From the IMG/VR virus record IMGVR_UViG_3300033997_000406, positions 20,432 to 84,431 of that record: 64,000 nucleotides of DNA. One strand, written 5' to 3'. The DNA comes from a virus. The translations under genes and the position numbers were made by a program. The notes beneath the pieces are model-generated. The model did not search any database. It was not told the origin of the DNA and saw nothing but the letters and a program-made list of their open reading frames with translations. Shown one piece after another: positions 1-64,000 of this stretch (the first letter of the stretch is position 1; each line of letters opens with the position of its first letter).

Positions 1-376
1 AGAACGAGGGAAAGCCATTGGCGTAAACAACTAATGCTTGATCCTCACCAGAGTTACTGATTTTCATCATGGAGTAGTTTTTGTGCTGATCCAGGCTAAT
101 CATGTGTGTAGCGTCTGGCTGGCCTGCTTTTTCATCGGCAACGCGACAAAGAAGCTCCAGCTCTTCTATCAGGCAATTTGCAGTACTGTGGAGCCTCAAA
201 TACAGCTGTGCGATTTGCGCATCACTGAAACGAACCTGACCAGAAAAGCCACCAGCCTCTGAGGGCTCTTTGTGGCCGCTGAGTATTGCTGACGCTTGCA
301 GCATATCTGCCAGTGAATAACCCCTTACTACTTTCGCTTCTTCAGCGGTCGACGTTCCAACCCCTTCAAAAGCCAT
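1..376 (-). CDS. hypothetical protein, runs off the window edge
   Basis: Read by hand: open frame from ATG at 376 (MAFEGVGTSTAEEAK...) to position 1; not in the ORF track. Confidence 0.55.
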   Translation of the reverse strand, partial: MAFEGVGTSTAEEAKVVRGYSLADMLQASAILSGHKEPSEAGGFSGQVRFSDAQIAQLYLRLHSTANCLIEELELLCRVADEKAGQPDATHMISLDQHKNYSMMKISNSGEDQALVVYANGFPSF

Positions 377-407
377 ACCCACCTTGACACAGGCGTCATT
401 TATTTCT

Positions 408-611
408 TTAGCTCGCTGAATATCCACGGTCATCACCCAATAAATTAGCTACAACAGCTTTTTCCACTACATCGTTGCGAATACTGGCTGATTCGCGCCA
501 GCGCCCCTTTCCGTCCATATACTGTGCGTACATTCCGGCCGGATTAATCCGGTGCAAAATATCGCCCACCAAAGCTGAGCGCTCTTCTAAAACTGATTCG
601 ACGTTGGCCAT
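408..611 (-). CDS. hypothetical protein
   Basis: 67-aa ORF with AAGGT RBS. Confidence 0.6.
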   Translation of the reverse strand: MANVESVLEERSALVGDILHRINPAGMYAQYMDGKGRWRESASIRNDVVEKAVVANLLGDDRGYSAS

Positions 612-669
612 AAAATCATTACCTTTTAGAAAATAAAAAGCGCTGGACTATGCCAGCGCCTTTAGGTGC

Positions 670-846
670 TTAGTTCTTCAACTCTAATTTTGCAGTGGCC
701 GCCTGCTCGCGCATGGCCTTCAAACCATCCAGCATGGCAGCGAACTCTGACCAACGCATGGTGCCCTTAATAAACACCGGACGCTTAGTTTCTGCTGCTG
801 CTTGTTTGCTTGATGCAAAAATTGACTGTATTATCTCTGCTGACAT
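670..846 (-). CDS. small hypothetical protein (58 aa, MSAEIIQSIFASSKQ...)
   Basis: Read by hand; GAGGA RBS upstream; below the track cutoff. Confidence 0.55.
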   Translation of the reverse strand: MSAEIIQSIFASSKQAAAETKRPVFIKGTMRWSEFAAMLDGLKAMREQAATAKLELKN

Positions 847-893
847 CGTTATATCCTCATGATCTGCCCGACCATTTGTGTGTTAATGATGAA

Positions 894-926
894 GCTCTGT
901 AGCCAGTTACCAGCTGGCTACAGAGC
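894..926. terminator. perfect 13-bp hairpin between genes
   Basis: GCTCTGTAGCCAG-ttaccag-CTGGCTACAGAGC; no clear U-tract. Confidence 0.45.
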
Positions 927-928
927 GA

Positions 929-1195
929 TTAAACCCCTTCCGAGCCGCCCTTAAGTTTATCCGCGCTGATATTTGCCAACGCTTCATTAAGAGCTGCAAA
1001 ATACTCACTAACTAACAACTCAAGACCTCCTTTTTCATCGACTTCACGTAACCGATTTACATTGTCAATCTTATATCTTTCAATAAGTTGACTCTTCACC
1101 ATTGCTAAGCTCGGCTTCCAATCAGACAGAAAGTGTTTTGCTATCCACGCCTTTATAGCTGCATCAAATTCAAGCTGATTAGTGCTTCCGCTCAT
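929..1195 (-). CDS. hypothetical protein
   Basis: 88-aa ORF divergent from parA. Confidence 0.6.
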   Translation of the reverse strand: MSGSTNQLEFDAAIKAWIAKHFLSDWKPSLAMVKSQLIERYKIDNVNRLREVDEKGGLELLVSEYFAALNEALANISADKLKGGSEGV

Positions 1196-1316
1196 AGCTA
1201 TTTATCCTAACGGTTATCAGTTATTAATTAACCACAATTTGAATTTACACATTGATTTAATAAAAAGCAATGGTAATATTCCATAAATAATCTATTTATC
1301 TTCGTTTTTTTATGGA

Positions 1317-2549
1317 ATGATAGATTTATCAATGAAACAACTTAAGCGGAGCAACGAAATGTCGGGCACTTCACCACAAAAAACTCTAAATCAAATATCC
1401 AACATCGCTCAGCGGCTAAGAGCGGTCATTAAACTAAACAAAGACCACGCACTGAGCCCGGACAGCGAAAGCGGAAAACTGGTAAGGCATTACAATCAGG
1501 CTGAGGCTATAAAAGCCACTGGCGCCCACGCTAAGAACATTGGCCCTTTGTGCGCTCAACTTGGCATTGATACACAGGACGGCAACCGCTGGCGTATCAC
1601 ATTAAAAGACGTTCAGGCATTGCGGGAGTCGCTGGGCTATTTGCCATTTGTTAGAGAAAAGAATCAGAAGCTGCAGATAATTGCAGTGAGTAGCCTTAAA
1701 GGCGGCGCAACAAAAACAACCATAGCGACCACACTGGCTGTTGGTTTGGCAACTGAGTGCAAAACACGGTACCGCGTTGGATTTATGGACCTAGACCCGC
1801 AATCAACAGCAACCAACCGGATCAAGCCAAATACTGACGAGACAATTATTAGTGCCGGCGACCTGCTGAGCGGGCAAGTGCAGCTGGATGAAGGCGAAAC
1901 CTTTGAACAGGCCTGTAAAGCTTCATTCTATCCAACAAACATACCGAACCTTCGGATCCTGCCAGCCAAAGAAAGCGACAGGGAATATGAAGTACTCGCA
2001 GAAGAGCGCAAGGCATCAGGCGGTTATATCGCCTACAAAGACCTACAGAGCATTATCGACGCCGTGGCTGATGACTTTGACATTATCATCATAGATACGG
2101 CCCCACAGTTCAGCACAGCAACGCTGGCAGCGCACTATTGCGCTAACAACCTGATTATTCCTATCCGCCCCTCTGAGGATGACCGGGACGCATCCAGCAA
2201 GTACGTCGACTTCTTAGAGCGCATGTATCACCTACTTGCGGGTATGGGACATGGCGGCTGGGATAACCTCTCTATTCTGCTCAGTGCCATTCGCAGCACC
2301 AGCAACGCACACAAACAAATGGTAAAAGAAATTCGCTCAGCCATTGGTCAGGACTGTTACGCCGTAGAAATACCTGAAAGCGAGGCTGTACTGACGTGCG
2401 CCAAGCAGTACTGCACGGTGTTTGATATGTCAGCCAGCGAGTATGTGAACCTTGGCAGCCGCAACACCATCAAAACCGCACAGACGGAATTCGGCCACTT
2501 CGTGGATGAAGTGGAAGCTCAAATTAAACGCTCTTGGGGTATAAAATGA
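1317..2549 (+). CDS. parA: type Ia plasmid partition ATPase ParA
   Basis: N-terminal HTH region, deviant Walker A KGGATKTT, DLDPQ, IIIDTAP. Confidence 0.93.
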   Translation: MIDLSMKQLKRSNEMSGTSPQKTLNQISNIAQRLRAVIKLNKDHALSPDSESGKLVRHYNQAEAIKATGAHAKNIGPLCAQLGIDTQDGNRWRITLKDVQALRESLGYLPFVREKNQKLQIIAVSSLKGGATKTTIATTLAVGLATECKTRYRVGFMDLDPQSTATNRIKPNTDETIISAGDLLSGQVQLDEGETFEQACKASFYPTNIPNLRILPAKESDREYEVLAEERKASGGYIAYKDLQSIIDAVADDFDIIIIDTAPQFSTATLAAHYCANNLIIPIRPSEDDRDASSKYVDFLERMYHLLAGMGHGGWDNLSILLSAIRSTSNAHKQMVKEIRSAIGQDCYAVEIPESEAVLTCAKQYCTVFDMSASEYVNLGSRNTIKTAQTEFGHFVDEVEAQIKRSWGIK

Positions 2550-3082
2550 GTTCAACCCTATTTGTCTTGCGTGATAGTCGAGGCGACTGCGGCGGTAACG
2601 CTATGTTTTGGCCTACAGGTGGCGGCTATACCACTGACCTGAATAAAGCAGCTCATTACACAAAAGAACAGGCTGAGCGCCAACACAAAACCCGCCCCAC
2701 TGACATACCTCTACCTTTGGAGGCGCTGCAGAAGCTCACACGCATTACTGTAGACCATCAGTATCTACCGGACGAACACAACAACCACTCGCCTGATGCT
2801 GAGTATGTGATCCAGCACTGCAGAATGTGGGACGGCAACGACATCTACTTTCAGAACGATACCAGCGCCAGCAATGGCGATGACGTAAAAACAACAAACC
2901 TTACCAACGCAACCCGATACAGCAAAACCGAAGCCATTAAGCGAGCAGCAACGTTTAACAATGCTCAGATATGGCCATTACAGGATTTGGTTGCGATAGG
3001 CAGACAATCAGTGTCTGCGAAGCGAATAGACACAGCGGCAATGGCTGCACTGTCTGGCATTACAATTTTAGAGGCGGAATAA
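2546..3082 (+). CDS. hypothetical phage protein with two similar halves, between parA and parB
   Basis: ATGA overlap with the parA stop; motif GN.(M/I)(F/Y)...TT.L..A..Y(T/S)K..A occurs twice. Confidence 0.7.
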   Translation: MSSTLFVLRDSRGDCGGNAMFWPTGGGYTTDLNKAAHYTKEQAERQHKTRPTDIPLPLEALQKLTRITVDHQYLPDEHNNHSPDAEYVIQHCRMWDGNDIYFQNDTSASNGDDVKTTNLTNATRYSKTEAIKRAATFNNAQIWPLQDLVAIGRQSVSAKRIDTAAMAALSGITILEAE

Positions 3083-3084
3083 CA

Positions 3085-4080
3085 ATGGCAACGGCACCTG
3101 TACGCAAGAAACTTGAACTACGCGGCATCAGCGCAGACGCTATGGAAACAGCTCGGGCAAATTTCCAATCTATGGCGGCAGTGATAGAGATTCCTATCAG
3201 AGGCGGCAAAGTCGCTACATTCACTCTGGTTGTGGTACCAAGCGATGATATTGAATCAAAGACCTATGTAGCCGGTGAAAACGGTCGTAATCAAAAGCTA
3301 CTGAACAAAGTCTCTGTATCTGACATATCACCCACAATTAAAGCAAGCGGTCAGCAGTTCCCCGCCTTTGGTCAGTGGGACAACGATTTAATCAAAGTGA
3401 TTGACGGTTCACGCAGACGTTTTACGTGCAAAGCGTATAGCCAGCCCTATTACATTTACGTCACCAGTGACCCGATTGAGCGCGCTGACGTTCGCTATAT
3501 CAGCCAAGTGGCAAACATCAGTAAAGGCTTATCCCTGTATGAGAAAGGCTCTACCTTTGCGGCTTTACTTGATTATGGTACCTATGCCGACAATAAGAGC
3601 CTGGCAGAAGGTGAAGGCGAGCACGAAAGCACGGTATCTATTGCTATATCGTCCTTTAGAAACCTTCCAGTGTCTGTTGCTGAACGCATACCAAGCATAA
3701 GCGACATAGGCCGCTCTCTAATGAAAGAACTGATTGACCTTAGTTCTGACACCCGGTTAAGCGTAGAGCAGCGTACAGGCCTTATTGATACGGTCCTAAC
3801 TGATGAATTTAGTTTAGACCAACTAATTGCCGAATCAGGTTCAGAGGATCCAACCGTTTTAAATAACCTCTTTATCAAAAAGTACAAGGCTGCACACGCT
3901 GAGCTGCTTCCAAAAGCCAAGGAAAAAACACCAGCCCCTATTTTGGCTAGCAAAGGGAACACTCAGGCCGTTATCGCCAAGTCATCTAAACGAGGCTTTA
4001 CGGTTCAGATCAACTGCACTGACGCAAAGGTACGGGCTGCTATTGAGGCCGCCATACAGAAAGCGATTGAGGGTAAGTAA
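3085..4080 (+). CDS. parB: P1-type ParB partition protein
   Basis: GQQFPAFG and IDGSRRR motifs, HTH region; ATG at 3085 with GAGG RBS. Confidence 0.92.
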   Translation: MATAPVRKKLELRGISADAMETARANFQSMAAVIEIPIRGGKVATFTLVVVPSDDIESKTYVAGENGRNQKLLNKVSVSDISPTIKASGQQFPAFGQWDNDLIKVIDGSRRRFTCKAYSQPYYIYVTSDPIERADVRYISQVANISKGLSLYEKGSTFAALLDYGTYADNKSLAEGEGEHESTVSIAISSFRNLPVSVAERIPSISDIGRSLMKELIDLSSDTRLSVEQRTGLIDTVLTDEFSLDQLIAESGSEDPTVLNNLFIKKYKAAHAELLPKAKEKTPAPILASKGNTQAVIAKSSKRGFTVQINCTDAKVRAAIEAAIQKAIEGK

Positions 4081-4419
4081 ATGTCCGGACCAACTGAAAA
4101 GGAAATTAACGTCACTTTAGCCAGGTATGAAGCACCAGCAGATCTTGTATTTGACCCTGACGGCCACCCAATGACTCACAACGCCCTGATTAATGAGTAT
4201 AGGGATTTGAACTACTGCAACAACTGGAACCTATTAATGCCGTTGGCCATAAAGCTACACATTGGCTTTGACCCATTGCCCACAGATGAAACAGCACCAG
4301 CGGTAGCCTGGAGTAATGCGGCGGCTATTCAAGTGACTGCAGATACCCACCAACGAGCTATCGCTGAGTGCGCCTATCTAATCGTCACTGAACGTAACAG
4401 TGTGGCACTCACAGGTTAA
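4081..4419 (+). CDS. NinX/DUF2591-like phage protein
   Basis: YCNNWNLLMPLAIK...RAIAEC pattern. Confidence 0.55.
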   Translation: MSGPTEKEINVTLARYEAPADLVFDPDGHPMTHNALINEYRDLNYCNNWNLLMPLAIKLHIGFDPLPTDETAPAVAWSNAAAIQVTADTHQRAIAECAYLIVTERNSVALTG

Positions 4420-4428
4420 GGGCTCCGT

Positions 4429-5628
4429 ATGCAATCCATTGTGCAACAAATTTACGAGCAATCAACTGGGCCTTTAACAAACCAGCAGCTGTATGACGCA
4501 CTGGCAGAACGCGGCTATAGCAAAGACGACTATCAGGAAGTTGGTCAGTCAGGTAAGCGCCACAACCTGTTTTACAGGCGGGTAAGGTGGGTTCAGCAGT
4601 CACTTAAAAAGCGATCACTGGTGTTACGCACAGGCAAGAACGCTTGGGAACTGTCCACCCACAGAAAGATAGAACTGCGCTCCATAGGAGCTGCACAATC
4701 AGTTATAGCTATGAGCACGTCCTTAGGTATCGCTATATGGGGCAAAAGCGAGGTTATTGGTCGCGATGTCATAGACGAACCAGTGCATTTGATTTTGTCA
4801 TCGCCACCTTACCCACTCAAAGTAGCAAGGGCTTACGGCAACCCTGTTATAGATGAATACATCGACTTTCTATCTATGGTGCTTGAGCCGTGGATTGATA
4901 AGCTGGCCCCTGGGGGGAGTATTGCGCTTAACGTTAGCAATGACATCTTTGAGGATGGCTCACCAGCCAGATCAACATACCTTGAAGAAATGACAATAGC
5001 CCTTAAAAAACGCTTTGGCCTGCACCTTATGGACCGTATGCCATGGGTAAGCAATAAAGCACCCGGACCTATTCAGTGGGCCAGCCTTGAAAGAACTCAG
5101 CTAAACGTTGGCTATGAGCACATTATATGGTTCACCAACGACCCGTTTAAGTGCTTTTCTAACAATCAGCGAGTACTGCAAGAGCATTCTGAACAGCACA
5201 AACGACTAATGGCCAAAGGCGGAATGCAATACCACTCAACTGCAGCTGATGGCAATTATGTGAAAAAGGTAGGAGCCTATGGCGCACAGACTAAGGGGCG
5301 CATCCCTACAAACGTTCTGCAGTTCTCCAATTACTGTAAATCCGGACGACAAGTAACTGCATTTGCCAAAAGTTTGGGGATGCCAGCACACGCGGCAAAG
5401 TTCCCTGTATCGCTGTGCAACTTTCTGATTGAGTTTTTAACTCAGCCTGGACAGTTGGTTGCTGATATTTTTTCTGGCACCCTGACCGTAGGGGAGTCAG
5501 CAGAAGGGCTAAATAGGCGGTGGGTTTGCGTTGAAATGATGTGGGAATACATTAAACAGTCATTCCCTCGCTTTGAACGATTCGGGCACGATGTTTATTG
5601 GAACCCTTCATTTTTAAAAGCCATTTGA
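4429..5628 (+). CDS. N4-cytosine/N6-adenine DNA methyltransferase (beta class) with N-terminal Mrr_N-like winged helix
   Basis: SPPY motif, HAAKFP, DIFSGTLT; N-terminal FYRRVRWVQQSLKK...WELS. Confidence 0.88.
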   Translation: MQSIVQQIYEQSTGPLTNQQLYDALAERGYSKDDYQEVGQSGKRHNLFYRRVRWVQQSLKKRSLVLRTGKNAWELSTHRKIELRSIGAAQSVIAMSTSLGIAIWGKSEVIGRDVIDEPVHLILSSPPYPLKVARAYGNPVIDEYIDFLSMVLEPWIDKLAPGGSIALNVSNDIFEDGSPARSTYLEEMTIALKKRFGLHLMDRMPWVSNKAPGPIQWASLERTQLNVGYEHIIWFTNDPFKCFSNNQRVLQEHSEQHKRLMAKGGMQYHSTAADGNYVKKVGAYGAQTKGRIPTNVLQFSNYCKSGRQVTAFAKSLGMPAHAAKFPVSLCNFLIEFLTQPGQLVADIFSGTLTVGESAEGLNRRWVCVEMMWEYIKQSFPRFERFGHDVYWNPSFLKAI

Positions 5629-5850
5629 AAAAAGGACCAGGTATGAAGTACCAGCTTTGGTTAGTGCAACTTAGCTTATTAATCCGTGACAAGTTTCAAT
5701 ACTGTGCAGACTGGGAGCAGTGGGACGAATGGCGCGACTACTTCAATCAAGGCTCTTCACCTGAAGAAGCTTTAAACGAATCGCACAGGCCTGGCTAAAA
5801 GCGAAGTACAGGCCCAGCATTAAACCTTGACAACAAAGGAGCAAGACACA

Positions 5851-6314
5851 TTGAGCGCATTTTTTATTTGGACAGACTTAGAAACAGGCGGCCTCGCTGG
5901 AAAACTGGATAACGGACAACTGGGCTGTAACTACTACCCTATTGCAGAACCTATGGCATTGAGCAGGAAAGTGCTGAGCAAGCCATCTTGGACCACCTGA
6001 AAAGCAACGGCGTCGACGCCTACGACAAAAAAACTAAAACGGGCGGGATTATGGCGGGCAACTCTATAGTGCTGGACCGTATGTTTATTGCAGCACAAAT
6101 GCCTAAATTTGAAAGCTACATGCACTATCGCCAACTGGATGCGTCTGCGCTGGCCATTGCTGCCCGTTATTGGGCGCCAGAAGTGGCTAAAGAAGCTATA
6201 GCGAACAAAGCTTATGGTCATGAAGCGCTGGCGGATATACGGGAAAGCATTGCAGAAGCAAGGGTGTATATGGATATGTTTAAGCTGAAGAGCTTATCAC
6301 CTAATTTATCCTAA
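5851..6314 (+). pseudogene. orn: oligoribonuclease (Orn-like DEDDh exonuclease) with internal deletion and frameshift
   Basis: TTG-started frame has FIWTDLETGGL; a different frame has GNSIVLDRMF, HYRQLD and HEALADIRES; the middle of the protein is missing. Confidence 0.82.
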
Positions 6315-6387
6315 CAGTTAACATTGATTATTTGGTAGAACCCACTATAATCGATAACGCTTTTTGACAGGAAGAAACCTTGGTATT

Positions 6388-6412
6388 GCCCCGCTCCCCG
6401 CGGGGCTTTTTT
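6388..6412 (+). terminator. Rho-independent terminator
   Basis: GCCCCGC-tcccc-GCGGGGC-TTTTTT. Confidence 0.85.
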
Positions 6413-6474
6413 ATTGTCCTGGAACACACTCAGCATTACAATGCGGCTCGCATCAAATAGAAGGGCCAGTATCT

Positions 6475-6678
6475 ATGCTTTCTCTACCATCCATCACCAG
6501 CGGCGGCAAAGACAAGCCAGAGATTTTTACCTCAGCTGGCGGTACATCACTTCCACCAATACCAGGCGATGAGGCCTACACAGAACCAAGCGAAACAAAC
6601 TATGAGTACGCCTATCTTTTTATAGTTTTTGTACTTGTTGCGGTGATATGGCGGGCCTACAAAGGCAATAAGGACTAA
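6475..6678 (+). CDS. small single-pass membrane protein
   Basis: ATG at 6475 with AAGGG RBS; C-terminal hydrophobic YAYLFIVFVLVAVIW. Confidence 0.5.
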   Translation: MLSLPSITSGGKDKPEIFTSAGGTSLPPIPGDEAYTEPSETNYEYAYLFIVFVLVAVIWRAYKGNKD

Positions 6679-6696
6679 CGCTGACTGGCGCCAGCT

Positions 6697-7152
6697 TTAG
6701 TTTGGCTCAATCCAGCCCAAGCTTAATCCTTGGCAACGCATTGCAAATATCTCAAACTCAGACTTATCGTTGTCTGAAAACGAATACCCCTCACCGTAAG
6801 CAATGCCGCGAGTCCCTATCAAAATATCAAACGGCTTAAACCTCTGCACCTTGCAGACATCCCTATAAATCCGTTCTTCGCCCTTTGCAAAAAAGACGTT
6901 CACAAAGGCCGTTGCAACATGACCAGCAGATATAAAGTCAAATAGCTTTGCATAGTCCTGAGACAGCCTGTAACCCTCCTGATCTGGCACTATGACAATC
7001 GGCTTTCCTGATGCGTCAGGTTGAGCCGTTACCTTGTCGCCCTCGCGCAGCCACACTAAAGAGCTACCCTGCTCAGCTAAAGCTTTAGCAGCATCCAGAG
7101 TGAGGCCGCTTATTGTCACGCTGTATAACTGTTCACTTTTCTGATATTCCAT
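6697..7152 (-). CDS. hypothetical protein
   Basis: 151-aa ORF in a tightly packed minus-strand operon. Confidence 0.7.
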   Translation of the reverse strand: MEYQKSEQLYSVTISGLTLDAAKALAEQGSSLVWLREGDKVTAQPDASGKPIVIVPDQEGYRLSQDYAKLFDFISAGHVATAFVNVFFAKGEERIYRDVCKVQRFKPFDILIGTRGIAYGEGYSFSDNDKSEFEIFAMRCQGLSLGWIEPN

Positions 7153-7160
7153 ACTTGCCC

Positions 7161-7424
7161 CTACGGTTTTCTTAATTTGATGTTGTACGAATGCTCAGGC
7201 GGCTTTATCCATGCCCGGTAAAAGAAATTAGGCAGTACTTGGGTGGCGTCCGCCAGCAGCTCTATTTCTTCATTGGTGGGGTAATTGCGGCCTGATTCAA
7301 TGCCAGCCAGGCGAACAGAGTTAATGCCGGTCATGTCCATAAGTTCGTCTAAAGACAGGCCTCCAGCAAATCTGGCGCACTCTAAAGCGCTACCCTCAAA
7401 CTTGTCTGACTGAATAAACGCCAT
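7161..7424 (-). CDS. XRE-family HTH protein
   Basis: GLSLDELMDMTGINSVRLAGIESGRNYP. Confidence 0.75.
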   Translation of the reverse strand: MAFIQSDKFEGSALECARFAGGLSLDELMDMTGINSVRLAGIESGRNYPTNEEIELLADATQVLPNFFYRAWIKPPEHSYNIKLRKP

Positions 7425-7426
7425 GA

Positions 7427-7759
7427 CTACAGCCTTTTTCTGACTTTCAATAGCGCCAAATCCAGCTGAAGCTCGCTTATCTCAGAATCTAGCTCTACCC
7501 TTTGATGAAACAACTTCGGATCACTCTGCTTTTTTGCGTCAGACATCAGCTTCTTTTCCTCTTTGGCCAGCCGACTTAATTCAGCAGAATCTTCCGGAGA
7601 CATTTTTCCGGCCTGCATCCTTTCAACAAAAGGTACAGCACTTCGCCTCAACTCAAACACTTTGCTAAGCGGCGATGACTGCATGAATGCAACCAATTCG
7701 TCTCGCTTCTTACGCCTGACTTCTATAGCTTTCTCAAGGAGCTGAACCGTAATACTCAT
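7427..7759 (-). CDS. hypothetical protein
   Basis: Coupled ORF in the operon. Confidence 0.65.
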   Translation of the reverse strand: MSITVQLLEKAIEVRRKKRDELVAFMQSSPLSKVFELRRSAVPFVERMQAGKMSPEDSAELSRLAKEEKKLMSDAKKQSDPKLFHQRVELDSEISELQLDLALLKVRKRL

Positions 7760-7989
7760 TAGTGATCAATCCTACCCATGCAGCGCTCCAGCATTAATGG
7801 GTTAGCCCTGCCAAACGCTTTAAAATGTTCTGCAGCTACAGTGGCTGACCAGCGCATATCTGCCTGCTCGGATACCAGCACCAGCGGTTCAACACTAATA
7901 ACAACCGCAAACTCATAACGACCGCAACCGCTAGCAAGCTGATATTCAGCGCTCACCGGCTCAACTAAATCACCTACGCTAATCGACAT
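7759..7989 (-). CDS. hypothetical protein
   Basis: Coupled ORF in the operon. Confidence 0.65.
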   Translation of the reverse strand: MSISVGDLVEPVSAEYQLASGCGRYEFAVVISVEPLVLVSEQADMRWSATVAAEHFKAFGRANPLMLERCMGRIDH

Positions 7990-7991
7990 AG

Positions 7992-8324
7992 TTACCTCTT
8001 CGTTTTCTTTGTACCAAGCTGGTACCGTTTAGGGCATACAGTGCAGCAAGCACGTAAAGAGCCTGAGCGAGCTTGTTTCAATGTGCCACCACAAGTACAT
8101 CTACTCTTTTCTAATGCTGGCGCCATTCTTCTGTTTATTTCCTCCACTCTTTTTACTGCCATGTCGTGCGAAACCTTGGCACCATACAAAGCTTTTGAAA
8201 TTTTACTGTACTCTCGACTAATCCAACGGCCGCCACTTTCAAGGTGCAAACCATCACCCATCATGTCGCCTAACTTTATGAGCTGCTGGTGCAGGTACTT
8301 TTTATCTTCGTTATCAGCTTCCAT
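7992..8324 (-). CDS. hypothetical protein with C-terminal zinc ribbon
   Basis: Probable start MEADNEDK overlapping the upstream stop; CTCG...CTVC. Confidence 0.6.
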   Translation of the reverse strand: MEADNEDKKYLHQQLIKLGDMMGDGLHLESGGRWISREYSKISKALYGAKVSHDMAVKRVEEINRRMAPALEKSRCTCGGTLKQARSGSLRACCTVCPKRYQLGTKKTKR

Positions 8325-8922
8325 AACTAATAGCTTCCAAAGGCGCATAGAAAGGGTTTTTGTTGCCAGGCGGGCAGACCAAAGCGACTTTAATAGTTTC
8401 AATAGAGCGAAAGCACCAACCACAGTCACTATCCCAATCGGTCCAGCCATTTTTAAGGGTTCTGTAACCAAGGAAAACACAAGACTCTAACTTGCGTTTT
8501 TCTGCTTTCCACACCTTCTTTCTCCGGGTGCGGCCTTGAGGCACAAATTCGTTTTCTTCTCGCCTAAAATATCTTTGACTAACAGCTACAGTCTGGCCAA
8601 GCTTAAGTGTCTCGCTATCTTGCTTTGCCACTTCAGGCGCTGCTGATTGAGCATCAACCAGAGCTACCGCTTTTTTTATTTTCTGGTTGAAATCTAAGTG
8701 GTCCAAATCCGGATCCGTGCAATTGTCTTTTAGCACCTCATAACCCATAACGATTCTGGCTATTGCACCTGTGCCCATGGCCTCCAATATATTCAGTATG
8801 TGCTTTTGTATTCGTTGCTGTTTGCTTTCACTATTGAGATAGGAATACTCAAGCCTTCCGATATTTCTGTGAAGCATCCACGCAAGCTTTAAATCGCGCT
8901 TTGAGGCTACGGCTAATTTCAT
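8314..8922 (-). CDS. hypothetical protein
   Basis: 202-aa ORF, overlaps both neighbours. Confidence 0.7.
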   Translation of the reverse strand: MKLAVASKRDLKLAWMLHRNIGRLEYSYLNSESKQQRIQKHILNILEAMGTGAIARIVMGYEVLKDNCTDPDLDHLDFNQKIKKAVALVDAQSAAPEVAKQDSETLKLGQTVAVSQRYFRREENEFVPQGRTRRKKVWKAEKRKLESCVFLGYRTLKNGWTDWDSDCGWCFRSIETIKVALVCPPGNKNPFYAPLEAISYGS

Positions 8923-9695
8923 ATAGCCACCTTTCCAATCACGCCATTGGTAGTAAGCACTTTAAACTCAATAACCCACACCCAAGGGTTAGAATCCCAA
9001 TCACCACCGGTTGAACGCCAAAGTGAAGCAAAAGAATCTAATGCTGTATCCAAGTACGACCGGCCGCCAGCTTCATAGCCTGGCCAGACCTGCACACCAG
9101 CCTTTGGAAATGGGCGAGGCAAAGGGAATGAATAAACACCTTCACTTTCAATGTCCTTATCACTAATTGATTGCAGTCGCTCTAATCGTTTTCCGGTAAT
9201 TTCTAAGATAATTCGACACGCCCAGCGCGGCATGTGAATGGATGGACGCCAAGCAAGATCCCCGCCGCTCCAGCCAGCTCTGTAAATAGCAAAATCAGGC
9301 GTTTGTAACTCTGCTGGAACAGCATTTACCTTGCTGCCACAACCAGACCATTCGAAATAACTCACCTTACTGCTATCCCAGGCGGAATGATTGGAAGGTG
9401 GATCAGGGATAAATGCCTCACGAACCCAAAGACGATCTCCTTTACTGCCAAAGGGGCACGGCGCAAACATTTGCATTTCCTCTACGCAAGCTAACTCAGA
9501 CTCGCCAAAGCAACCAAAGCCATATCGACTATCTCTTTGAGCAATAGCCATCCAGTTGTAACGTGCATCATCACTATCATTGTTCTGCCTCTGAGGAACC
9601 TGCCATTTTGGCACCACTCGGCGCGTTGCACCCTTTTTCCCAGCTAAAATTGATTCAACCATCGCCGTATTAAAAAAGATCGGTAACTCTTTCAT
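8919..9695 (-). CDS. ASCH/PUA-like phage protein
   Basis: PIFFNTAMVESILAGKK..TRR, CPFG..GDRLWVRE, PSIHMPRWA, NPWVWVIEF. Confidence 0.8.
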   Translation of the reverse strand: MKELPIFFNTAMVESILAGKKGATRRVVPKWQVPQRQNNDSDDARYNWMAIAQRDSRYGFGCFGESELACVEEMQMFAPCPFGSKGDRLWVREAFIPDPPSNHSAWDSSKVSYFEWSGCGSKVNAVPAELQTPDFAIYRAGWSGGDLAWRPSIHMPRWACRIILEITGKRLERLQSISDKDIESEGVYSFPLPRPFPKAGVQVWPGYEAGGRSYLDTALDSFASLWRSTGGDWDSNPWVWVIEFKVLTTNGVIGKVAI

Positions 9696-9709
9696 ATTGA
9701 GCCTTATAC

Positions 9710-9918
9710 CTAAATAGGAATATCGCTATCTGCATCGACAGCAGGCGGTGCCGCTACCCATTTAAGCAGTGGGTATCTGCCATCAAGGTAGAAACCAGCG
9801 CCAGCAGGTTCTTTTGGTATTTGTGGCATTACAGCAACACACGTTTCGCAGTAACAGCGATAGCCGCCCGCGTTATCCTCTGTCAGGGCGACATCGCACC
9901 CTGGACAGAACACGCCAT
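9710..9918 (-). CDS. small zinc-finger protein (start uncertain, probably [10 protein letters not shown])
   Basis: CPGC...CETC. Confidence 0.45.
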
Positions 9919-11072
9919 CAAACATTGACTGTACGACCGCCATTATGTGAAGGAGCTGAAACAACCCCGTCTTGCTCCATAGCCTCAACTATGCGAGCGG
10001 CACGGTTATAACCAATGCGGAACTTTCGCTGAATACTGGACACGCTGCAGCTGTTGCTTTCACGAATAAAAGTAACGGCTTGGCCATAAAGAGGATCAGA
10101 GGCGCCACCATCTAATTCAGATGATGCAGCTGGCTCCTTAGTTTTTTGCTCTTCGGACACTTCCGAACCGTCATACTGGTTGCCTACAAGCAAGGCATCA
10201 ATGGATGTACTGATAATGGAGTGCATCAGGATAAGGTCAGCATCTAAGCGGGCCTTAATATCATCCCAACCCAGCTCAGTATTTTGACCGACTAGCAGGT
10301 CGTGATATTTAAGACCGGTAATAACTCCGCTATCCCGGATAACAAAAGATATTTCACTTGGCTTACACAGCCCTATCAGGACCACTAACTTGTCCTGCAA
10401 ATGCGATTGAACTTCGTCAGACATGATCAGGTGATTATCAAAGCGCGCCTTACCGCCTTCCTCATCCGGGGCTTTAAACTCTACCTTGCTGCCCTGCTCA
10501 AAACCTGCAGGTAGGTTTTCGCCTTTAGTCCACAGAGCCAAGTTGCCGTTTAATTTATGGTTATCAAACAAGGGCAAAGCAGGCAAAGAGCCAATTGACT
10601 TACGCAACAACGCCACAATAGTCTCAGCAACACTATGGCTAGATGTGCCAATAGCGATAATGTGGCGCTTTTTATCGTAATAACCATGCACTACCCTAGA
10701 GCGACTAAACGCTCTTGGCATTAGGGTTTGACGCAATTCAGATTTAAGGGCTTCTTTTTCTTTTTTTGCTAAATGGCGGCCCTTTTCGCGCTCAAGGTCT
10801 TTTATTTTTGGCGCCAGCTCTTCGTTCAGCACGTCTGAGGGCAATATCTTTTCTTCTTTCTTGACCGCAAAAACAATTAAATCACTGGATTCGTAGGTGT
10901 AACCTTCAAACGACTCATGGAGCGGCGTAGTAAAACCCTGCTTCATCGACTCTTGTGAGGTGCAAGCGGTAAACTTAAACGCCGCTAAAGCCTCACCCAA
11001 TTGAACCGCACCAAGAGCCAGTGGCTCTGTCACACGATATAAAATCAAACTTTTAAAATGTACAAACGCCAT
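9918..11072 (-). CDS. rdgC: recombination-associated protein RdgC fused to a C-terminal FtsK-gamma winged helix
   Basis: [23 protein letters not shown] (RdgC); DPLYGQAV...[30 protein letters not shown] (FtsK gamma). Confidence 0.9.
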
Positions 11073-11164
11073 AAACCCCACTCCAATTAACAATGTCAAT
11101 CCCAATTAAATCAACAACTTAATAAAAACAAAAACGCCAGAAATTATCTGGCGTCACATACTAA

Positions 11165-11350
11165 TTAATCGTCGTATTCAAATTCTCTTTTACGCCGGAT
11201 CCGCTCCTGCACTTCTTCAATCCGGTTTCTGGTTTGCAATACATTGCGGCCGCCAGAAGTGGAGCGACTAGCTTCACGCAAGCTATGTATCTCACTGTCT
11301 CTTACAACAGCACCAGCAATGTAAGGCGGGTTAATCGGCGCTCTGCTCAT
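11165..11350 (-). CDS. hypothetical protein
   Basis: 61-aa ORF. Confidence 0.5.
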   Translation of the reverse strand: MSRAPINPPYIAGAVVRDSEIHSLREASRSTSGGRNVLQTRNRIEEVQERIRRKREFEYDD

Positions 11351-11672
11351 ATAAGGGATCTCCTAATTGTGGGGCGGCCTGAACCATTTTTGTGTAATCG
11401 AGTCGGCAATAGACTTCATCTTCCGGCTGAAACTTGTCACCAAGGGCAGCTTTAACCTGAGGCGCAGTAGCGTCGACTGGTACAACTCTGTGCGTTTCTG
11501 GCACCAATGCCAGCTTCGCGCTGAACGTATCCACCAGTGCAGCGGCAGAAATGCGCTGGATCATGCTGATGGCCGTAGGGGGCGTTACAGTCCTGTCGGT
11601 TGCAACGTTTAAAATCATCGCCATGGCTGCTTTTAGTGAGTCATGTCGTTTTTGTAGGTTTTCGCTTTCCAT
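11331..11672 (-). CDS. hypothetical phage protein
   Basis: 113-aa ORF with phage-like C-terminus (VVPVDAT...YTKMVQAAP). Confidence 0.6.
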   Translation of the reverse strand: MESENLQKRHDSLKAAMAMILNVATDRTVTPPTAISMIQRISAAALVDTFSAKLALVPETHRVVPVDATAPQVKAALGDKFQPEDEVYCRLDYTKMVQAAPQLGDPLYEQSAD

Positions 11673-11759
11673 TTTCGATCTGCCCTATTTTTTTGGCGCT
11701 ATTACCAGTAACGCCTACTTATCCGCACCATTGCGGAAACCTGACACCAAATCAGCTCA

Positions 11760-12137
11760 TCAAACGTAATGACCTTCCTGCTTTTTTGGGGTAGAACCAT
11801 TGGTTACACGGCCTCGGGGCAAACAAGAGCCAACGGCTAAAGAAGATAAATAACGATTAAACTTGGTAAGTGCTTTGGCGGCATCCTCACCTTGCAGCTC
11901 GCAGCCAGTGCGGATCAGTTCAATCATTTCATTTGAATAGGCCGCAATGTCGGCGGCACTGATAGTCAGGTATTCGGGCAGCTTCATTGCATCGGAAAGG
12001 CTAATGCGGCAATTAGTGCATTGACTGCAACCAAACTCACAGGCAGGACATGCAACGGTACCACTTGAAAGCGAGCTTAATAGCCTGGCTAACTTCCAGC
12101 GTTTAAAGACTTGATGCTTAACTTTTGACATCTGCAT
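11760..12137 (-). CDS. hypothetical protein with Cys cluster
   Basis: CPACEFGCSQC. Confidence 0.55.
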   Translation of the reverse strand: MQMSKVKHQVFKRWKLARLLSSLSSGTVACPACEFGCSQCTNCRISLSDAMKLPEYLTISAADIAAYSNEMIELIRTGCELQGEDAAKALTKFNRYLSSLAVGSCLPRGRVTNGSTPKKQEGHYV

Positions 12138-12348
12138 TTTGCTCCGAGCTACGCAGCAACTCCAGCTGCTGATCCTGTGACAAATCAGAGAACCACAAGA
12201 TGGCCGCTCTAACGATGTGGCTCTTGCTTACCCTCCCCATTTTTTCCAACAGTTTTTGGTGGGCAGAATCAAGACGCTCTTCGTCTTTTTTGCTAAAGGA
12301 AAAAGCTGATGGCTTGTAAGTTGGTTCGTTGCTATTTGATTGCGTCAT
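12118..12348 (-). CDS. probable ribbon-helix-helix (CopG/ParG-like) DNA-binding protein
   Basis: SAFSFS..DEERLD...VSKSHIVRAAI; divergent from rep. Confidence 0.55.
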   Translation of the reverse strand: MTQSNSNEPTYKPSAFSFSKKDEERLDSAHQKLLEKMGRVSKSHIVRAAILWFSDLSQDQQLELLRSSEQNADVKS

Positions 12349-12471
12349 TTTTCGGCTGCGACCTTATTAACTGTTATTAATAATAATATCCTAACAGATA
12401 ACATGCAATAAATTGAACGTATTTTAATATCACTGGAAAAACGAACAGTATTACTTTGGCAAAAAAGGCTG

Positions 12472-12545
12472 GATCATGCGGGCGGATCGGATCTACACTG
12501 GCCGCCTTTAATTTCAATAGATCTATTCCGATCCTTGGATAGATC
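12472..12545. promoter_or_regulatory. GATC cluster upstream of rep (candidate origin or Dam-sensitive element)
   Basis: Six GATC sites in about 75 bp next to an AT-rich tract. Confidence 0.55.
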
Positions 12546-12607
12546 AACTATGATAATTTGAATACAAATAGGGGGTTAGATGAATGAAGTCATAAAACGC
12601 GGGCAAT

Positions 12608-12743
12608 AAAAAAGGACTCTTTGGCGGGAGTCCTTTTTTACGAATTTGATGTTCTAAATCGTTTGGCGGCGTTTTAGAACTGAAAGTTCGAAACTAATTG
12701 TTGAACAGCTGAGCTGTTGTTTTCACTAACATCAACCAATCGC
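12608..12743 (-). ncRNA. candidate antisense (Inc/CopA-like) replication-control RNA
   Basis: Minus-strand TTGACC-17-TAATAT promoter (12778..12750), two stem-loops and a U-tract terminator at 12608-12639. Confidence 0.65.
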
Positions 12744-12813
12744 AAGTTGATATTAGTGAAAAACGCGCAGCGGGTCAACTCATCCTTAAAAAAATTGTAT
12801 AGAGAATATACTA

Positions 12814-13650
12814 ATGGACGAGAATTTTACGATCCGGCACAGTGCTGCCCTTATTTCAGCTATTGAGCTGATGATGTCTACCAAAGTCATAAAGTCAGGT
12901 TTAGGAAAAACGATGCAGGCAATAGCTGCATTTTGGAACCCAAGCGGCAATATCTACCCTTCACAATCCACGCTGGCCAGCATGACCGGCATACACCGCA
13001 GAACCATTATTACCCACATTAAAACTTTGACCGGAATGGCAGTGGTTGAAACCACCACTAGACCGGGGCGCTATTACAACGGCGAGAAAGTGGCCAGCAC
13101 ACTGATGTATTCATTCAACACGGAAAAGCTGGGCGAACTATTCAGAAAGGCTAAGGCGAAACTCAAAGCGCAAGCTATTGCCACGGCCAGAAAGGCCAGA
13201 AAAGATCACTTCAAAGCACTGCAAAATGATCACACTAACAGAGCTAAAGCTCAGGCCGATAAGATCACTGTCAGCCAGGCGCTGGCAGACTGGTTTAAAT
13301 CTCTTTGTCAAAAGGCTTTCAACGCAGAAGTGCGCCACAAAGAAAAGCTGGTGCAGCAACAGGCCTACAAAAGCGGCATAGAGCGCAATAGGATAGCCAG
13401 AGGCGAATTATTTAGCCGCGCTGAGCGCAAGCGAAGGGCTGAGGAAGCTAAGCGAGTGCAACCAGAGCGCGAGAATGCACAGCAGCTGCATGAACGCATA
13501 GTTACCCTTAGCAAGGCTGCCCTTATCAACAAATTTTCGCCTGGCGCATTTACAGACGCCATGTACTACGAACTGATGAACATATCGAAGCAAGGGCAGT
13601 TACTCGACATCGCTACAAGAATGGCACTGAGCGCGTATAAAGCCGCTTAA
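12814..13650 (+). CDS. putative replication initiator with N-terminal winged HTH
   Basis: IYPSQSTLASMTGIHRRTIITHIKTL (HTH_36-like); structured leader and GATC-containing repeats. Confidence 0.7.
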   Translation: MDENFTIRHSAALISAIELMMSTKVIKSGLGKTMQAIAAFWNPSGNIYPSQSTLASMTGIHRRTIITHIKTLTGMAVVETTTRPGRYYNGEKVASTLMYSFNTEKLGELFRKAKAKLKAQAIATARKARKDHFKALQNDHTNRAKAQADKITVSQALADWFKSLCQKAFNAEVRHKEKLVQQQAYKSGIERNRIARGELFSRAERKRRAEEAKRVQPERENAQQLHERIVTLSKAALINKFSPGAFTDAMYYELMNISKQGQLLDIATRMALSAYKAA

Positions 13651-13723
13651 AAGGATCACAGCTGGAGCTATAAAAAGATCACACTAACAAAGCTAAAGCT
13701 TAAGCCTATAGGATCACTGTCAG
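13228..13723 (+). repeat. 47-bp imperfect direct repeat (13228-13274 and 13677-13723)
   Basis: 42/47 identical; GATCAC near each end of both copies. Confidence 0.9.
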
Positions 13724-13809
13724 TAAACTGACGGTACTTTGCTCTTTAACATGATGGATTAACGCCCAATTTAGCGCCCCACTTATCCTACCCATGCTTT
13801 CATCAACAT

Positions 13810-14244
13810 ATGGAGGGTAAGCAATTGAGCCAATTAAAAGTGTATGCAGGGCTGGCTGTGGCTGCTGCAGTACTGGCACTGTCTGTTTTTGGTTATTTCC
13901 ACTACCAAGGCAAGCTTGAGCAGATAAAAACGTTAAATAACGACATATCAGCAAAAGACACGCTGATAGGTGAAAAGAACCAGTCGATTTTGCAGCTGGA
14001 AACAACAGCCAAAGATAACAGTGAAGCACTGGAAAACCTTAAGAAGCAGAACAAAGACATTGATTCAGCTCGGGCCGACCTAGCTATCACTAACAAGGCT
14101 TTATCAAGTGAATTAACAGCTGCAGAAACTGAGCTACAAGAATGGGCGCTAAAAAATGAAATCAACGATGTTTGTATTAATAGCGATATGCCTGATCACA
14201 TTATCAGGATGCTCGACAAAGCCACCGGCAGAGCCGCAAATTAA
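13810..14244 (+). CDS. i-spanin (Rz-like)
   Basis: N-terminal TM helix, coiled coil, C-terminal Cys. Confidence 0.78.
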   Translation: MEGKQLSQLKVYAGLAVAAAVLALSVFGYFHYQGKLEQIKTLNNDISAKDTLIGEKNQSILQLETTAKDNSEALENLKKQNKDIDSARADLAITNKALSSELTAAETELQEWALKNEINDVCINSDMPDHIIRMLDKATGRAAN

Positions 14245-14476
14245 GTATGTAACGAAAGTAGAAGTACAACGAGTTACTGTAGACCAGTCAATGACCGAGC
14301 CTTGCACTCTGGCGCAACGAACCGGTAAAAAGTGGGTGGACGGCACGAACCTAACTTTAAAGCTTGCTACAGCACTGGTGCAGTGCAACAACAAGCTTCT
14401 GAAGATAGAGAAATGCTACGGCCCCAATGGTAGTACAGACAGCCCCGAATGTACCAATAAAAAAAGCGCCCAATAG
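14156..14476 (+). CDS. o-spanin lipoprotein (Rz1-like)
   Basis: LSGC lipobox; overlaps the i-spanin 3' end in another frame. Confidence 0.78.
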   Translation: MKSTMFVLIAICLITLSGCSTKPPAEPQIKYVTKVEVQRVTVDQSMTEPCTLAQRTGKKWVDGTNLTLKLATALVQCNNKLLKIEKCYGPNGSTDSPECTNKKSAQ

Positions 14477-14580
14477 TGGCGCTTTAACTTATTGAATTTA
14501 CTAAGATTGACATTGTTAATCGGGAGCTGATTCTTAAGCTAAAAAGACTAACATCCGTGTCAGCCAAGGGAGAAAGTCAG

Positions 14581-14883
14581 TTAGTTTTTTGTGTATTCCA
14601 TGTACTTCAATGTGTTTTCAGGCCCACCCAAAACATCATTTAATGCCGTAACCCGCTCGGCCTCCAGTTGAATATCAACCCGCCTGGATTTTGTTTCTTC
14701 AGCTTTAACGACTTCACTATAAAGCGGGTGAACCACAAACGCCGTTAACGCCAATACAAAGAACAATGCCAAATTAATTGCCACCCCTTGCCTGTTACTA
14801 CTCTTAACAGACCATAGGGCCAGAGCAAAGAAGCACAAAGCCGCTGTAATAATTACGACTGATATATTCATCATTACTTCCAT
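14581..14883 (-). CDS. two-TM membrane protein, possible holin (P1 lydE/lydD position)
   Basis: Two hydrophobic helices; directly downstream of the protease. Confidence 0.5.
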   Translation of the reverse strand: MEVMMNISVVIITAALCFFALALWSVKSSNRQGVAINLALFFVLALTAFVVHPLYSEVVKAEETKSRRVDIQLEAERVTALNDVLGGPENTLKYMEYTKN

Positions 14884-15806
14884 GTAAGGCCAGTTGTCAT
14901 TTGCACCAAATCATCTATTTGAGAATTGGACGAACGCTGCTGAACAGATACCTTGACAGCTTCATGCGGGAACTGGCTTAAGTCTGTTTTTTGTATAGAG
15001 CTAAGCAGCTGCACAATATCCCCTATATCTTCCGGCCCCTGGCGCACGAATGCCGCTTTTTGGTCATCGGTCAGCATAAACGGCAGCTTATCCAAGGCAG
15101 CTGATAACCGTGACTTTCTGGACTCTTCTTGCTCTAAAAGGCTGGATACAATTAAATCAGTTAGAGCCGCTGCATCACTTTCCGGCTGAGCAGTGAAGCG
15201 GTTTAGCATTTTCCCTGCATCTTCTTCACCAAACTCAGACTTAAGGCTTGATAGCAGCTGATCCTGCTGCTCAGACACTGAAGAAAGCAGCATGTTCTGA
15301 CGATGAATTGGGATGAAATTAGGCTGTCTAACAAAATCGAAACCTTTGAATGAGGTAGCTAAACTGGCTTCGCCTCGCTCTGTTCCATCGCGGCCGGACA
15401 TAGCCCAGCTGAAACCACCAAAACCTTGCTTGTAAAGGTCATAAGCTTTACGGCCCAGCTCTGTGTCCGCAAACTCTTGCTCATGGGTTACATCACCGTT
15501 ATCAGCCACTTCAACAGATAAGGTTCTGATAATGGGCTCTACGTTTACTACAACAGCCTTACCGTCTACCTGTATAACTTCAAACTCTGTTGGGTCAATC
15601 TTGCCTGTTAACTGGCGGATACGATGGCCCCAATAGCCAACGGCTTCACCTAACCGGATCCGCTCCAATGTTTCACCGGCAGAAAACACCTTTTTAAGGG
15701 CCGCTAACTGGAAGCTCTGCGGTGCCGGGTTAAATTTGCGGCCATCACGCAAAATATTGAATGTCTCTTTTGCCCGCATTGGGCTTGCGCCTGTACTATT
15801 GCTCAT
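14874..15806 (-). CDS. pro: prohead/head-processing protease (P1 Pro-like)
   Basis: GYWGH, GGFSWA, GFDFVRQPNF; follows the portal. Confidence 0.8.
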   Translation of the reverse strand: MSNSTGASPMRAKETFNILRDGRKFNPAPQSFQLAALKKVFSAGETLERIRLGEAVGYWGHRIRQLTGKIDPTEFEVIQVDGKAVVVNVEPIIRTLSVEVADNGDVTHEQEFADTELGRKAYDLYKQGFGGFSWAMSGRDGTERGEASLATSFKGFDFVRQPNFIPIHRQNMLLSSVSEQQDQLLSSLKSEFGEEDAGKMLNRFTAQPESDAAALTDLIVSSLLEQEESRKSRLSAALDKLPFMLTDDQKAAFVRQGPEDIGDIVQLLSSIQKTDLSQFPHEAVKVSVQQRSSNSQIDDLVQMTTGLTWK

Positions 15807-17493
15807 TGCTCACTCCTAATAACTTTTTCAAAACCTTTTGCATCAACATTTGTTCAACTTCATCACCATGCAATTGCATAAGCTGCTCTGCTGCCTGCTC
15901 TAATTTCATGGATGACATAACCATATCGCCGCCTTCACCGCCCTCATCAGCACCAGCCGCTTTAATGTCAGCAAGAACCTGCTTCATTTGTTCGTCATCT
16001 AAATCAAGGGCACCCTCTAACAGGGCTTTGGTAAGCAGTGGTGATCGCTGAGTTGCACCGTTAGCAATCGCATCAACAAGCGTTGCAATGACAGTGGCAT
16101 AGTTCGCCCGGCTTTCGCGGGCCTCGTTTTCTGATTCAGCTATAGAGGTGTTTAAGCTGTTGAATTGCACAGACCATGGCTTGGCCATGTCGGCCGGCAC
16201 CACCTTTTTGTATTTGTACCAAAAGTGCAAATCAAGGGCGCGATTTATCATTGTGCTTGCAGCCTGGCGAATCCATGTAGCTCGCCTTGCCGCTTGAATG
16301 CTTTGCTGAAAGAAGCCGCCTTCACCTAAACCGCCCGACAGCAAATCAGCCCAACCCATCATTGTCACATCAATACCTAAAGAGGCCGTCAAACGCTTCA
16401 GATGAAACATGATGTCCTCTATGTCAGAAATGTTCGGATCAGTTCTGTTCGTGTCGATAGTCATCTGGCCTTTCCCACCATGGACAGGGATAAGACTGTT
16501 ATTAATAAGCGGTCGAAGGCTTTTTAAAACGGCTCTGCGCTCCTGATTTTCTTGGTTCGCTTTCAGCTGACTTGCTATGTAGTTGGAATATTCTGCTGCC
16601 GCTATTGGGTCTAAGCCTTCCATAGGAACCAACATCATGCGATCAATGCGACTGGCGTTTTTACGGCTGCCACGCATTGAATCAATTGCTTCCACCAGGT
16701 CGCGCCATGGACCGAAGCTGTTTTCTAAGAAGCTATGGCCATAGTCCTGTGTCTCTACAATCATTTGATCGTAGACATCATCAAACAGCGAATAGATGGC
16801 AGAGCCGAAGTGCTCTGGTTCGCGTGTGGGGTCGGCAACGTGATACGGCACTTTCATTGATATTAATGACCAGGGCGGAGCTAACTGAACTGTGCCCGTA
16901 TGCTGCTTATCCCGTAAATACTGGTTTGTGTAGCCCGCAAGCAATCCGCTGCGCGTGTACTCCCGCACAAACTGAGGCAACGTGTAGAAAGAGCTTTCAA
17001 AGTGGGTGATACCCACGCCGTCTTTTGCATAAGGCCTGATGTAGTTCACGCCGTAGGTGCACATGGTTTTAGCCCAGTTCACGATATTGGCATTAATCAG
17101 CTTCATTACACCGGCATTAAGCTCTGCTATCAGTTCGTCATGTTCTGGAGCTGTCGATTTAAGCTCAATGATAATTCCGGTTTTTGAGTCGGCCGATAGC
17201 GCATGTGTTAAGTGCATATCTATTGCATCGCTAACAATAGAGTCAGTGGCCATCAGTGAAAACGTTGCATACCGGGCTGATCTGTCTTTGCTAAGCCCTA
17301 AATTGCTGAGGCTGTCCGATTCGTCAATATCATCTGTTTCACCACCCAAGCTGCCATACACACCGCTTAGCGGGGAGTCTTGCACGAAAACATTATTGTG
17401 CTGGCTATCGGTTTCTTTGTAGGCAGGAAATAGCGTGGAATAAAAAGATTTTAAGCCATCAATTATTGGGTTTTTGCTCTGTTTTTCACTCAT
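15796..17493 (-). CDS. prt: portal protein (P1 Prt-like)
   Basis: 565 aa; GWADLLSGGLGEGGF; divergent from darB as in P1. Confidence 0.85.
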   Translation of the reverse strand: MSEKQSKNPIIDGLKSFYSTLFPAYKETDSQHNNVFVQDSPLSGVYGSLGGETDDIDESDSLSNLGLSKDRSARYATFSLMATDSIVSDAIDMHLTHALSADSKTGIIIELKSTAPEHDELIAELNAGVMKLINANIVNWAKTMCTYGVNYIRPYAKDGVGITHFESSFYTLPQFVREYTRSGLLAGYTNQYLRDKQHTGTVQLAPPWSLISMKVPYHVADPTREPEHFGSAIYSLFDDVYDQMIVETQDYGHSFLENSFGPWRDLVEAIDSMRGSRKNASRIDRMMLVPMEGLDPIAAAEYSNYIASQLKANQENQERRAVLKSLRPLINNSLIPVHGGKGQMTIDTNRTDPNISDIEDIMFHLKRLTASLGIDVTMMGWADLLSGGLGEGGFFQQSIQAARRATWIRQAASTMINRALDLHFWYKYKKVVPADMAKPWSVQFNSLNTSIAESENEARESRANYATVIATLVDAIANGATQRSPLLTKALLEGALDLDDEQMKQVLADIKAAGADEGGEGGDMVMSSMKLEQAAEQLMQLHGDEVEQMLMQKVLKKLLGVSNEQ

Positions 17494-17577
17494 TAATTAA
17501 CCGCTATTAACTGTTAGTATAAACTGATTAACGCGATCATAAATTCGACGCGCATTAAACAGAAGAGAGCAAACCCA

Positions 17578-20500
17578 ATGGATCAGACCAAATTTGCCAT
17601 ACAAGCGGGGCGGGCAACGTCTGTACGGCAACTAATTAGCGTGTTCGACAGCTTTTTACCGCAATCAGCACCAGCAGCGGAAGAAGAGACAGAAGGTGGA
17701 ACGAGGGCGCAAGCGAGGCGAAAATCTAACGCTGCAGCTCTGGCCATACTGGCAAGGAATCCGGATCCAAGCTTATTAACGGCAGGCGAAAAGCAAGCAC
17801 TGTGGGCCTACTCCGGCCGAGGCGGCATAGGTGATAGCACCAACGAGTACTACACGCCACCTGTATTGGCTAAAGGTGTTTGGAGTCACTTTCAGGCATA
17901 TGGCTTTGAGAATGGCAACGTACTGGAGCCCAGCTGTGCCACAGGCATTTTTAACAACCTAAAGCCGGACAATGTAATTATCACCGGCGCAGAAGTGGAT
18001 CCCACGTCCAGCAGAATTAACCAGTTACTGCACCCGACAGACACTATTCACAACATGCCTTTTGAAGCTCTGGCCAAAGCCACGCCCGACAGTACTTTTG
18101 ACGGCGTTATAGGTAATGCACCATTCGGTAGGCGATTGAATACCTTTGCTGCACAGGATGATGTATATCGCGACTTGAAAACAAATGAGCAGTATTTTAT
18201 TGCCCGCTCCATCGATAAAGTGAAGCCTGGCCACTTGGTATCACTAATCGTCAACACATCAATAGTCAGCACAAAAGGCCTAGCCAAGTTCAGGGCCATG
18301 ATCAGCCGCAAAGCTGAGTTTTTAGGAGCGCACCGCTTCCCATCAGGCACTTTTAGCGCTAACGGCTCTGATTCGGTTGTGACTGATCTTGTTGTGTTTC
18401 GCAAGCACCCGGATGAACTCGCCGAAAAAATGCTGGATATGACAGATGAACAGCTCCAGGAAGCAAATGTGCTTTGGGACACGTTTATCAGTGGCCGCTG
18501 GTTTGACGCGGAAGGCCGCAAATTTATACATGGCGAAGTAATTAGCGGGGCGGGGCAGTGGGGTAGCGACCTTGTTGTTATTCCTGGAATGCCTAAAGCA
18601 GAGCAAGGGCAGCGCCTATCCCCGCATCAGCGCATAGAAAAAGCAAACGTCATCAACGCTCACAACGAAACAATAGCCAAAGCGCTCAGCAAGCGGTTTG
18701 AAAGCCGGATTGATTGGGATCTAATAGGCGCGGCTGAGCCTGTCATAGCAAATTATGTCGACGGCGACCGCAGATTAATAAACGGCCGCTGGTTTGAAAT
18801 GACCGATGGCCAGTGGCTGCAAGTGGCGCTTACTGATGCCAAGGGCTCGCTGGACGCAACGATGTACGGTTTTACCTCTGTATCAGCAATTAAAGACGCT
18901 ATGACTGATTCACGTTCAGCCATAGACATACCGTTTAATCAACTGTCGAACATTTACCAAAACTTGCGCGACACATTGCCTTTTGATGTTGTCAGCGCTT
19001 TCCGCCTGGCTGACCAAGCACCAGCAGAACACAGAGAGCGTTTAGTTAAAGGCGCACTTATTGGCGCCCGCCTCCGGGCTTTTAATGAACGCCAACTTAT
19101 TGATCCTGACTACGACAGCGAGCTGATTGAATTACGTGAAATGTGCGCTGCAATGCACCGCAAGTTTGGCGACAGCAATAAGGTTCGCGGCATTAAAAAG
19201 CTAACAGGTGAAAGTGCAGCCTCTTACAACTTCTTTAAGTCAGCTCTGGACAAAGACGGCAACTACAGAGATTTGCTATCAGGAAACGTGGAACGCCGCG
19301 CTATAGCTCAATACAGCAACGACAATCCGAGCCACGTCATAGAGCAGCTGACCGCTACTGTTGTCAGCTCAATCACTCTGGACGAATTCAGGCAGTCTTA
19401 CACAGGACCAGATGCAGAGCTGAGTGACGCTGAGTTTCTGGATAAGCTGGCACTTTATGAAAACATAGCCATTGACCAGTTTGGCAATCTGCAGCTGATG
19501 GACCGTGCTATAGCTGGTGACGTTGCAAAAAACAATTCTCGCCTAATGTCCGCTTTGGCCAATGAAACCCTGAGTGACGTGGTTAAGTTCAATATAGCCC
19601 GCCAGCTGGACATGATTAAATCACGGCGCAAGTGGACAGATGCTAGCCGTATAAGCTTTGGCTTGCGTGACCAATTTATACCGCGTCAGACAGTGCTGGA
19701 GTTCCTGCAGCAAGAGGGCTTTTCTCATCTTAAATACGTTGGTATTGAGCAAAAATCTGTAGAAGAGGCTGGCGAGGAAAGTTTGGTTGAAGTGGATATG
19801 CCAGAAGAGCAAAACGGCATTTTCACCGGCTATTACACTCAGGGCGGCAAACAGAAAACCCGTAAAGACGATGACGGCGGCACCTTTGGCGCTCAACTTG
19901 AAAAATACCTAAACGGCTTAGGTGTTCGCAGTGCTGATGCCAAGGAGAACAGCAAGTACCGTGACCGGATCCGTGGTATGGAAAAGCGTTTTCAAATCTG
20001 GCTTCGTCAGCATGATAGCGCTGACGATATTGTTGCAGCCTACAACGATATGTTTAACGGCCATGTGGAGTTTGAACACTCAGACGCGCCCATTAACTTT
20101 GAAGGTGTTTCTGGTGAAGTACTGCATAAGGGTTATCAAAACAGTGCAATCCGCCGTCTATCAGAAGATGGCAGGGGTATTCTCGGTTTTGGTACCGGCC
20201 TTGGCAAAACATTTGCAGCGTTAGGTGCTGCTAAATATGGTGTTCAGACAGGTCGTAATCGTAAAGTTTGTATCGTCATGCCAAAAGCAGTAAACGAAAA
20301 CTGGATAAACGAAACCGTGCTGTTTTATGGTGGCGGCAACTTGTCCAAGGTCTTATTTGTCGGTTATGAGCTGGAGCAAAAAGACGGCGCATTAAGCACA
20401 AGGCCTGTGCTTGATGGCAAAGGTCAGCAAAAGCTGAATCCTTTGACTGGAAACGCTCTGACCACGCCAGTACTGCGAGAGCTGTCTGCAGCCGAAATCA

Positions 20501-23500
20501 CAAACAACATGCACTTAATCCCGCACTCCGATTTTAACTTGGTGCTGATGACTAAAGAGCAGTATGCCGCTATCCCGATGAGACAAGAGACACTGGACGA
20601 AAACGCCAGAGATCACTTGTGGGCGCACCAGGATAAAGGCCACGTTGCGATGATGGCCAAAGGCTACAAAGAGCAAGCCAAAAAAGAGGCGGTGCTTAAT
20701 AAGTTCAGTGATGACGGCACAGAAAAGACGCATGAATACCCTTACTTTGAGGATATGAACTTTGACTTAGTGATCGCCGATGAAGGCCATAACTACCGCA
20801 ACAGTCAGAACCCCGGACAAGTCGGCCGGAACCTTGTCTATGTGTCTGCAGGTCAAGAGGCTCAAATCGCTGCTGATATGCGTCAAAAGCTGCACTACCT
20901 GAAACGCAAGTACAATGGTCGCGGCGCCATTCTCTTAACTGCCACCCCCACACCTAACAGCCCGCTGGACATTTACAACATGCTTAGTCATGTAATGACA
21001 GTCAGCGAGTGGCAAAAGCTCGGCATTGCGAACCAGGATGACTTTATTAAGCACTTTGGCGAAGTGTCTGAGGTCATGGTTAGTCGGATCAGTGGTGGCG
21101 TTGCATTTGTCGAAGGCCTCACTGGCTTTAAAAATCTTGACGCGCTGCGCTCACTGTTCCACCGCTGGATCAACAAGAAATCTGTTGAGGATGTTAAAGA
21201 GGACGTGAAAGTCCCAACAGTTGAAGATAAGGTGTCCGCCGTTCCGATGTCCGGCGATCAGAAGGCCGCTTATGAGCTACTGCGATACCGTGCAAAGCTT
21301 ATCAGCGATAAAGCTAAAGGCGTCGACAGCACAATAAATGCTTCACCACAGGAGCTGCTGCTAATTGAGCGCATAGAGTCGATGTATCCGGACGACCAGC
21401 TCTTTAGCATTATTCGTGACATGGACCGCGTTTGTTCTGATATGGAGCTTTTTAACGGGCGAATGACGTTTATTTTCCCGAAAGAAAAAGCACCAGCAGT
21501 ACGCCAGTTAGTAAAGTCTCTGCCTACTGAAAAAGTACGGATGGTAAACGACAAGAGCGAAAGCGGCGAAACTATCAAGGTGAAGCAAGTACTGCAGCTT
21601 AATGCAGTAGTCAACGAAAACCAGAACGGACATTTTACTGTCCAAATCAATGAATCCTTTGAAAGTGATCTGCTGGGGCTCCTGAAGCAGTCCGGCCTGA
21701 CACAGCAAGATATTACTCACCCATTAAGCCCTAAATACGCAAACCTGATTGAGAACTTAAAAGAGTCGATCAAGGATGGCGGCAAACAACTGGTATTTAG
21801 TGAAGAAAAATCACAGCACAAGAAGCTGCACCGGATAATTTGCCACCACTTGCAGCTAAGACCAGATCAAGTAGGTATTTTGAATGGAGACACTGTAACC
21901 GGCAAAGACAGCGTAACGAATGATGAGAATGCTAAGGCAACCAAAGCAAAAGCCGCACTTGATGATGAAGCCATTGAGCAGGAAGGTCTTGAGGGCATTG
22001 CAGCCAAATACAACTCTGGTCAGTTCAAAGTGCTGATCCTGAATAAAAAGGGAGAAGTGGGCGTAAACCTTCACATAGGTACCAGCGACATACACCACTT
22101 AACTTTGCCATGGACAAGAGACGCATTAGTTCAGCGAAACGGCCGAGGCGCCCGAGTGGGTGCGCCACAAGATAAAGTAAACAGTCATGTGTATGTTTGT
22201 AAGGATTCGTTTGACGTATTCCGCAAAGACACAATAGACCGCAAAGGAAGTTGGCAGGATGAACTGTTTTTAGGTGAAGCTATCCGCGTTGATAATGGTG
22301 ACGCAGAGCCTGACTTTGATATTGGCGCAATTATGTCGACCAACATTGAAGAGTACAAAGCCCAGGTGGCAGAGCAGAAGCGCAAAGCCGATGAAGCCCT
22401 TAAGCAGGAAAAGCGTACAGAAGCCTCAATTTCACTTCACAACCTGATCCGAACATCAAAGCTGATGCGCCGTGATATTGCGCCTGAGGAAGAAAAGGAG
22501 GCAAACCTTGCCGCCTTTGTTGCTGAGCGCCAGGCTACATTAAACAGCAAAACGGCAGCCCTTAACGAAGCCCGCGATAACTGGCAAGCAGCTAACAATG
22601 CCGGGCAAGACCAAACCACAGTCAATTATCTGCGAACCAAATACAAAGCAGCTAATGCCGCATCTGAAACGGCCCTTAAGGATTTACGAGCTGCGCAAAG
22701 TTCGCTCGGCAAACAGCGGGCTGTTATCGCTTCCATTGAGCGAGCCAAAACACAGGCAAAACTTTTGCGGGGCAATGTAGAAACGGCGATTGCTGCAGGG
22801 CTCTTATCCATCAACCTGGATGACTTAGAGCACGTCAGCAGTATGGCTGTTGCTGAAGGCCGAGTTTACAAAATTGGTCAGTACTATGAGTTTTTACTGA
22901 ATGGTGCCAACAGTACTCCTGCGATTGTAAAAATTGAAGAGTTCACTCCGGATCAAAGCCAGTGCAGCGCATTAGTGGTCTTAAATGCTGGCGGGAGAAC
23001 AAATACTGTTCGCACTATTCCGCTTAAGCAATTGGTAAATCAAACCCACTTTACTGAAACGGAAATTCAGTTACGCCAACAGCTTGCAACCGCTACATTT
23101 GACAACATAGCCCAGCTGGTCGGTCGGGACGAATTCTATTCACTGATAGAGCAGGGCGCCATTAACCCAAGCATGTACACGTACTATATTGAAGATGGCA
23201 AATTTAAAGGTGTTTCAGGCATCAACATAGTTCCTAAGGAAAGCCGTAATTCCATCGTTTATCCTGATCCAACATCAAGCAAGTTACGTGAAATGGTTAT
23301 CCAGTCAGGTCTTGAATCACTGAAAAGTAGCTATGGTTCAACATCGTTACACCCACTATGGAAAGCTGTACTTGGCGAAAATTACCTTGAAATTATAGGA
23401 AATGCGGACCCTTCACGCGAAACAGACGAACAGATAGCCGCCTGGCTACAAAATGCGGCTGATAAAACACCAGAATCATCATGGCCATATAGGAAAGTAC

Positions 23501-24354
23501 TTGATGCGGCAAAATCGGAAGAGTCCAGCGCCAAGAAATCCTATATCGATAGCATTTTCAGAACATATTTGAGGCGTTTAATACCCGGCACTACACAAGG
23601 TACGCGATACATATCCGCTATCACGGAATACTGCAGAACGTTAGAGGCTCAGTTTGACGTGGAGTTTGAAGAGTATCAGCAGAGAGTGGCAGACTTAAAT
23701 AGCAAACTCACCACTGACGCGCTTAATAGCCCTGAAGGTGCCATACGCGAGCGCTTAGCATCTTTGACGCCAGGCCTATGGAGATTTGTGACTTTTTACG
23801 ATAAAGCATCTGTTGATAAAATATTAGATGGTTCAAAGTATGAAAGCCTGAATCAGATAATGGCAGACTTAGTTAATGTTGGTTACACAGGCCATGGCTC
23901 AGTTAACACCACAAATTATGCGATGCCTAACAAAGAGTTGCTGAGACTCACAGCAAGACTTTGGGATGAAGCTAAATACAGCCGTGAAAAACTGACTAAG
24001 TTTATTGATAGCGGAGTACCGCAAGCTGAAGAGGCTACAGCCACAACTGCAGGCGTTTCAGTTGAACAGATGGCAGATATACCATTTGCTCAAGCCCTGC
24101 TGGATAAGCACGGCATACAAGCTAAACGGAATACCAAGCCTGTAAAAGGTAAGGGCGCTTATGCCTGGATAGGGTTGTTTGACCCGAAGGGCTATGGCCA
24201 CGTTTTACAAAAGAGTCTGGCGGGGAAAGGAAATCCAAACAAAGAGCGCTTAGGGGCCGTATGGTATTCTAAAGCCGGTGACGAAATGGAAAACTATTGG
24301 TTGATACCTGCTGACGTGGACCCGTCCATTGTCGCTGATGTTTTTGACCTGTAA
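17578..24354 (+). CDS. darB: DarB-like antirestriction protein (methyltransferase plus SNF2 helicase)
   Basis: 2258 aa; EYYTP, LEPSCATG, NAPF; GTGLGKT, DEGH, TATP, QRNGRGAR. Confidence 0.92.
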   Translation: MDQTKFAIQAGRATSVRQLISVFDSFLPQSAPAAEEETEGGTRAQARRKSNAAALAILARNPDPSLLTAGEKQALWAYSGRGGIGDSTNEYYTPPVLAKGVWSHFQAYGFENGNVLEPSCATGIFNNLKPDNVIITGAEVDPTSSRINQLLHPTDTIHNMPFEALAKATPDSTFDGVIGNAPFGRRLNTFAAQDDVYRDLKTNEQYFIARSIDKVKPGHLVSLIVNTSIVSTKGLAKFRAMISRKAEFLGAHRFPSGTFSANGSDSVVTDLVVFRKHPDELAEKMLDMTDEQLQEANVLWDTFISGRWFDAEGRKFIHGEVISGAGQWGSDLVVIPGMPKAEQGQRLSPHQRIEKANVINAHNETIAKALSKRFESRIDWDLIGAAEPVIANYVDGDRRLINGRWFEMTDGQWLQVALTDAKGSLDATMYGFTSVSAIKDAMTDSRSAIDIPFNQLSNIYQNLRDTLPFDVVSAFRLADQAPAEHRERLVKGALIGARLRAFNERQLIDPDYDSELIELREMCAAMHRKFGDSNKVRGIKKLTGESAASYNFFKSALDKDGNYRDLLSGNVERRAIAQYSNDNPSHVIEQLTATVVSSITLDEFRQSYTGPDAELSDAEFLDKLALYENIAIDQFGNLQLMDRAIAGDVAKNNSRLMSALANETLSDVVKFNIARQLDMIKSRRKWTDASRISFGLRDQFIPRQTVLEFLQQEGFSHLKYVGIEQKSVEEAGEESLVEVDMPEEQNGIFTGYYTQGGKQKTRKDDDGGTFGAQLEKYLNGLGVRSADAKENSKYRDRIRGMEKRFQIWLRQHDSADDIVAAYNDMFNGHVEFEHSDAPINFEGVSGEVLHKGYQNSAIRRLSEDGRGILGFGTGLGKTFAALGAAKYGVQTGRNRKVCIVMPKAVNENWINETVLFYGGGNLSKVLFVGYELEQKDGALSTRPVLDGKGQQKLNPLTGNALTTPVLRELSAAEITNNMHLIPHSDFNLVLMTKEQYAAIPMRQETLDENARDHLWAHQDKGHVAMMAKGYKEQAKKEAVLNKFSDDGTEKTHEYPYFEDMNFDLVIADEGHNYRNSQNPGQVGRNLVYVSAGQEAQIAADMRQKLHYLKRKYNGRGAILLTATPTPNSPLDIYNMLSHVMTVSEWQKLGIANQDDFIKHFGEVSEVMVSRISGGVAFVEGLTGFKNLDALRSLFHRWINKKSVEDVKEDVKVPTVEDKVSAVPMSGDQKAAYELLRYRAKLISDKAKGVDSTINASPQELLLIERIESMYPDDQLFSIIRDMDRVCSDMELFNGRMTFIFPKEKAPAVRQLVKSLPTEKVRMVNDKSESGETIKVKQVLQLNAVVNENQNGHFTVQINESFESDLLGLLKQSGLTQQDITHPLSPKYANLIENLKESIKDGGKQLVFSEEKSQHKKLHRIICHHLQLRPDQVGILNGDTVTGKDSVTNDENAKATKAKAALDDEAIEQEGLEGIAAKYNSGQFKVLILNKKGEVGVNLHIGTSDIHHLTLPWTRDALVQRNGRGARVGAPQDKVNSHVYVCKDSFDVFRKDTIDRKGSWQDELFLGEAIRVDNGDAEPDFDIGAIMSTNIEEYKAQVAEQKRKADEALKQEKRTEASISLHNLIRTSKLMRRDIAPEEEKEANLAAFVAERQATLNSKTAALNEARDNWQAANNAGQDQTTVNYLRTKYKAANAASETALKDLRAAQSSLGKQRAVIASIERAKTQAKLLRGNVETAIAAGLLSINLDDLEHVSSMAVAEGRVYKIGQYYEFLLNGANSTPAIVKIEEFTPDQSQCSALVVLNAGGRTNTVRTIPLKQLVNQTHFTETEIQLRQQLATATFDNIAQLVGRDEFYSLIEQGAINPSMYTYYIEDGKFKGVSGINIVPKESRNSIVYPDPTSSKLREMVIQSGLESLKSSYGSTSLHPLWKAVLGENYLEIIGNADPSRETDEQIAAWLQNAADKTPESSWPYRKVLDAAKSEESSAKKSYIDSIFRTYLRRLIPGTTQGTRYISAITEYCRTLEAQFDVEFEEYQQRVADLNSKLTTDALNSPEGAIRERLASLTPGLWRFVTFYDKASVDKILDGSKYESLNQIMADLVNVGYTGHGSVNTTNYAMPNKELLRLTARLWDEAKYSREKLTKFIDSGVPQAEEATATTAGVSVEQMADIPFAQALLDKHGIQAKRNTKPVKGKGAYAWIGLFDPKGYGHVLQKSLAGKGNPNKERLGAVWYSKAGDEMENYWLIPADVDPSIVADVFDL

Positions 24355-24416
24355 ATCACTTGGGGTTGACGACCAATTAACAATGTCAATCCCTTTATAA
24401 TCAATAGGATAGTGTT

Positions 24417-24851
24417 ATGGATTTAGATAAGTTACCGGATGATATTTTACGCTCATTTATTGAAGATAACCGGGGCGGATTGACGGACGACGATTTTGTA
24501 AATCGGTATCTGGATACAGTAATTGACGGGCTGATGCTTAACCCTCTGCTATACCGCACGTATGGCGGGTATTGGTGGCCTTTAAAGCGCCTGCTGATTG
24601 CCAGACCAGACTATAAGCCTGAATGCGGCGATAGCTTTGACACCGATTTAAACCAGCTATTCAGTCACAGCGAAGATATTTTAACAGTTGCGGCTGCTTA
24701 TCTGGAGCAGGCTAAGAATCTGGCGGACAAGATGCTGAGCGACAACCATTTTGTTTACGATGTAGCCGGTGGCGAATCGTTTGAGCTGACACTGGAAGAT
24801 CCGGGCATGGAAAGGCTGCTTTTTGCTGAGCGGTTCGCGCAAAGTTTATGA
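24417..24851 (+). CDS. ulx: Ulx-like protein (DarB packaging aid)
   Basis: 144 aa directly after darB as in P1; YRTYGGYWWPLK. Confidence 0.65.
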   Translation: MDLDKLPDDILRSFIEDNRGGLTDDDFVNRYLDTVIDGLMLNPLLYRTYGGYWWPLKRLLIARPDYKPECGDSFDTDLNQLFSHSEDILTVAAAYLEQAKNLADKMLSDNHFVYDVAGGESFELTLEDPGMERLLFAERFAQSL

Positions 24852-24914
24852 TGCACCTGTCTTATCGATTGCCCCCAATTGAAAGGCAGTAAGCCCCCTC
24901 AGCTTGCTTAAACA

Positions 24915-24939
24915 AAAAGCCCGCGCAATGCGGGCTTTT
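24915..24939. terminator. bidirectional terminator
   Basis: AAAAGCCCGC-gcaat-GCGGGCTTTT between convergent genes. Confidence 0.85.
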
Positions 24940-24955
24940 CTTTGGGCGAATAGAA

Positions 24956-26335
24956 CTAAGCACCAGCAGGGCTTAAATCAAGACCTTGGCAGTTTAGGAA
25001 AAATCGTTGCACCGGTACCAGAGCCTGAAGGTAATCAATACTTTGCCCTAAAATCTGATGGCCAACAGTCGGGCCGCAGTTTCTTATAAGCACAGGCGGA
25101 ATTTGCTTTACCGCAGCATGTTCGCCCAACGTCAATAGGCGCTCTTTTCCATCCGGACGAACAACAAAAGGCTCTGAAGAACGTTTTTTGTTGTAGTGGC
25201 GGCCGATCACACCAATAGATTCGGTATCTGCCGTTATGAGTTGGCGATTTGCATAGCCATGGCCTGCAGCTTCATCGCGTACCTGCTTGTCTTTTAAGTA
25301 CTGGTTATCAGACCACATGGACTCAGGCGCGTTAATATCCAGAATCTCACCAAAGGAGTTTTGCTTTTTCGGTAAGTAAAAATCGAAAACCCCTTCAAGC
25401 CACTTTGCTGGCAATCCGCTTGATAACGCCATAAACCAGTAGCGCGGGCGGGCCTCAAAGCTGCCTGTATTTTGGTTGGTTAATATCTTTTCAATAATAA
25501 CGTACCCAAGCCGGATCAGCTCTTGTTTTAACAGTATGTAGATTGGGCTGTCTTTAGCGTCCTTCACATTTTCGCTTGTGATCATGGCTGGGTTTGATGC
25601 AACTATGATGTCTCTTATTCCGAAAAGAGCGGTGCCGGATTCGTGTTCTTCTGCACTTAGTTTGTGCTTCGATTTACCTGCTTGGGATATGCCAGCACAA
25701 GGCAAGCTAAATGTTAAAACGTCGACCTGAGACAAGTACTTGGTTTCCAACTCTTCCAGTGTCGACTCAAAGCAGGCTGTTTCGTCTGTAATGGCATAGC
25801 TATTTGCAAATGCGGATTGCAGGTAACGAATATCGGCATCTACAACCCAAGCGAGCTTACCCTTCAGGCCTGCACCGACTATGCCGTCATGCGCTGCTGT
25901 GGTGCTGATAGCTCCACCCGTGCAGCAACTGCCTTCTGTAACTTCACCATTAGCCAAATGCTCAATAAATCTAGCTTCTCGCTCTGCCTGTCTCTGGCGC
26001 TCATGGTGGATAGAAATAGTGATAGAGCCAGCTGTGAAAATTGCCCTGATTTTTGTCCCTATAGGGTAATCTTCCTTGTACGGCGTCATAGTCATATCAA
26101 TGACCGGGATAATTACGCCGAATTTAGTCTTGCCAACAACCACGTAATCGCCATCAGGGGAAAGAGTCAGTGTGATCGTATCGCCCACTCGTTCACGTTT
26201 ATATTTTTCGCCCTTTGCAAAGCCCGCCATTTCAAGTTTTGCGCCATCAATCCAGAGCCTGGAGCCGTTACGATGCTTTGTAACTGTTCTGTAACTAAGC
26301 TGCTTAAGCTTACCTATCACGCCTAATAAACCCAC
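24956..26335 (-). CDS. C5-cytosine DNA methyltransferase with extra N-terminal domain
   Basis: SLPC, ENV, RPRYW and GQSI motifs; degenerate motif I. Confidence 0.82.
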   Translation of the reverse strand: MGLLGVIGKLKQLSYRTVTKHRNGSRLWIDGAKLEMAGFAKGEKYKRERVGDTITLTLSPDGDYVVVGKTKFGVIIPVIDMTMTPYKEDYPIGTKIRAIFTAGSITISIHHERQRQAEREARFIEHLANGEVTEGSCCTGGAISTTAAHDGIVGAGLKGKLAWVVDADIRYLQSAFANSYAITDETACFESTLEELETKYLSQVDVLTFSLPCAGISQAGKSKHKLSAEEHESGTALFGIRDIIVASNPAMITSENVKDAKDSPIYILLKQELIRLGYVIIEKILTNQNTGSFEARPRYWFMALSSGLPAKWLEGVFDFYLPKKQNSFGEILDINAPESMWSDNQYLKDKQVRDEAAGHGYANRQLITADTESIGVIGRHYNKKRSSEPFVVRPDGKERLLTLGEHAAVKQIPPVLIRNCGPTVGHQILGQSIDYLQALVPVQRFFLNCQGLDLSPAGA

Positions 26336-26468
26336 TTAAAACACCTCTTTTTAGCAAATATCATAACAGTTGATATTAATTATTAATTCAGATGTTATCT
26401 TTTACTTTAATTGGTGTATATACTGCAAGCCATTAAATTATTAATTAACCAGCACCAGCAAAAGGTAA

Positions 26469-26879
26469 GTGATGACTGAAAAGACATCGGACGGCCTCAC
26501 AGCCAGGCAGAGAAATATTAGAAATCAGAACAACAACCGCAAGAATATGCCGCGAGTAGGGCCGTTCTACATCAGCGAGGCCCAGCTGTTTTTGTTTAAT
26601 CAGCAAGCAGCTCTGCACGGCTCGAAAAAGGCGGCATTTGCTGCAGGCCTGCAGCGGCTAAGTGCAACAAGTGCTGATGTGGTTATTAGTCGTGAACTGC
26701 TGCACAACCTACTGAGTGCAGCCAGTGGATTTAGAGGCTATATCGACGCCATACCCGCAGATGTTGAACTGTCCGACATGCCTGGCTTAGATAGGGATTT
26801 AGCAGATGAAGCGATTTATTTAGTGGGTGCGCTGATTCATTCAAAGACTCTGAGCAGTAACAGAAGGATAAATAGATGA
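26469..26879 (+). CDS. hypothetical protein
   Basis: First ORF of the plus-strand accessory run; AAGGT RBS. Confidence 0.65.
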   Translation: MMTEKTSDGLTARQRNIRNQNNNRKNMPRVGPFYISEAQLFLFNQQAALHGSKKAAFAAGLQRLSATSADVVISRELLHNLLSAASGFRGYIDAIPADVELSDMPGLDRDLADEAIYLVGALIHSKTLSSNRRINR

Positions 26880-27190
26880 ACGATAAAAAACCTGTAACCG
26901 GCACCCATGATGCGATAGCCGTTCTATCGCAACTGTCCGGGATTGATAAGACTGAAATTGGGGCTATGGCCGCTCAGATAAAAGCTAATCATGCCAAGTT
27001 AGACAGCTGTAGCTATCACGAATTTGAACCCACAGGGGCGGTACCAGCTTCAATAATGCGCCAAAAATATCAGTGTAAGAACTGCGGCGGAACAATAGAT
27101 AGATCCGCATACATTTGGCACGAACGCGGCAGACGCGCCAATCCAGCAGCGCAGAAATCAAGCTCAGTTGAAGGCAATCAGAATGGCTAA
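26876..27190 (+). CDS. hypothetical zinc-binding protein
   Basis: CSYHEF...CKNCGG. Confidence 0.65.
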   Translation: MNDKKPVTGTHDAIAVLSQLSGIDKTEIGAMAAQIKANHAKLDSCSYHEFEPTGAVPASIMRQKYQCKNCGGTIDRSAYIWHERGRRANPAAQKSSSVEGNQNG

Positions 27191-27515
27191 ACAGTATCCT
27201 TTAGTTATAGAGAATGTGGGAAGTGACGTTTACGCCGTTATGTCAAAAGGGCACCATGACCCGGACCTGTTTATGACAGCTGTAAGGCAGGAATATAACT
27301 GGCCGCTTGGCAATCCTGAGCATGTGTGGATCAAGTCTACTCCTTGCAATACTGGCGAATATTCGGCGCATTACAACATTGTTGAAAAAGGCACTCGCGG
27401 AGCCTGGCCAGCGACTTACAGCTGGGAAGCTTACGGCGAAGAGCAATATATGCCAAAAGCTCAGCACCAGCCAAATAGTGAATTGTCGGATAATAGAATG
27501 CAGGGCTTTCAATGA
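27183..27515 (+). CDS. hypothetical phage protein
   Basis: MSKGHHD...GAWPAT; overlaps the upstream stop. Confidence 0.65.
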   Translation: MAKQYPLVIENVGSDVYAVMSKGHHDPDLFMTAVRQEYNWPLGNPEHVWIKSTPCNTGEYSAHYNIVEKGTRGAWPATYSWEAYGEEQYMPKAQHQPNSELSDNRMQGFQ

Positions 27516-27666
27516 TGGATTAAAGTACACACCTTAATTCTAATTGATTCAATGAGGGTGAAAATATGGTCGAGTTTATTGTTTCTGGTGGTGGCGTTGA
27601 GCCGCCTTTAACAACGTTTATTCTGATAACTTCAGTGCTTATCAAAGTGATGCAGGTCAGACAATA

Positions 27667-27852
27667 ATGACTGATAACGAAAAAGATGAATTGTCTAAAT
27701 ACTGTAAAAATAACTGTGGACTGGATGCCACAGAAGTTGCTGATTTAGCACAAGTGCCACGCCGGACATTTTACGACTGGTGGAGTGGCCGCCGCAGAGC
27801 CGTAGAGCTAATAGTTAAAGGCATCAAAGCAGAGCTGGAACAAAACAAATGA
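27667..27852 (+). CDS. small HTH protein
   Basis: ATEVADLAQVPRRTFYDWW. Confidence 0.65.
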   Translation: MTDNEKDELSKYCKNNCGLDATEVADLAQVPRRTFYDWWSGRRRAVELIVKGIKAELEQNK

Positions 27853-27902
27853 GCGGCATTCGCTCATAATGTCTTTACATGTGTGCGATATTCGCTCATA
27901 AT
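27849..27902 (+). promoter_or_regulatory. sigma70 promoter with two operator-like sites
   Basis: TTTACA-17-CATAAT; ATGAGCG-N5-CGCTCAT and GTGTGCG-N5-CGCTCAT. Confidence 0.65.
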
Positions 27903-27933
27903 TGATTTATATTAACTAAATGAGAAACGCGCC

Positions 27934-28209
27934 ATGCAAAGAGTTCAGGTGATGACTGCTGCAGAACTTCAGAAAGACGGTTCTTTTATAAAACAAATTC
28001 ATGCTGTTTATGCTTCGATAGAATCGGCTAGGGCTGAAATGCAAAGGATAGCTGACACTTTCAACTCAGAAGATGGGCTTTATAAAGATTGGCGCGCCGA
28101 GACTCCAATAGGCCAGGTTGATGCTCTGTCATTGGAGCGTTTAGAAGGCAATCATTATCAGTGCCAGACCTTCTACAAAATTCGGCCCTACAACGTAATA
28201 GCTGAGTAA
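27934..28209 (+). CDS. hypothetical protein
   Basis: 91-aa ORF. Confidence 0.65.
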   Translation: MQRVQVMTAAELQKDGSFIKQIHAVYASIESARAEMQRIADTFNSEDGLYKDWRAETPIGQVDALSLERLEGNHYQCQTFYKIRPYNVIAE

Positions 28210-28211
28210 GG

Positions 28212-29282
28212 ATGGATCGAATGAGCTTTCAATTTACAGCAACAAAGGGTACTCAGGGCGGCAAAATATATTATGTCGCCAACGTTACTTTTGGCGCTCT
28301 GTCGCGGGTTCTGGCTATTGACTCAGGTGAAGTGATGGAGCGTTCACAGCGCGAAATTGAAAAACCAAGAGCCACAAAAATTCAATCGTATCTGAACGAA
28401 AACAGGGAAAGCTATGTGCTGCCAGCGCTAACAGGGATTGTTGACGATCCTAATTTGCTTTTTGAGGAGTTTGGTCATGCCGGTTCTGGTGTGGGGCGAC
28501 TTAGCTTGTCGCTGGACGCGGAGATAAAATTGTTTGACGGACAGCATAGAGCGACTGGCATCCGGCAAGTCCTTAAGCAAAACAACTATATGAAGAACGA
28601 TCAGATTGCTTTGCAATTATTTGTCGGTATGGATTTGCTGCAGCGTCAGCAGGCCTTTTCAGACATAAACAGCAATGCTAAGCCAGTCAGCAAGAGTTTG
28701 AATATGGCATATAGCCACCGTGATACAAATGTCCAGCCAATAGTCACTGCGATTGGTCATATATACGGATGGGCTGGCCGCATTGATTATGAAAACAATA
28801 CAGTACCAAAAGACAGTGAAAACATATTCTCACTGCGTAACATCGTACAGGCCTGCAGAATCCATGAAGGTTGCAGCAAGAATCAAATGCTGGCTCGCAA
28901 TGCTTATTTGACTATGAGTAGGTACTGGAATGACATTGGTACTACTGTAGGCTGGTTCTTTTTTGAAGATGGTGCAGTTAAACAAATACCACGTTCAGAA
29001 GGTATGGCCGCAGGGAATATATTTTTTACCGTTGCAGGCCTGATGGTGTTGGCTCGGGTAGGACACAAGGTGGGGCAGTTGCCAGGCTACGACCCTGATC
29101 GAATGAAATTGCTTAATACCGTTTTGCGTCAGGTAGGCCAGCATCGTGACTCCCCGTTTTGGAGGGGTAACATTGTCAAAGAGAACGGCAATATGGATGC
29201 GTCTACAAGAGCACAAATTACGGCCGCAGATGCGATTATGGAACTGTTCTCTAAAGCCCTAAGTCGTTCTCTGAATACTTAA
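28212..29282 (+). CDS. DGQHR-domain (DndB-like) protein
   Basis: RSQRE, LFDGQHR, QQAFSDIN..AKPVSKSL. Confidence 0.88.
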   Translation: MDRMSFQFTATKGTQGGKIYYVANVTFGALSRVLAIDSGEVMERSQREIEKPRATKIQSYLNENRESYVLPALTGIVDDPNLLFEEFGHAGSGVGRLSLSLDAEIKLFDGQHRATGIRQVLKQNNYMKNDQIALQLFVGMDLLQRQQAFSDINSNAKPVSKSLNMAYSHRDTNVQPIVTAIGHIYGWAGRIDYENNTVPKDSENIFSLRNIVQACRIHEGCSKNQMLARNAYLTMSRYWNDIGTTVGWFFFEDGAVKQIPRSEGMAAGNIFFTVAGLMVLARVGHKVGQLPGYDPDRMKLLNTVLRQVGQHRDSPFWRGNIVKENGNMDASTRAQITAADAIMELFSKALSRSLNT

Positions 29283-29333
29283 TTTATAAGCTGCGCCTGC
29301 TAGTCAGGTGCAATCATTTTGTTAGGGGAAAGC

Positions 29334-29765
29334 ATGGCAGACGTAATTTATCAAAGGGTGGCAAGTTTCACGCCTGTAGTTCAGCCAAATCACCGCGCTG
29401 CCATATGTCAGCTTCATGCGCTGGGCTACAAGCCTTTTCATTTGGCGGCGGTATTCCCTTACAAGATAAATACTATAAAAACAATTGTTAGCCGATTAAA
29501 GCCGTTTAAGCCTGTCGTCCTAAAGGATATACCTGAGGCGGTTCTACTAATGACGGGAGCTGTTAAGTTTAAAAAAGGCCTACTCAGTCCATACGAATAT
29601 AATGTACTTCTCACTGAAGGGCTTAGCGCTTATTTGGAAAAAACAGGTCGCTCTGAAGAATCAATTGCTCGCGACCATTTTTATCCATCGGGTAAGTTTT
29701 TAAATAGATCTAGGTTTACAGCTGAGGAGCTTCGCGCAGCAGTTTTACCTGCTGCATCCAGATAG
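29334..29765 (+). CDS. hypothetical protein, possible HTH
   Basis: ATG with GGGGA RBS. Confidence 0.6.
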   Translation: MADVIYQRVASFTPVVQPNHRAAICQLHALGYKPFHLAAVFPYKINTIKTIVSRLKPFKPVVLKDIPEAVLLMTGAVKFKKGLLSPYEYNVLLTEGLSAYLEKTGRSEESIARDHFYPSGKFLNRSRFTAEELRAAVLPAASR

Positions 29766-29842
29766 TTTAGGCGTATCGGAAGCTAAAAGGCGTCCGTCAA
29801 ATTGACGATTTAAGATAATTCAAAGTACAGGAAACCCCGAAC

Positions 29843-30100
29843 ATGGCAGAGTTAAACGGAAAATCACCAGCAGCAACCAACAACTTTGGAATTGAGCAGG
29901 TCAGAATTATTGCTAGTGAGTTATTTGATGGCGACAGCACAAGGTTTAGTGAGCTTGTTCAGGGGGCGGATGCAAAGTTTCGCCGCCTTGAGGCTTTAGA
30001 AAATCTTTGTACTGATTTGGTAAAGCGTAGTCCTGGCGGCTGTTATTTTCTGCCCTGGGCTGAGCGTTTTGCCAGTCTGGGTATCAAGTCAAAAAACTAA
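29843..30100 (+). CDS. hypothetical protein
   Basis: ORF with RBS. Confidence 0.6.
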   Translation: MAELNGKSPAATNNFGIEQVRIIASELFDGDSTRFSELVQGADAKFRRLEALENLCTDLVKRSPGGCYFLPWAERFASLGIKSKN

Positions 30101-30121
30101 TTTAACTAGGTAGGATAACCC

Positions 30122-30370
30122 ATGGGCTTAGTAATCGAATTACCTAAACCTAAACACGGCGAACAACGGAACTGGCGCATGGAAAAAGCTGCCAGCAATC
30201 ACAGCGAGTTTGTGGCTGGTGATGGCTCTACGATTGAAATCGAATCGCACAGTTCAGAGCATTCTGCATCAGAACGGTTCTGTGCTACGTGCGATAAGTG
30301 GGTTACTGCGGTCGGTGTTTTGGGTGGTGTTTGGTGCCCTGCTTGCCTGACCAATTGGCATAAAAACTGA
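30122..30370 (+). CDS. small zinc-finger protein
   Basis: CATC...CPAC. Confidence 0.6.
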   Translation: MGLVIELPKPKHGEQRNWRMEKAASNHSEFVAGDGSTIEIESHSSEHSASERFCATCDKWVTAVGVLGGVWCPACLTNWHKN

Positions 30371-30386
30371 TAGAGGATTTACCGTT

Positions 30387-30833
30387 ATGGCAGAGCAATG
30401 GCTAAAAATTGAGATTGCACCTCTGGATCAGCAAATAGTTATTGCCACTAAAGACGGCAGAGTTTGCCAAGGTCACATATTCAAAGTCAATGAAGCGGGA
30501 AAGACTGACTCCGATGAAATCGGGGATTTACGAGCCATGTTGGCTGTTGCTGATTCTTGGGGGGGTGCTCGTGCAATACCTATTGGCTGGCAACCATTGC
30601 CGAAGCATCCATTGAAGGAAAAAACTATGCAAAAGCTTACTCAGTGCAGTGCATGTGGCAGCAAAAGTCTTAAATGGCATTGCGGCCAGAAGAACCTGAG
30701 CGGCGTTCAGGACGGTCTGTTTCGTATGCACGAAGTCGGCACCGAGTTTTATCTTGGCTGTGAGGCTTGTAGTGAAACGCTTCAGGTGGTCAGTGGTGAT
30801 CAGGTGGCCGAACACCTGAATAATTCAATGTAG
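30387..30833 (+). CDS. DUF551-like domain fused to a zinc ribbon
   Basis: WLKIEIAPLD...GWQPLP, then CSAC...CEAC. Confidence 0.6.
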   Translation: MAEQWLKIEIAPLDQQIVIATKDGRVCQGHIFKVNEAGKTDSDEIGDLRAMLAVADSWGGARAIPIGWQPLPKHPLKEKTMQKLTQCSACGSKSLKWHCGQKNLSGVQDGLFRMHEVGTEFYLGCEACSETLQVVSGDQVAEHLNNSM

Positions 30834-30846
30834 GACTTAGCAGAAA

Positions 30847-31086
30847 ATGGACGAACAATTACAGCAAGACCCGCAATACCAAGGCGCTCAATGCTTCTTT
30901 GCCAAGGGACAGATGACTGATAACCCATACGCTAGCGGTACAGCTGAATTTCAGCGCTGGGAACGTGGTTACTATTCAGCCGCAGCAGAGGACTTTGACG
31001 AACATCGTTGTGGAGCTGACGCCAGCTGGGTTGACGCTGAAAAGTTCTGCAATGTTTGCGGCAAGAAAGTAGACGAATTGGAATGA
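30847..31086 (+). CDS. Rmf/CrpP-like small protein with C-terminal Cys motif
   Basis: YQGAQ...G...NPY...WERGY. Confidence 0.5.
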   Translation: MDEQLQQDPQYQGAQCFFAKGQMTDNPYASGTAEFQRWERGYYSAAAEDFDEHRCGADASWVDAEKFCNVCGKKVDELE

Positions 31087-31096
31087 AGGAAAAAGC

Positions 31097-31261
31097 ATGA
31101 TTAAAGGATATTTAAAATACACTGCGCTTTTCATCGCTCTAATTGTTCTTATTGGGCTGCTGTGCGGGGCGGTAACGACTCCAGAGCGAAACTGCGAAAA
31201 GACGCAATCACACCACGGAATTCCAGCTGCGTGCAATGTTTACTCAGCTCCAATTGGTTAA
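31097..31261 (+). CDS. small membrane or secreted protein (54 aa)
   Basis: Read by hand; AAGGA RBS; hydrophobic N-terminus. Confidence 0.55.
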   Translation: MIKGYLKYTALFIALIVLIGLLCGAVTTPERNCEKTQSHHGIPAACNVYSAPIG

Positions 31262-31275
31262 AAGGGAAATAACAG

Positions 31276-31527
31276 ATGGCGACTCCGGCTTACATAAAGG
31301 CCCGCGTAGAAGATGGCCTGATCAAGTGTGTCAGGCTAAACAAGTTCCCCGATGGTTATAGCTGTGCATTTGAATTCAACGAAAAAGGCAAAAAAGCACT
31401 GTACCCGTCTACCGGAAAACAGCCTTTGCGCATCTGGAAAACATACAAAGAGGTGCTTGATTACGTTAAAGAACAAATTGGCTGGACAGGCCATATTTAC
31501 AACGAGCATTTAGAAAAAATTCAGTGA
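31276..31527 (+). CDS. hypothetical protein
   Basis: ORF with RBS. Confidence 0.6.
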   Translation: MATPAYIKARVEDGLIKCVRLNKFPDGYSCAFEFNEKGKKALYPSTGKQPLRIWKTYKEVLDYVKEQIGWTGHIYNEHLEKIQ

Positions 31528-31540
31528 AGGGAAAAAACAG

Positions 31541-31873
31541 ATGACACCGGAAGATCGCTTTCAGAAAGCAATTTCACTTTTCATTGAGCAAAATGAACGA
31601 GTCGCAAATGAGATTAATCAATTATCCCCTCAGGTTGCAGAGCAGCTGGGTATCTCATTCGATGAATACAAAAAGGCACATGCAGGCAGGCTATTTGGAG
31701 AGTACGCGGCGTCAGTAGGCTTAGATGTTTTTATGCTGGCTTTTGAGTTGACAGCGACTTCTCAAACGGAATTGCACGAACTCAAATCCAAGCATTATCG
31801 GTCTTTAGCTGAAATGCTCGGTATGAGCTGGGAAGAGTATATTGTTCACAATCCGCATTTAGCTGGTTATTGA
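31541..31873 (+). CDS. hypothetical protein
   Basis: Motif A..LG.S..EY appears twice. Confidence 0.62.
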   Translation: MTPEDRFQKAISLFIEQNERVANEINQLSPQVAEQLGISFDEYKKAHAGRLFGEYAASVGLDVFMLAFELTATSQTELHELKSKHYRSLAEMLGMSWEEYIVHNPHLAGY

Positions 31874-31891
31874 TAACAACAGGAAAGCTAA

Positions 31892-32293
31892 GTGGCAACC
31901 AGGCACATACCAGTTTGCAAAGGGGAAGTATTTGAGCGACTAACTGTAATAAGTCTATCTCGCGGGGCTGAAAACGGCACTCACGTCATGTACCAATGTT
32001 TATGTGAATGCGGGGTAAAAGTTGAAGTAGCGGCAAGTCATCTTAGGCGAAAAATCAGGACATCTTGCGGCTGCCTCAGGGATGAACGAGCCAAAGAGCT
32101 TGGGCTGAAAAGCCGGAAAAAATTAGTAGGCGGTGAGCGGTTCGGTTCGTATGTCGTCCTAGTTGATTTAGGCACTAATGAACACCGAAAGGCCATTTAC
32201 AAAGTTAGGTGCGCTTGCGGCCATGAAACAACAATGACGGGAGCCAGGCTGCGAAGCGGCTTGAAGCTCCATTGTTACCATTTAAACAAATAG
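31892..32293 (+). CDS. two Cys-rich modules of the kind found in HNH/AP2 homing endonucleases, no nuclease domain
   Basis: GEVFERLTVI...CLCECG...SCGC and GERFGSYVVL...CACG. Confidence 0.6.
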   Translation: MATRHIPVCKGEVFERLTVISLSRGAENGTHVMYQCLCECGVKVEVAASHLRRKIRTSCGCLRDERAKELGLKSRKKLVGGERFGSYVVLVDLGTNEHRKAIYKVRCACGHETTMTGARLRSGLKLHCYHLNK

Positions 32294-32302
32294 GACAAAA
32301 CG

Positions 32303-32629
32303 ATGAAAATATTACTCAGAATAGTTGAAGGCGCTACTGTGGTTTTGGTATCGGATGATAACTTGGCTTCAGTTGAAATGCTGCCAACTCGGTACGATTT
32401 ATTTCAGTACAGGGGCGGTGTAGCTTGGGGGTATAAGGGTTCTGGTGTTCAAAATCTTGGTTATGCGATAGCCGCCAGGCTGACTGAGGAAATGCCTGAA
32501 AAAATGCCAGACCAAGGGATTCATGCTGCAGCGATGTCGCTGGTCAAGAATCTGCTGTCGAATCTGGATGGTCATAAGGAACACACTATCGATCAGGCCA
32601 CTCTACTTAATGCTATGGCATCAGATTAG
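32303..32629 (+). CDS. DUF6166-like protein
   Basis: AWGYKGSG..NLGYAI. Confidence 0.55.
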   Translation: MKILLRIVEGATVVLVSDDNLASVEMLPTRYDLFQYRGGVAWGYKGSGVQNLGYAIAARLTEEMPEKMPDQGIHAAAMSLVKNLLSNLDGHKEHTIDQATLLNAMASD

Positions 32630-32641
32630 GTATCAGAATTC

Positions 32642-32887
32642 GTGGATAACCAGCTGCAACACCAACGAAAGCATTGTCTATTTTGCGGTAACACGCATTC
32701 AGGCGAGTGCAGCCCTGACTCATTTGCTTATTTTCAATGCTCTGATTGCAAAGGTGGCCAAATGATGCCGTTTGATGCTTGCTTTGGCTTTGATGGCATT
32801 CACTGTTGCAGCAATGAAAAGTCAGCAGCGGATACGTGGGTATCCATTACCCACGAACAATATAAACAACTCCAAGTCCAGCTATAG
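32642..32887 (+). CDS. small Cys-rich protein
   Basis: CLFC, CSDC. Confidence 0.5.
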   Translation: MDNQLQHQRKHCLFCGNTHSGECSPDSFAYFQCSDCKGGQMMPFDACFGFDGIHCCSNEKSAADTWVSITHEQYKQLQVQL

Positions 32888-32889
32888 GG

Positions 32890-33513
32890 ATGCTCATGGG
32901 ATCAACCGAATCACTGATAGAAACCGCACGGAAATGGCGCGAATGTAATCAGGAATACCAGGGCGGTGTAGTGCTCATATGGCAAGGCGAAGCCTACGGC
33001 TGGAAAAACTGCTTGCGAGATCCTGCACACGAACAGCCCGGCGCATTTGCGGTTGACCTTGATGGCCATATTTTTATCGCAGAGGGCGGGACTGGATACG
33101 ATGGCGCTAAATGCTGGGTAGCGTTTTCACCTAAAAGCAGTGAATTTTTAACCAAGGAAAATAATATGGACCCAATTGATAAATACGAAGCGAGAGAGAG
33201 GGAAAAAGGAGCGGCGATTCTTCAATCAAGTTCGCGTGGTAAGTCTGCTTTTGCTTTAGCAAGCATGGCCCTTGAGCATTGTGGCTCAGGTGCTGAAACT
33301 GCAGCCAGACTGTTACTGTCAATGGAGTATGGCCATCCGTTCAACGTGCAGAACCTATACCGCTTTGACACTGAAAACCGTGCACATGCAGAGGTTGCCA
33401 TAGCAGGTTGTGTCGCACACGAATTGTGGCCTTCAGGGTGGATGGATGCCGAAGGCTTTGATGGTGCCGGTATAATGCAGCAGCTGCGTGATAAATGGAA
33501 AAATGAAGAATAG
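32890..33513 (+). CDS. two-domain protein; N-terminal half resembles proteins annotated ArdR
   Basis: GGVVLIWQGEAYGW...LRDP...PGAFAVD...GG...GA..W; internal RBS before MDPIDK. Confidence 0.5.
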   Translation: MLMGSTESLIETARKWRECNQEYQGGVVLIWQGEAYGWKNCLRDPAHEQPGAFAVDLDGHIFIAEGGTGYDGAKCWVAFSPKSSEFLTKENNMDPIDKYEAREREKGAAILQSSSRGKSAFALASMALEHCGSGAETAARLLLSMEYGHPFNVQNLYRFDTENRAHAEVAIAGCVAHELWPSGWMDAEGFDGAGIMQQLRDKWKNEE

Positions 33514-33781
33514 GGTAAGAGTAGTGGATATTGAAAAGCGAGATTATCAGCTTGCGATACTGATAGCTGCAATAGAGAAAGTTGGTGCAATTAATCCAGA
33601 GCAACTACCATCTACGCGGGCTGAAACGCACGCTTTTTATTCCAACACTATTGCTGCTTTGCATGGAGCAAAGCTGATCAGTGAGGAAGAGTGGAGGCTT
33701 TTAGCTTCACCACCATACCCAGTCGATGATCAGAGACTGATTAGAGCAATTAATCAGTTTAAAGCTGAAGCACAGGCTTGA
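33503..33781 (+). CDS. hypothetical protein
   Basis: Overlapping ORF. Confidence 0.55.
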   Translation: MKNRVRVVDIEKRDYQLAILIAAIEKVGAINPEQLPSTRAETHAFYSNTIAALHGAKLISEEEWRLLASPPYPVDDQRLIRAINQFKAEAQA

Positions 33782-33796
33782 TGCAGGGTAATTACT

Positions 33797-34000
33797 TTGT
33801 ACGCAAATGCAGATACAGATAAGAGATCAGTGGTCGCAGTAGAGAGCAAGAGCCGTAAACTTTGTTCGTGTGGGTGCTCTGCAAGGGCAACTCATAAAGG
33901 TTTTGCTGGCGATATGTGCATGATGATCGGTTGTGAATTAACTGTAAGGCGCTGGGTTAAGCAGGGCTCAAAAGCCTTACAGAGCTTCAAAAATAAATAG
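33797..34000 (+). CDS. small Cys-rich protein
   Basis: CSCGC..RATH.G. Confidence 0.55.
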   Translation: MYANADTDKRSVVAVESKSRKLCSCGCSARATHKGFAGDMCMMIGCELTVRRWVKQGSKALQSFKNK

Positions 34001-34010
34001 GGATGGCTCT

Positions 34011-34253
34011 ATGACAGTTACGGTAATTCAGTTAGACAGCAGCAATTTGGTGCCACCTCCACCAGGCCATTGCCCTGAGTGCGCGATTAAACACGATGCT
34101 GACCAACCTCACAACAGAGACAGTATTTTTTACCAAATGAAATTTAAGATGGACAAGGGCAGGGATCCGACCTGGCATGATGCGGTTGAGCATTGTTCAG
34201 AAGAAGTGAAATCACATTGGATTGCAACGCTCAAATCCATGAATGTGATTTAG
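34011..34253 (+). CDS. small Cys/His protein
   Basis: CPECA..H...PHN...PTWHDA..HC. Confidence 0.62.
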   Translation: MTVTVIQLDSSNLVPPPPGHCPECAIKHDADQPHNRDSIFYQMKFKMDKGRDPTWHDAVEHCSEEVKSHWIATLKSMNVI

Positions 34254-34261
34254 GGGGATCC

Positions 34262-34405
34262 ATGGATGCAGGGGATGATCAAATCCATTGTGAGCCTTGC
34301 GATTTAGACTGGGATAAAGACGACTGCCCGATCGGCACATACGGCCATCTGTGTCCTGTCTGCCGTCAATACATGAAGAATAGCAGTAGAGGCACCGATG
34401 AATGA
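34262..34405 (+). CDS. small zinc-finger protein
   Basis: GGGGG RBS; CEPC...CPVC. Confidence 0.5.
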   Translation: MDAGDDQIHCEPCDLDWDKDDCPIGTYGHLCPVCRQYMKNSSRGTDE

Positions 34406-34634
34406 TTTTATAGCCCGCCTTCAAAAGAACTGGGGCGCTACCAAGGAATTAGAAAGCCGCCTGATAAAAGAGCACGGCAATACTATATTTAAAGCCGATA
34501 GCACGGACGACCAGTTTGCACATATGACGTGCGGCAATTATGTGGTCAGTATTGAGCTTTCAAGCTTGGCGGACTGCGAGGGGCAGGCTATTAGTAAAAT
34601 GCGTCTGGATATAATGAAAATAACCGAAAAATAA
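34398..34634 (+). CDS. hypothetical protein
   Basis: GAGG RBS; last gene before a convergent hairpin. Confidence 0.6.
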   Translation: MNDFIARLQKNWGATKELESRLIKEHGNTIFKADSTDDQFAHMTCGNYVVSIELSSLADCEGQAISKMRLDIMKITEK

Positions 34635-34687
34635 AGGCGGAACATTCCGCCTTAAATTTATGATTTTAGTGCGATTTACATTGTAAA

Positions 34688-35562
34688 TCAGCTGGCCATT
34701 TGTTCCCTGATGTACTGCCCGTTAGCCACGTTTATCTGTAACCAATGATCCATCACCGGCACAAGCTCAGGCACGGTATAGCCCTGCTGATCCAGCACCA
34801 GCATTGACTGCTTTAGCTTCAACGCATCCATATCCTGATAATCGGCAGCAATAAGCTGGGCCCGTTCAGTGGTTTCAGCCTCTAAGATAGGCAAATCACC
34901 GCTGGAGTACTTCACTGGCTCATTTTTCTGGCCACCGTATACCCATGCTTTAAACGTATCCATATCATACGCACGTATAGCACCAAGCCCACGCCAACCT
35001 TTATCATAATTAGCCAGGTAAGCTTTTTTAGCGCCAGATATACTGTCAAAGCCGAGCATTACCTTGTGTTCGTCAAACTGCAGCGTGTCCGGGTTAATCT
35101 GATCAATAACAAAAACAGTCTCTGGCTCCAGTACTTCACCTAAAAAGACATCTATCGGATCATCATCAGCCCCTTTAGTGCCTCTAATGTCACCGTAATG
35201 ATTAAGCATAGTCGTTGACCATGTTGAGCCATCTTCGGCGGTACCAGAGCGCACAGAGCCTTTGGGGTTTTCTATCGTAATGTCGATACCCGCAAACGTC
35301 ACCCGGCCTTTTTTGTAATTGCCTGCTATTTTCTGAGCCTCAGTGGGCTCCGGTAAGTCATTATCGCCTGTAGCGGCCTCATTGGCTGCTGCATCTATTG
35401 CGGCGGCCTCTGGTGATACTTCCTGACCTTTTAGCTGCTTGATAATGGCAGACCATTGCCGCTGTAGTGCAAGGCGCTGGCGAACATCGCCAGCCCCCTG
35501 AATATCTTTCTTTAAAGCTGAGGCCTGGCGCTGCAGGGCAAGCTTGCTTTTGGCATCAAGCA

Positions 35563-35563
<1 letters not shown>
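34688..35563 (-). CDS. inorganic-pyrophosphatase-like (polyvalent-protein InPase) domain protein in the dar operon
   Basis: GNYKKG, IENPKGS.RSG, HYG.I, DGxDVF-like DDDPIDVF, FDEHKVMLGF. Confidence 0.8.
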
Positions 35564-38397
<2,834 letters not shown>

Positions 38398-38400
38398 TTC

Positions 38401-39012
38401 TTATGCTCCCAATAGCTTAAGCTCATCTTTCAGCTGCCGCGTCCGGGCTGCTGACAGGCTGTATTCTGTTTTTCGCTGTTTCAGCTGGTTTTCAGCGTCA
38501 GCGGCGGCCTGTTTTTGGCGCTCAATTTCGGCGAGCGCCAGCTGCTCTTGAGCAATCGATTCAGCCAGGCCCGTTTTGGCCTCAGCAATTTTTTTCGACA
38601 GTGGGACAGAGGCAGGGCGTAGTGCGGTTTCCACCCGGACCGACTTCAGCTTCTTGAATAGGGATTTATCAAAGGCGGGCTGACCACGCTTTAAATAATC
38701 CGCTATTTCTTCAGCGACCTTTTGCAGCGTGTCAGGGGATTTTAGCGGCACAGCTTTGCCGTTGATTTCTAAGATAACGATGTCACCGGCTGCACCGATA
38801 CGGATCATTGCCCGTTGGCCATTGTTAAAGTAAAAATCAGCTTTCTTTGATGAGGTCAGGCCTTTGACGATGGCGCGGTTTGACGCGGTGACAGACGCTA
38901 CTGGAGCGCCAGCTTTAGCCAGCATGGCCATAAACTTCTGCAGGCCAGCCTCACTGAAGTTATCGACATCGAAAGTGGCATAGTTTTTATTATTCTGAGA
39001 ATTCAAGCTCAT
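38401..39012 (-). CDS. hdf: Hdf-like protein
   Basis: 203 aa between lydB and darA; GDIVILEINGKAVP. Confidence 0.72.
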   Translation of the reverse strand: MSLNSQNNKNYATFDVDNFSEAGLQKFMAMLAKAGAPVASVTASNRAIVKGLTSSKKADFYFNNGQRAMIRIGAAGDIVILEINGKAVPLKSPDTLQKVAEEIADYLKRGQPAFDKSLFKKLKSVRVETALRPASVPLSKKIAEAKTGLAESIAQEQLALAEIERQKQAAADAENQLKQRKTEYSLSAARTRQLKDELKLLGA

Positions 39013-39014
39013 AA

Positions 39015-39443
39015 CTATTCCTTGTTTACATGCACAGTCCGCTGCTGGTGGGACGTGATAGGGCAGATTTTGTAAAACGGATTAATCCGGCAACCAATGC
39101 TTTCTATCTTCACGTCGACAATCCAGTCACCTGGCGTTAGCAGTTCAGACTTAACAAGTAAGAACTCGCTGTTTAAGCCGCGGCGCGAAAACTCAAGCGT
39201 CCGAGTTTTGCCGGTGATCACAGTCGTCGGGTGATTTGCATCGCGCAGCGTGTAGCTCACCTGGCTAAACATCAGAGGGGGGTAAGCATTAAAGCTAATA
39301 CCTACCCTGTAAAATCCATCTTTAAAGCCGCCACCGGATACAGATAGCAGCTGACAACGGCCGCGCCGCATAATGAAACGGTCCATTAATGCCAGCAATA
39401 TCGCAATAGCTGACCAGATCACGTACACAGATACATCACTCAT
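39015..39443 (-). CDS. lydB: LydB-like antiholin
   Basis: N-terminal TM helix, INPFYKI.P; P1 synteny. Confidence 0.65.
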   Translation of the reverse strand: MSDVSVYVIWSAIAILLALMDRFIMRRGRCQLLSVSGGGFKDGFYRVGISFNAYPPLMFSQVSYTLRDANHPTTVITGKTRTLEFSRRGLNSEFLLVKSELLTPGDWIVDVKIESIGCRINPFYKICPITSHQQRTVHVNKE

Positions 39444-39792
39444 TGTCTTTACCTACACTGTTAATTTTTAATCTTGAGGCAACCACTTTTGATACCAGGC
39501 CTTTTAGCCAGATCAGTGAGTCGCCCCCGTTATTGCTGAACACCAATATCAACACACACGTCAATGCTGGCGGCCATCCTTGCCAGACACCGCAGTACAT
39601 CACGACAAAGCCTACAACCAAGGCAAGCACGATTTCCGTAATAGCATTGGTCCAGCTCCGCGCAAATCGCGATTCCCTGCAGCCGTGCAGGTACGAGCCA
39701 AGACCGCCTAACAAGGACAGCAAACTCGCGTTTAAAATGAGTTCTATTGTTAAAGTCACTTCGCACCTGTTTGTTTTAGTCCTAGCTGGCAA
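39436..39792 (-). CDS. lydA: LydA-like holin (start uncertain)
   Basis: Three TM helices, LGGLGSYL, SNNG; P1 synteny. Confidence 0.72.
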   Translation of the reverse strand: MPARTKTNRCEVTLTIELILNASLLSLLGGLGSYLHGCRESRFARSWTNAITEIVLALVVGFVVMYCGVWQGWPPALTCVLILVFSNNGGDSLIWLKGLVSKVVASRLKINSVGKDNE

Positions 39793-39835
39793 TGGTAATT
39801 ACAGCGCTAAATAAACACTACAAACTGTTAGTATA

Positions 39836-39863
39836 AAAAAGGCCGCACTATGGCGGCCCTTTT
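39836..39863 (-). terminator. terminator after the tail-fibre operon
   Basis: AAAAA-GGCCGC-actatg-GCGGCC-CTTTT. Confidence 0.7.
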
Positions 39864-39879
39864 AAACTTCTTCCTGCTT

Positions 39880-40239
39880 TTACCGCCTGTCTATCGCATC
39901 CCACTCAATACAGTTGGCGCAGTGATTTTCTTCGCGTGTGGTTATATAAAATAAAGTGTTAATGACCTTTTCAGCGAATTTGTATCCGGTACTGCCTTGC
40001 ATGGCCAGATAGCCCACTCGGCCACTTATGGTTTGGTCTGGATTACCAACAAACAAGGCATTTACATGCTGATCTGAGGATACCCACAAATCAAGGCAGT
40101 AAGCGCGAGCTGGTCGGAAAAACTGACTAACAACCGTTACAACAATTCGCCACCAGCCAAGCGGTGACATCAAGGTTTCAGCAAGCCAAATCAGTGCAAC
40201 CGCGACAAGAGCCAGAGCGGCATAAATTCGACTCATCAT
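39880..40239 (-). CDS. conserved phage membrane-associated protein
   Basis: DQHVNAL..GNPDQTISGRVG...HC. Confidence 0.65.
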   Translation of the reverse strand: MMSRIYAALALVAVALIWLAETLMSPLGWWRIVVTVVSQFFRPARAYCLDLWVSSDQHVNALFVGNPDQTISGRVGYLAMQGSTGYKFAEKVINTLFYITTREENHCANCIEWDAIDRR

Positions 40240-40794
40240 TTACGCCACCGCTGTATCTATATACACATCAAACTCAATCGTTTCAAAACTCAGGCGATAT
40301 GGGGCGTTAATGCGCTCTAAACCACGATTCAAACGACTGGCTTCTAAAACATAGTTGCCTGTCCCTTCGATTCTGCCTTTAATGCTGATATTGCCGTCAG
40401 TTATAGTTGCAATAAGTCGCACGTCATCTACGCGCTGCATCCCATCCACAACGCGCTCCATCATCACCATGACTTCACCGTCTGGTAATGGGATATTTCC
40501 TTTTATCTCAAAGTTTGCTTTGTTTGAAACCCACCAGATGTCGCCCACTTTCCGGGCTGGCACAACATCGACATTACCCACATTAAAAACAGGATACCCG
40601 GAAGGCTGTTCACCGCCATCGCCATCTGAGGGGAGCACATCTACAAACTTCTCACCATCCCATTTTTTGCCAATCAAGCTGACATCGTATGAATCTATTG
40701 AAATTAATTGTGGATCATCGACAGGTTTTGAAAAGTCAGAAACCACGAAAACAACCCCTTCATCAGTGACCTGTGCATAATAATAATTAAGCAT
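40240..40794 (-). CDS. tail-fibre-associated protein
   Basis: Position; LIGKKWDGEKF. Confidence 0.55.
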   Translation of the reverse strand: MLNYYYAQVTDEGVVFVVSDFSKPVDDPQLISIDSYDVSLIGKKWDGEKFVDVLPSDGDGGEQPSGYPVFNVGNVDVVPARKVGDIWWVSNKANFEIKGNIPLPDGEVMVMMERVVDGMQRVDDVRLIATITDGNISIKGRIEGTGNYVLEASRLNRGLERINAPYRLSFETIEFDVYIDTAVA

Positions 40795-41107
40795 ATTCTA
40801 CAACCTCCCAGTTTGAAGTTGCATACTCACCACTCCGAACCCGTAATTTTGTTTCGCTAATCAAAGTGGCAGTGGCTCCATGAGGATATGTTGAGCTGCC
40901 ACCCCCTCCATACCGTGCCGTAAGCAGGGTGCCTAGATGCTTAACGACTGTTTTGGCCATGTTCACTGCTGGTATTGTTAATTGCTGATCGTTATCTGAT
41001 GTAGAAGATACCGTCACGCGATGAATGTTTTTGATAGTGCTCACTTGCTGCCCAGCAAGTGCCACGGGGTCTTTCTTTGCTGACTCAGGGACTGAAAATA
41101 TCGTCAT
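40787..41107 (-). CDS. tail-fibre-associated small protein
   Basis: Position; TIPAVNMAKT...WEVVEY. Confidence 0.55.
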   Translation of the reverse strand: MTIFSVPESAKKDPVALAGQQVSTIKNIHRVTVSSTSDNDQQLTIPAVNMAKTVVKHLGTLLTARYGGGGSSTYPHGATATLISETKLRVRSGEYATSNWEVVEYA

Positions 41108-42480
41108 TATTTAATCCTCACTGTTTTTGTAACGTCTTGAGCGGTGCTTCTATAAGGGACGCCCGCGACAGGTATGTCGAATCCACGCACTGAAGGGTTG
41201 AGCACGGTTGGCAGCGTTGGCAAAATAGCGATGGCACTACTGGCTTTTACCACTGAATTTATAGCTGCTGGCGCTGTATAGAGCTTTTCAAACTTAGTGA
41301 AATCAAATGTTTTATAAATAGTCACATTGTTTGAAGCGAAAGCTATGAGCGAGCCATCTGATGCAACGAAATAGCGACCCGGCCGGAAACTTAAACCATG
41401 GATATTGATAGAGCCACGATCCACCCAGCTGTCTCCACCCTCTGACAAGTGGATAAAATTATTACCTTCCGCTATAAACAACTGACTTCCGGCACGGCCA
41501 ATAGATGTTAGAGAGGCAGAGCGACTGCTGGTGTAGATTTTAGCCCATGATTGACCATTATCTTTACTCACATAAAGGCGACCGTTAGTTGTGACAGCAT
41601 AAAACGCATCTGTAACATCGTCATAAAAGACATCATTAAACGCGCCAGAGAAAGCTTCTGGATAACTAATGGCAGCACTAAATGTTATTCCATTATCCGT
41701 GCTGCGATAAATTGCCGGGGTGTTTGTTGTGGCTAAACCAACGGCAATAACAACATCGCCTTTATTGGCCATCGCCATAACAAGCCTACTAGCAGAGGAT
41801 GGCAGCACAATTGCAAATGAGCCTGAAGTCGCTGTTGCCGATCTGACAAGCCTACCTGATGAGTCTGACACATAAAATGCGCCATTTATGTACTCAGAGA
41901 AATAAGGGTGATTTCCTAAATTTGGGGCTATTGAAACGAAATTAGCGCCCACATCATCAGAAACAAAGGCCAGAGCTGATGAACCTGAGTAACCAACTAC
42001 CAGAATTCTATTTGCACTTGCTGTAGCTGAAACCGCAGTAAAGTTATTCAGATCAGTATCGTGCGGATTTTCAATCCAAAAGCTGTGAAGCATTTGCTGC
42101 CAATATTCGACATCAAACTCAGCTGGATCATCTTCGATTTCACCAAATGCCATAAAGGAGCCACTGCTATTTTTGATTTTTTTAGGAATTCCCACAGGGA
42201 ACTCAACAACGCTACCGACAGGCACGGACGACGAGCCTGCCGGACCTGACGAGCCAGCGCCATTATCGGCCTTTCTTGCCAAAATTAAGTCTATGTCTGG
42301 CGTGTTATCGTTAAAACCAGCAACAACAGTTGATAGCAGAGTATCTAAATTGGTTTCGTCACACCCTAAGCCTGCAGCCTGAGCGCGCAAGGCCGCCAGA
42401 CTTGCCAATGTGGTTGCAGGGGTAGCGGCGTTAATCCGAGCCTGCACCAACGCTTTATATTCATCAGTAATTATTGTCAT
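41107..42480 (-). CDS. putative receptor-binding protein with BNR/Asp-box beta-propeller
   Basis: VPVGSVV collar-like motif; SDDVGANF, STDNGITF, SKDNGQSW, SEGGDSW. Confidence 0.7.
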   Translation of the reverse strand: MTIITDEYKALVQARINAATPATTLASLAALRAQAAGLGCDETNLDTLLSTVVAGFNDNTPDIDLILARKADNGAGSSGPAGSSSVPVGSVVEFPVGIPKKIKNSSGSFMAFGEIEDDPAEFDVEYWQQMLHSFWIENPHDTDLNNFTAVSATASANRILVVGYSGSSALAFVSDDVGANFVSIAPNLGNHPYFSEYINGAFYVSDSSGRLVRSATATSGSFAIVLPSSASRLVMAMANKGDVVIAVGLATTNTPAIYRSTDNGITFSAAISYPEAFSGAFNDVFYDDVTDAFYAVTTNGRLYVSKDNGQSWAKIYTSSRSASLTSIGRAGSQLFIAEGNNFIHLSEGGDSWVDRGSINIHGLSFRPGRYFVASDGSLIAFASNNVTIYKTFDFTKFEKLYTAPAAINSVVKASSAIAILPTLPTVLNPSVRGFDIPVAGVPYRSTAQDVTKTVRIK

Positions 42481-42481
42481 T

Positions 42482-43102
42482 TTAAATCGACCCCAACAAT
42501 GCTAATAGTTCCAGCTCTTTTTTATCAGTCTGAGTTAGGTATTCACCCTTGAGTTGATACCTGTCGTCAGCCTGCTCAAACGTAGGCTTGTTATCCAAGC
42601 CCGCTACCGTTCTGCTTTCCAAATCCAAATGCTCAGCATTCAACGGGGTGCCATTGGGCAGCAGTATTTTCGTGATCACAACATGGTGACTCAGCAGCTC
42701 AGCGATAGGAACGACCTTGACTTGCGCTGCTGCAACCAAGGAATTTTTATCGACCTGATTGGTTAAAAGTCCGTGCTGAGATATAGCTTCAATAACCACA
42801 GCGCACTCAATGCCGGGAGTAATGAAAACTTCAATAGGGTGCTGACCTTGAACAGTAATCAACTGGCCGTCACGCTCTATAGCTGCAGTGCCTTTACCAG
42901 CGCTGCCTATGGTGATTTTATTCACGCCAGAGACAACCACATCAAAGCCCCTGTAAATACCAGCAGCTACAATGCCCACAAATTTACGGTTAAATGATTC
43001 AGACCCCATTTCCTCCGCAAACTGCGTGTCCGCAAGCAACGGGAAAGCGGCAAGCTCAGCCCGGCTGGTAGGGGATATATTATTAAAATCAACAGCACTC
43101 AT
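42482..43102 (-). CDS. tail fibre baseplate-anchor protein (similar to the P1 gpS N-terminus)
   Basis: LLADTQF.E...FNRKFVGIV..GIYRGF. Confidence 0.72.
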   Translation of the reverse strand: MSAVDFNNISPTSRAELAAFPLLADTQFAEEMGSESFNRKFVGIVAAGIYRGFDVVVSGVNKITIGSAGKGTAAIERDGQLITVQGQHPIEVFITPGIECAVVIEAISQHGLLTNQVDKNSLVAAAQVKVVPIAELLSHHVVITKILLPNGTPLNAEHLDLESRTVAGLDNKPTFEQADDRYQLKGEYLTQTDKKELELLALLGSI

Positions 43103-43527
43103 ATGGTCGGCCTCGCCGTGTCAATTACAAATTCAACAGTTAACCCCCGGTCTGAACTCATCCAGACGGGCATACCCACAGCGATAGCTACAACACCGCT
43201 TTCATCATCAAGCACATAAAGCGTTGTAAACTCAGATCTAACACCAAGAGGCAGATACCCTTTTGGTATGGTTGCCCTGACATTGATAGTTTTTGCTACT
43301 GGATCATATCTGTATGTCGCGCCAGTTCTTGCAAACTCACCTGTAATGGAGTCGACAGCAGAGGGAAGTGAGGGGATAACAGACGGCTTTCCGTCGACTA
43401 TTTCTAAGTAGCCAGAACCCCAAGCCACCTTATCAAGCTTGAAAAACGGGATTGAACTACATAACGACATAGCTCGCCGGGCATAGTATCGGTCAAGAAG
43501 CTTACCCCCATCTAAAATAACAGCCAC
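43099..43527 (-). CDS. P1 gpR-like tail fibre/baseplate protein
   Basis: KLLDRYYARRA; synteny. Confidence 0.72.
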   Translation of the reverse strand: MAVILDGGKLLDRYYARRAMSLCSSIPFFKLDKVAWGSGYLEIVDGKPSVIPSLPSAVDSITGEFARTGATYRYDPVAKTINVRATIPKGYLPLGVRSEFTTLYVLDDESGVVAIAVGMPVWMSSDRGLTVEFVIDTARPTI

Positions 43528-43538
43528 AATATGACCTC

Positions 43539-44558
43539 CTAAAGTTCTATGGTTCTTGCAATAAAGACAAAATTGCTATCTGGTGGTAACAGGTTTAACC
43601 CAAGCCTGTTCTGCCCTAAGCGGTGAAAATCAAGGCGCGTTGGATAATGCGTTCTTTGGTTTTTGAACGGCAAAAACCGCCCATCAGTCGGCGTCTGGTC
43701 CATTCCAAGCCTGTACTGCCCCACGCGATGAGAATCGAGTCGGATAGGGTAAGAAGGGCTAAGGCTTCTCATTGAAATATGAATGTCACTGTCGACAGGA
43801 AACTTATTCAGCGAGGCGTCTGACGGGCTATCAAGTCGGGCTGTGCCCATCCTTGTGATGCCAATTCTGTATGTCGGGATAGATAAAAATGAGGCGAACG
43901 AAACATAAGCCTCAGCTTCAATTTTGCTGATTTCATCCAGTACATCGGAAATATCAATTCGTAGTATGTAGTAATGCCCATCAAACACTATACGGATAGG
44001 GATTAACGGCTTTATCACTCTATTTACTGATAGTTCAAACTCGGGCATTGCATCATCAAGACTTAGATCGGGATACATCCGATAAAGGTCTGTAATGTTT
44101 ATTTCAACAACGCCCCGACTGGTTTTAAACCACTGCTCAGGGGAGACTTCATAAACCCCCAAATCTGGCTCAGGCGACAACAAAGAACCATAAGGGTGAG
44201 CCCCTAAATCGCAAGGAGCGAAAAGAGGCCTCCACCGCACCCTTATATTCTCATATTCACGCTCTAACGTTTTTTCTAGCGGGTACGTTGTTGATTTTTG
44301 ATGTATCTCATCCTGGCGCTGTTGCAGTAATAGAGGCCTATCTTCATCTGCTGCATTACCTACTGAAAAAACAGCCCCCAACTCACTGAAAAGCACTTTT
44401 ACATCATCCGGGTGCATGTCAAAAAGGCGGGTTCTGGACTTTAAGCGCTCCAGTGTAGGCTCTACAGCTGCATCGTTTACGGCCTGAATAGCATTAGCTA
44501 ATGACACCCAAGCGGGTACACTCTTTAGTGCGTTTATCAGGTTGTTCCGTAAATTCAT
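43539..44558 (-). CDS. baseplate protein (P1 gp16-like)
   Basis: Synteny; C-terminal repeats of the form RLD.HR.GQ.RLG. Confidence 0.65.
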   Translation of the reverse strand: MNLRNNLINALKSVPAWVSLANAIQAVNDAAVEPTLERLKSRTRLFDMHPDDVKVLFSELGAVFSVGNAADEDRPLLLQQRQDEIHQKSTTYPLEKTLEREYENIRVRWRPLFAPCDLGAHPYGSLLSPEPDLGVYEVSPEQWFKTSRGVVEINITDLYRMYPDLSLDDAMPEFELSVNRVIKPLIPIRIVFDGHYYILRIDISDVLDEISKIEAEAYVSFASFLSIPTYRIGITRMGTARLDSPSDASLNKFPVDSDIHISMRSLSPSYPIRLDSHRVGQYRLGMDQTPTDGRFLPFKNQRTHYPTRLDFHRLGQNRLGLNLLPPDSNFVFIARTIEL

Positions 44559-44609
44559 ATCAAGACCTTATTTGCTGTTAACTGTTATGATAATTGTGGC
44601 GCTAAAAAA

Positions 44610-46001
44610 TTAGTAGTTAACGTCAATATCAGATGCTGCTACATCCAAATAGCGCATAGTGTTTACTGGTGGATGTTCCATTAAGCTATCCCCATCAATT
44701 GAAAGCTCAAATGATGTAAGCAGGCCGGAATCGTCAACTGTATTCCATATCTGATTTGGCTTTACTGTGCCGATATAGGAAGGGGATGTTTTGTCATAAA
44801 CTGCCAGTGCTTTTTTAATTTCTGCTTTTATCAGCTCAGGAATATCTGTACCTAGTATTTTCCCTCTCAAGCGAACAGTATATGACTGGAAAAGAGTCTC
44901 CACTGGGACAAACGTCACATTATAGTCATCAACATTTTTATAAAGTGCGTTAATTTGCTCCATTAAAACGGATTGGGAAATGCCAGGCTGATGCACTGCG
45001 ATATAGATTTTGTTAATGAACTCAATGCTTTTGTATCCGGCCAGCAGTTCTTGAGTTGACTCTCCCCAAACGCTTACCCAAGTAAGTAACGGCATATTCC
45101 TTCGTATAAATGTTTCGTGATCGTTAGACCATTGCAAGCTTTCGTCATAACTTGGGTAGTACAGCGTGTTCTGCCGAATAGACTCAATATCTTCCCGCTC
45201 AGAGCCCACCTCTAACGTTGAACCCGTAGTAATTCTGAATATAGAATTTAACCCTGGATCTGAAATTGCTATAAGTGGCATTCCAGCAGGAATGTCTGAC
45301 GCACCCGCTGTCAATATACATTCGATTTCTATTACAGCACCAAGCGATGGAATGCGCCCAAGTATCCCATTACCAAAGCGTATGCCTAGCTGCTCTGATG
45401 GAGTGTAAAACTCAACATAAGCATAACTATTTTTGCTTGTATTACGAAAAAGAGTAGCTAGCTGCCACTTTCGCCTTACGTCATTGAATTCAGTAATATA
45501 AACCTCAAACGAAGAAACCTTGTCTGATGTATCCGGATCCAAAAGTCGGGTCATGAATTTTGAAGGATTACTGACTGTTGTAGTAAATACTCTCCTTTCA
45601 GCCTGAATACACTCAACTTCAGCGCTTTCTCCGGGCGGAACGCTGATCGACTGCATCACTAGGTATGGGAGGTTGTCTGACTCCGATAGCAATGAAGTCC
45701 ATTTGTTAATTGATCTAGTTGAATTTGTTGTATTGCTCACTGTAATGAGCTTTTTGTTTGGCCTTCTTTTTATCGGTACATAACCCCTAGACTCTGCAGC
45801 TGCCAATATGGAGGTCGCATTAATAGCCAAAGAAGGGAATGTCTCTTGTAGTCTCCTTGCTGCGGCCACCTCAGAGCGCTTTGCAACTTGAGCCACAAAA
45901 CTTGATAAATAGGTAACAAAGTCGGAGCCCTTAAATCTTTGCCACCATGGGGAGTCTGCAATTACAGAATTAAAGATAGATATAGCGGTATTCAGGTCCA
46001 T
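44610..46001 (-). CDS. baseplate wedge protein (BplA-like)
   Basis: IRFGNGILGRIP, EDIESIR; synteny. Confidence 0.8.
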   Translation of the reverse strand: MDLNTAISIFNSVIADSPWWQRFKGSDFVTYLSSFVAQVAKRSEVAAARRLQETFPSLAINATSILAAAESRGYVPIKRRPNKKLITVSNTTNSTRSINKWTSLLSESDNLPYLVMQSISVPPGESAEVECIQAERRVFTTTVSNPSKFMTRLLDPDTSDKVSSFEVYITEFNDVRRKWQLATLFRNTSKNSYAYVEFYTPSEQLGIRFGNGILGRIPSLGAVIEIECILTAGASDIPAGMPLIAISDPGLNSIFRITTGSTLEVGSEREDIESIRQNTLYYPSYDESLQWSNDHETFIRRNMPLLTWVSVWGESTQELLAGYKSIEFINKIYIAVHQPGISQSVLMEQINALYKNVDDYNVTFVPVETLFQSYTVRLRGKILGTDIPELIKAEIKKALAVYDKTSPSYIGTVKPNQIWNTVDDSGLLTSFELSIDGDSLMEHPPVNTMRYLDVAASDIDVNY

Positions 46002-46011
46002 AGTTCTCTCT

Positions 46012-46347
46012 CTAAATTGTGAGCATTTTGTCTGCTACAGCACCGTAATTTGTGTTCACGGTTATCATAAATTGGTCTTTTTCAAGAATTTTAAGAGCGA
46101 TGCCGGTGACAATGACTTCTGGTATATCCTGCTCTAAATCCATGATGACCATATTCTCCATGGCGACCTCACTGGTGACAGATATAGGCTCATGACGGAA
46201 CTGGTGCAGTCTATGCCCCCAAAATGGTTTGCCCCAGTACTCGCTCCGGGGCGTATCCAGCCAAAACTCCACCTTGGCAAGCATTGCGTCCTCATCGCGG
46301 ATCTTAAGTTGGCCATCTTCCAGCGTAAGTAGGTGTTCTATTTCCAT
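46012..46347 (-). CDS. gp25/PmgA-like baseplate protein
   Basis: WLDTP...WGKPFWG; synteny. Confidence 0.7.
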   Translation of the reverse strand: MEIEHLLTLEDGQLKIRDEDAMLAKVEFWLDTPRSEYWGKPFWGHRLHQFRHEPISVTSEVAMENMVIMDLEQDIPEVIVTGIALKILEKDQFMITVNTNYGAVADKMLTI

Positions 46348-48476
46348 TACATAAGGTCCATAGCAATCATTCGCATCGTTTCACTGCTCAGCGTGTTCGG
46401 GATTTGGCTAGACACTTGATGCGTCTGGCTGTTAATTGTCTCTTTAGACTTTGATACAACTGGCAGCTGCTGTTGCTGCTGGCCTTTTGCCATCGCCTCT
46501 ATCGCTCTGGTTAACTTAGGATCCGTGTGCGCAATTACATTAATGCTTGGTTGGCCACCTTGCCGATTACTTTCTTGCGATAGCGGTTCTTTTGACGGCA
46601 TTGGTGGCGTTTCATTGGTTGGCGCCAGCTCAGACATTTGAGGCAAATTAGCAGCGCCAGCACTGTAACCCCGAGCTGCATTTGCACCGTTGCCTATCAT
46701 CAATCCAGATTGTACAGGGGGCGCTAATGTCGCTGTTACTGCTAATGCAGGAGCTGAACGATTGGCAGCACTTGATGAGGCCAATGCTGTTGCAGGCATA
46801 GCCGGTGGAGCGGAAGGGGTTGCTGCTTTCTGTTTTGCTGGTGCTGCGCCTGCCGTGGGTGATTCAGTCGCTTTCTGCTCAGGTGCAACACTGGTACCAG
46901 ACTCTTTATCCGGGTCGCCGCCGAAAATATTGTAAAGACTTTTGGCAATATCCTGATCTGAAATCCCGATAAGCTCAGTCAGCCCGCCTAGCGACAAGAT
47001 GGAGCCTGCAGCCATCGCCGATTTTTGCCCGGTTGTTGCGTCCTGACCTTCTTTTAATTTAAACGTTTCCTTTTGCTTATCCTTGTCATTGTAACCACTG
47101 AAGCCATCATAAATAGCGAGGGCTGCAGTCAATGGCAGAGCCAGCTTGGACAACACGGCGCCACCAGCTTTAGCTGCTGCACCAATACCTGACTTAGCCC
47201 CTGCACTTGCAGCAGAACCTGCACCCATGCCAATTAGCGAACCGGTTTTGCTGCCTGTTCTGGCGGCGCCACGTCCATACCTGGAGCTGCCCCGTTTAGA
47301 CTTTCTACCTTTCCTGTCCCCGAACAAATCCAGAGCACTATCTAAAAGACTTCCGCCAGCACCAGCACCGGGTTTAATCTCTTTTACAGCATCTTCAATT
47401 TTTTTAAGATGCGACGATAACGTTTCAGTTTGTTCTGTCAGTGACTCAGATATTAAATCCGTTAAGCCATCATTTTTACGGGCCTGAACAGCAGAGCTTA
47501 CAGAGCCACTTTGCTGCTGGCGCTGGCTCCCCGAGCTGCTACCTTTCGACTGTGCATTAGGTTTGCTTAAATCGCCTGGCAGACTTTCACCTGATGATGC
47601 AGGTTTAGAAAACCACTGTGCCGGCCGGAATACTTTTGACAGCAGACTTATGGCTTTGCGCTGTGCCTTCCCAACTGTGCCAGTAGGCCTGTCCTGCTCT
47701 TTTTTCTCTGCGGGTTTTTCTTTAGGTGTTTCACTAATCACCGGCGCCGGTTTATCGTCCGACTTAGAAAACCACTGAGAAGGGCTAACCGCCTTTGTGT
47801 ATATGCTTTTGACAGCAGATTTTATGCCTTCCTTGCTATCCAGTCCTTTATCGGAAATAAGCTGCTTAGCTTCTTTCGTTAAATTGTATAGCTCTTTACC
47901 GGCCATCCACTCGCTGCCAGCTGTTGCGACGCCTGCAGCATCAACCGCTTCATTACCTTTTTCGGTTGAATTTAATTTATCACCAATCCAGCTCAGTACT
48001 TTGGATGATAACCGGTCATCCGTATCGCTGCGGTCTGCACTTTTTGTCTCTGCGGCTTCTTTCTGTTGTCGTGTTGCAAAAGCGCCGGATTGCTGCCGCC
48101 AAAGCCCCTGACTATCTTGCCAAAGCCCTTCCAGTAACTTGTTTGTTTGCCTGCTAAGGTCTACTTGCTCTTGCTGTAGTGGATTCTCATCAGCCACTGG
48201 CGAGCCATCAAATGAAAATGACGGGGTTACTTTTGGAGCAAATGAAATACCAGTTTCAGCATCTGAGGTGGACCGAGCCGGATCAGCAACTGGAGAAAAA
48301 TCACTTTTCGCTTGTTCCCTGCGGCGGTTTTTAATCGCTACATCAGCCTGCAAAGTGGAAGCAACAGAGTTTGAGCCGTTTTTTACCGCATCTTCTACTC
48401 TGGCAATCGCAGTCAGCTCTTTACGGCTGGCGCCATCGATAGCCCTGATAACGTTGTAATGATCTAGTGAACTCAA
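46347..48476 (-). CDS. tape measure protein (Sit position)
   Basis: Low-complexity Ala/Gly/Ser-rich 709 aa with hydrophobic patches; position. Confidence 0.72.
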   Translation of the reverse strand: MSSLDHYNVIRAIDGASRKELTAIARVEDAVKNGSNSVASTLQADVAIKNRRREQAKSDFSPVADPARSTSDAETGISFAPKVTPSFSFDGSPVADENPLQQEQVDLSRQTNKLLEGLWQDSQGLWRQQSGAFATRQQKEAAETKSADRSDTDDRLSSKVLSWIGDKLNSTEKGNEAVDAAGVATAGSEWMAGKELYNLTKEAKQLISDKGLDSKEGIKSAVKSIYTKAVSPSQWFSKSDDKPAPVISETPKEKPAEKKEQDRPTGTVGKAQRKAISLLSKVFRPAQWFSKPASSGESLPGDLSKPNAQSKGSSSGSQRQQQSGSVSSAVQARKNDGLTDLISESLTEQTETLSSHLKKIEDAVKEIKPGAGAGGSLLDSALDLFGDRKGRKSKRGSSRYGRGAARTGSKTGSLIGMGAGSAASAGAKSGIGAAAKAGGAVLSKLALPLTAALAIYDGFSGYNDKDKQKETFKLKEGQDATTGQKSAMAAGSILSLGGLTELIGISDQDIAKSLYNIFGGDPDKESGTSVAPEQKATESPTAGAAPAKQKAATPSAPPAMPATALASSSAANRSAPALAVTATLAPPVQSGLMIGNGANAARGYSAGAANLPQMSELAPTNETPPMPSKEPLSQESNRQGGQPSINVIAHTDPKLTRAIEAMAKGQQQQQLPVVSKSKETINSQTHQVSSQIPNTLSSETMRMIAMDLM

Positions 48477-48631
48477 CGCTTTAACTCCCGCCGTTTTTCT
48501 TCTATTTGAATCATCATGTCAGCTGGGGTCATCAGTACGTCTTTGACTGACTGACCACCCTGGGCCAAATACGCAATAAACTGGTCCCACCCGGATTCGC
48601 TATATTTCTGGAAAGTAGTGGTGACACCGAA
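48473..48631 (-). CDS. probable frameshift extension of the tail assembly chaperone
   Basis: Open +1 frame of 52 codons with no start of its own near its 5' end; its TGA overlaps the tape-measure TTG. Confidence 0.55.
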   Translation of the reverse strand, partial: FGVTTTFQKYSESGWDQFIAYLAQGGQSVKDVLMTPADMMIQIEEKRRELKR

Positions 48632-49499
48632 AAGGCAGCAACAGGCGAGTGTACGCCGTGTTGCCCTCCAGTATTTCTTTAGGCCATTGCTCTACCGGCA
48701 CCGCATCATTTTCAAGTTCAGCTCTGCGCTGGCTGGCCTCTTCTTCTTTTTCAGGGCAGAAGTGAATAGGCGTAACAAGGTTTATTGCACCTTCAAAGTA
48801 AACCGACTCTAAGCCGTGGTGTACATCCTCCAGCGTTAGCTTGATGGCCACAGCCAGCGGTTTGAACTCCTTTTCAGCATCCAGCGTGAGTAGGTACTCA
48901 TAACGCTCTGTTGCGCGGGTTTCTTCACTGATCGTTTCATCTTCCATAGCAAAACGGAAACAGTGAGCAATCTCATACATGCGCATATCCATATTGGCCA
49001 CAGCCCACGCCTGAGAATCCTTGGGGTGGATGTCTCTCTGATTACACAACAGCTCAATATGCTGGATAGCAACACCGCGCATAGGAACAATGTAACCACG
49101 GCCTTTGTGCGGCAAATCAACCGGTGTTTTAAGGTCTTTGCTTGCGGTGGAAATGCCTGATACCAGTTCCTGTAAGTCCAGCTGTCGGCCATGCTTTTTG
49201 TCACAGTGCTTACACTCATAAAATTGAGTAATCACGGTATCTGAGCGGGTATAGATATATAACCAGTAAAGGGCGGTTCGTCTGTCATCAGCCGTCCACA
49301 GCGCTGAATCTGAATACTCTTGAGGGTGATTTTCTCTATCCTGCTGGTTATTTAGATACTCTGTGGTCACATGCTCTTCCATATCCGGCGACATACCGCA
49401 AAAGGCGCGGTAATCTGCAACGGTCGGGGCGCGGAAGTAGGTCTTTTTTTTGCCGTCCGCACAGTGTATGTAAGGCGGTATATAGGCCAGTGTGGTCAT
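48600..49499 (-). CDS. PmgB-like tail assembly/baseplate hub protein
   Basis: WTADDRRTALYW, CKHC; between tube and tape measure. Confidence 0.7.
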   Translation of the reverse strand: MTTLAYIPPYIHCADGKKKTYFRAPTVADYRAFCGMSPDMEEHVTTEYLNNQQDRENHPQEYSDSALWTADDRRTALYWLYIYTRSDTVITQFYECKHCDKKHGRQLDLQELVSGISTASKDLKTPVDLPHKGRGYIVPMRGVAIQHIELLCNQRDIHPKDSQAWAVANMDMRMYEIAHCFRFAMEDETISEETRATERYEYLLTLDAEKEFKPLAVAIKLTLEDVHHGLESVYFEGAINLVTPIHFCPEKEEEASQRRAELENDAVPVEQWPKEILEGNTAYTRLLLPFRCHHYFPEI

Positions 49500-50020
49500 G
49501 TTCTTTTTGCTCCGATACTACTAAATTTTTGGAACGTAACAGAGAAAGTGCCGTGCTCGGTCACTTTCGATGTATCACCGCTGTAATCGTTGTTTTCTTC
49601 TAAGTAAACGTCCCACTCGCATTCCAGATATTCACTGGCATCATCACGTATGCGGAAAAGCTTTAACTTAAATAGGTATTCAACCGGCAGGTTTGCGGTG
49701 CCGTCCTCGTTAAATATTTTCTTCTGCAGGCTTTCAATGAAGCGACTGACATCGCCATTCTCATTGTCGTAAAGGATGGCAGTCACACTGCCTGCAGTGC
49801 GCTTATCAGGAAAAGCCATTTCCCCGTTTGCTATGGGTATTTTTCGGCTCTCAATCGTCCCTCTACCGTATGAGATTTCTTTAACAAAGAGGTCCATATC
49901 AGGGGGCTGGTCTGGCAGCTCAGCACGAAACAAATAGTCTTTTCTGAAAGCAGTCTTAACCGCTTTTAAGGCGGCCCGTTTTTGCATTGCAAGCAAAGCT
50001 GCAGTGTTTCCATTGGCCAT
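49496..50020 (-). CDS. tail tube protein
   Basis: DGTANLP.EY, FSVTFQK; synteny. Confidence 0.72.
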   Translation of the reverse strand: MANGNTAALLAMQKRAALKAVKTAFRKDYLFRAELPDQPPDMDLFVKEISYGRGTIESRKIPIANGEMAFPDKRTAGSVTAILYDNENGDVSRFIESLQKKIFNEDGTANLPVEYLFKLKLFRIRDDASEYLECEWDVYLEENNDYSGDTSKVTEHGTFSVTFQKFSSIGAKRT

Positions 50021-50032
50021 GGATAATCCAAC

Positions 50033-50608
50033 TTAATCTATTGTGATCATGGGGGTAATAACGCGATTACTCTGCATTTCAAGCTCAAGCGCCTCTTTGC
50101 GCTCAATCAGTTCGCTATCGCTCGGTAATACAGTGGGGTCCATATTCCCGGCGATTAACACTAAGCGCTCTCTTGCTGTGTTCGGGATGCGGATCAGGGC
50201 TTCCAGATAATCCTGTACCAGTGAAACAATATCTTCCGGCAGTTCGTATTCATTCAGTGGTACACGGCGAAGATTTACAAAGTAGTGCATATCCAGCGGC
50301 AGTTTTGCGCCCCTGTCTCGGTAGTGAAGAGTGATAGTTTTTTCTGATGTATTCACATCATGGCGCACCAGGCCGCTTCTGGCATCTTTGAGCACCTGCA
50401 TCGCCAGAAAATCATTTGGCATTGCAAAGGTTGACTCTCCATCAACATCAATAGTCAGTGAGCGGATTTTAACTTTCCTAACGCAACCTGCTTTTTCTTG
50501 ATAGACGCCTAATGCTTGGCGCAACAGAGCTTCCAGACGCGGCGGTTCGTTATGCAGAAGCGTGGTGAATCGCAGCTTAACCTCTTCCAGTAGCTCTGTT
50601 GGCTTCAT
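50033..50608 (-). CDS. PmgC-like head-tail/morphogenesis protein
   Basis: ELLEEVKLRF..L, LLRQALGVYQ; synteny. Confidence 0.65.
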   Translation of the reverse strand: MKPTELLEEVKLRFTTLLHNEPPRLEALLRQALGVYQEKAGCVRKVKIRSLTIDVDGESTFAMPNDFLAMQVLKDARSGLVRHDVNTSEKTITLHYRDRGAKLPLDMHYFVNLRRVPLNEYELPEDIVSLVQDYLEALIRIPNTARERLVLIAGNMDPTVLPSDSELIERKEALELEMQSNRVITPMITID

Positions 50609-50609
50609 G

Positions 50610-51131
50610 TTATGCTGTCTCCTTCAGTGACTCTGACCAGGTGTAGTTTATGGTCAGAGGTAACTTTGTGATCTCAGTAACGCTGTCGTTTGCAAAGTCG
50701 ATAGCATCAATAGAAATCCAGCACTCTTCCAGTACGCAACCATCCACAGCTTTGGCACCCGCTGACTCTGGCGTCATGGCCACGGTAATGGTAGGGATGT
50801 AAACTTTGTTTCTTACCATTTCGCGCAGCTTCGTCAACGTCTTACCTTTGATTGGCTGCACTAACTGGGCTGGAAATTCACCGGCATTTTCAATCGGGCC
50901 TTGCTGGTTAGACTTAGTGCCTAATGGGCCGAACCCTTCAACCAGTGCTCTGCGATAAGCAGGCATCTGACAGTTGGTAATGAGCAAGGTTAGCTCAGGG
51001 TAGCCCTCAAACGTTGCTTTGAACTCTGCTGAGATAACTTTTTCGCCAGCCTGGCGATGTTTTATGAGTAAGTCTTTGACTGCTGCGGCATTGCCTGCTG
51101 AGTCACGTAATTGATTCGCCATGTAAATCAC
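50610..51131 (-). CDS. tube-like baseplate protein (BplB/TubB)
   Basis: GPLG...QQGPIENAGE; synteny. Confidence 0.65.
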   Translation of the reverse strand: MIYMANQLRDSAGNAAAVKDLLIKHRQAGEKVISAEFKATFEGYPELTLLITNCQMPAYRRALVEGFGPLGTKSNQQGPIENAGEFPAQLVQPIKGKTLTKLREMVRNKVYIPTITVAMTPESAGAKAVDGCVLEECWISIDAIDFANDSVTEITKLPLTINYTWSESLKETA

Positions 51132-51133
51132 CT

Positions 51134-51721
51134 TTATAAAAATATCTGCGGGATCCGCGAACGGTTAACCGCGCCATCTGTGGAGCAATTGAGCGTTACG
51201 GTATTGTTTAACCAGTGGCCGCTTTTTGTTTTTGGCGCGGCAAAGTTGTAACTGACGGTTTTGATATAGACCTGAGCCTTTAACTTGCGGCCTAAATCCA
51301 GCATTGCGAGTTGTGGTACCTGACCGGTGGGAAGGTTCTCTTCAAGCTCAGGGCTGCTCATCATTGACAGATAACGAATAGGGTCATCTACTTCACGTTT
51401 CGCATCGCTGTAAGCGGTAAAGTGCACAACCAGCTGAAACTCCAGCGGGTTGGCACCTTCCCATACTAAACGGCTATTCATCAGTGATTTACTGGTTGCC
51501 CCTGTCGCGGCTTGAGTTACATCACCGACTTTTGCCAGGCCAGAACTGGCCCCCACAGTGTCGCCCTCGAAAGGGCTTTGCCATAGCTGCTGCAGCTCCA
51601 CGGTACACTCTTCATCGATATAACCGACCACAGTTACAAAGCCCACGCCAGGAATATCCTGACTCACAAAGGCTTTGTAATACGGGGATATTCCATCATT
51701 ATCAGAGACACCGTAGTGCAT
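51134..51721 (-). CDS. PmgG-like tail tube initiator
   Basis: WQSPFE, LVWEG..P; synteny. Confidence 0.65.
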   Translation of the reverse strand: MHYGVSDNDGISPYYKAFVSQDIPGVGFVTVVGYIDEECTVELQQLWQSPFEGDTVGASSGLAKVGDVTQAATGATSKSLMNSRLVWEGANPLEFQLVVHFTAYSDAKREVDDPIRYLSMMSSPELEENLPTGQVPQLAMLDLGRKLKAQVYIKTVSYNFAAPKTKSGHWLNNTVTLNCSTDGAVNRSRIPQIFL

Positions 51722-51723
51722 GG

Positions 51724-52413
51724 TTACAGGCCTGCGCGTGAGCGAATACGGTTGGATTTACGGCGCTTTGCTTTAGACGCTGCTGTATTTGCACGTAAGC
51801 GAGCTTTTTTCAGCGCTGCGCGTTGCGGGCCACTCAGGCGAACTTTACGAGTACGCTTTTTAATCAGCGTCAACTTGCCATTGCGAACCACTTTTTTCAT
51901 GGCGCTTGCTATCAGCTCTTCACGTACAGAGAAGTCGGCGACAAGCTCATCAACAGAAGAGGACTTAGTGGCTTCACGCAACTTTTCAGCCACAGATAAA
52001 GCAGCTTCTTCGTTGTCGTCATCCAGCATGGTCTGCACTGTTTTTTCAGGAGCGCCACCGATACTGACAAAAGTTTCAGCAATCAGGTCCAGCAATGTGT
52101 CGTACTGCTCATCTTGCTCAGGCGACAAATCCACATCGTCTGCATCTTCGTCATCCAATACGGCGGCATAAACCAACGCATATAAATCAGCCAGTTCAGA
52201 AGAGCTATCCAAAGCCCATTCAATGGCAATAGAGGCTGCAACAGCGCGGTTATCTTGATCGGCCTTTGCTGACACTGCGGACAATAAACTTTCATCATCC
52301 ACGGATGATAAAAACATCTGTTCAGTGACAGTTTCAGGGGCTTTTTCTGGAGCTGCTGCGGCCATAGACGCCAACAGCATATCGTTTGCTACGACAGTTT
52401 TATTCCCGTACAT
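51724..52413 (-). CDS. P1 gp21-like protein with very basic C-terminus
   Basis: KKVVRNGK...RLSGPQRAALKKAR. Confidence 0.7.
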   Translation of the reverse strand: MYGNKTVVANDMLLASMAAAAPEKAPETVTEQMFLSSVDDESLLSAVSAKADQDNRAVAASIAIEWALDSSSELADLYALVYAAVLDDEDADDVDLSPEQDEQYDTLLDLIAETFVSIGGAPEKTVQTMLDDDNEEAALSVAEKLREATKSSSVDELVADFSVREELIASAMKKVVRNGKLTLIKKRTRKVRLSGPQRAALKKARLRANTAASKAKRRKSNRIRSRAGL

Positions 52414-52438
52414 ACATACCTTCCTTAAAATGGATTTA

Positions 52439-54019
52439 TTACTTGATTAAGCGACTTTGACCTGTGATCCGGCGACCAGAGCCAGCAACGCAAATGCTCC
52501 AGGTGCATGAAAATAAATCAGCACCGTTTTTCACCACTGCCAAGGTCCACGGTTCTGTACCGTCTGCAGGATCCATAGGCTTAACCAAAGCCTGAGCCGT
52601 AGTGAAATCGCTTAGCAGGCGACTCATGCCTTTTGTTAAACCGTCTACCGTGACACCTTCAGGCTCATGCTTAAGCGATTTACCAAGGCTGACAAAACCG
52701 CGACCGATGGCAAAATCAACAGCATTAATCCATTCAAAGCGCTGGTGATCTTCTTTAGGCGAAGCAGTGAGCGAGTCATCAATAGTTAACTGACCTGAAC
52801 TGTTCAGGCCCAACTTGTTAATGCGGGCTTTGTACATCGCCTTGTAATCCGGCTCGCCAGCATTTGAATTAATCACAAGGCCTGAACGTGGGATTGTGCC
52901 GCGACTTTCACCGGCATTGGGGTAATGCCAGCCACCAACAACAGGGTTCATTTCAACGCCAGCCGCTTTTGCAGCAAAGGCGAAGCCAGACAGGCCAGCA
53001 CTCATAGCTGAGCCATAAACCGGATCTGTGTAGGTGTATGGAATGTGGTAGAGGCTGGTGCATGGCTTAGACAAGCCCATGGTTGCCCTGCGCTCCAGTG
53101 CATCCTCATAAGACAGGTTTGGCTCAATGTCGCAATAAAACTGAACGATATTGCTATCTGCCAAATCTTCCAGAGCAATAAGCACCGGGTCAATGTAGCA
53201 ACCAAGCGCCAGAACGTGAGTAAACGACACGTTTGAATTTTTCAGCACACTCAGCGCAGCCATGTATTCCGTCTGTGTGATTGTGCTTGCTGTGCCGCTG
53301 GTGCCACCTGTGAACTTGGTGTCACTTATCTTTTCAAACTTGCCTAAATTTGCCGTATTCGTTACTGCCTTCATGCGAGCAGTCGACAAATTAATCTTGT
53401 CCTCAATAAATGCCGGTCGACCGTCTACGCCGACTGCATCCAGGGAGAAACTAACAATCATGCTTTCCAGAGTTTTAACCAGACCGGCAACATCCTTTTC
53501 GATGATCTTTAACTCATAAAAGCCTGCACCATAGGCTGAGACATCAGCCTCAACCAGTTGCAGAGTTCGCTCGCTTTCGTTGTCGCCGTCAATGAGCTGA
53601 ATAGCAACTATGTCATCATTGCCCAATTCAATTTCGGAGCCATAAGGAATAGCGCTGGCAACGACAGGGTTTGCAGCACCAGCTTCAGCATCTTGAGGTT
53701 TAGCTTTCACTGTAAGTACTGGTGATAGCGCATTCGAGGCCGTGACTCGCACAACATAACCAGCCCCACCTTTTACAGCTTCAGCCAGTTGGCGCATACC
53801 TTCCGCGTGTACACCTTCGCGCATGTGATATGGCTTACCCAATATCGTTTCATAGTTATCGCCATTGATAGACAAAGCTACGCCAGGACGGCCCTTGCGA
53901 GACACGATCAGGCCAGCGAAAACAGCGGCACCTGTGGCAGCGGCTTGAACTGTTCCAGAAGCGTTGGTTCTGCCCAGGACTACATCTGAAACTTCAGATA
54001 CATTACGTGCTACTGCCAT
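52439..54019 (-). CDS. tail sheath protein
   Basis: YVVRV, FTGG, WHYPNAGESRG, IDDSLT. Confidence 0.85.
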   Translation of the reverse strand: MAVARNVSEVSDVVLGRTNASGTVQAAATGAAVFAGLIVSRKGRPGVALSINGDNYETILGKPYHMREGVHAEGMRQLAEAVKGGAGYVVRVTASNALSPVLTVKAKPQDAEAGAANPVVASAIPYGSEIELGNDDIVAIQLIDGDNESERTLQLVEADVSAYGAGFYELKIIEKDVAGLVKTLESMIVSFSLDAVGVDGRPAFIEDKINLSTARMKAVTNTANLGKFEKISDTKFTGGTSGTASTITQTEYMAALSVLKNSNVSFTHVLALGCYIDPVLIALEDLADSNIVQFYCDIEPNLSYEDALERRATMGLSKPCTSLYHIPYTYTDPVYGSAMSAGLSGFAFAAKAAGVEMNPVVGGWHYPNAGESRGTIPRSGLVINSNAGEPDYKAMYKARINKLGLNSSGQLTIDDSLTASPKEDHQRFEWINAVDFAIGRGFVSLGKSLKHEPEGVTVDGLTKGMSRLLSDFTTAQALVKPMDPADGTEPWTLAVVKNGADLFSCTWSICVAGSGRRITGQSRLIK

Positions 54020-54768
54020 TATTTATCACTCCCTTGAGTTGCCTTTGCTGCCTTTGCTGCGGCAGCTTTGTCGGCTTTCGCCTTGTCAGCTTCGTCCTGA
54101 GCCAGTTTGGCCTTGTCGGCTTCGTCCTGAGCCAGTTTGGCCTTGTCAGCTTCGTCCTGAGCCAGTTTGGCCTTATCGGCTTCGTCCTGAGCCAGTTTGG
54201 CCTTATCGGCTTCGTCCTGAGCCAGTTTGGCCTTGTCAGCTTCGTCCTGAGCCAGTTTGGCCTTGTCGGCTTCGTCCTGAGCCAGTTTGGCCTTGTCGGC
54301 TTCGTCCTGAGCCAGTTTGGCCTTGTCAGCTTCGTCCTGAGCCAGTTTGGCCTTGTCAGCTTCGTCCTGAGCCAGTTTGGCCTTGTCGGCTTCGTCCTGA
54401 GCCAGTTTGGCCTTATCAGCTTCTTCCTGAGCCAGTTTGGCCTTATCAGCTTCGTCCTGTTCGGCCTTTGCTTTTTTTGCAGCTTCTATATCAGCATTGG
54501 TTTTATCGGAAGATTCAGTCTCTACTGGTTCTTCACCAATAATCTTTGCAGATATGCCGGGGTTGTTTTGGCGCTCGCAGTAGGCAATCAGATCACCAGC
54601 TGAGGCGCGAGACATAGTAAAGTCCTGCGGCTGCTTTTTGGCTTCGCGCAAGCTTGCAACACGGACACCTTGCCGCTGAAAGCTCAGGCCTGTGTTGTTG
54701 GTGACATGCACAACTACAACGTCAGACGCTTCTGCTTGTGTTTGTGCTAAGTCTTTTGTTCCACTCAT
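54019..54768 (-). CDS. protein with about 13 AKLAQDEADK repeats
   Basis: AAGGTG RBS; coupled to the sheath start; repeat variation nearly all synonymous in this frame. Confidence 0.8.
   Translation of the reverse strand: MSGTKDLAQTQAEASDVVVVHVTNNTGLSFQRQGVRVASLREAKKQPQDFTMSRASAGDLIAYCERQNNPGISAKIIGEEPVETESSDKTNADIEAAKKAKAEQDEADKAKLAQEEADKAKLAQDEADKAKLAQDEADKAKLAQDEADKAKLAQDEADKAKLAQDEADKAKLAQDEADKAKLAQDEADKAKLAQDEADKAKLAQDEADKAKLAQDEADKAKLAQDEADKAKADKAAAAKAAKATQGSDK
54080..54459. repeat. 30-bp tandem repeat, about 12.6 copies
   Basis: Unit CCTT(G/A)TC(A/G)GCTTCGTCCTGAGCCAGTTTGG. Confidence 0.97.
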
Positions 54769-54829
54769 AGATCACCTTTTTAGGATGGAGGAAATGAAAC
54801 GGCTGGCGAACCAGCCGGGATAAAAGCCA

Positions 54830-56473
54830 TTAACCTGCGTCAATGTCTGCCAGTTCGTAGTTTTCGATTTCCAACAGGTGAAGCCATGCCGCGCCGTTGT
54901 TCGGGTGGATTTCGTCATAACCCAATGACATAACAGTGTCCTGCTGTGTCATGCCACGACCAATTGTTTGATTGATAATCATTGGAGGGATAACGTCACC
55001 TGTGATATAGGCGCCTTTACCAACTGAAATACCTTTGGCGTAACACAGGGCTTGACCTTCAGGGACCACCTTTTCAAATGGAGCGTGGAACACTTTGAAA
55101 CGGCCCATTAACAGACCTGCATACTGGATGCGCTTATCTGATGTGTAGGATGGAGATACAGCAAATACGTCCGCTGGCAGCATGTGCAGGAAGTTCATGA
55201 ATTCTGAGCTTGCGTACATACCAGCTAAACCGCTTTCTTCGGTTTCTTTCAGTAATGAGTCTGAAATGGCAACCAATTTTGCTTTGAATTTTTCAAACGC
55301 TTCTTTCCATTCGCCGCTTGCAGGAATGCTGGCATCAAACGTTGATTTTTTGCTAACGAAAAACATCATGTCTGAAAGCTGTTGCAGAGCCTTTTCGTTT
55401 GCCAGCCAGGTCTTTGCAGAGCTGATCATGCTTGAGCGGACATTAATGCCAAACTCAGACATTGATTTAAGCGTTGCCTGAATGTGAGAATCCGCACCAA
55501 TGTAGCGCTCATACGGGTGAACCGTATGGCTCATCATATTTTGCTCAATCAGTGGTACCAGTTCAGGGTTCTTTTCAATATCGACGCTGAATTCGATATG
55601 TACTTCTGTGCCAATTGGCAGAGCTGTGCTAGTGGTGATACTTACTGTGCTTTGCGTGTAATCAATGACCGCATTAACCACATAATTTACGCCAGCAAGC
55701 TTAACCACGCCTGCAGGGGTGGTTTCAGTGGCTGCGTCACTCAGGGTAAACGTTTTTGCGATGAAAACCCGAACGGTTTTCTTTTTGATAGGCAACTTAA
55801 CGCCAGCTGGTGTTAAAGCGCTGTCGAACGTCAGAACTGTTTTCACACCATCAGCAGCGACCTGGAACGGGAAGCGTTGGCGCATGGATGAATACTGGCC
55901 AGATGTGAACGGGCCAATGTAATCACCTTTTTTAAAGTCACCGAAGTTGCTGCCAGCTGTATTCACAACAGTAAAAATTTCAGTGTAAAACTTAGCTGGG
56001 TTTGGCACATAAACTACCGCGTCATTCATTGGGTTAGCCAATAAAAGAGGCAGAATTAAAGCAGCTGTGTTGGCACGAACTTCAATACCAGCAGATTGCG
56101 ACATAGGTGTAGCATTCAGAGCTGACAGCAACATACCGCTAGGGGCATCAGCTTTCACTTCTGTTTCTACAATGTTTTTCAGCTGTGAGTAAACGCTTGA
56201 CAGCAACTGGTCTGACGGCATTTGACCGTGAGCATCCACATGCTGTTTCAATTCATGCGCCCAGCACATAGCCACTTCTGCGCCACGCTTACCAAGCGAG
56301 CTAAACAGAGGGTCTTTTGCTGCTGCTTCAGTTACGTTGGCTGCCCGGATGGCAGGATCCTGAATGTAAGCACCATTTTCATGGAGTGGGGCGGCAATAA
56401 CAGCAAGCAAGGCGCCAGAATTAGCTGATACTTGCTTTTGTAACGCCTTAAAGTGCGCTGTAGTGTTGTTCAT
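54830..56473 (-). CDS. major capsid protein (P1 gp23-like)
   Basis: 547 aa; DIEKNPELVP; position upstream of the sheath. Confidence 0.82.
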   Translation of the reverse strand: MNNTTAHFKALQKQVSANSGALLAVIAAPLHENGAYIQDPAIRAANVTEAAAKDPLFSSLGKRGAEVAMCWAHELKQHVDAHGQMPSDQLLSSVYSQLKNIVETEVKADAPSGMLLSALNATPMSQSAGIEVRANTAALILPLLLANPMNDAVVYVPNPAKFYTEIFTVVNTAGSNFGDFKKGDYIGPFTSGQYSSMRQRFPFQVAADGVKTVLTFDSALTPAGVKLPIKKKTVRVFIAKTFTLSDAATETTPAGVVKLAGVNYVVNAVIDYTQSTVSITTSTALPIGTEVHIEFSVDIEKNPELVPLIEQNMMSHTVHPYERYIGADSHIQATLKSMSEFGINVRSSMISSAKTWLANEKALQQLSDMMFFVSKKSTFDASIPASGEWKEAFEKFKAKLVAISDSLLKETEESGLAGMYASSEFMNFLHMLPADVFAVSPSYTSDKRIQYAGLLMGRFKVFHAPFEKVVPEGQALCYAKGISVGKGAYITGDVIPPMIINQTIGRGMTQQDTVMSLGYDEIHPNNGAAWLHLLEIENYELADIDAG

Positions 56474-56886
56474 CGTGATACTCCGTTAGGATTGTTGTTG
56501 TAAAAATTGCCTGTCGGAGCGTTCCGGCCAGCAAATTCTAAGTCGCCAGTCGCTGCCGCTTTGAGTACTTCAAAGCAGTTAGCAATCAGATCACGTAACT
56601 CGCCTGGCAAGGCGTGATAAGGGCGCAGTAATGGGGTTTGTTGTTTTAGGGGGCGAAAGACAGCGCCATGGGTCCAGCCCTGGCGCTCTAAGTTGCTGCA
56701 GTTAAATGCGTGTAAGTCGGCTGGCTCGCTCATCGCGCCAGAGGCAATAGATTTGAGTGCAATAGCCACGGCACGAATAACGCTGCAACGCTCGCTATCA
56801 GGTAGGGCGTCAAACAGCAGGCTTGTATTGCCTGTTGCCTTGGCCTTAATGGCTTGCACTACGTTGGCGGCCAGCTCGACTTGCAT
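56470..56886 (-). CDS. degenerate RyR-domain protein
   Basis: LH......RQGWTHG......TPLLRPYHALP. Confidence 0.55.
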   Translation of the reverse strand: MQVELAANVVQAIKAKATGNTSLLFDALPDSERCSVIRAVAIALKSIASGAMSEPADLHAFNCSNLERQGWTHGAVFRPLKQQTPLLRPYHALPGELRDLIANCFEVLKAAATGDLEFAGRNAPTGNFYNNNPNGVSR

Positions 56887-56888
56887 CG

Positions 56889-57410
56889 CTAAACGTCCAG
56901 CACCAGCTGATCAACACCAGACGCAATACAGCGCTCTAAGTACTCAGCTGCTGAGCCCTTACCTGCTGATGTGTTGTAGTGTTCTTTCCAGTAGTCAGCG
57001 CGGCCAGCGCGGTCAGCCGGAATTGGGTCGTCAATAACGCGATAACGCAAACGGGCAAAAATAAGACTAAGCAGCGGGCTAAAGTCCAGCTCCCGGTACT
57101 GCACTTTTTTCAGGTCAACGTTAAAAGCTTCCAAAATTGCGTTGTAAACCGCGTCGTTTTTAGAGAACTTTTCTTTTAACCAGTCGAAAGTACTTTCATC
57201 CACCTGAGGGGCACCGGCACCAGCTCCGTATAGGGTGCGATCCCGATGGGTCGCTAAGTGCGTTTCTGCAGCACAGGTTTCAAGCAGCATGTGAGATGCT
57301 GACTCAAAAACGCCATGGCCAAGTACGTTGCACACGGCAACAGACATATCTGCAAGCTGTTGTTTCTTCGTTACGCCGTAGAACACTCTAAATATCCAGT
57401 AATTAAACAT
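56889..57410 (-). CDS. lysozyme-like protein, putative endolysin
   Basis: LLETCAAET, GAPQ, ARLRY, YWKEHYNT..GKG. Confidence 0.55.
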   Translation of the reverse strand: MFNYWIFRVFYGVTKKQQLADMSVAVCNVLGHGVFESASHMLLETCAAETHLATHRDRTLYGAGAGAPQVDESTFDWLKEKFSKNDAVYNAILEAFNVDLKKVQYRELDFSPLLSLIFARLRYRVIDDPIPADRAGRADYWKEHYNTSAGKGSAAEYLERCIASGVDQLVLDV

Positions 57411-57502
57411 TGAATAATTACATGATAATTACTGTTAGGATAATGACAAAAAAGCAGCCTTTTTATATATTGTCGTCTGTTAATAATTAATGGACGGGCA
57501 GA

Positions 57503-57745
57503 ATGGCAAGATCACCAACTCGAAAACCCTTAGCTAAGGAGTTTCTGATACCTAACGATGACATCAGTATCGGTGAAGCGACGATAAAATATGATGAAGA
57601 GCGCAAAAGCTGGGTTCTACCTGACGGGCCACAACAGCGCAGCAGATACATTACCAGCAGAGCCCACGCCGTAACTTTTGCCAACAAGCTTAATCAGGAA
57701 ATCAGTTACCAGAAGCAGCAGCGGAGCGCTTTCTATGCCCGCTAA
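57503..57745 (+). CDS. DUF1317-like phage protein
   Basis: DISIG..TIKY....WVLPDG. Confidence 0.5.
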   Translation: MARSPTRKPLAKEFLIPNDDISIGEATIKYDEERKSWVLPDGPQQRSRYITSRAHAVTFANKLNQEISYQKQQRSAFYAR

Positions 57746-58961
57746 AGAAGTAAGCCTTTTGGATAACCTGCAGGGTTCGTTCTTCACATTACTGCATGAC
57801 CATGACAAGTACCGACATATAGAAATCAGCAAGAGCGATGCAAATTCAAGGGAGTTATACAACGTTATCACCTGGCCTGAGCATGTTTCAATCACCAGTG
57901 ACCGGGGCTGCTTTGTTCTATCTACCGATAACGATGTACTGAAAAGCCATGATTTGTTAGCTGATCCTGACAATTGGGTTCGCTATGTCATAGCGGGCAG
58001 ACCTTACCAATGGGGGGCGGATAAAGCCAGATCGGTTGTCACCAGTATTTTTGATGAATGGTCAAAGGGTCAAGTCAGTGCATCAGTCATTGTGAAACAG
58101 CGTGATCGCCTTGAATCTGAGGTTTTAGCGCATTCAGGTGATGAAGCCATCTTTATGCAGAAAGTTGCAAACTGGTGGCCTGGCGCTATGGGTTTTGAGC
58201 TAAACAAGCGACTTGGAAGCTTAAGCAGCACCGACCTCAGAACAATGTCGGACGAATTCATTTGGTCATGCCATGCCATTGCATGGGCTGTGAGGCAGTA
58301 CAAAAAGCACAAAGATTCTGATAACCCATACAACAAACAGTTGAACGAACTGACCTCTGTTGTGATGACTCGGGGCCAGATTGAATCACTTTATGAGCAA
58401 ACGCCAGGCGATGACGATGATCAAAGCTATTCCGTTTCTTTAATCCGGCACTGCGATGGTGAAAAAGAAGGGGAGTTAGAACTTATTGCGTATGACGTTG
58501 AATATCCGGACGAGGGCTACTTCAGCCTGGACGAGTCAGCCAGCACCAGCAGAAAAGTAACAGAAGAAACAAAGCACAGGGTAGGCCATGCGAATGATTT
58601 GATCCAAGTCATTGCTGCACATGGGCGAAGGTTGTTTTTCAGTCGCGCTCGGAATGCTTTTGCTCGCTTTGAAGCTGATGAGGACGGATCATTATGGTTT
58701 GTGGATGATTACACAGGTCAGCGCATATCCCCCTTTGAGCAGGGAAAATGGAAAGGCTTTAGTCACGGCGGCACCTTAAGGGAGCTGGTAAAGGCTATGA
58801 GCGACTACATACTGGATGGCCAGCGCATACCGATTATCTGGATAGCCACACCACGATCAAACCCTGATAACGGCGACATTTGGGGCTACGGTACCGAAGC
58901 AAGCGCAGCTGTTCGGGCAGCCGCTGAGATACTGCCAATTATAGATAATGGCAGGGAATGA
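57735..58961 (+). CDS. mosaic hypothetical phage protein
   Basis: ITWP...WSCHAIAW N-terminal domain; HGRRLFF...DDYT...GFSHGGTLR C-terminal domain. Confidence 0.7.
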   Translation: MPAKEVSLLDNLQGSFFTLLHDHDKYRHIEISKSDANSRELYNVITWPEHVSITSDRGCFVLSTDNDVLKSHDLLADPDNWVRYVIAGRPYQWGADKARSVVTSIFDEWSKGQVSASVIVKQRDRLESEVLAHSGDEAIFMQKVANWWPGAMGFELNKRLGSLSSTDLRTMSDEFIWSCHAIAWAVRQYKKHKDSDNPYNKQLNELTSVVMTRGQIESLYEQTPGDDDDQSYSVSLIRHCDGEKEGELELIAYDVEYPDEGYFSLDESASTSRKVTEETKHRVGHANDLIQVIAAHGRRLFFSRARNAFARFEADEDGSLWFVDDYTGQRISPFEQGKWKGFSHGGTLRELVKAMSDYILDGQRIPIIWIATPRSNPDNGDIWGYGTEASAAVRAAAEILPIIDNGRE

Positions 58962-59371
58962 AGTTGACTCCACGCATATTCAAAAAGCTCTGTAAGCGCT
59001 CGGCGTCGACTGTGGCAGCCCTTTACCCGCAACGAACTCAATTCAGCTATTCCAGAGACTGGATAAATGACGTGAAGGTGGATAAAAAGCATTACCACTG
59101 CGGCCTAACTGGGTACTTCACCCCATGTAAAGGAACGATTGGCTTTGCATGGCTCTGTGGTGGCGAAGTAAAGGATATGACGGATAAACCTGCATACCTG
59201 CTACTTAAAGATGCCGTAATCAAAGCGCTCAACCTACCCACCAATGATGGCCATGCAGCCGTCACCGGCACACCTAAAACCCCCTCTGATGTATTCCGGC
59301 ATGTTGAGCTGTTACTCACTCAACTGAATGCTGGTGCTGAGCGGCAAAACAATAATGAGGCTCTATCGTGA
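58958..59371 (+). CDS. hypothetical protein
   Basis: Coupled ORF. Confidence 0.65.
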   Translation: MKLTPRIFKKLCKRSASTVAALYPQRTQFSYSRDWINDVKVDKKHYHCGLTGYFTPCKGTIGFAWLCGGEVKDMTDKPAYLLLKDAVIKALNLPTNDGHAAVTGTPKTPSDVFRHVELLLTQLNAGAERQNNNEALS

Positions 59372-60171
59372 AAACAACTAAACAAGCAGAGCAGCCAACA
59401 GGTGAATTAAAGCTATCACCTTATGTTGTCGACCTTCAAAGGTTAAAAGCAGCACCAGCGCATAAGCTGGAAGAAGTGGGGGACCAGTGGCGAACACCAG
59501 ACTGGCTCTATTGGGGAATATTTGCCAAGTTTGGTCCTTTTGTCCTGGACCTGTTCACGGACGGCGATAATTCCAAATGCGCCCGCTACTACACCGCTGA
59601 AAGTAATGCACTCAAGCAAGATTGGGCTAAAGACTTGAATGGCCATAAAGCTTTTGGAAACCCGCCATACAGCAGGGCCAGCACAGACCATGAAGGGTTT
59701 AGCCAAACCGGCATGAAAAACATCATGGCCAAAACGATTGAAGAGCGGGATAAAGGCGCTGCCTCTGTATTCCTCATCAAGTCAGCAACCTCAGAAACGT
59801 GGTGGCCAGAAGGTGCAAACGCTGTTTATTTCATTCGGGGCCGGATCAGCTTTGATACCCCTCTTTGGTTCGTTCCTGCATCGCCCAAAGAAAAGCGCAC
59901 CGGGGCGGGCTTCAGTGGAGCTATCGCGATTTTCGACAAAAACTACTCTGGCAAGCCAATGGATTATGTCAGCGTCACAGAACTGAAGTCATTGGGTGAA
60001 GCCCTGATGCAAGCAATGGATCTGCATGCAAAAAAAGCAGTGCAACAAGCGATGCAGCGCTTTGAAGCTGAAGATATTTACCAAGAGAACCCTATAGCGA
60101 AACTGCAAGAGCGGGTGCTTCAGGAAAAATTCGGGCATAAGCCTGAGGTACAGCAGGAAATGCAGCTATGA
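59368..60171 (+). CDS. phage N6-adenine DNA methyltransferase (lambdoid Dam family)
   Basis: DQWRTP, LDLF, NPPYS, RGRISF. Confidence 0.88.
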   Translation: MKTTKQAEQPTGELKLSPYVVDLQRLKAAPAHKLEEVGDQWRTPDWLYWGIFAKFGPFVLDLFTDGDNSKCARYYTAESNALKQDWAKDLNGHKAFGNPPYSRASTDHEGFSQTGMKNIMAKTIEERDKGAASVFLIKSATSETWWPEGANAVYFIRGRISFDTPLWFVPASPKEKRTGAGFSGAIAIFDKNYSGKPMDYVSVTELKSLGEALMQAMDLHAKKAVQQAMQRFEAEDIYQENPIAKLQERVLQEKFGHKPEVQQEMQL

Positions 60172-60485
60172 ATGATATTGACGGCCTGGCGCCCAACTTT
60201 AAAGAATACAACGCATGGCGTAACAGCTTCAAAACAGCAGAACAAGCCGCACAGGCTGCTTTTGCAATTGCCAGGCGGCAAGAGATTGAACTGAACACGC
60301 TTAGGCTATGCAAATTGCCGGATCCAGCAGCTTGTCTAACAGGGGTCGAAGAAGCTGATTTAAAGCACTTAGCCGACTTACTTGCCAAGCCTCAACCAAT
60401 GCTACCTCTGTATAACAACAGCGCTTACAACTTCAATATGGAACAGCAGAAATTACAAAATCCGGAGCCCAGCCAAAATGTGTGA
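60168..60485 (+). CDS. hypothetical protein
   Basis: Coupled ORF. Confidence 0.6.
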   Translation: MNDIDGLAPNFKEYNAWRNSFKTAEQAAQAAFAIARRQEIELNTLRLCKLPDPAACLTGVEEADLKHLADLLAKPQPMLPLYNNSAYNFNMEQQKLQNPEPSQNV

Positions 60486-61662
60486 ATCAAATCGGCGTCT
60501 TTTAGATATAGTCGGCGGCGGGAATGTAATTGTTATTGATCCTGAATTCAAAGCGCTCAGCAAAGAACTCGCTCAGCTTAAAGAAAAGCTATCAGCCATA
60601 GAGTCAGAAGGGTATGAGGACCGGCTTAATGCAAGCTTGCGGGACAATAACGCACTGCAGCAACAAAATGATGAGCTATCAGAGTACGTCTATAAGATTT
60701 TGCGGCGTAAAAGCGACATTGCAGCTGCTGCAAGGCATCTGATTGGCCAGGTGATGACGCAAGAAAAACAGCCTGAACTGCACTCAGAAATGATGCAAGC
60801 AATCGACGCTTTAAATCTGGTGATGGATGAAGTAAATACAGGAGCTTCTTTCACGTCAGCACCGCCACTAATGTCTATTATCTGGCACGAATCGCCGGAC
60901 GACATAGAGCGAGCATATTGGGCGCCAGTCGCTGAGGCCGAGGGCATTCCGCTGGAAGAGTTGCTTTCAGCAGATATGGAGGGGCAGAACGAAAAAGGCG
61001 ACATCATTAACATTACCAATCAGCAAAAAATGGAAGGCATGTTAATTCAAGGGTGCTGGGGGTTTGTTGACACTAAAACAAACACTATTCACGCCTGGGC
61101 AGCTCCTGACGTTCAGACTGAAACATTGATCCATATGCTGGCGCATGAAATCGGTCATGCAACTGGCGTAGCCCACCCGAACGCACTGCAGGAAGAGTTC
61201 AGGGCTGAACAGTTTGGTTTGGCTGCAAAGCTAGCTTATTGCCTGATACAGCAAAGAGCTGCCGCAAAATGCCCTTGCTGCCGTGGTTCAGGTCGAGTAG
61301 ATGACTTATCGGATGGGATGACGATATTAGGTCGTCGGGTAAACCAGCTAAGCCAACAGCTGGCCGAAGCTCATAAGGTGATAGACCATATAGCGGCAGC
61401 TACAGGTGATGAGCGTGACCGGATGGCTTGCTGGGAAAGTGTTGACGCAATTATTGCCGGACAAAATGCTTTGATTGCTCAGGTTTGCGATATGCACAGT
61501 GCAATGGCCAATGCCGTCAACGTTATTGATTTAATTAATGATGGCCATGCGGCAGCCGTTTACAGGATGGAAGCGGTGCTTCGGGCGACTCCAGAGCGGT
61601 ACCTTGCTTCCTGCGCAGCTGCTGAGGCAGTACTCGCCACTAATGCCAGTGAAAAGAGTTAA
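60478..61662 (+). CDS. coiled-coil protein with HExxH metallopeptidase-like domain
   Basis: LIHMLAHEIGH...EFRAEQF; CPCC. Confidence 0.62.
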   Translation: MCESNRRLLDIVGGGNVIVIDPEFKALSKELAQLKEKLSAIESEGYEDRLNASLRDNNALQQQNDELSEYVYKILRRKSDIAAAARHLIGQVMTQEKQPELHSEMMQAIDALNLVMDEVNTGASFTSAPPLMSIIWHESPDDIERAYWAPVAEAEGIPLEELLSADMEGQNEKGDIINITNQQKMEGMLIQGCWGFVDTKTNTIHAWAAPDVQTETLIHMLAHEIGHATGVAHPNALQEEFRAEQFGLAAKLAYCLIQQRAAAKCPCCRGSGRVDDLSDGMTILGRRVNQLSQQLAEAHKVIDHIAAATGDERDRMACWESVDAIIAGQNALIAQVCDMHSAMANAVNVIDLINDGHAAAVYRMEAVLRATPERYLASCAAAEAVLATNASEKS

Positions 61663-61689
61663 GATTTAGAACTTATTAAAGGATGCGGT

Positions 61690-62031
61690 ATGACACACAT
61701 TATACAATCAGGTGCTGAACGAATAGCGACAGAGCGCGCCCGTCAAATCACTGATGAAGGCCGAACAGCTGAGCATGATGCAGCACATAAGCAAGGCGCT
61801 TTAACAATGGCCGCTATCGTTTATGCAACAGCCGCTGCCAGCAGCCCGGATATGAGAAAGAATTTCAGGGACGTTAAAGAGCAAGGCCTTACTCTGCGAC
61901 ATTGGCCATGGGAGGCGGGTTCTTTTAAAATTGGCGCAGATGATGGCAAAGACAGCCGGATCCGCGAACTAACAAAAGCGGGCGCCCTTATAGCTGCAGA
62001 AATTGATAGACTGTTAAAACAATCCCATTGA
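61690..62031 (+). CDS. conserved phage protein, possibly MazG-like fold
   Basis: ERARQ..EG...EHD, WPW, ELTKAGALIAAEIDRL. Confidence 0.6.
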   Translation: MTHIIQSGAERIATERARQITDEGRTAEHDAAHKQGALTMAAIVYATAAASSPDMRKNFRDVKEQGLTLRHWPWEAGSFKIGADDGKDSRIRELTKAGALIAAEIDRLLKQSH

Positions 62032-62056
62032 AGGCTGCACACCTGGAGGCTTTAAC

Positions 62057-62449
62057 GTGCCGTGCATTCGTAGGCGCTACCACTACGGCAACGTATGGCT
62101 GGCGCCGCATCTAATTGAAGAGACTACGGCACTGTGCGGCCAGACGGTAGACGTTGGTTTGCCTGATGATCAGTTTAAGCGGGTTCTGTTTGGCGGGTTT
62201 ATTGAGTTAGACCAGATGGCGCCGGACATGCACAAGGTAAAGCTGTTACGGATAGAAGCGTTTAACCCAATAGCGTCATTAGTCGGCGACTGGGTGGAAT
62301 ACGGCCCCAACTGCATAATGCTTGGGGCTTATCGGGCGCACACTGCTTACCTTCTTCTTGATGGCGGCAGACCTATAGCCTGGTGCGCTATGCCAAAGAA
62401 AGCAAAGGAGCGGCCGAACAATGTCCACTCCATCAGGCCAGCTGATTAG
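62057..62449 (+). CDS. hypothetical protein
   Basis: GGAGG RBS, GTG start. Confidence 0.6.
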   Translation: MPCIRRRYHYGNVWLAPHLIEETTALCGQTVDVGLPDDQFKRVLFGGFIELDQMAPDMHKVKLLRIEAFNPIASLVGDWVEYGPNCIMLGAYRAHTAYLLLDGGRPIAWCAMPKKAKERPNNVHSIRPAD

Positions 62450-62458
62450 CTTAGAGGT

Positions 62459-62776
62459 TTAGGCGGCATCAGATGTAGTTCTTTCGTCATAAATGGCCTT
62501 GGCTAACTCCCGACCTTTTTCAGATAACTTGAAAGCCAGCTGCAAAGTGGAAGAGCACCTGAATTTCATGATCAGGCCATTGGCTACTAATTTGTGGCAT
62601 CCGTCCCTGAGGTTGTTGCCGTGGATTGGATTGCCTTTATTCATATTAATCAGCTTTAATAGCTCAATAGCTGAAAAGGGTTTATCTCTTCCCTTTAATT
62701 CAAGTGCAACCAGTATAAATAGAACGTCCCGCTGTGTAGCCCCAAGCCTCATACAGCACCCTAAATCATGTGTCAC
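62459..62776 (-). CDS. winged-helix DNA-binding protein
   Basis: NLRDGCHKLVANGLI...FKLSEKGRELA. Confidence 0.7.
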   Translation of the reverse strand: MTHDLGCCMRLGATQRDVLFILVALELKGRDKPFSAIELLKLINMNKGNPIHGNNLRDGCHKLVANGLIMKFRCSSTLQLAFKLSEKGRELAKAIYDERTTSDAA

Positions 62777-62843
62777 ATGCTTTATTTTGACATACTCACT
62801 AAACTCTGTACATTGCTCACTAAATCATGTGTGACATGATTTA
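62762..62843. promoter_or_regulatory. palindromic operator pair
   Basis: TAAATCATGT-gtg-ACATGATTTA (62821-62843) and a near copy at 62762-62779. Confidence 0.7.
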
Positions 62844-62865
62844 CTCAGAATTTCCCTCGGGGCCG

Positions 62866-63330
62866 TTATTTCCGGACTGCAAGCTTGCGGGCCACACTAA
62901 ACAGCAACGCCTGCTCTGCATCCTTATCAACTAAATGCTGGTGCTGCATCCACTCACTATCGCCAACACCAAAGCTTGGCCATGCGTTGCCTTTAGGGCG
63001 CTTTATTTCTGTGACCTTTTTGCCATCAAAATACAGAAGCCCCCAGCCTGCAGGTAATTCTGACACCGAAACCAAGTTTGGTGGAGTGATATAGAAGCGA
63101 TACAAGCCAACGCCACCCGAATGGCGCTCAGGCTTATTTCTGTCGCAATGGAAGTCCGACCGGCTAACCTTTGACTCAATCAGCACTGAGGCCGAATGAC
63201 GCCACCCTATAGCGTCCACACGTTCACGCGAACCAAGGGCAAATACATTAACTGCTACCACTGGGAAACCGTTTTTTCTCAGCCACCGAGCAGCTGCTTC
63301 GCTTTGTAGCTCATGCAAAGGGGAGGGCAT
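62866..63330 (-). CDS. PD-(D/E)xK nuclease-like protein (MmcB-like)
   Basis: RVDAIG...IESKVSRSDF. Confidence 0.65.
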   Translation of the reverse strand: MPSPLHELQSEAAARWLRKNGFPVVAVNVFALGSRERVDAIGWRHSASVLIESKVSRSDFHCDRNKPERHSGGVGLYRFYITPPNLVSVSELPAGWGLLYFDGKKVTEIKRPKGNAWPSFGVGDSEWMQHQHLVDKDAEQALLFSVARKLAVRK

Positions 63331-63334
63331 AAAC

Positions 63335-63901
63335 TTACTGCACCTTGTACGTACCGCCTGGCGTAAAACTACCAGAGATAACCGCGTTAGAATTTAGGTA
63401 GCTGGCCAGAGCTGGTCCGGCTGCTAAAGCGATAAGCCCGCCTTTGGCGTGAGGGCCGTTTAGTGTCAGGACTGTACTTAGTTCGGCCGCGATTCTCGCC
63501 TGCAAGTCAGAGCCGCTTAACCCGGATAAATTGAAAGAACCGGATCCGTCTGTGGGAATACTGACCTTCATTGAGGCCAGTACTGCCCCTGTAACAGCTT
63601 TGGCGATAGCGGTCGGGATTATTCCGGCTTTGCAATGCTCGTTATCTGTATTAATTCCTTCCGCTTTGAGCTTCTGCAGCACTTTAGCGCTCATTCCTGA
63701 CTCAGATAAGCCCGTAACCTGATACGTCCCGCCAGCGTGGGGAGGAACGATAACAACGGCACTGGCCTTTATCTCTGACACCACGCCTTCAGCAATAGCC
63801 TTTGGTGTCCTGTCACCTTTGGCGTGATCCCCTTCCAAAACAAGCTCAGTGCCTGAAAACGCACCTATTAAAATCGACTCCAGCGTCTGCACGTTTAACA
63901 T
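63335..63901 (-). CDS. hypothetical virion-associated protein with internal duplication
   Basis: H.K.....AIA..V and G....GLS motifs repeated; follows the spike-like gene. Confidence 0.6.
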   Translation of the reverse strand: MLNVQTLESILIGAFSGTELVLEGDHAKGDRTPKAIAEGVVSEIKASAVVIVPPHAGGTYQVTGLSESGMSAKVLQKLKAEGINTDNEHCKAGIIPTAIAKAVTGAVLASMKVSIPTDGSGSFNLSGLSGSDLQARIAAELSTVLTLNGPHAKGGLIALAAGPALASYLNSNAVISGSFTPGGTYKVQ

Positions 63902-63904
63902 CCT

Positions 63905-64000
63905 TTACTTGCCTGCTGTCACAGTAGAGCTGCAATCGCTGTGTGGTGAACCTGTGTACTGACAGATATGAGCGCCTGTAACTACACCAGCGCCTTCGTT
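63905..64000 (-). CDS. C-terminus of a probable baseplate spike (gp5/gpV-like), partial
   Basis: GVVTGAHICQYTGSPHSDCSSTVTAGK-stop. Confidence 0.55.
   Translation of the reverse strand, partial: NEGAGVVTGAHICQYTGSPHSDCSSTVTAGK

Follow-up and report, generated by a model that had tools for sequence, protein, structure and literature searches.

A candidate antisense-RNA unit in the leader of a probably RepL-type initiator gene from a P1-like phage

The locus and its host element

The window analysed here is a stretch of 64,000 nucleotides from the viral record IMGVR_UViG_3300033997_000406, and the genome to which it belongs (84,431 nt, hereafter 84 kb) is that of a P1-type phage by its portal protein, which is 43% identical to P1 Prt; with the matches to ParA (3e-15) and ParB (7e-10) found in a search of this genome, the P1-like phage-plasmid assignment of the original prediction is borne out, the kinship with P1 being distant. 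The stretch under study is the distal part of a control region of ~465 nt that lies 5' of the initiator gene rep in a divergent intergenic region, where the leftward genes begin at 12348 on the minus strand, 256 nt past the first hairpin of the rep leader. Searches with the locus by blastn and tblastn gave no match in phage and plasmid databases. The phage is present in four sequencing runs, all DNA contigs from one subsurface-metagenome study, two of which possibly represent the source sample, and comparison of these four runs with 12100-13900 at 80% likeness gave no variant letters, joints or ends. The features of the locus, in window coordinates, are as follows.

12364..12404, + strand: operator-/promoter-like 17-nt motif (12385-12402), with core TATCCTAACAG at 12387-12397
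12472..12545: cluster of six GATC (Dam-type) sites, at 12472, 12485, 12490, 12520, 12530 and 12542
12526..12554, + strand: TTCCGA-17-TATGAT, a weak candidate for the sense promoter that shares bases with GATC sites (8/12 by eye, below the scanner threshold)
12570..12609, + strand: SD AGGGGG and 9-codon uORF MNEVIKRGQ, its stop codon shared with the base of hairpin 1
12604..12743, - strand: predicted antisense RNA of ~140 nt, in which an unpaired 5' tail is followed by a small hairpin, hairpin 2' and the terminator hairpin 1'
12607..12640, both strands: hairpin 1, an intrinsic terminator in both directions, at which the antisense RNA is predicted to end
12651..12680: hairpin 2, with the 8-nt loop TTTGGCGG identical to that of hairpin 1
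12704..12718: small hairpin AACAGC-TGA-GCTGTT, within a block conserved with the relative L002
12720..12762, + strand (sense leader): hairpin 3, whose 3' arm holds the -10 of the antisense promoter and whose loop holds the predicted antisense start
12750..12778, - strand: antisense promoter TTGACC-17-TAATAT, a 9/12 match, conserved in relatives
12814..13650, + strand: rep, 278 aa, distantly RepL-type with an N-terminal HTH_36 winged helix
13199..13274: three GATCAC sites in rep (13204, 13228, 13263), a candidate internal origin or Rep site
13648..13723: second GATCAC triplet element, directly 3' of rep

The initiator and its putative origin

The rep protein matches the Pfam HTH_36 model (1.2e-8) and the PHROG family 'replication initiation O-like' (5.8e-8), and rep is the only HTH_36 gene above cut-off in the genome; its family comprises 16 cluster representatives (E <= 1e-10) among 1.84 billion proteins. 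When the rep family was compared with the P1 RepL family by hhalign, a probability of 94.5% (E 8.1e-8) was obtained over 124 columns in the N-terminal half, and the ESM Atlas neighbours of the protein include PF26868 (RepL) clusters at 0.95, with 173-175 shared features. A single RepL sequence in hhalign gave a probability of 3.4%, tblastn did not reveal the kinship, PF26868 was not among the precomputed domains of six close homologs, and PDB sequence profiles yielded nothing at E <= 1 and NCBIfam models only noise. The initiator is most likely a very diverged relative of P1 RepL, by its N-terminal half only. The proposal that it would be unlike both RepZ and P1 RepA was confirmed, PF02387 being without a match in the genome and P1 RepA giving an hhalign probability of 0.2% and a tblastn E of 1.7. 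Searches of this genome for a second initiator with the Pfam models Rep_3 (PF01051, the P1 oriR type), Firmicute-type RepL, DnaB_C, IncFII_repA and Phage_rep_O gave no match, tblastn with P1 RepA, RepL and KilA found nothing, and family scans of 40 ORFs revealed no other initiator.

The three GATCAC sites inside rep fall in codons for D-H and D-P doublets (encoded by GAT-C) that are nearly invariant in a 21-member alignment, with D131 and D139 conserved at >=90%, and in the profile alignment these doublets coincide with the repeated PCQND motif of RepL. Part of this region is duplicated, with a direct repeat of 52 nt (13223-13274 and 13672-13723, 88% identical) that extends into the element after rep, which is absent in L002. 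A putative origin in or next to rep is suggested by the GATCAC sites, which are suggestive only, and the paired GATC sites in the conserved doublet codons point to where the origin of a RepL-type replicon may be located.

Relatives and upstream elements

The leader comparison covers three loci with DNA, namely the window and the relatives L002 and L003. The homolog search yielded 6 homologs among 1213 protein candidates, and the locus search in viral contigs yielded 2 loci from 266 pattern matches; further loci were found in 0/38 genome contigs and 0/199 metagenome contigs, and a second viral scan with the L003 protein returned only L003 itself (1/17). Used as search strings, the hairpin-1 stem and the 14-mer CAGCGGGTCAACTC each returned at least 120 loci in unrelated phages, so that neither is specific, and the hairpin-1-stem loci were used solely as background for loop content.

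The operator-like motif, which has a partial inverted partner at 12367-12380, stands at the start of the divergent intergenic region, and the same motif also precedes rep in L002 and L003. The 84-kb genome has 13 copies of its core, TATMMTAACRG, each close to a gene start; in the window there are 13 matches with at most one mismatch against a shuffle mean of 5.2, and 0/100 shuffles reach 13. As a C1 operator the motif would be a candidate only: P1 C1 had no match in the genome by tblastn and the ORF in the 'c1' position had no PHROG match. A P1-type late promoter was rejected as a reading of it, since the -22 box of P1 late promoters is absent upstream of its copies.

No 120-nt stretch of the genome is denser in GATC than the cluster, and one beside pacA equals it; the genome mean is 2.8/kb, and counting by eye gave 7 GATC sites in L002 and 4 in L003 at the equivalent place. 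No sense-strand promoter above the scanner threshold was found on the plus strand of 12100-13900. The site at 12526..12554 is a candidate sense promoter only, as are its counterparts at the equivalent place, ATGACA-18-TATCAT in L003 (10/12) and TTTAGA-17-TAAGAT in L002 (8/12, by eye). Downstream of it, the uORF begins with an ATG at 12580, preceded by AGGGGG 4 nt to its 5' side, and ends 204 nt before the rep ATG. As originally described, it is a 9-codon frame that ends at hairpin 1, its TAA (12607-12609) overlapping the first hairpin bases.

Hairpins of the leader

Refolding placed the three predicted hairpins at 12607-12640, 12651-12680 and 12720-12762, in agreement with the original prediction, and the sense leader of 261 nt as a whole folds with z = -5.3, with 0/200 shuffles as stable. 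Hairpin 1 has two perfect arms of 13 nt (12607-12619 and 12628-12640) around the 8-nt loop TTTGGCGG, with a fold energy of -17.5 kcal/mol on the plus strand and -17.3 on the minus strand and 0/200 shuffles as good on either, and its plus-strand T-run in the window is U6. Hairpin 2 is weaker (-11.0 kcal/mol on the plus and -9.0 on the minus strand; reached by 2/200 and 0/200 shuffles, respectively). The arms of hairpin 3 (12720-12736 and 12746-12762) are 17 nt long, 94% complementary and separated by a 9-nt loop, and it folds at -15.4 kcal/mol, matched by 0/200 shuffles. On the sense strand both UUGGCG loops may close to 4 nt through G-U and G-C pairs, and on the antisense strand the same two loops remain open as the 8-nt CCGCCAAA.

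The terminator scanner did not list hairpin 1 of the window, we think because its T-run was counted within an A/T-extended stem; it gave only a weak terminator-like site (12704-12718) before the rep ATG and none past hairpin 3. The homolog of hairpin 1 was listed on both strands in L002 and on the minus strand only in L003. In all three loci the stem GGACTC/GAGTCC and the upstream A6 run, which forms the minus-strand T-run, are invariant, and the plus-strand T-run is present in two of the three.

These features bear on the possibility that leader-peptide attenuation is the main control and that an antisense RNA is unneeded, in which sense transcripts from the GATC/operator region would end at hairpin 1 except when a ribosome completing the uORF covers its 5' arm, and the minus-strand promoter would be weak or without relevance. 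The uORF has a good SD and stops where a strong plus-strand terminator begins, the 5-codon ORF MKSTK of L002 ends on the same T of the conserved TAAAAAAGGACTC, and L003 lacks both a uORF and the plus-strand T-run of hairpin 1, so that the two features travel together in all three loci. The shared stop codon, however, is a trivial consequence of the conservation of TAAAAAAGG, MNEVIKRGQ and MKSTK are unrelated peptides, and attenuation explains neither the invariant feature of hairpin 1, which is its minus-strand T-run, nor the minus-strand promoter conserved in all three loci. We regard attenuation as the main control as improbable. As an additional layer it is compatible with antisense control.

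The antisense promoter and its predicted RNA

The match TTGACC-17-TAATAT is the sole sigma-70-like promoter that the scanner reported on either strand of 12100-13900. Shuffled sequence gives more such matches than the one observed (mean 2.5, sd 1.8), and the window promoter therefore carries no significance alone; its weight comes from the conservation of its position and orientation in the relatives. The minus-strand promoter of the original prediction thus stands in location and sequence, while taken by itself it is not above chance. In each of the three loci a sigma-70-like minus-strand promoter lies just 5' of rep, 35-75 nt from its ATG, and reads toward the conserved hairpin-1 terminator, with scores of 9/12 in the window, 10/12 in L002 (TTGACC-18-TATCAT) and 10/12 in L003, where TTGACG-17-TACAAT stands in otherwise unalignable sequence. 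No part of the leader is better conserved between the window and L002 than the promoter block, and from the 3' arm of hairpin 3 to CAACTC the two are ~80% identical (33/41 columns, by eye).

The predicted RNA would have its ends at about 12743 and 12604, positions set by the promoter and terminator only. Its 142-nt minus-strand sequence folds with z = -4.1 (0/200 shuffles as stable), and hairpins 2' and 1' would each present a CCGCCAAA loop. A rep mRNA started upstream would overlap the antisense region, and the minus strand of that region holds no conserved ORF, as read from the folded window and L002 sequences. Predicted lengths differ between the loci (~140 nt in the window, 97 in L002 and 315 in L003), and such large divergence of length and sequence between promoter and terminator would be tolerable because the complementarity of a cis-antisense RNA is automatic.

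It could also be supposed that the minus-strand promoter is a distal promoter of the leftward operon starting at 12348, with hairpin 1 as an attenuator in a long 5' leader, so that the transcript would be an mRNA leader without a regulatory part in rep expression. The leftward genes lie on the same strand, 256 nt beyond hairpin 1, and there is no strong minus-strand promoter in 12349-12600 of the window. Yet all three loci have a strong minus-strand terminator in hairpin 1, a promoter region beside the leftward genes is indicated by the operator-like inverted pair at 12364-12404, and L002 has a minus-strand promoter-like TTTACA-18-AATTAT directly 5' of its leftward gene. In L003, moreover, another gene, a methyltransferase-like ORF, lies to the left, and the antisense unit is still present. 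Control of the leftward genes is for these reasons very improbable as the role of the promoter.

Variation in the loops and in hairpins 2 and 3

The hexamer TTGGCG/CGCCAA occurs 68 times in 84,431 nt (0.8/kb genome-wide) and is found in hairpin apices of all three leaders, twice in the window and once each in L002 and L003; among the matches listed for same-stem hairpins in at least 120 unrelated viral loci, 1/136 carries the loop motif. The UUGGCG loops are thus non-random, though not fixed. In L002 the one CGCCAA-type loop is flipped in orientation, and in L003 the loop of hairpin 1 is AAAA and the hexamer has moved to another hairpin. The loop of hairpin 1 may accordingly vary freely, which weakens a kissing-loop step. 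Of the antisense RNA claimed in the original prediction, the promoter-to-terminator unit is conserved as predicted from sequence, and the 'two CGCCAA loops' are not.

Hairpin 2 has no counterpart in L002, and L003 has a different hairpin with TTGGCG at its apex. An equivalent two-part hairpin 3 is present in L002, built from a different 5' arm; its stem sequence differs from that of the window and the pairing is kept, with at least 2 positions changed on both sides (by eye). When the hairpin-3 domains of L002 and the window were given to RNAalifold, the 5' arms were misaligned and hairpin 3 was missing from the result, and the statement on covariation therefore rests on separate folds and reading by eye. 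A translational switch, in which the rep start is sequestered by the 3' arm of hairpin 3 once the antisense RNA has bound, was also considered: in an antisense binding model the pairing of the rep start changed from 0.46 to 0.72 in L002 and from 0.50 to 0.51 in the window, and it was rejected as a general mechanism since it works in L002 and not in the window.

L003, the locus of phage G002, has four iteron-like 29-bp tandem repeats (97% matches) in place of hairpins 2 and 3. This arrangement recalls iteron origins such as P1 oriR and is one of the points that speak for an architecture acting at the level of DNA, in which hairpins 2 and 3 would be Rep or repressor sites, or serve as a cruciform or in priming, hairpin 1 would insulate, and minus-strand transcription would activate or shield the origin. 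Also consistent with such an architecture are the adjoining GATC cluster, densest of the genome together with the pacA-side stretch, the presence in the arms of hairpin 3 of CACTAACA, which is also found in the GATCAC repeats in and after rep, and the overlap of hairpin 3 with the antisense promoter, as for an operator. An excerpt of PMC9948254 further describes repL transcription as essential for P1 lytic replication. Against these stand the size of hairpin 3, whose near-perfect palindrome (43 bp, with 9 nt at the centre) is on the long side for an operator, its changed sequence and kept pairing in L002, and the lack of the CTAACA core in the L002 hairpin. The DNA signal conserved across the family (GATC pairs), moreover, lies inside rep rather than in the leader, and the minus-strand RNA would terminate ~60 bp before the GATC cluster. 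We consider a mainly DNA-level role about as improbable as attenuation as the main control.

Proposed mechanism and role

With moderate confidence, from sequence and by analogy, we favour a reading in which a sigma-70 antisense RNA damps rep, in the manner of P1 P53as, at a diverged RepL-type replicon. In the mechanism that we infer, which extends to the synthesis of the RNA, its ends, repression and its mode and the role of the uORF, the promoter at 12778..12750 would start a minus-strand RNA at ~12743, in the loop of hairpin 3, and the RNA would stop at the two-way terminator hairpin 1, at ~12604, giving ~140 nt perfectly complementary to the rep leader. Made constitutively, it would pair with rep transcripts coming from upstream and lower Rep synthesis, which in turn would mean fewer initiations at an origin in or next to rep. 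Pairing would probably begin between loops, with the open CCGCCAAA of the antisense RNA meeting UUUGGCGG of the leader, after which the single-stranded 5' tail would lengthen the duplex by pairing with its complement, the 5' arm of hairpin 3. Control probably has a second layer, in which sense transcripts would have to pass hairpin 1 as a strong plus-strand terminator and a ribosome ending at the uORF stop could block hairpin 1 and allow read-through.

Within this reading, a P53as-like guard of a lytic-type replicon is favoured over copy control of the plasmid state, because the relative G002, which carries a P1-RepA-like gene elsewhere in its genome, has the same minus-strand unit. Known P1-like phage-plasmids have an IncY or p0111 repA besides repL, according to an excerpt of PMC9603915; RepL and antisense do not occur in PMC7969092. 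It seems unlikely that this phage and G001 have lost the RepA-type replicon and use a single RepL-type replicon for both prophage and lytic growth, with the leader as copy controller. If that were true, a lytic-replicon guard would have been recruited for plasmid copy control, with kissing loops, a uORF-gated terminator and a Dam cluster together. The locus also raises the question of whether a ParAB element without a RepA-type replicon can persist as a plasmid on a RepL-type replicon alone.

Comparison with known systems

Asano et al. (1998) are said to have described the control of repZ by Inc RNA in the IncI-alpha plasmid ColIb-P9. In IncI plasmids, Inc RNA is a constitutive short countertranscript directed at a UUGGCG target loop, whose GGCG pairs with CGCC by the rep RBS to form a pseudoknot, with a coupled leader peptide. 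The locus described here resembles the IncI, I-complex (IncB/K/L-M) and IncFII CopA-CopT systems in its predicted short countertranscript to the rep leader, with a 5' tail and an upstream ORF, and resembles IncI in the UUGGCG of its target loops (hairpins 1 and 2), complementary to CGCCAA of the antisense RNA. It differs from IncI in its initiator, which is HTH_36 and not of the PF02387 family, in the lack of CGCC in 12765-12813 for an activating pseudoknot, in a uORF that lies ~200 nt from rep and is uncoupled, in having two identical loops instead of one, and in the flipped loop orientation of L002 and the absence of the hexamer from hairpin 1 of L003. A covariance search with Rfam 15 gave four matches (E 0.33-8.4) to unrelated families, far under gathering scores, and no plasmid antisense RNA. 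The locus thus does not qualify as a member of the IncI/IncFII systems, and the proposed analogy to IncI plasmids comes down to the hexamer alone.

Countertranscript-driven attenuation of pT181 was reportedly described by Novick et al. in 1989. In pT181, pIP501 and pAMbeta1, the antisense target comes first and is followed by the attenuator, immediately 5' of rep. While the present locus shares with these plasmids a predicted two-stem-loop antisense RNA opposing a rep leader with an intrinsic terminator, its only strong plus-strand terminator forms the 5' edge of the overlap and none lies just before rep. Antisense-driven attenuation at hairpin 1, as had been suggested, does not fit this order, since a polymerase moving in the sense direction meets hairpin 1 before the rest of the overlap, and L003 has no plus-strand terminator there.

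The oop RNA of phage lambda is a small leftward RNA, antisense to cII, whose promoter is directly 5' of the O gene, and the origin lies in the O coding sequence. The likeness consists in a predicted small leftward RNA 5' of an O-type initiator, for which there are weak PHROG 'O-like' matches; the target here, unlike that of oop, would be the initiator leader and not cII, and the Pfam model Phage_rep_O has no match in the genome.

As the initiator is most likely RepL-type, the closest precedent is the lytic replicon of P1 itself and not the IncI plasmids. That the P1 lytic replicon is under antisense control was already known in the 1990s, and the P1 antisense RNA is said to be a 180-base species (reportedly by Heinrich et al. 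1995, Nucleic Acids Res 23:1468); the principle of antisense control of a P1-type lytic replicon is thus already known. In the GenBank annotation of P1 (NC_005856), the repL replicon has three Dam sites, PkilA/P53, the operator OrepL/Op53 and an antisense promoter, PaskilA/P53as, with a mapped start, as well as oriL inside repL, and inspection of the sequence reveals a two-way terminator hairpin where the P53as RNA should end. The contrast originally drawn between iterons in P1 and antisense control here was therefore misdirected, being made with the wrong replicon of P1.

Several differences from P1 are evident. There is no kilA between promoter and rep (the best E for KilA by tblastn is 3.9) and only the 9-codon uORF stands there, in a leader of ~415 nt; UUGGCG-type loops are absent from the fold of the P1 antisense region; and no sequence similarity by blastn or tblastn, no C1 homolog and no separate RepA-type plasmid replicon were detected in this genome. 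The terminator, unlike that of P1, sits between the GATC/operator region and the antisense promoter, so that the predicted antisense RNA would stop short of the putative operator/promoter region and would not cross the sense promoter, as that of P1 does.

Comparing the three leaders, which have UUGGCG loops (window), a flipped loop (L002) and iteron-like repeats (L003), could show which leader parts matter, and the design would now take in a small family of initiators, six close homologs of which are left unmarked by the RepL Pfam model. The control-region parts of the window, namely the operator-like motif, six GATC sites, antisense promoter, two-way terminator and GATC-bearing repeats in rep, correspond to those of the P1 lytic replicon in that the initiators are of similar length (278 versus 281 aa) with an HTH_36-like winged helix in the same place, GATC sites lie in the regulatory region (six here, three in P1), the leader opens with a dispersed asymmetric operator-like motif, a sigma-70 antisense promoter is directed back toward a two-way A-run/T-run terminator hairpin, and a DNA motif is repeated inside the initiator gene where an internal origin would be expected. 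By sequence prediction, the pairing of an antisense promoter with a minus-strand terminator, as in the P1 lytic replicon, is found in all three loci.

The rep leader and its neighbourhood

The source virus record is complete (direct terminal repeats) at 84,431 bp, with the window covering its bases 20432-84431, and P1-type genes are carried by the window, where a portal with 43% identity to P1 Prt adjoins a 2258-aa ORF in the DarB position, and ParA and ParB homologs as well as spanins are encoded. The rep leader is a gap of 465 bp between a leftward gene of 76 codons (start 12348) and the rightward initiator gene rep of 278 codons (12814-13650). Every feature that the original prediction had described in this leader was found at its position:

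12607-12640, hairpin 1, loop TTTGGCGG
12651-12680, hairpin 2, loop identical to that of hairpin 1
12720-12762, hairpin 3
uORF MNEVIKRGQ, SD upstream, stops at the base of hairpin 1
minus strand, promoter TTGACC-17-TAATAT

All three hairpins fold far better than their shuffles, and so do the minus-strand RNA of 142 nt (z -4.1) and the sense leader of 261 nt (z -5.3). In its centroid fold, the sense leader also forms an alternative long-range helix enclosing hairpin 1, in which the 3' half of the uORF (12588-12606) pairs with the hairpin 2 loop and 3' arm (12663-12681; 79% complementary). The minus-strand promoter is the sole sigma-70-like match in 1.8 kb (shuffle mean 2.5), a match that by itself proves nothing. 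No sense promoter exceeded the scanner threshold in the 1.8 kb scanned around the leader; the best candidates are a weak site that shares bases with the last GATC sites and has 8/12 matches counted by eye (10/12 in L003, a relative's rep locus), and a site at a dispersed 17-nt motif.

Asymmetric and roughly 17 nt long, this motif has the core TATMMTAACRG, after which TTAAC usually comes. It occurs in 13 copies in the genome, near gene starts, and one copy, in the rep leader, has an inverted partner (12364-12404):

window: 1203, 6307, 12387, 17521(-), 26359, 39835(-), 44592(-), 57442(-)
genome: 5158(-), 6023(-), 13819, 18356, 20333

The motif brings to mind the C1 operators scattered over P1. 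A search of the genome for P1 C1 detected no homolog, and no PHROG matches the c1-position ORF; a promoter element specific to this phage, with TATMMT serving as the -10 box, is an equally plausible reading.

The leftward neighbour of rep (12118-12348, minus strand, 76 aa) has a 71-aa counterpart in L002, the rep locus of a second relative (2359-2574, minus strand). Family searches gave no match for either, and both look by eye like ribbon-helix-helix proteins, so they may be regulators of the rep intergenic region. Elsewhere, window 9918-11105 (minus strand) encodes a fusion of an RdgC domain with a KOPS-reading FtsK-gamma domain at the C-terminal end, genome 10477-10887 (plus strand) a protein with a HicB-like antitoxin domain, and genome 10923-11537 (minus strand) a short tyrosine recombinase of 204 aa, perhaps a dimer resolvase of the Cre kind, perhaps an integrase.

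Conservation of the minus-strand unit

The Rep family is small, with six homologs in a set of 5.8 billion proteins and 16 relatives at E <= 1e-10 when a profile was run against 1.84 billion representatives. Leader DNA was compared among three loci, namely the window, L002 and L003, whose Rep proteins are 51% (L002) and 38% (L003) identical to that of the window; both relatives are complete P1-like phages (85 and 81 kb) with the gene order around rep as in the window. Each of the three loci has a sigma-70-like promoter on the minus strand just 5' of the rep start and, farther upstream, hairpin 1, whose GGACTC/GAGTCC stem is identical and whose A6 run, which provides the minus-strand T-run, is invariant. 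The two are separated by about 140 nt in the window, 97 nt in L002 and about 315 nt in L003. When the window is compared with L002, no part of the leader is better conserved than the promoter block. Because the L003 promoter is embedded in sequence without any alignment to the window, and the sequence of the span differs, what is conserved is a predicted minus-strand transcription unit and not its content. No ORF on the minus strand of the leader is common to the loci, and a conserved unit of variable content is as expected for a cis-antisense regulator. The plus-strand T-run of hairpin 1 is found in the window and L002 only, exactly the two loci with a short ORF ending at the first bases of this hairpin. 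Between hairpin 1 and rep, L003 has four tandem 29-bp repeats (2690-2806, 97% matches), which look iteron-like and fall inside the predicted minus-strand transcript.

The hexamer TTGGCG/CGCCAA, which occurs 0.8 times per kb of the genome, is present in hairpin apices of all three leaders, with two copies in the window, one in L002 (hairpin 1, inverted, with CGCCAA on the sense strand) and one in L003, in another hairpin than hairpin 1. Neither its position nor its orientation is fixed. As background, 136 same-stem hairpins from at least 120 unrelated viral loci were used, and since only 1/136 among these listed loci has the hexamer loop, it is not a generic terminator loop. The single case, near 10513 of an unrelated low-GC viral contig, is an ordinary intergenic terminator with the GGACTC/GAGTCC stem and a TCGCCAAA loop; the combination can thus arise outside the rep-leader system. 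As the hairpins are present in both sense and antisense RNA, complementary loops exist in either orientation, and the open 8-nt loops of the window appear in the fold of the antisense RNA. Loop-loop initiation of sense/antisense pairing is plausible.

The initiator and replicon content

Pfam finds in Rep a HTH_36 winged helix only, and PHROGs gives weak "replication initiation O-like" matches; in the ESM Atlas, P1 RepL (PF26868) clusters are among its nearest neighbours. When ten aligned RepL homologs were compared with the 21-member Rep family alignment by hhalign, the N-terminal half matched over 124 columns (probability 94.5%, E 8e-8). A single RepL sequence gave no significant match to the family, tblastn gave none between RepL and rep, and PF26868 is absent from the precomputed domains of Rep's close homologs, so the probable kinship is distant and confined to half of the protein. 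P1 RepA is unrelated to Rep, in line with what had been proposed.

A nearly invariant D-H...D-H-T (or D-P...D-P) doublet aligns on the repeated PCQND motif of RepL. Its halves lie about 8 codons apart and are kept in nearly all 21 family members, down to 19% identity. Because the doublet codons spell GATC, giving paired GATC sites in the DNA, they are probably conserved at the DNA level. In the window, they form part of three GATCAC sites inside rep (13199-13274), an element repeated whole just 3' of the gene, and the paired sites look like the mark of an origin or a Dam/SeqA-sensitive site within the gene.

The genome of the L003 phage (81 kb) also has a Rep_3 gene (77282-78202) adjoining a 171-aa gene, and the C-terminal part of its product resembles a stretch of P1 RepA by eye. 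No Rep_3 gene was found in the window's phage or in the other relative. The window's homolog of the 171-aa gene (56889-57410) is followed directly by a capsid-side gene, and the syntenic spot of Rep_3 holds only a gap of 416 bp (56473-56889). Other initiator families tried against the genome were not present, nor was any initiator-like ORF seen among the other ORFs scanned. These absences are the grounds for a reading, which we consider unlikely, that the phage relies on its RepL-type replicon alone; were it true, the "copy control" originally proposed would be right in a stronger sense. Known P1-like phage-plasmids have an IncY or p0111 repA in addition to repL (PMC9603915). Since the L003 phage keeps the antisense unit beside a RepA-type replicon, a guard on a lytic-type replicon is the more likely ancestral role of this unit.

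Proposed mechanism and comparison with the P1 lytic replicon

The finding holds up and is conserved, and antisense control is a sensible reading of it. We favour, with moderate confidence, an antisense RNA like that from P53as of P1, which would be made from the minus-strand unit and lower Rep synthesis; a uORF-gated terminator at hairpin 1 is a probable second layer of control. As to how such an RNA would act, an IncI-type pseudoknot is excluded by the missing CGCC near the rep start, and attenuation of the pT181 type is at odds with the geometry. A structural switch occluding the first rep codons is predicted for L002 and not for the window. Hairpin 3 of L002 (2903-2939 and 3007-3019) has a 5' arm that nearly repeats rep codons 3-7, so that the 3' arm can pair with the rep start when the 5' arm is otherwise engaged; modelling this raised the paired probability of +1..+20 from 0.46 to 0.72, with no such effect in the window.

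The P1 kilA-repL replicon is reportedly under antisense RNA control, going by the title of a 1995 paper by Heinrich et al. Upstream of kilA-repL, the GenBank annotation of P1 lists three Dam sites, the promoter PkilA (once called P53) with the C1 operator OrepL (Op53) overlapping it, and the antisense promoter PaskilA (once called P53as), whose start is mapped, and it places oriL within repL; the Dam sites are immediately preceded by a two-way terminator hairpin. In the leader of the window, six GATC sites within 74 bp form the densest spot of the genome, with one tie. The tie (genome ~18411-18530, six GATC in 120 nt) lies about 2 kb before the window start and adjoins the start of the gene in the pacA position, and we take it, by analogy with P1, to be a candidate pac site. 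The window differs from P1 in lacking kilA, in having a uORF, in a loop motif that was not seen in P1, and in part order, the GATC cluster being separated from the antisense promoter by the terminator. On the window's side, the parts that match the P1 list are the dispersed 17-nt motif, the GATC sites, the predicted antisense promoter, a two-way terminator and an initiator gene with internal repeats, and the proposed control of the rep leader is a variant of a known design rather than a new one.
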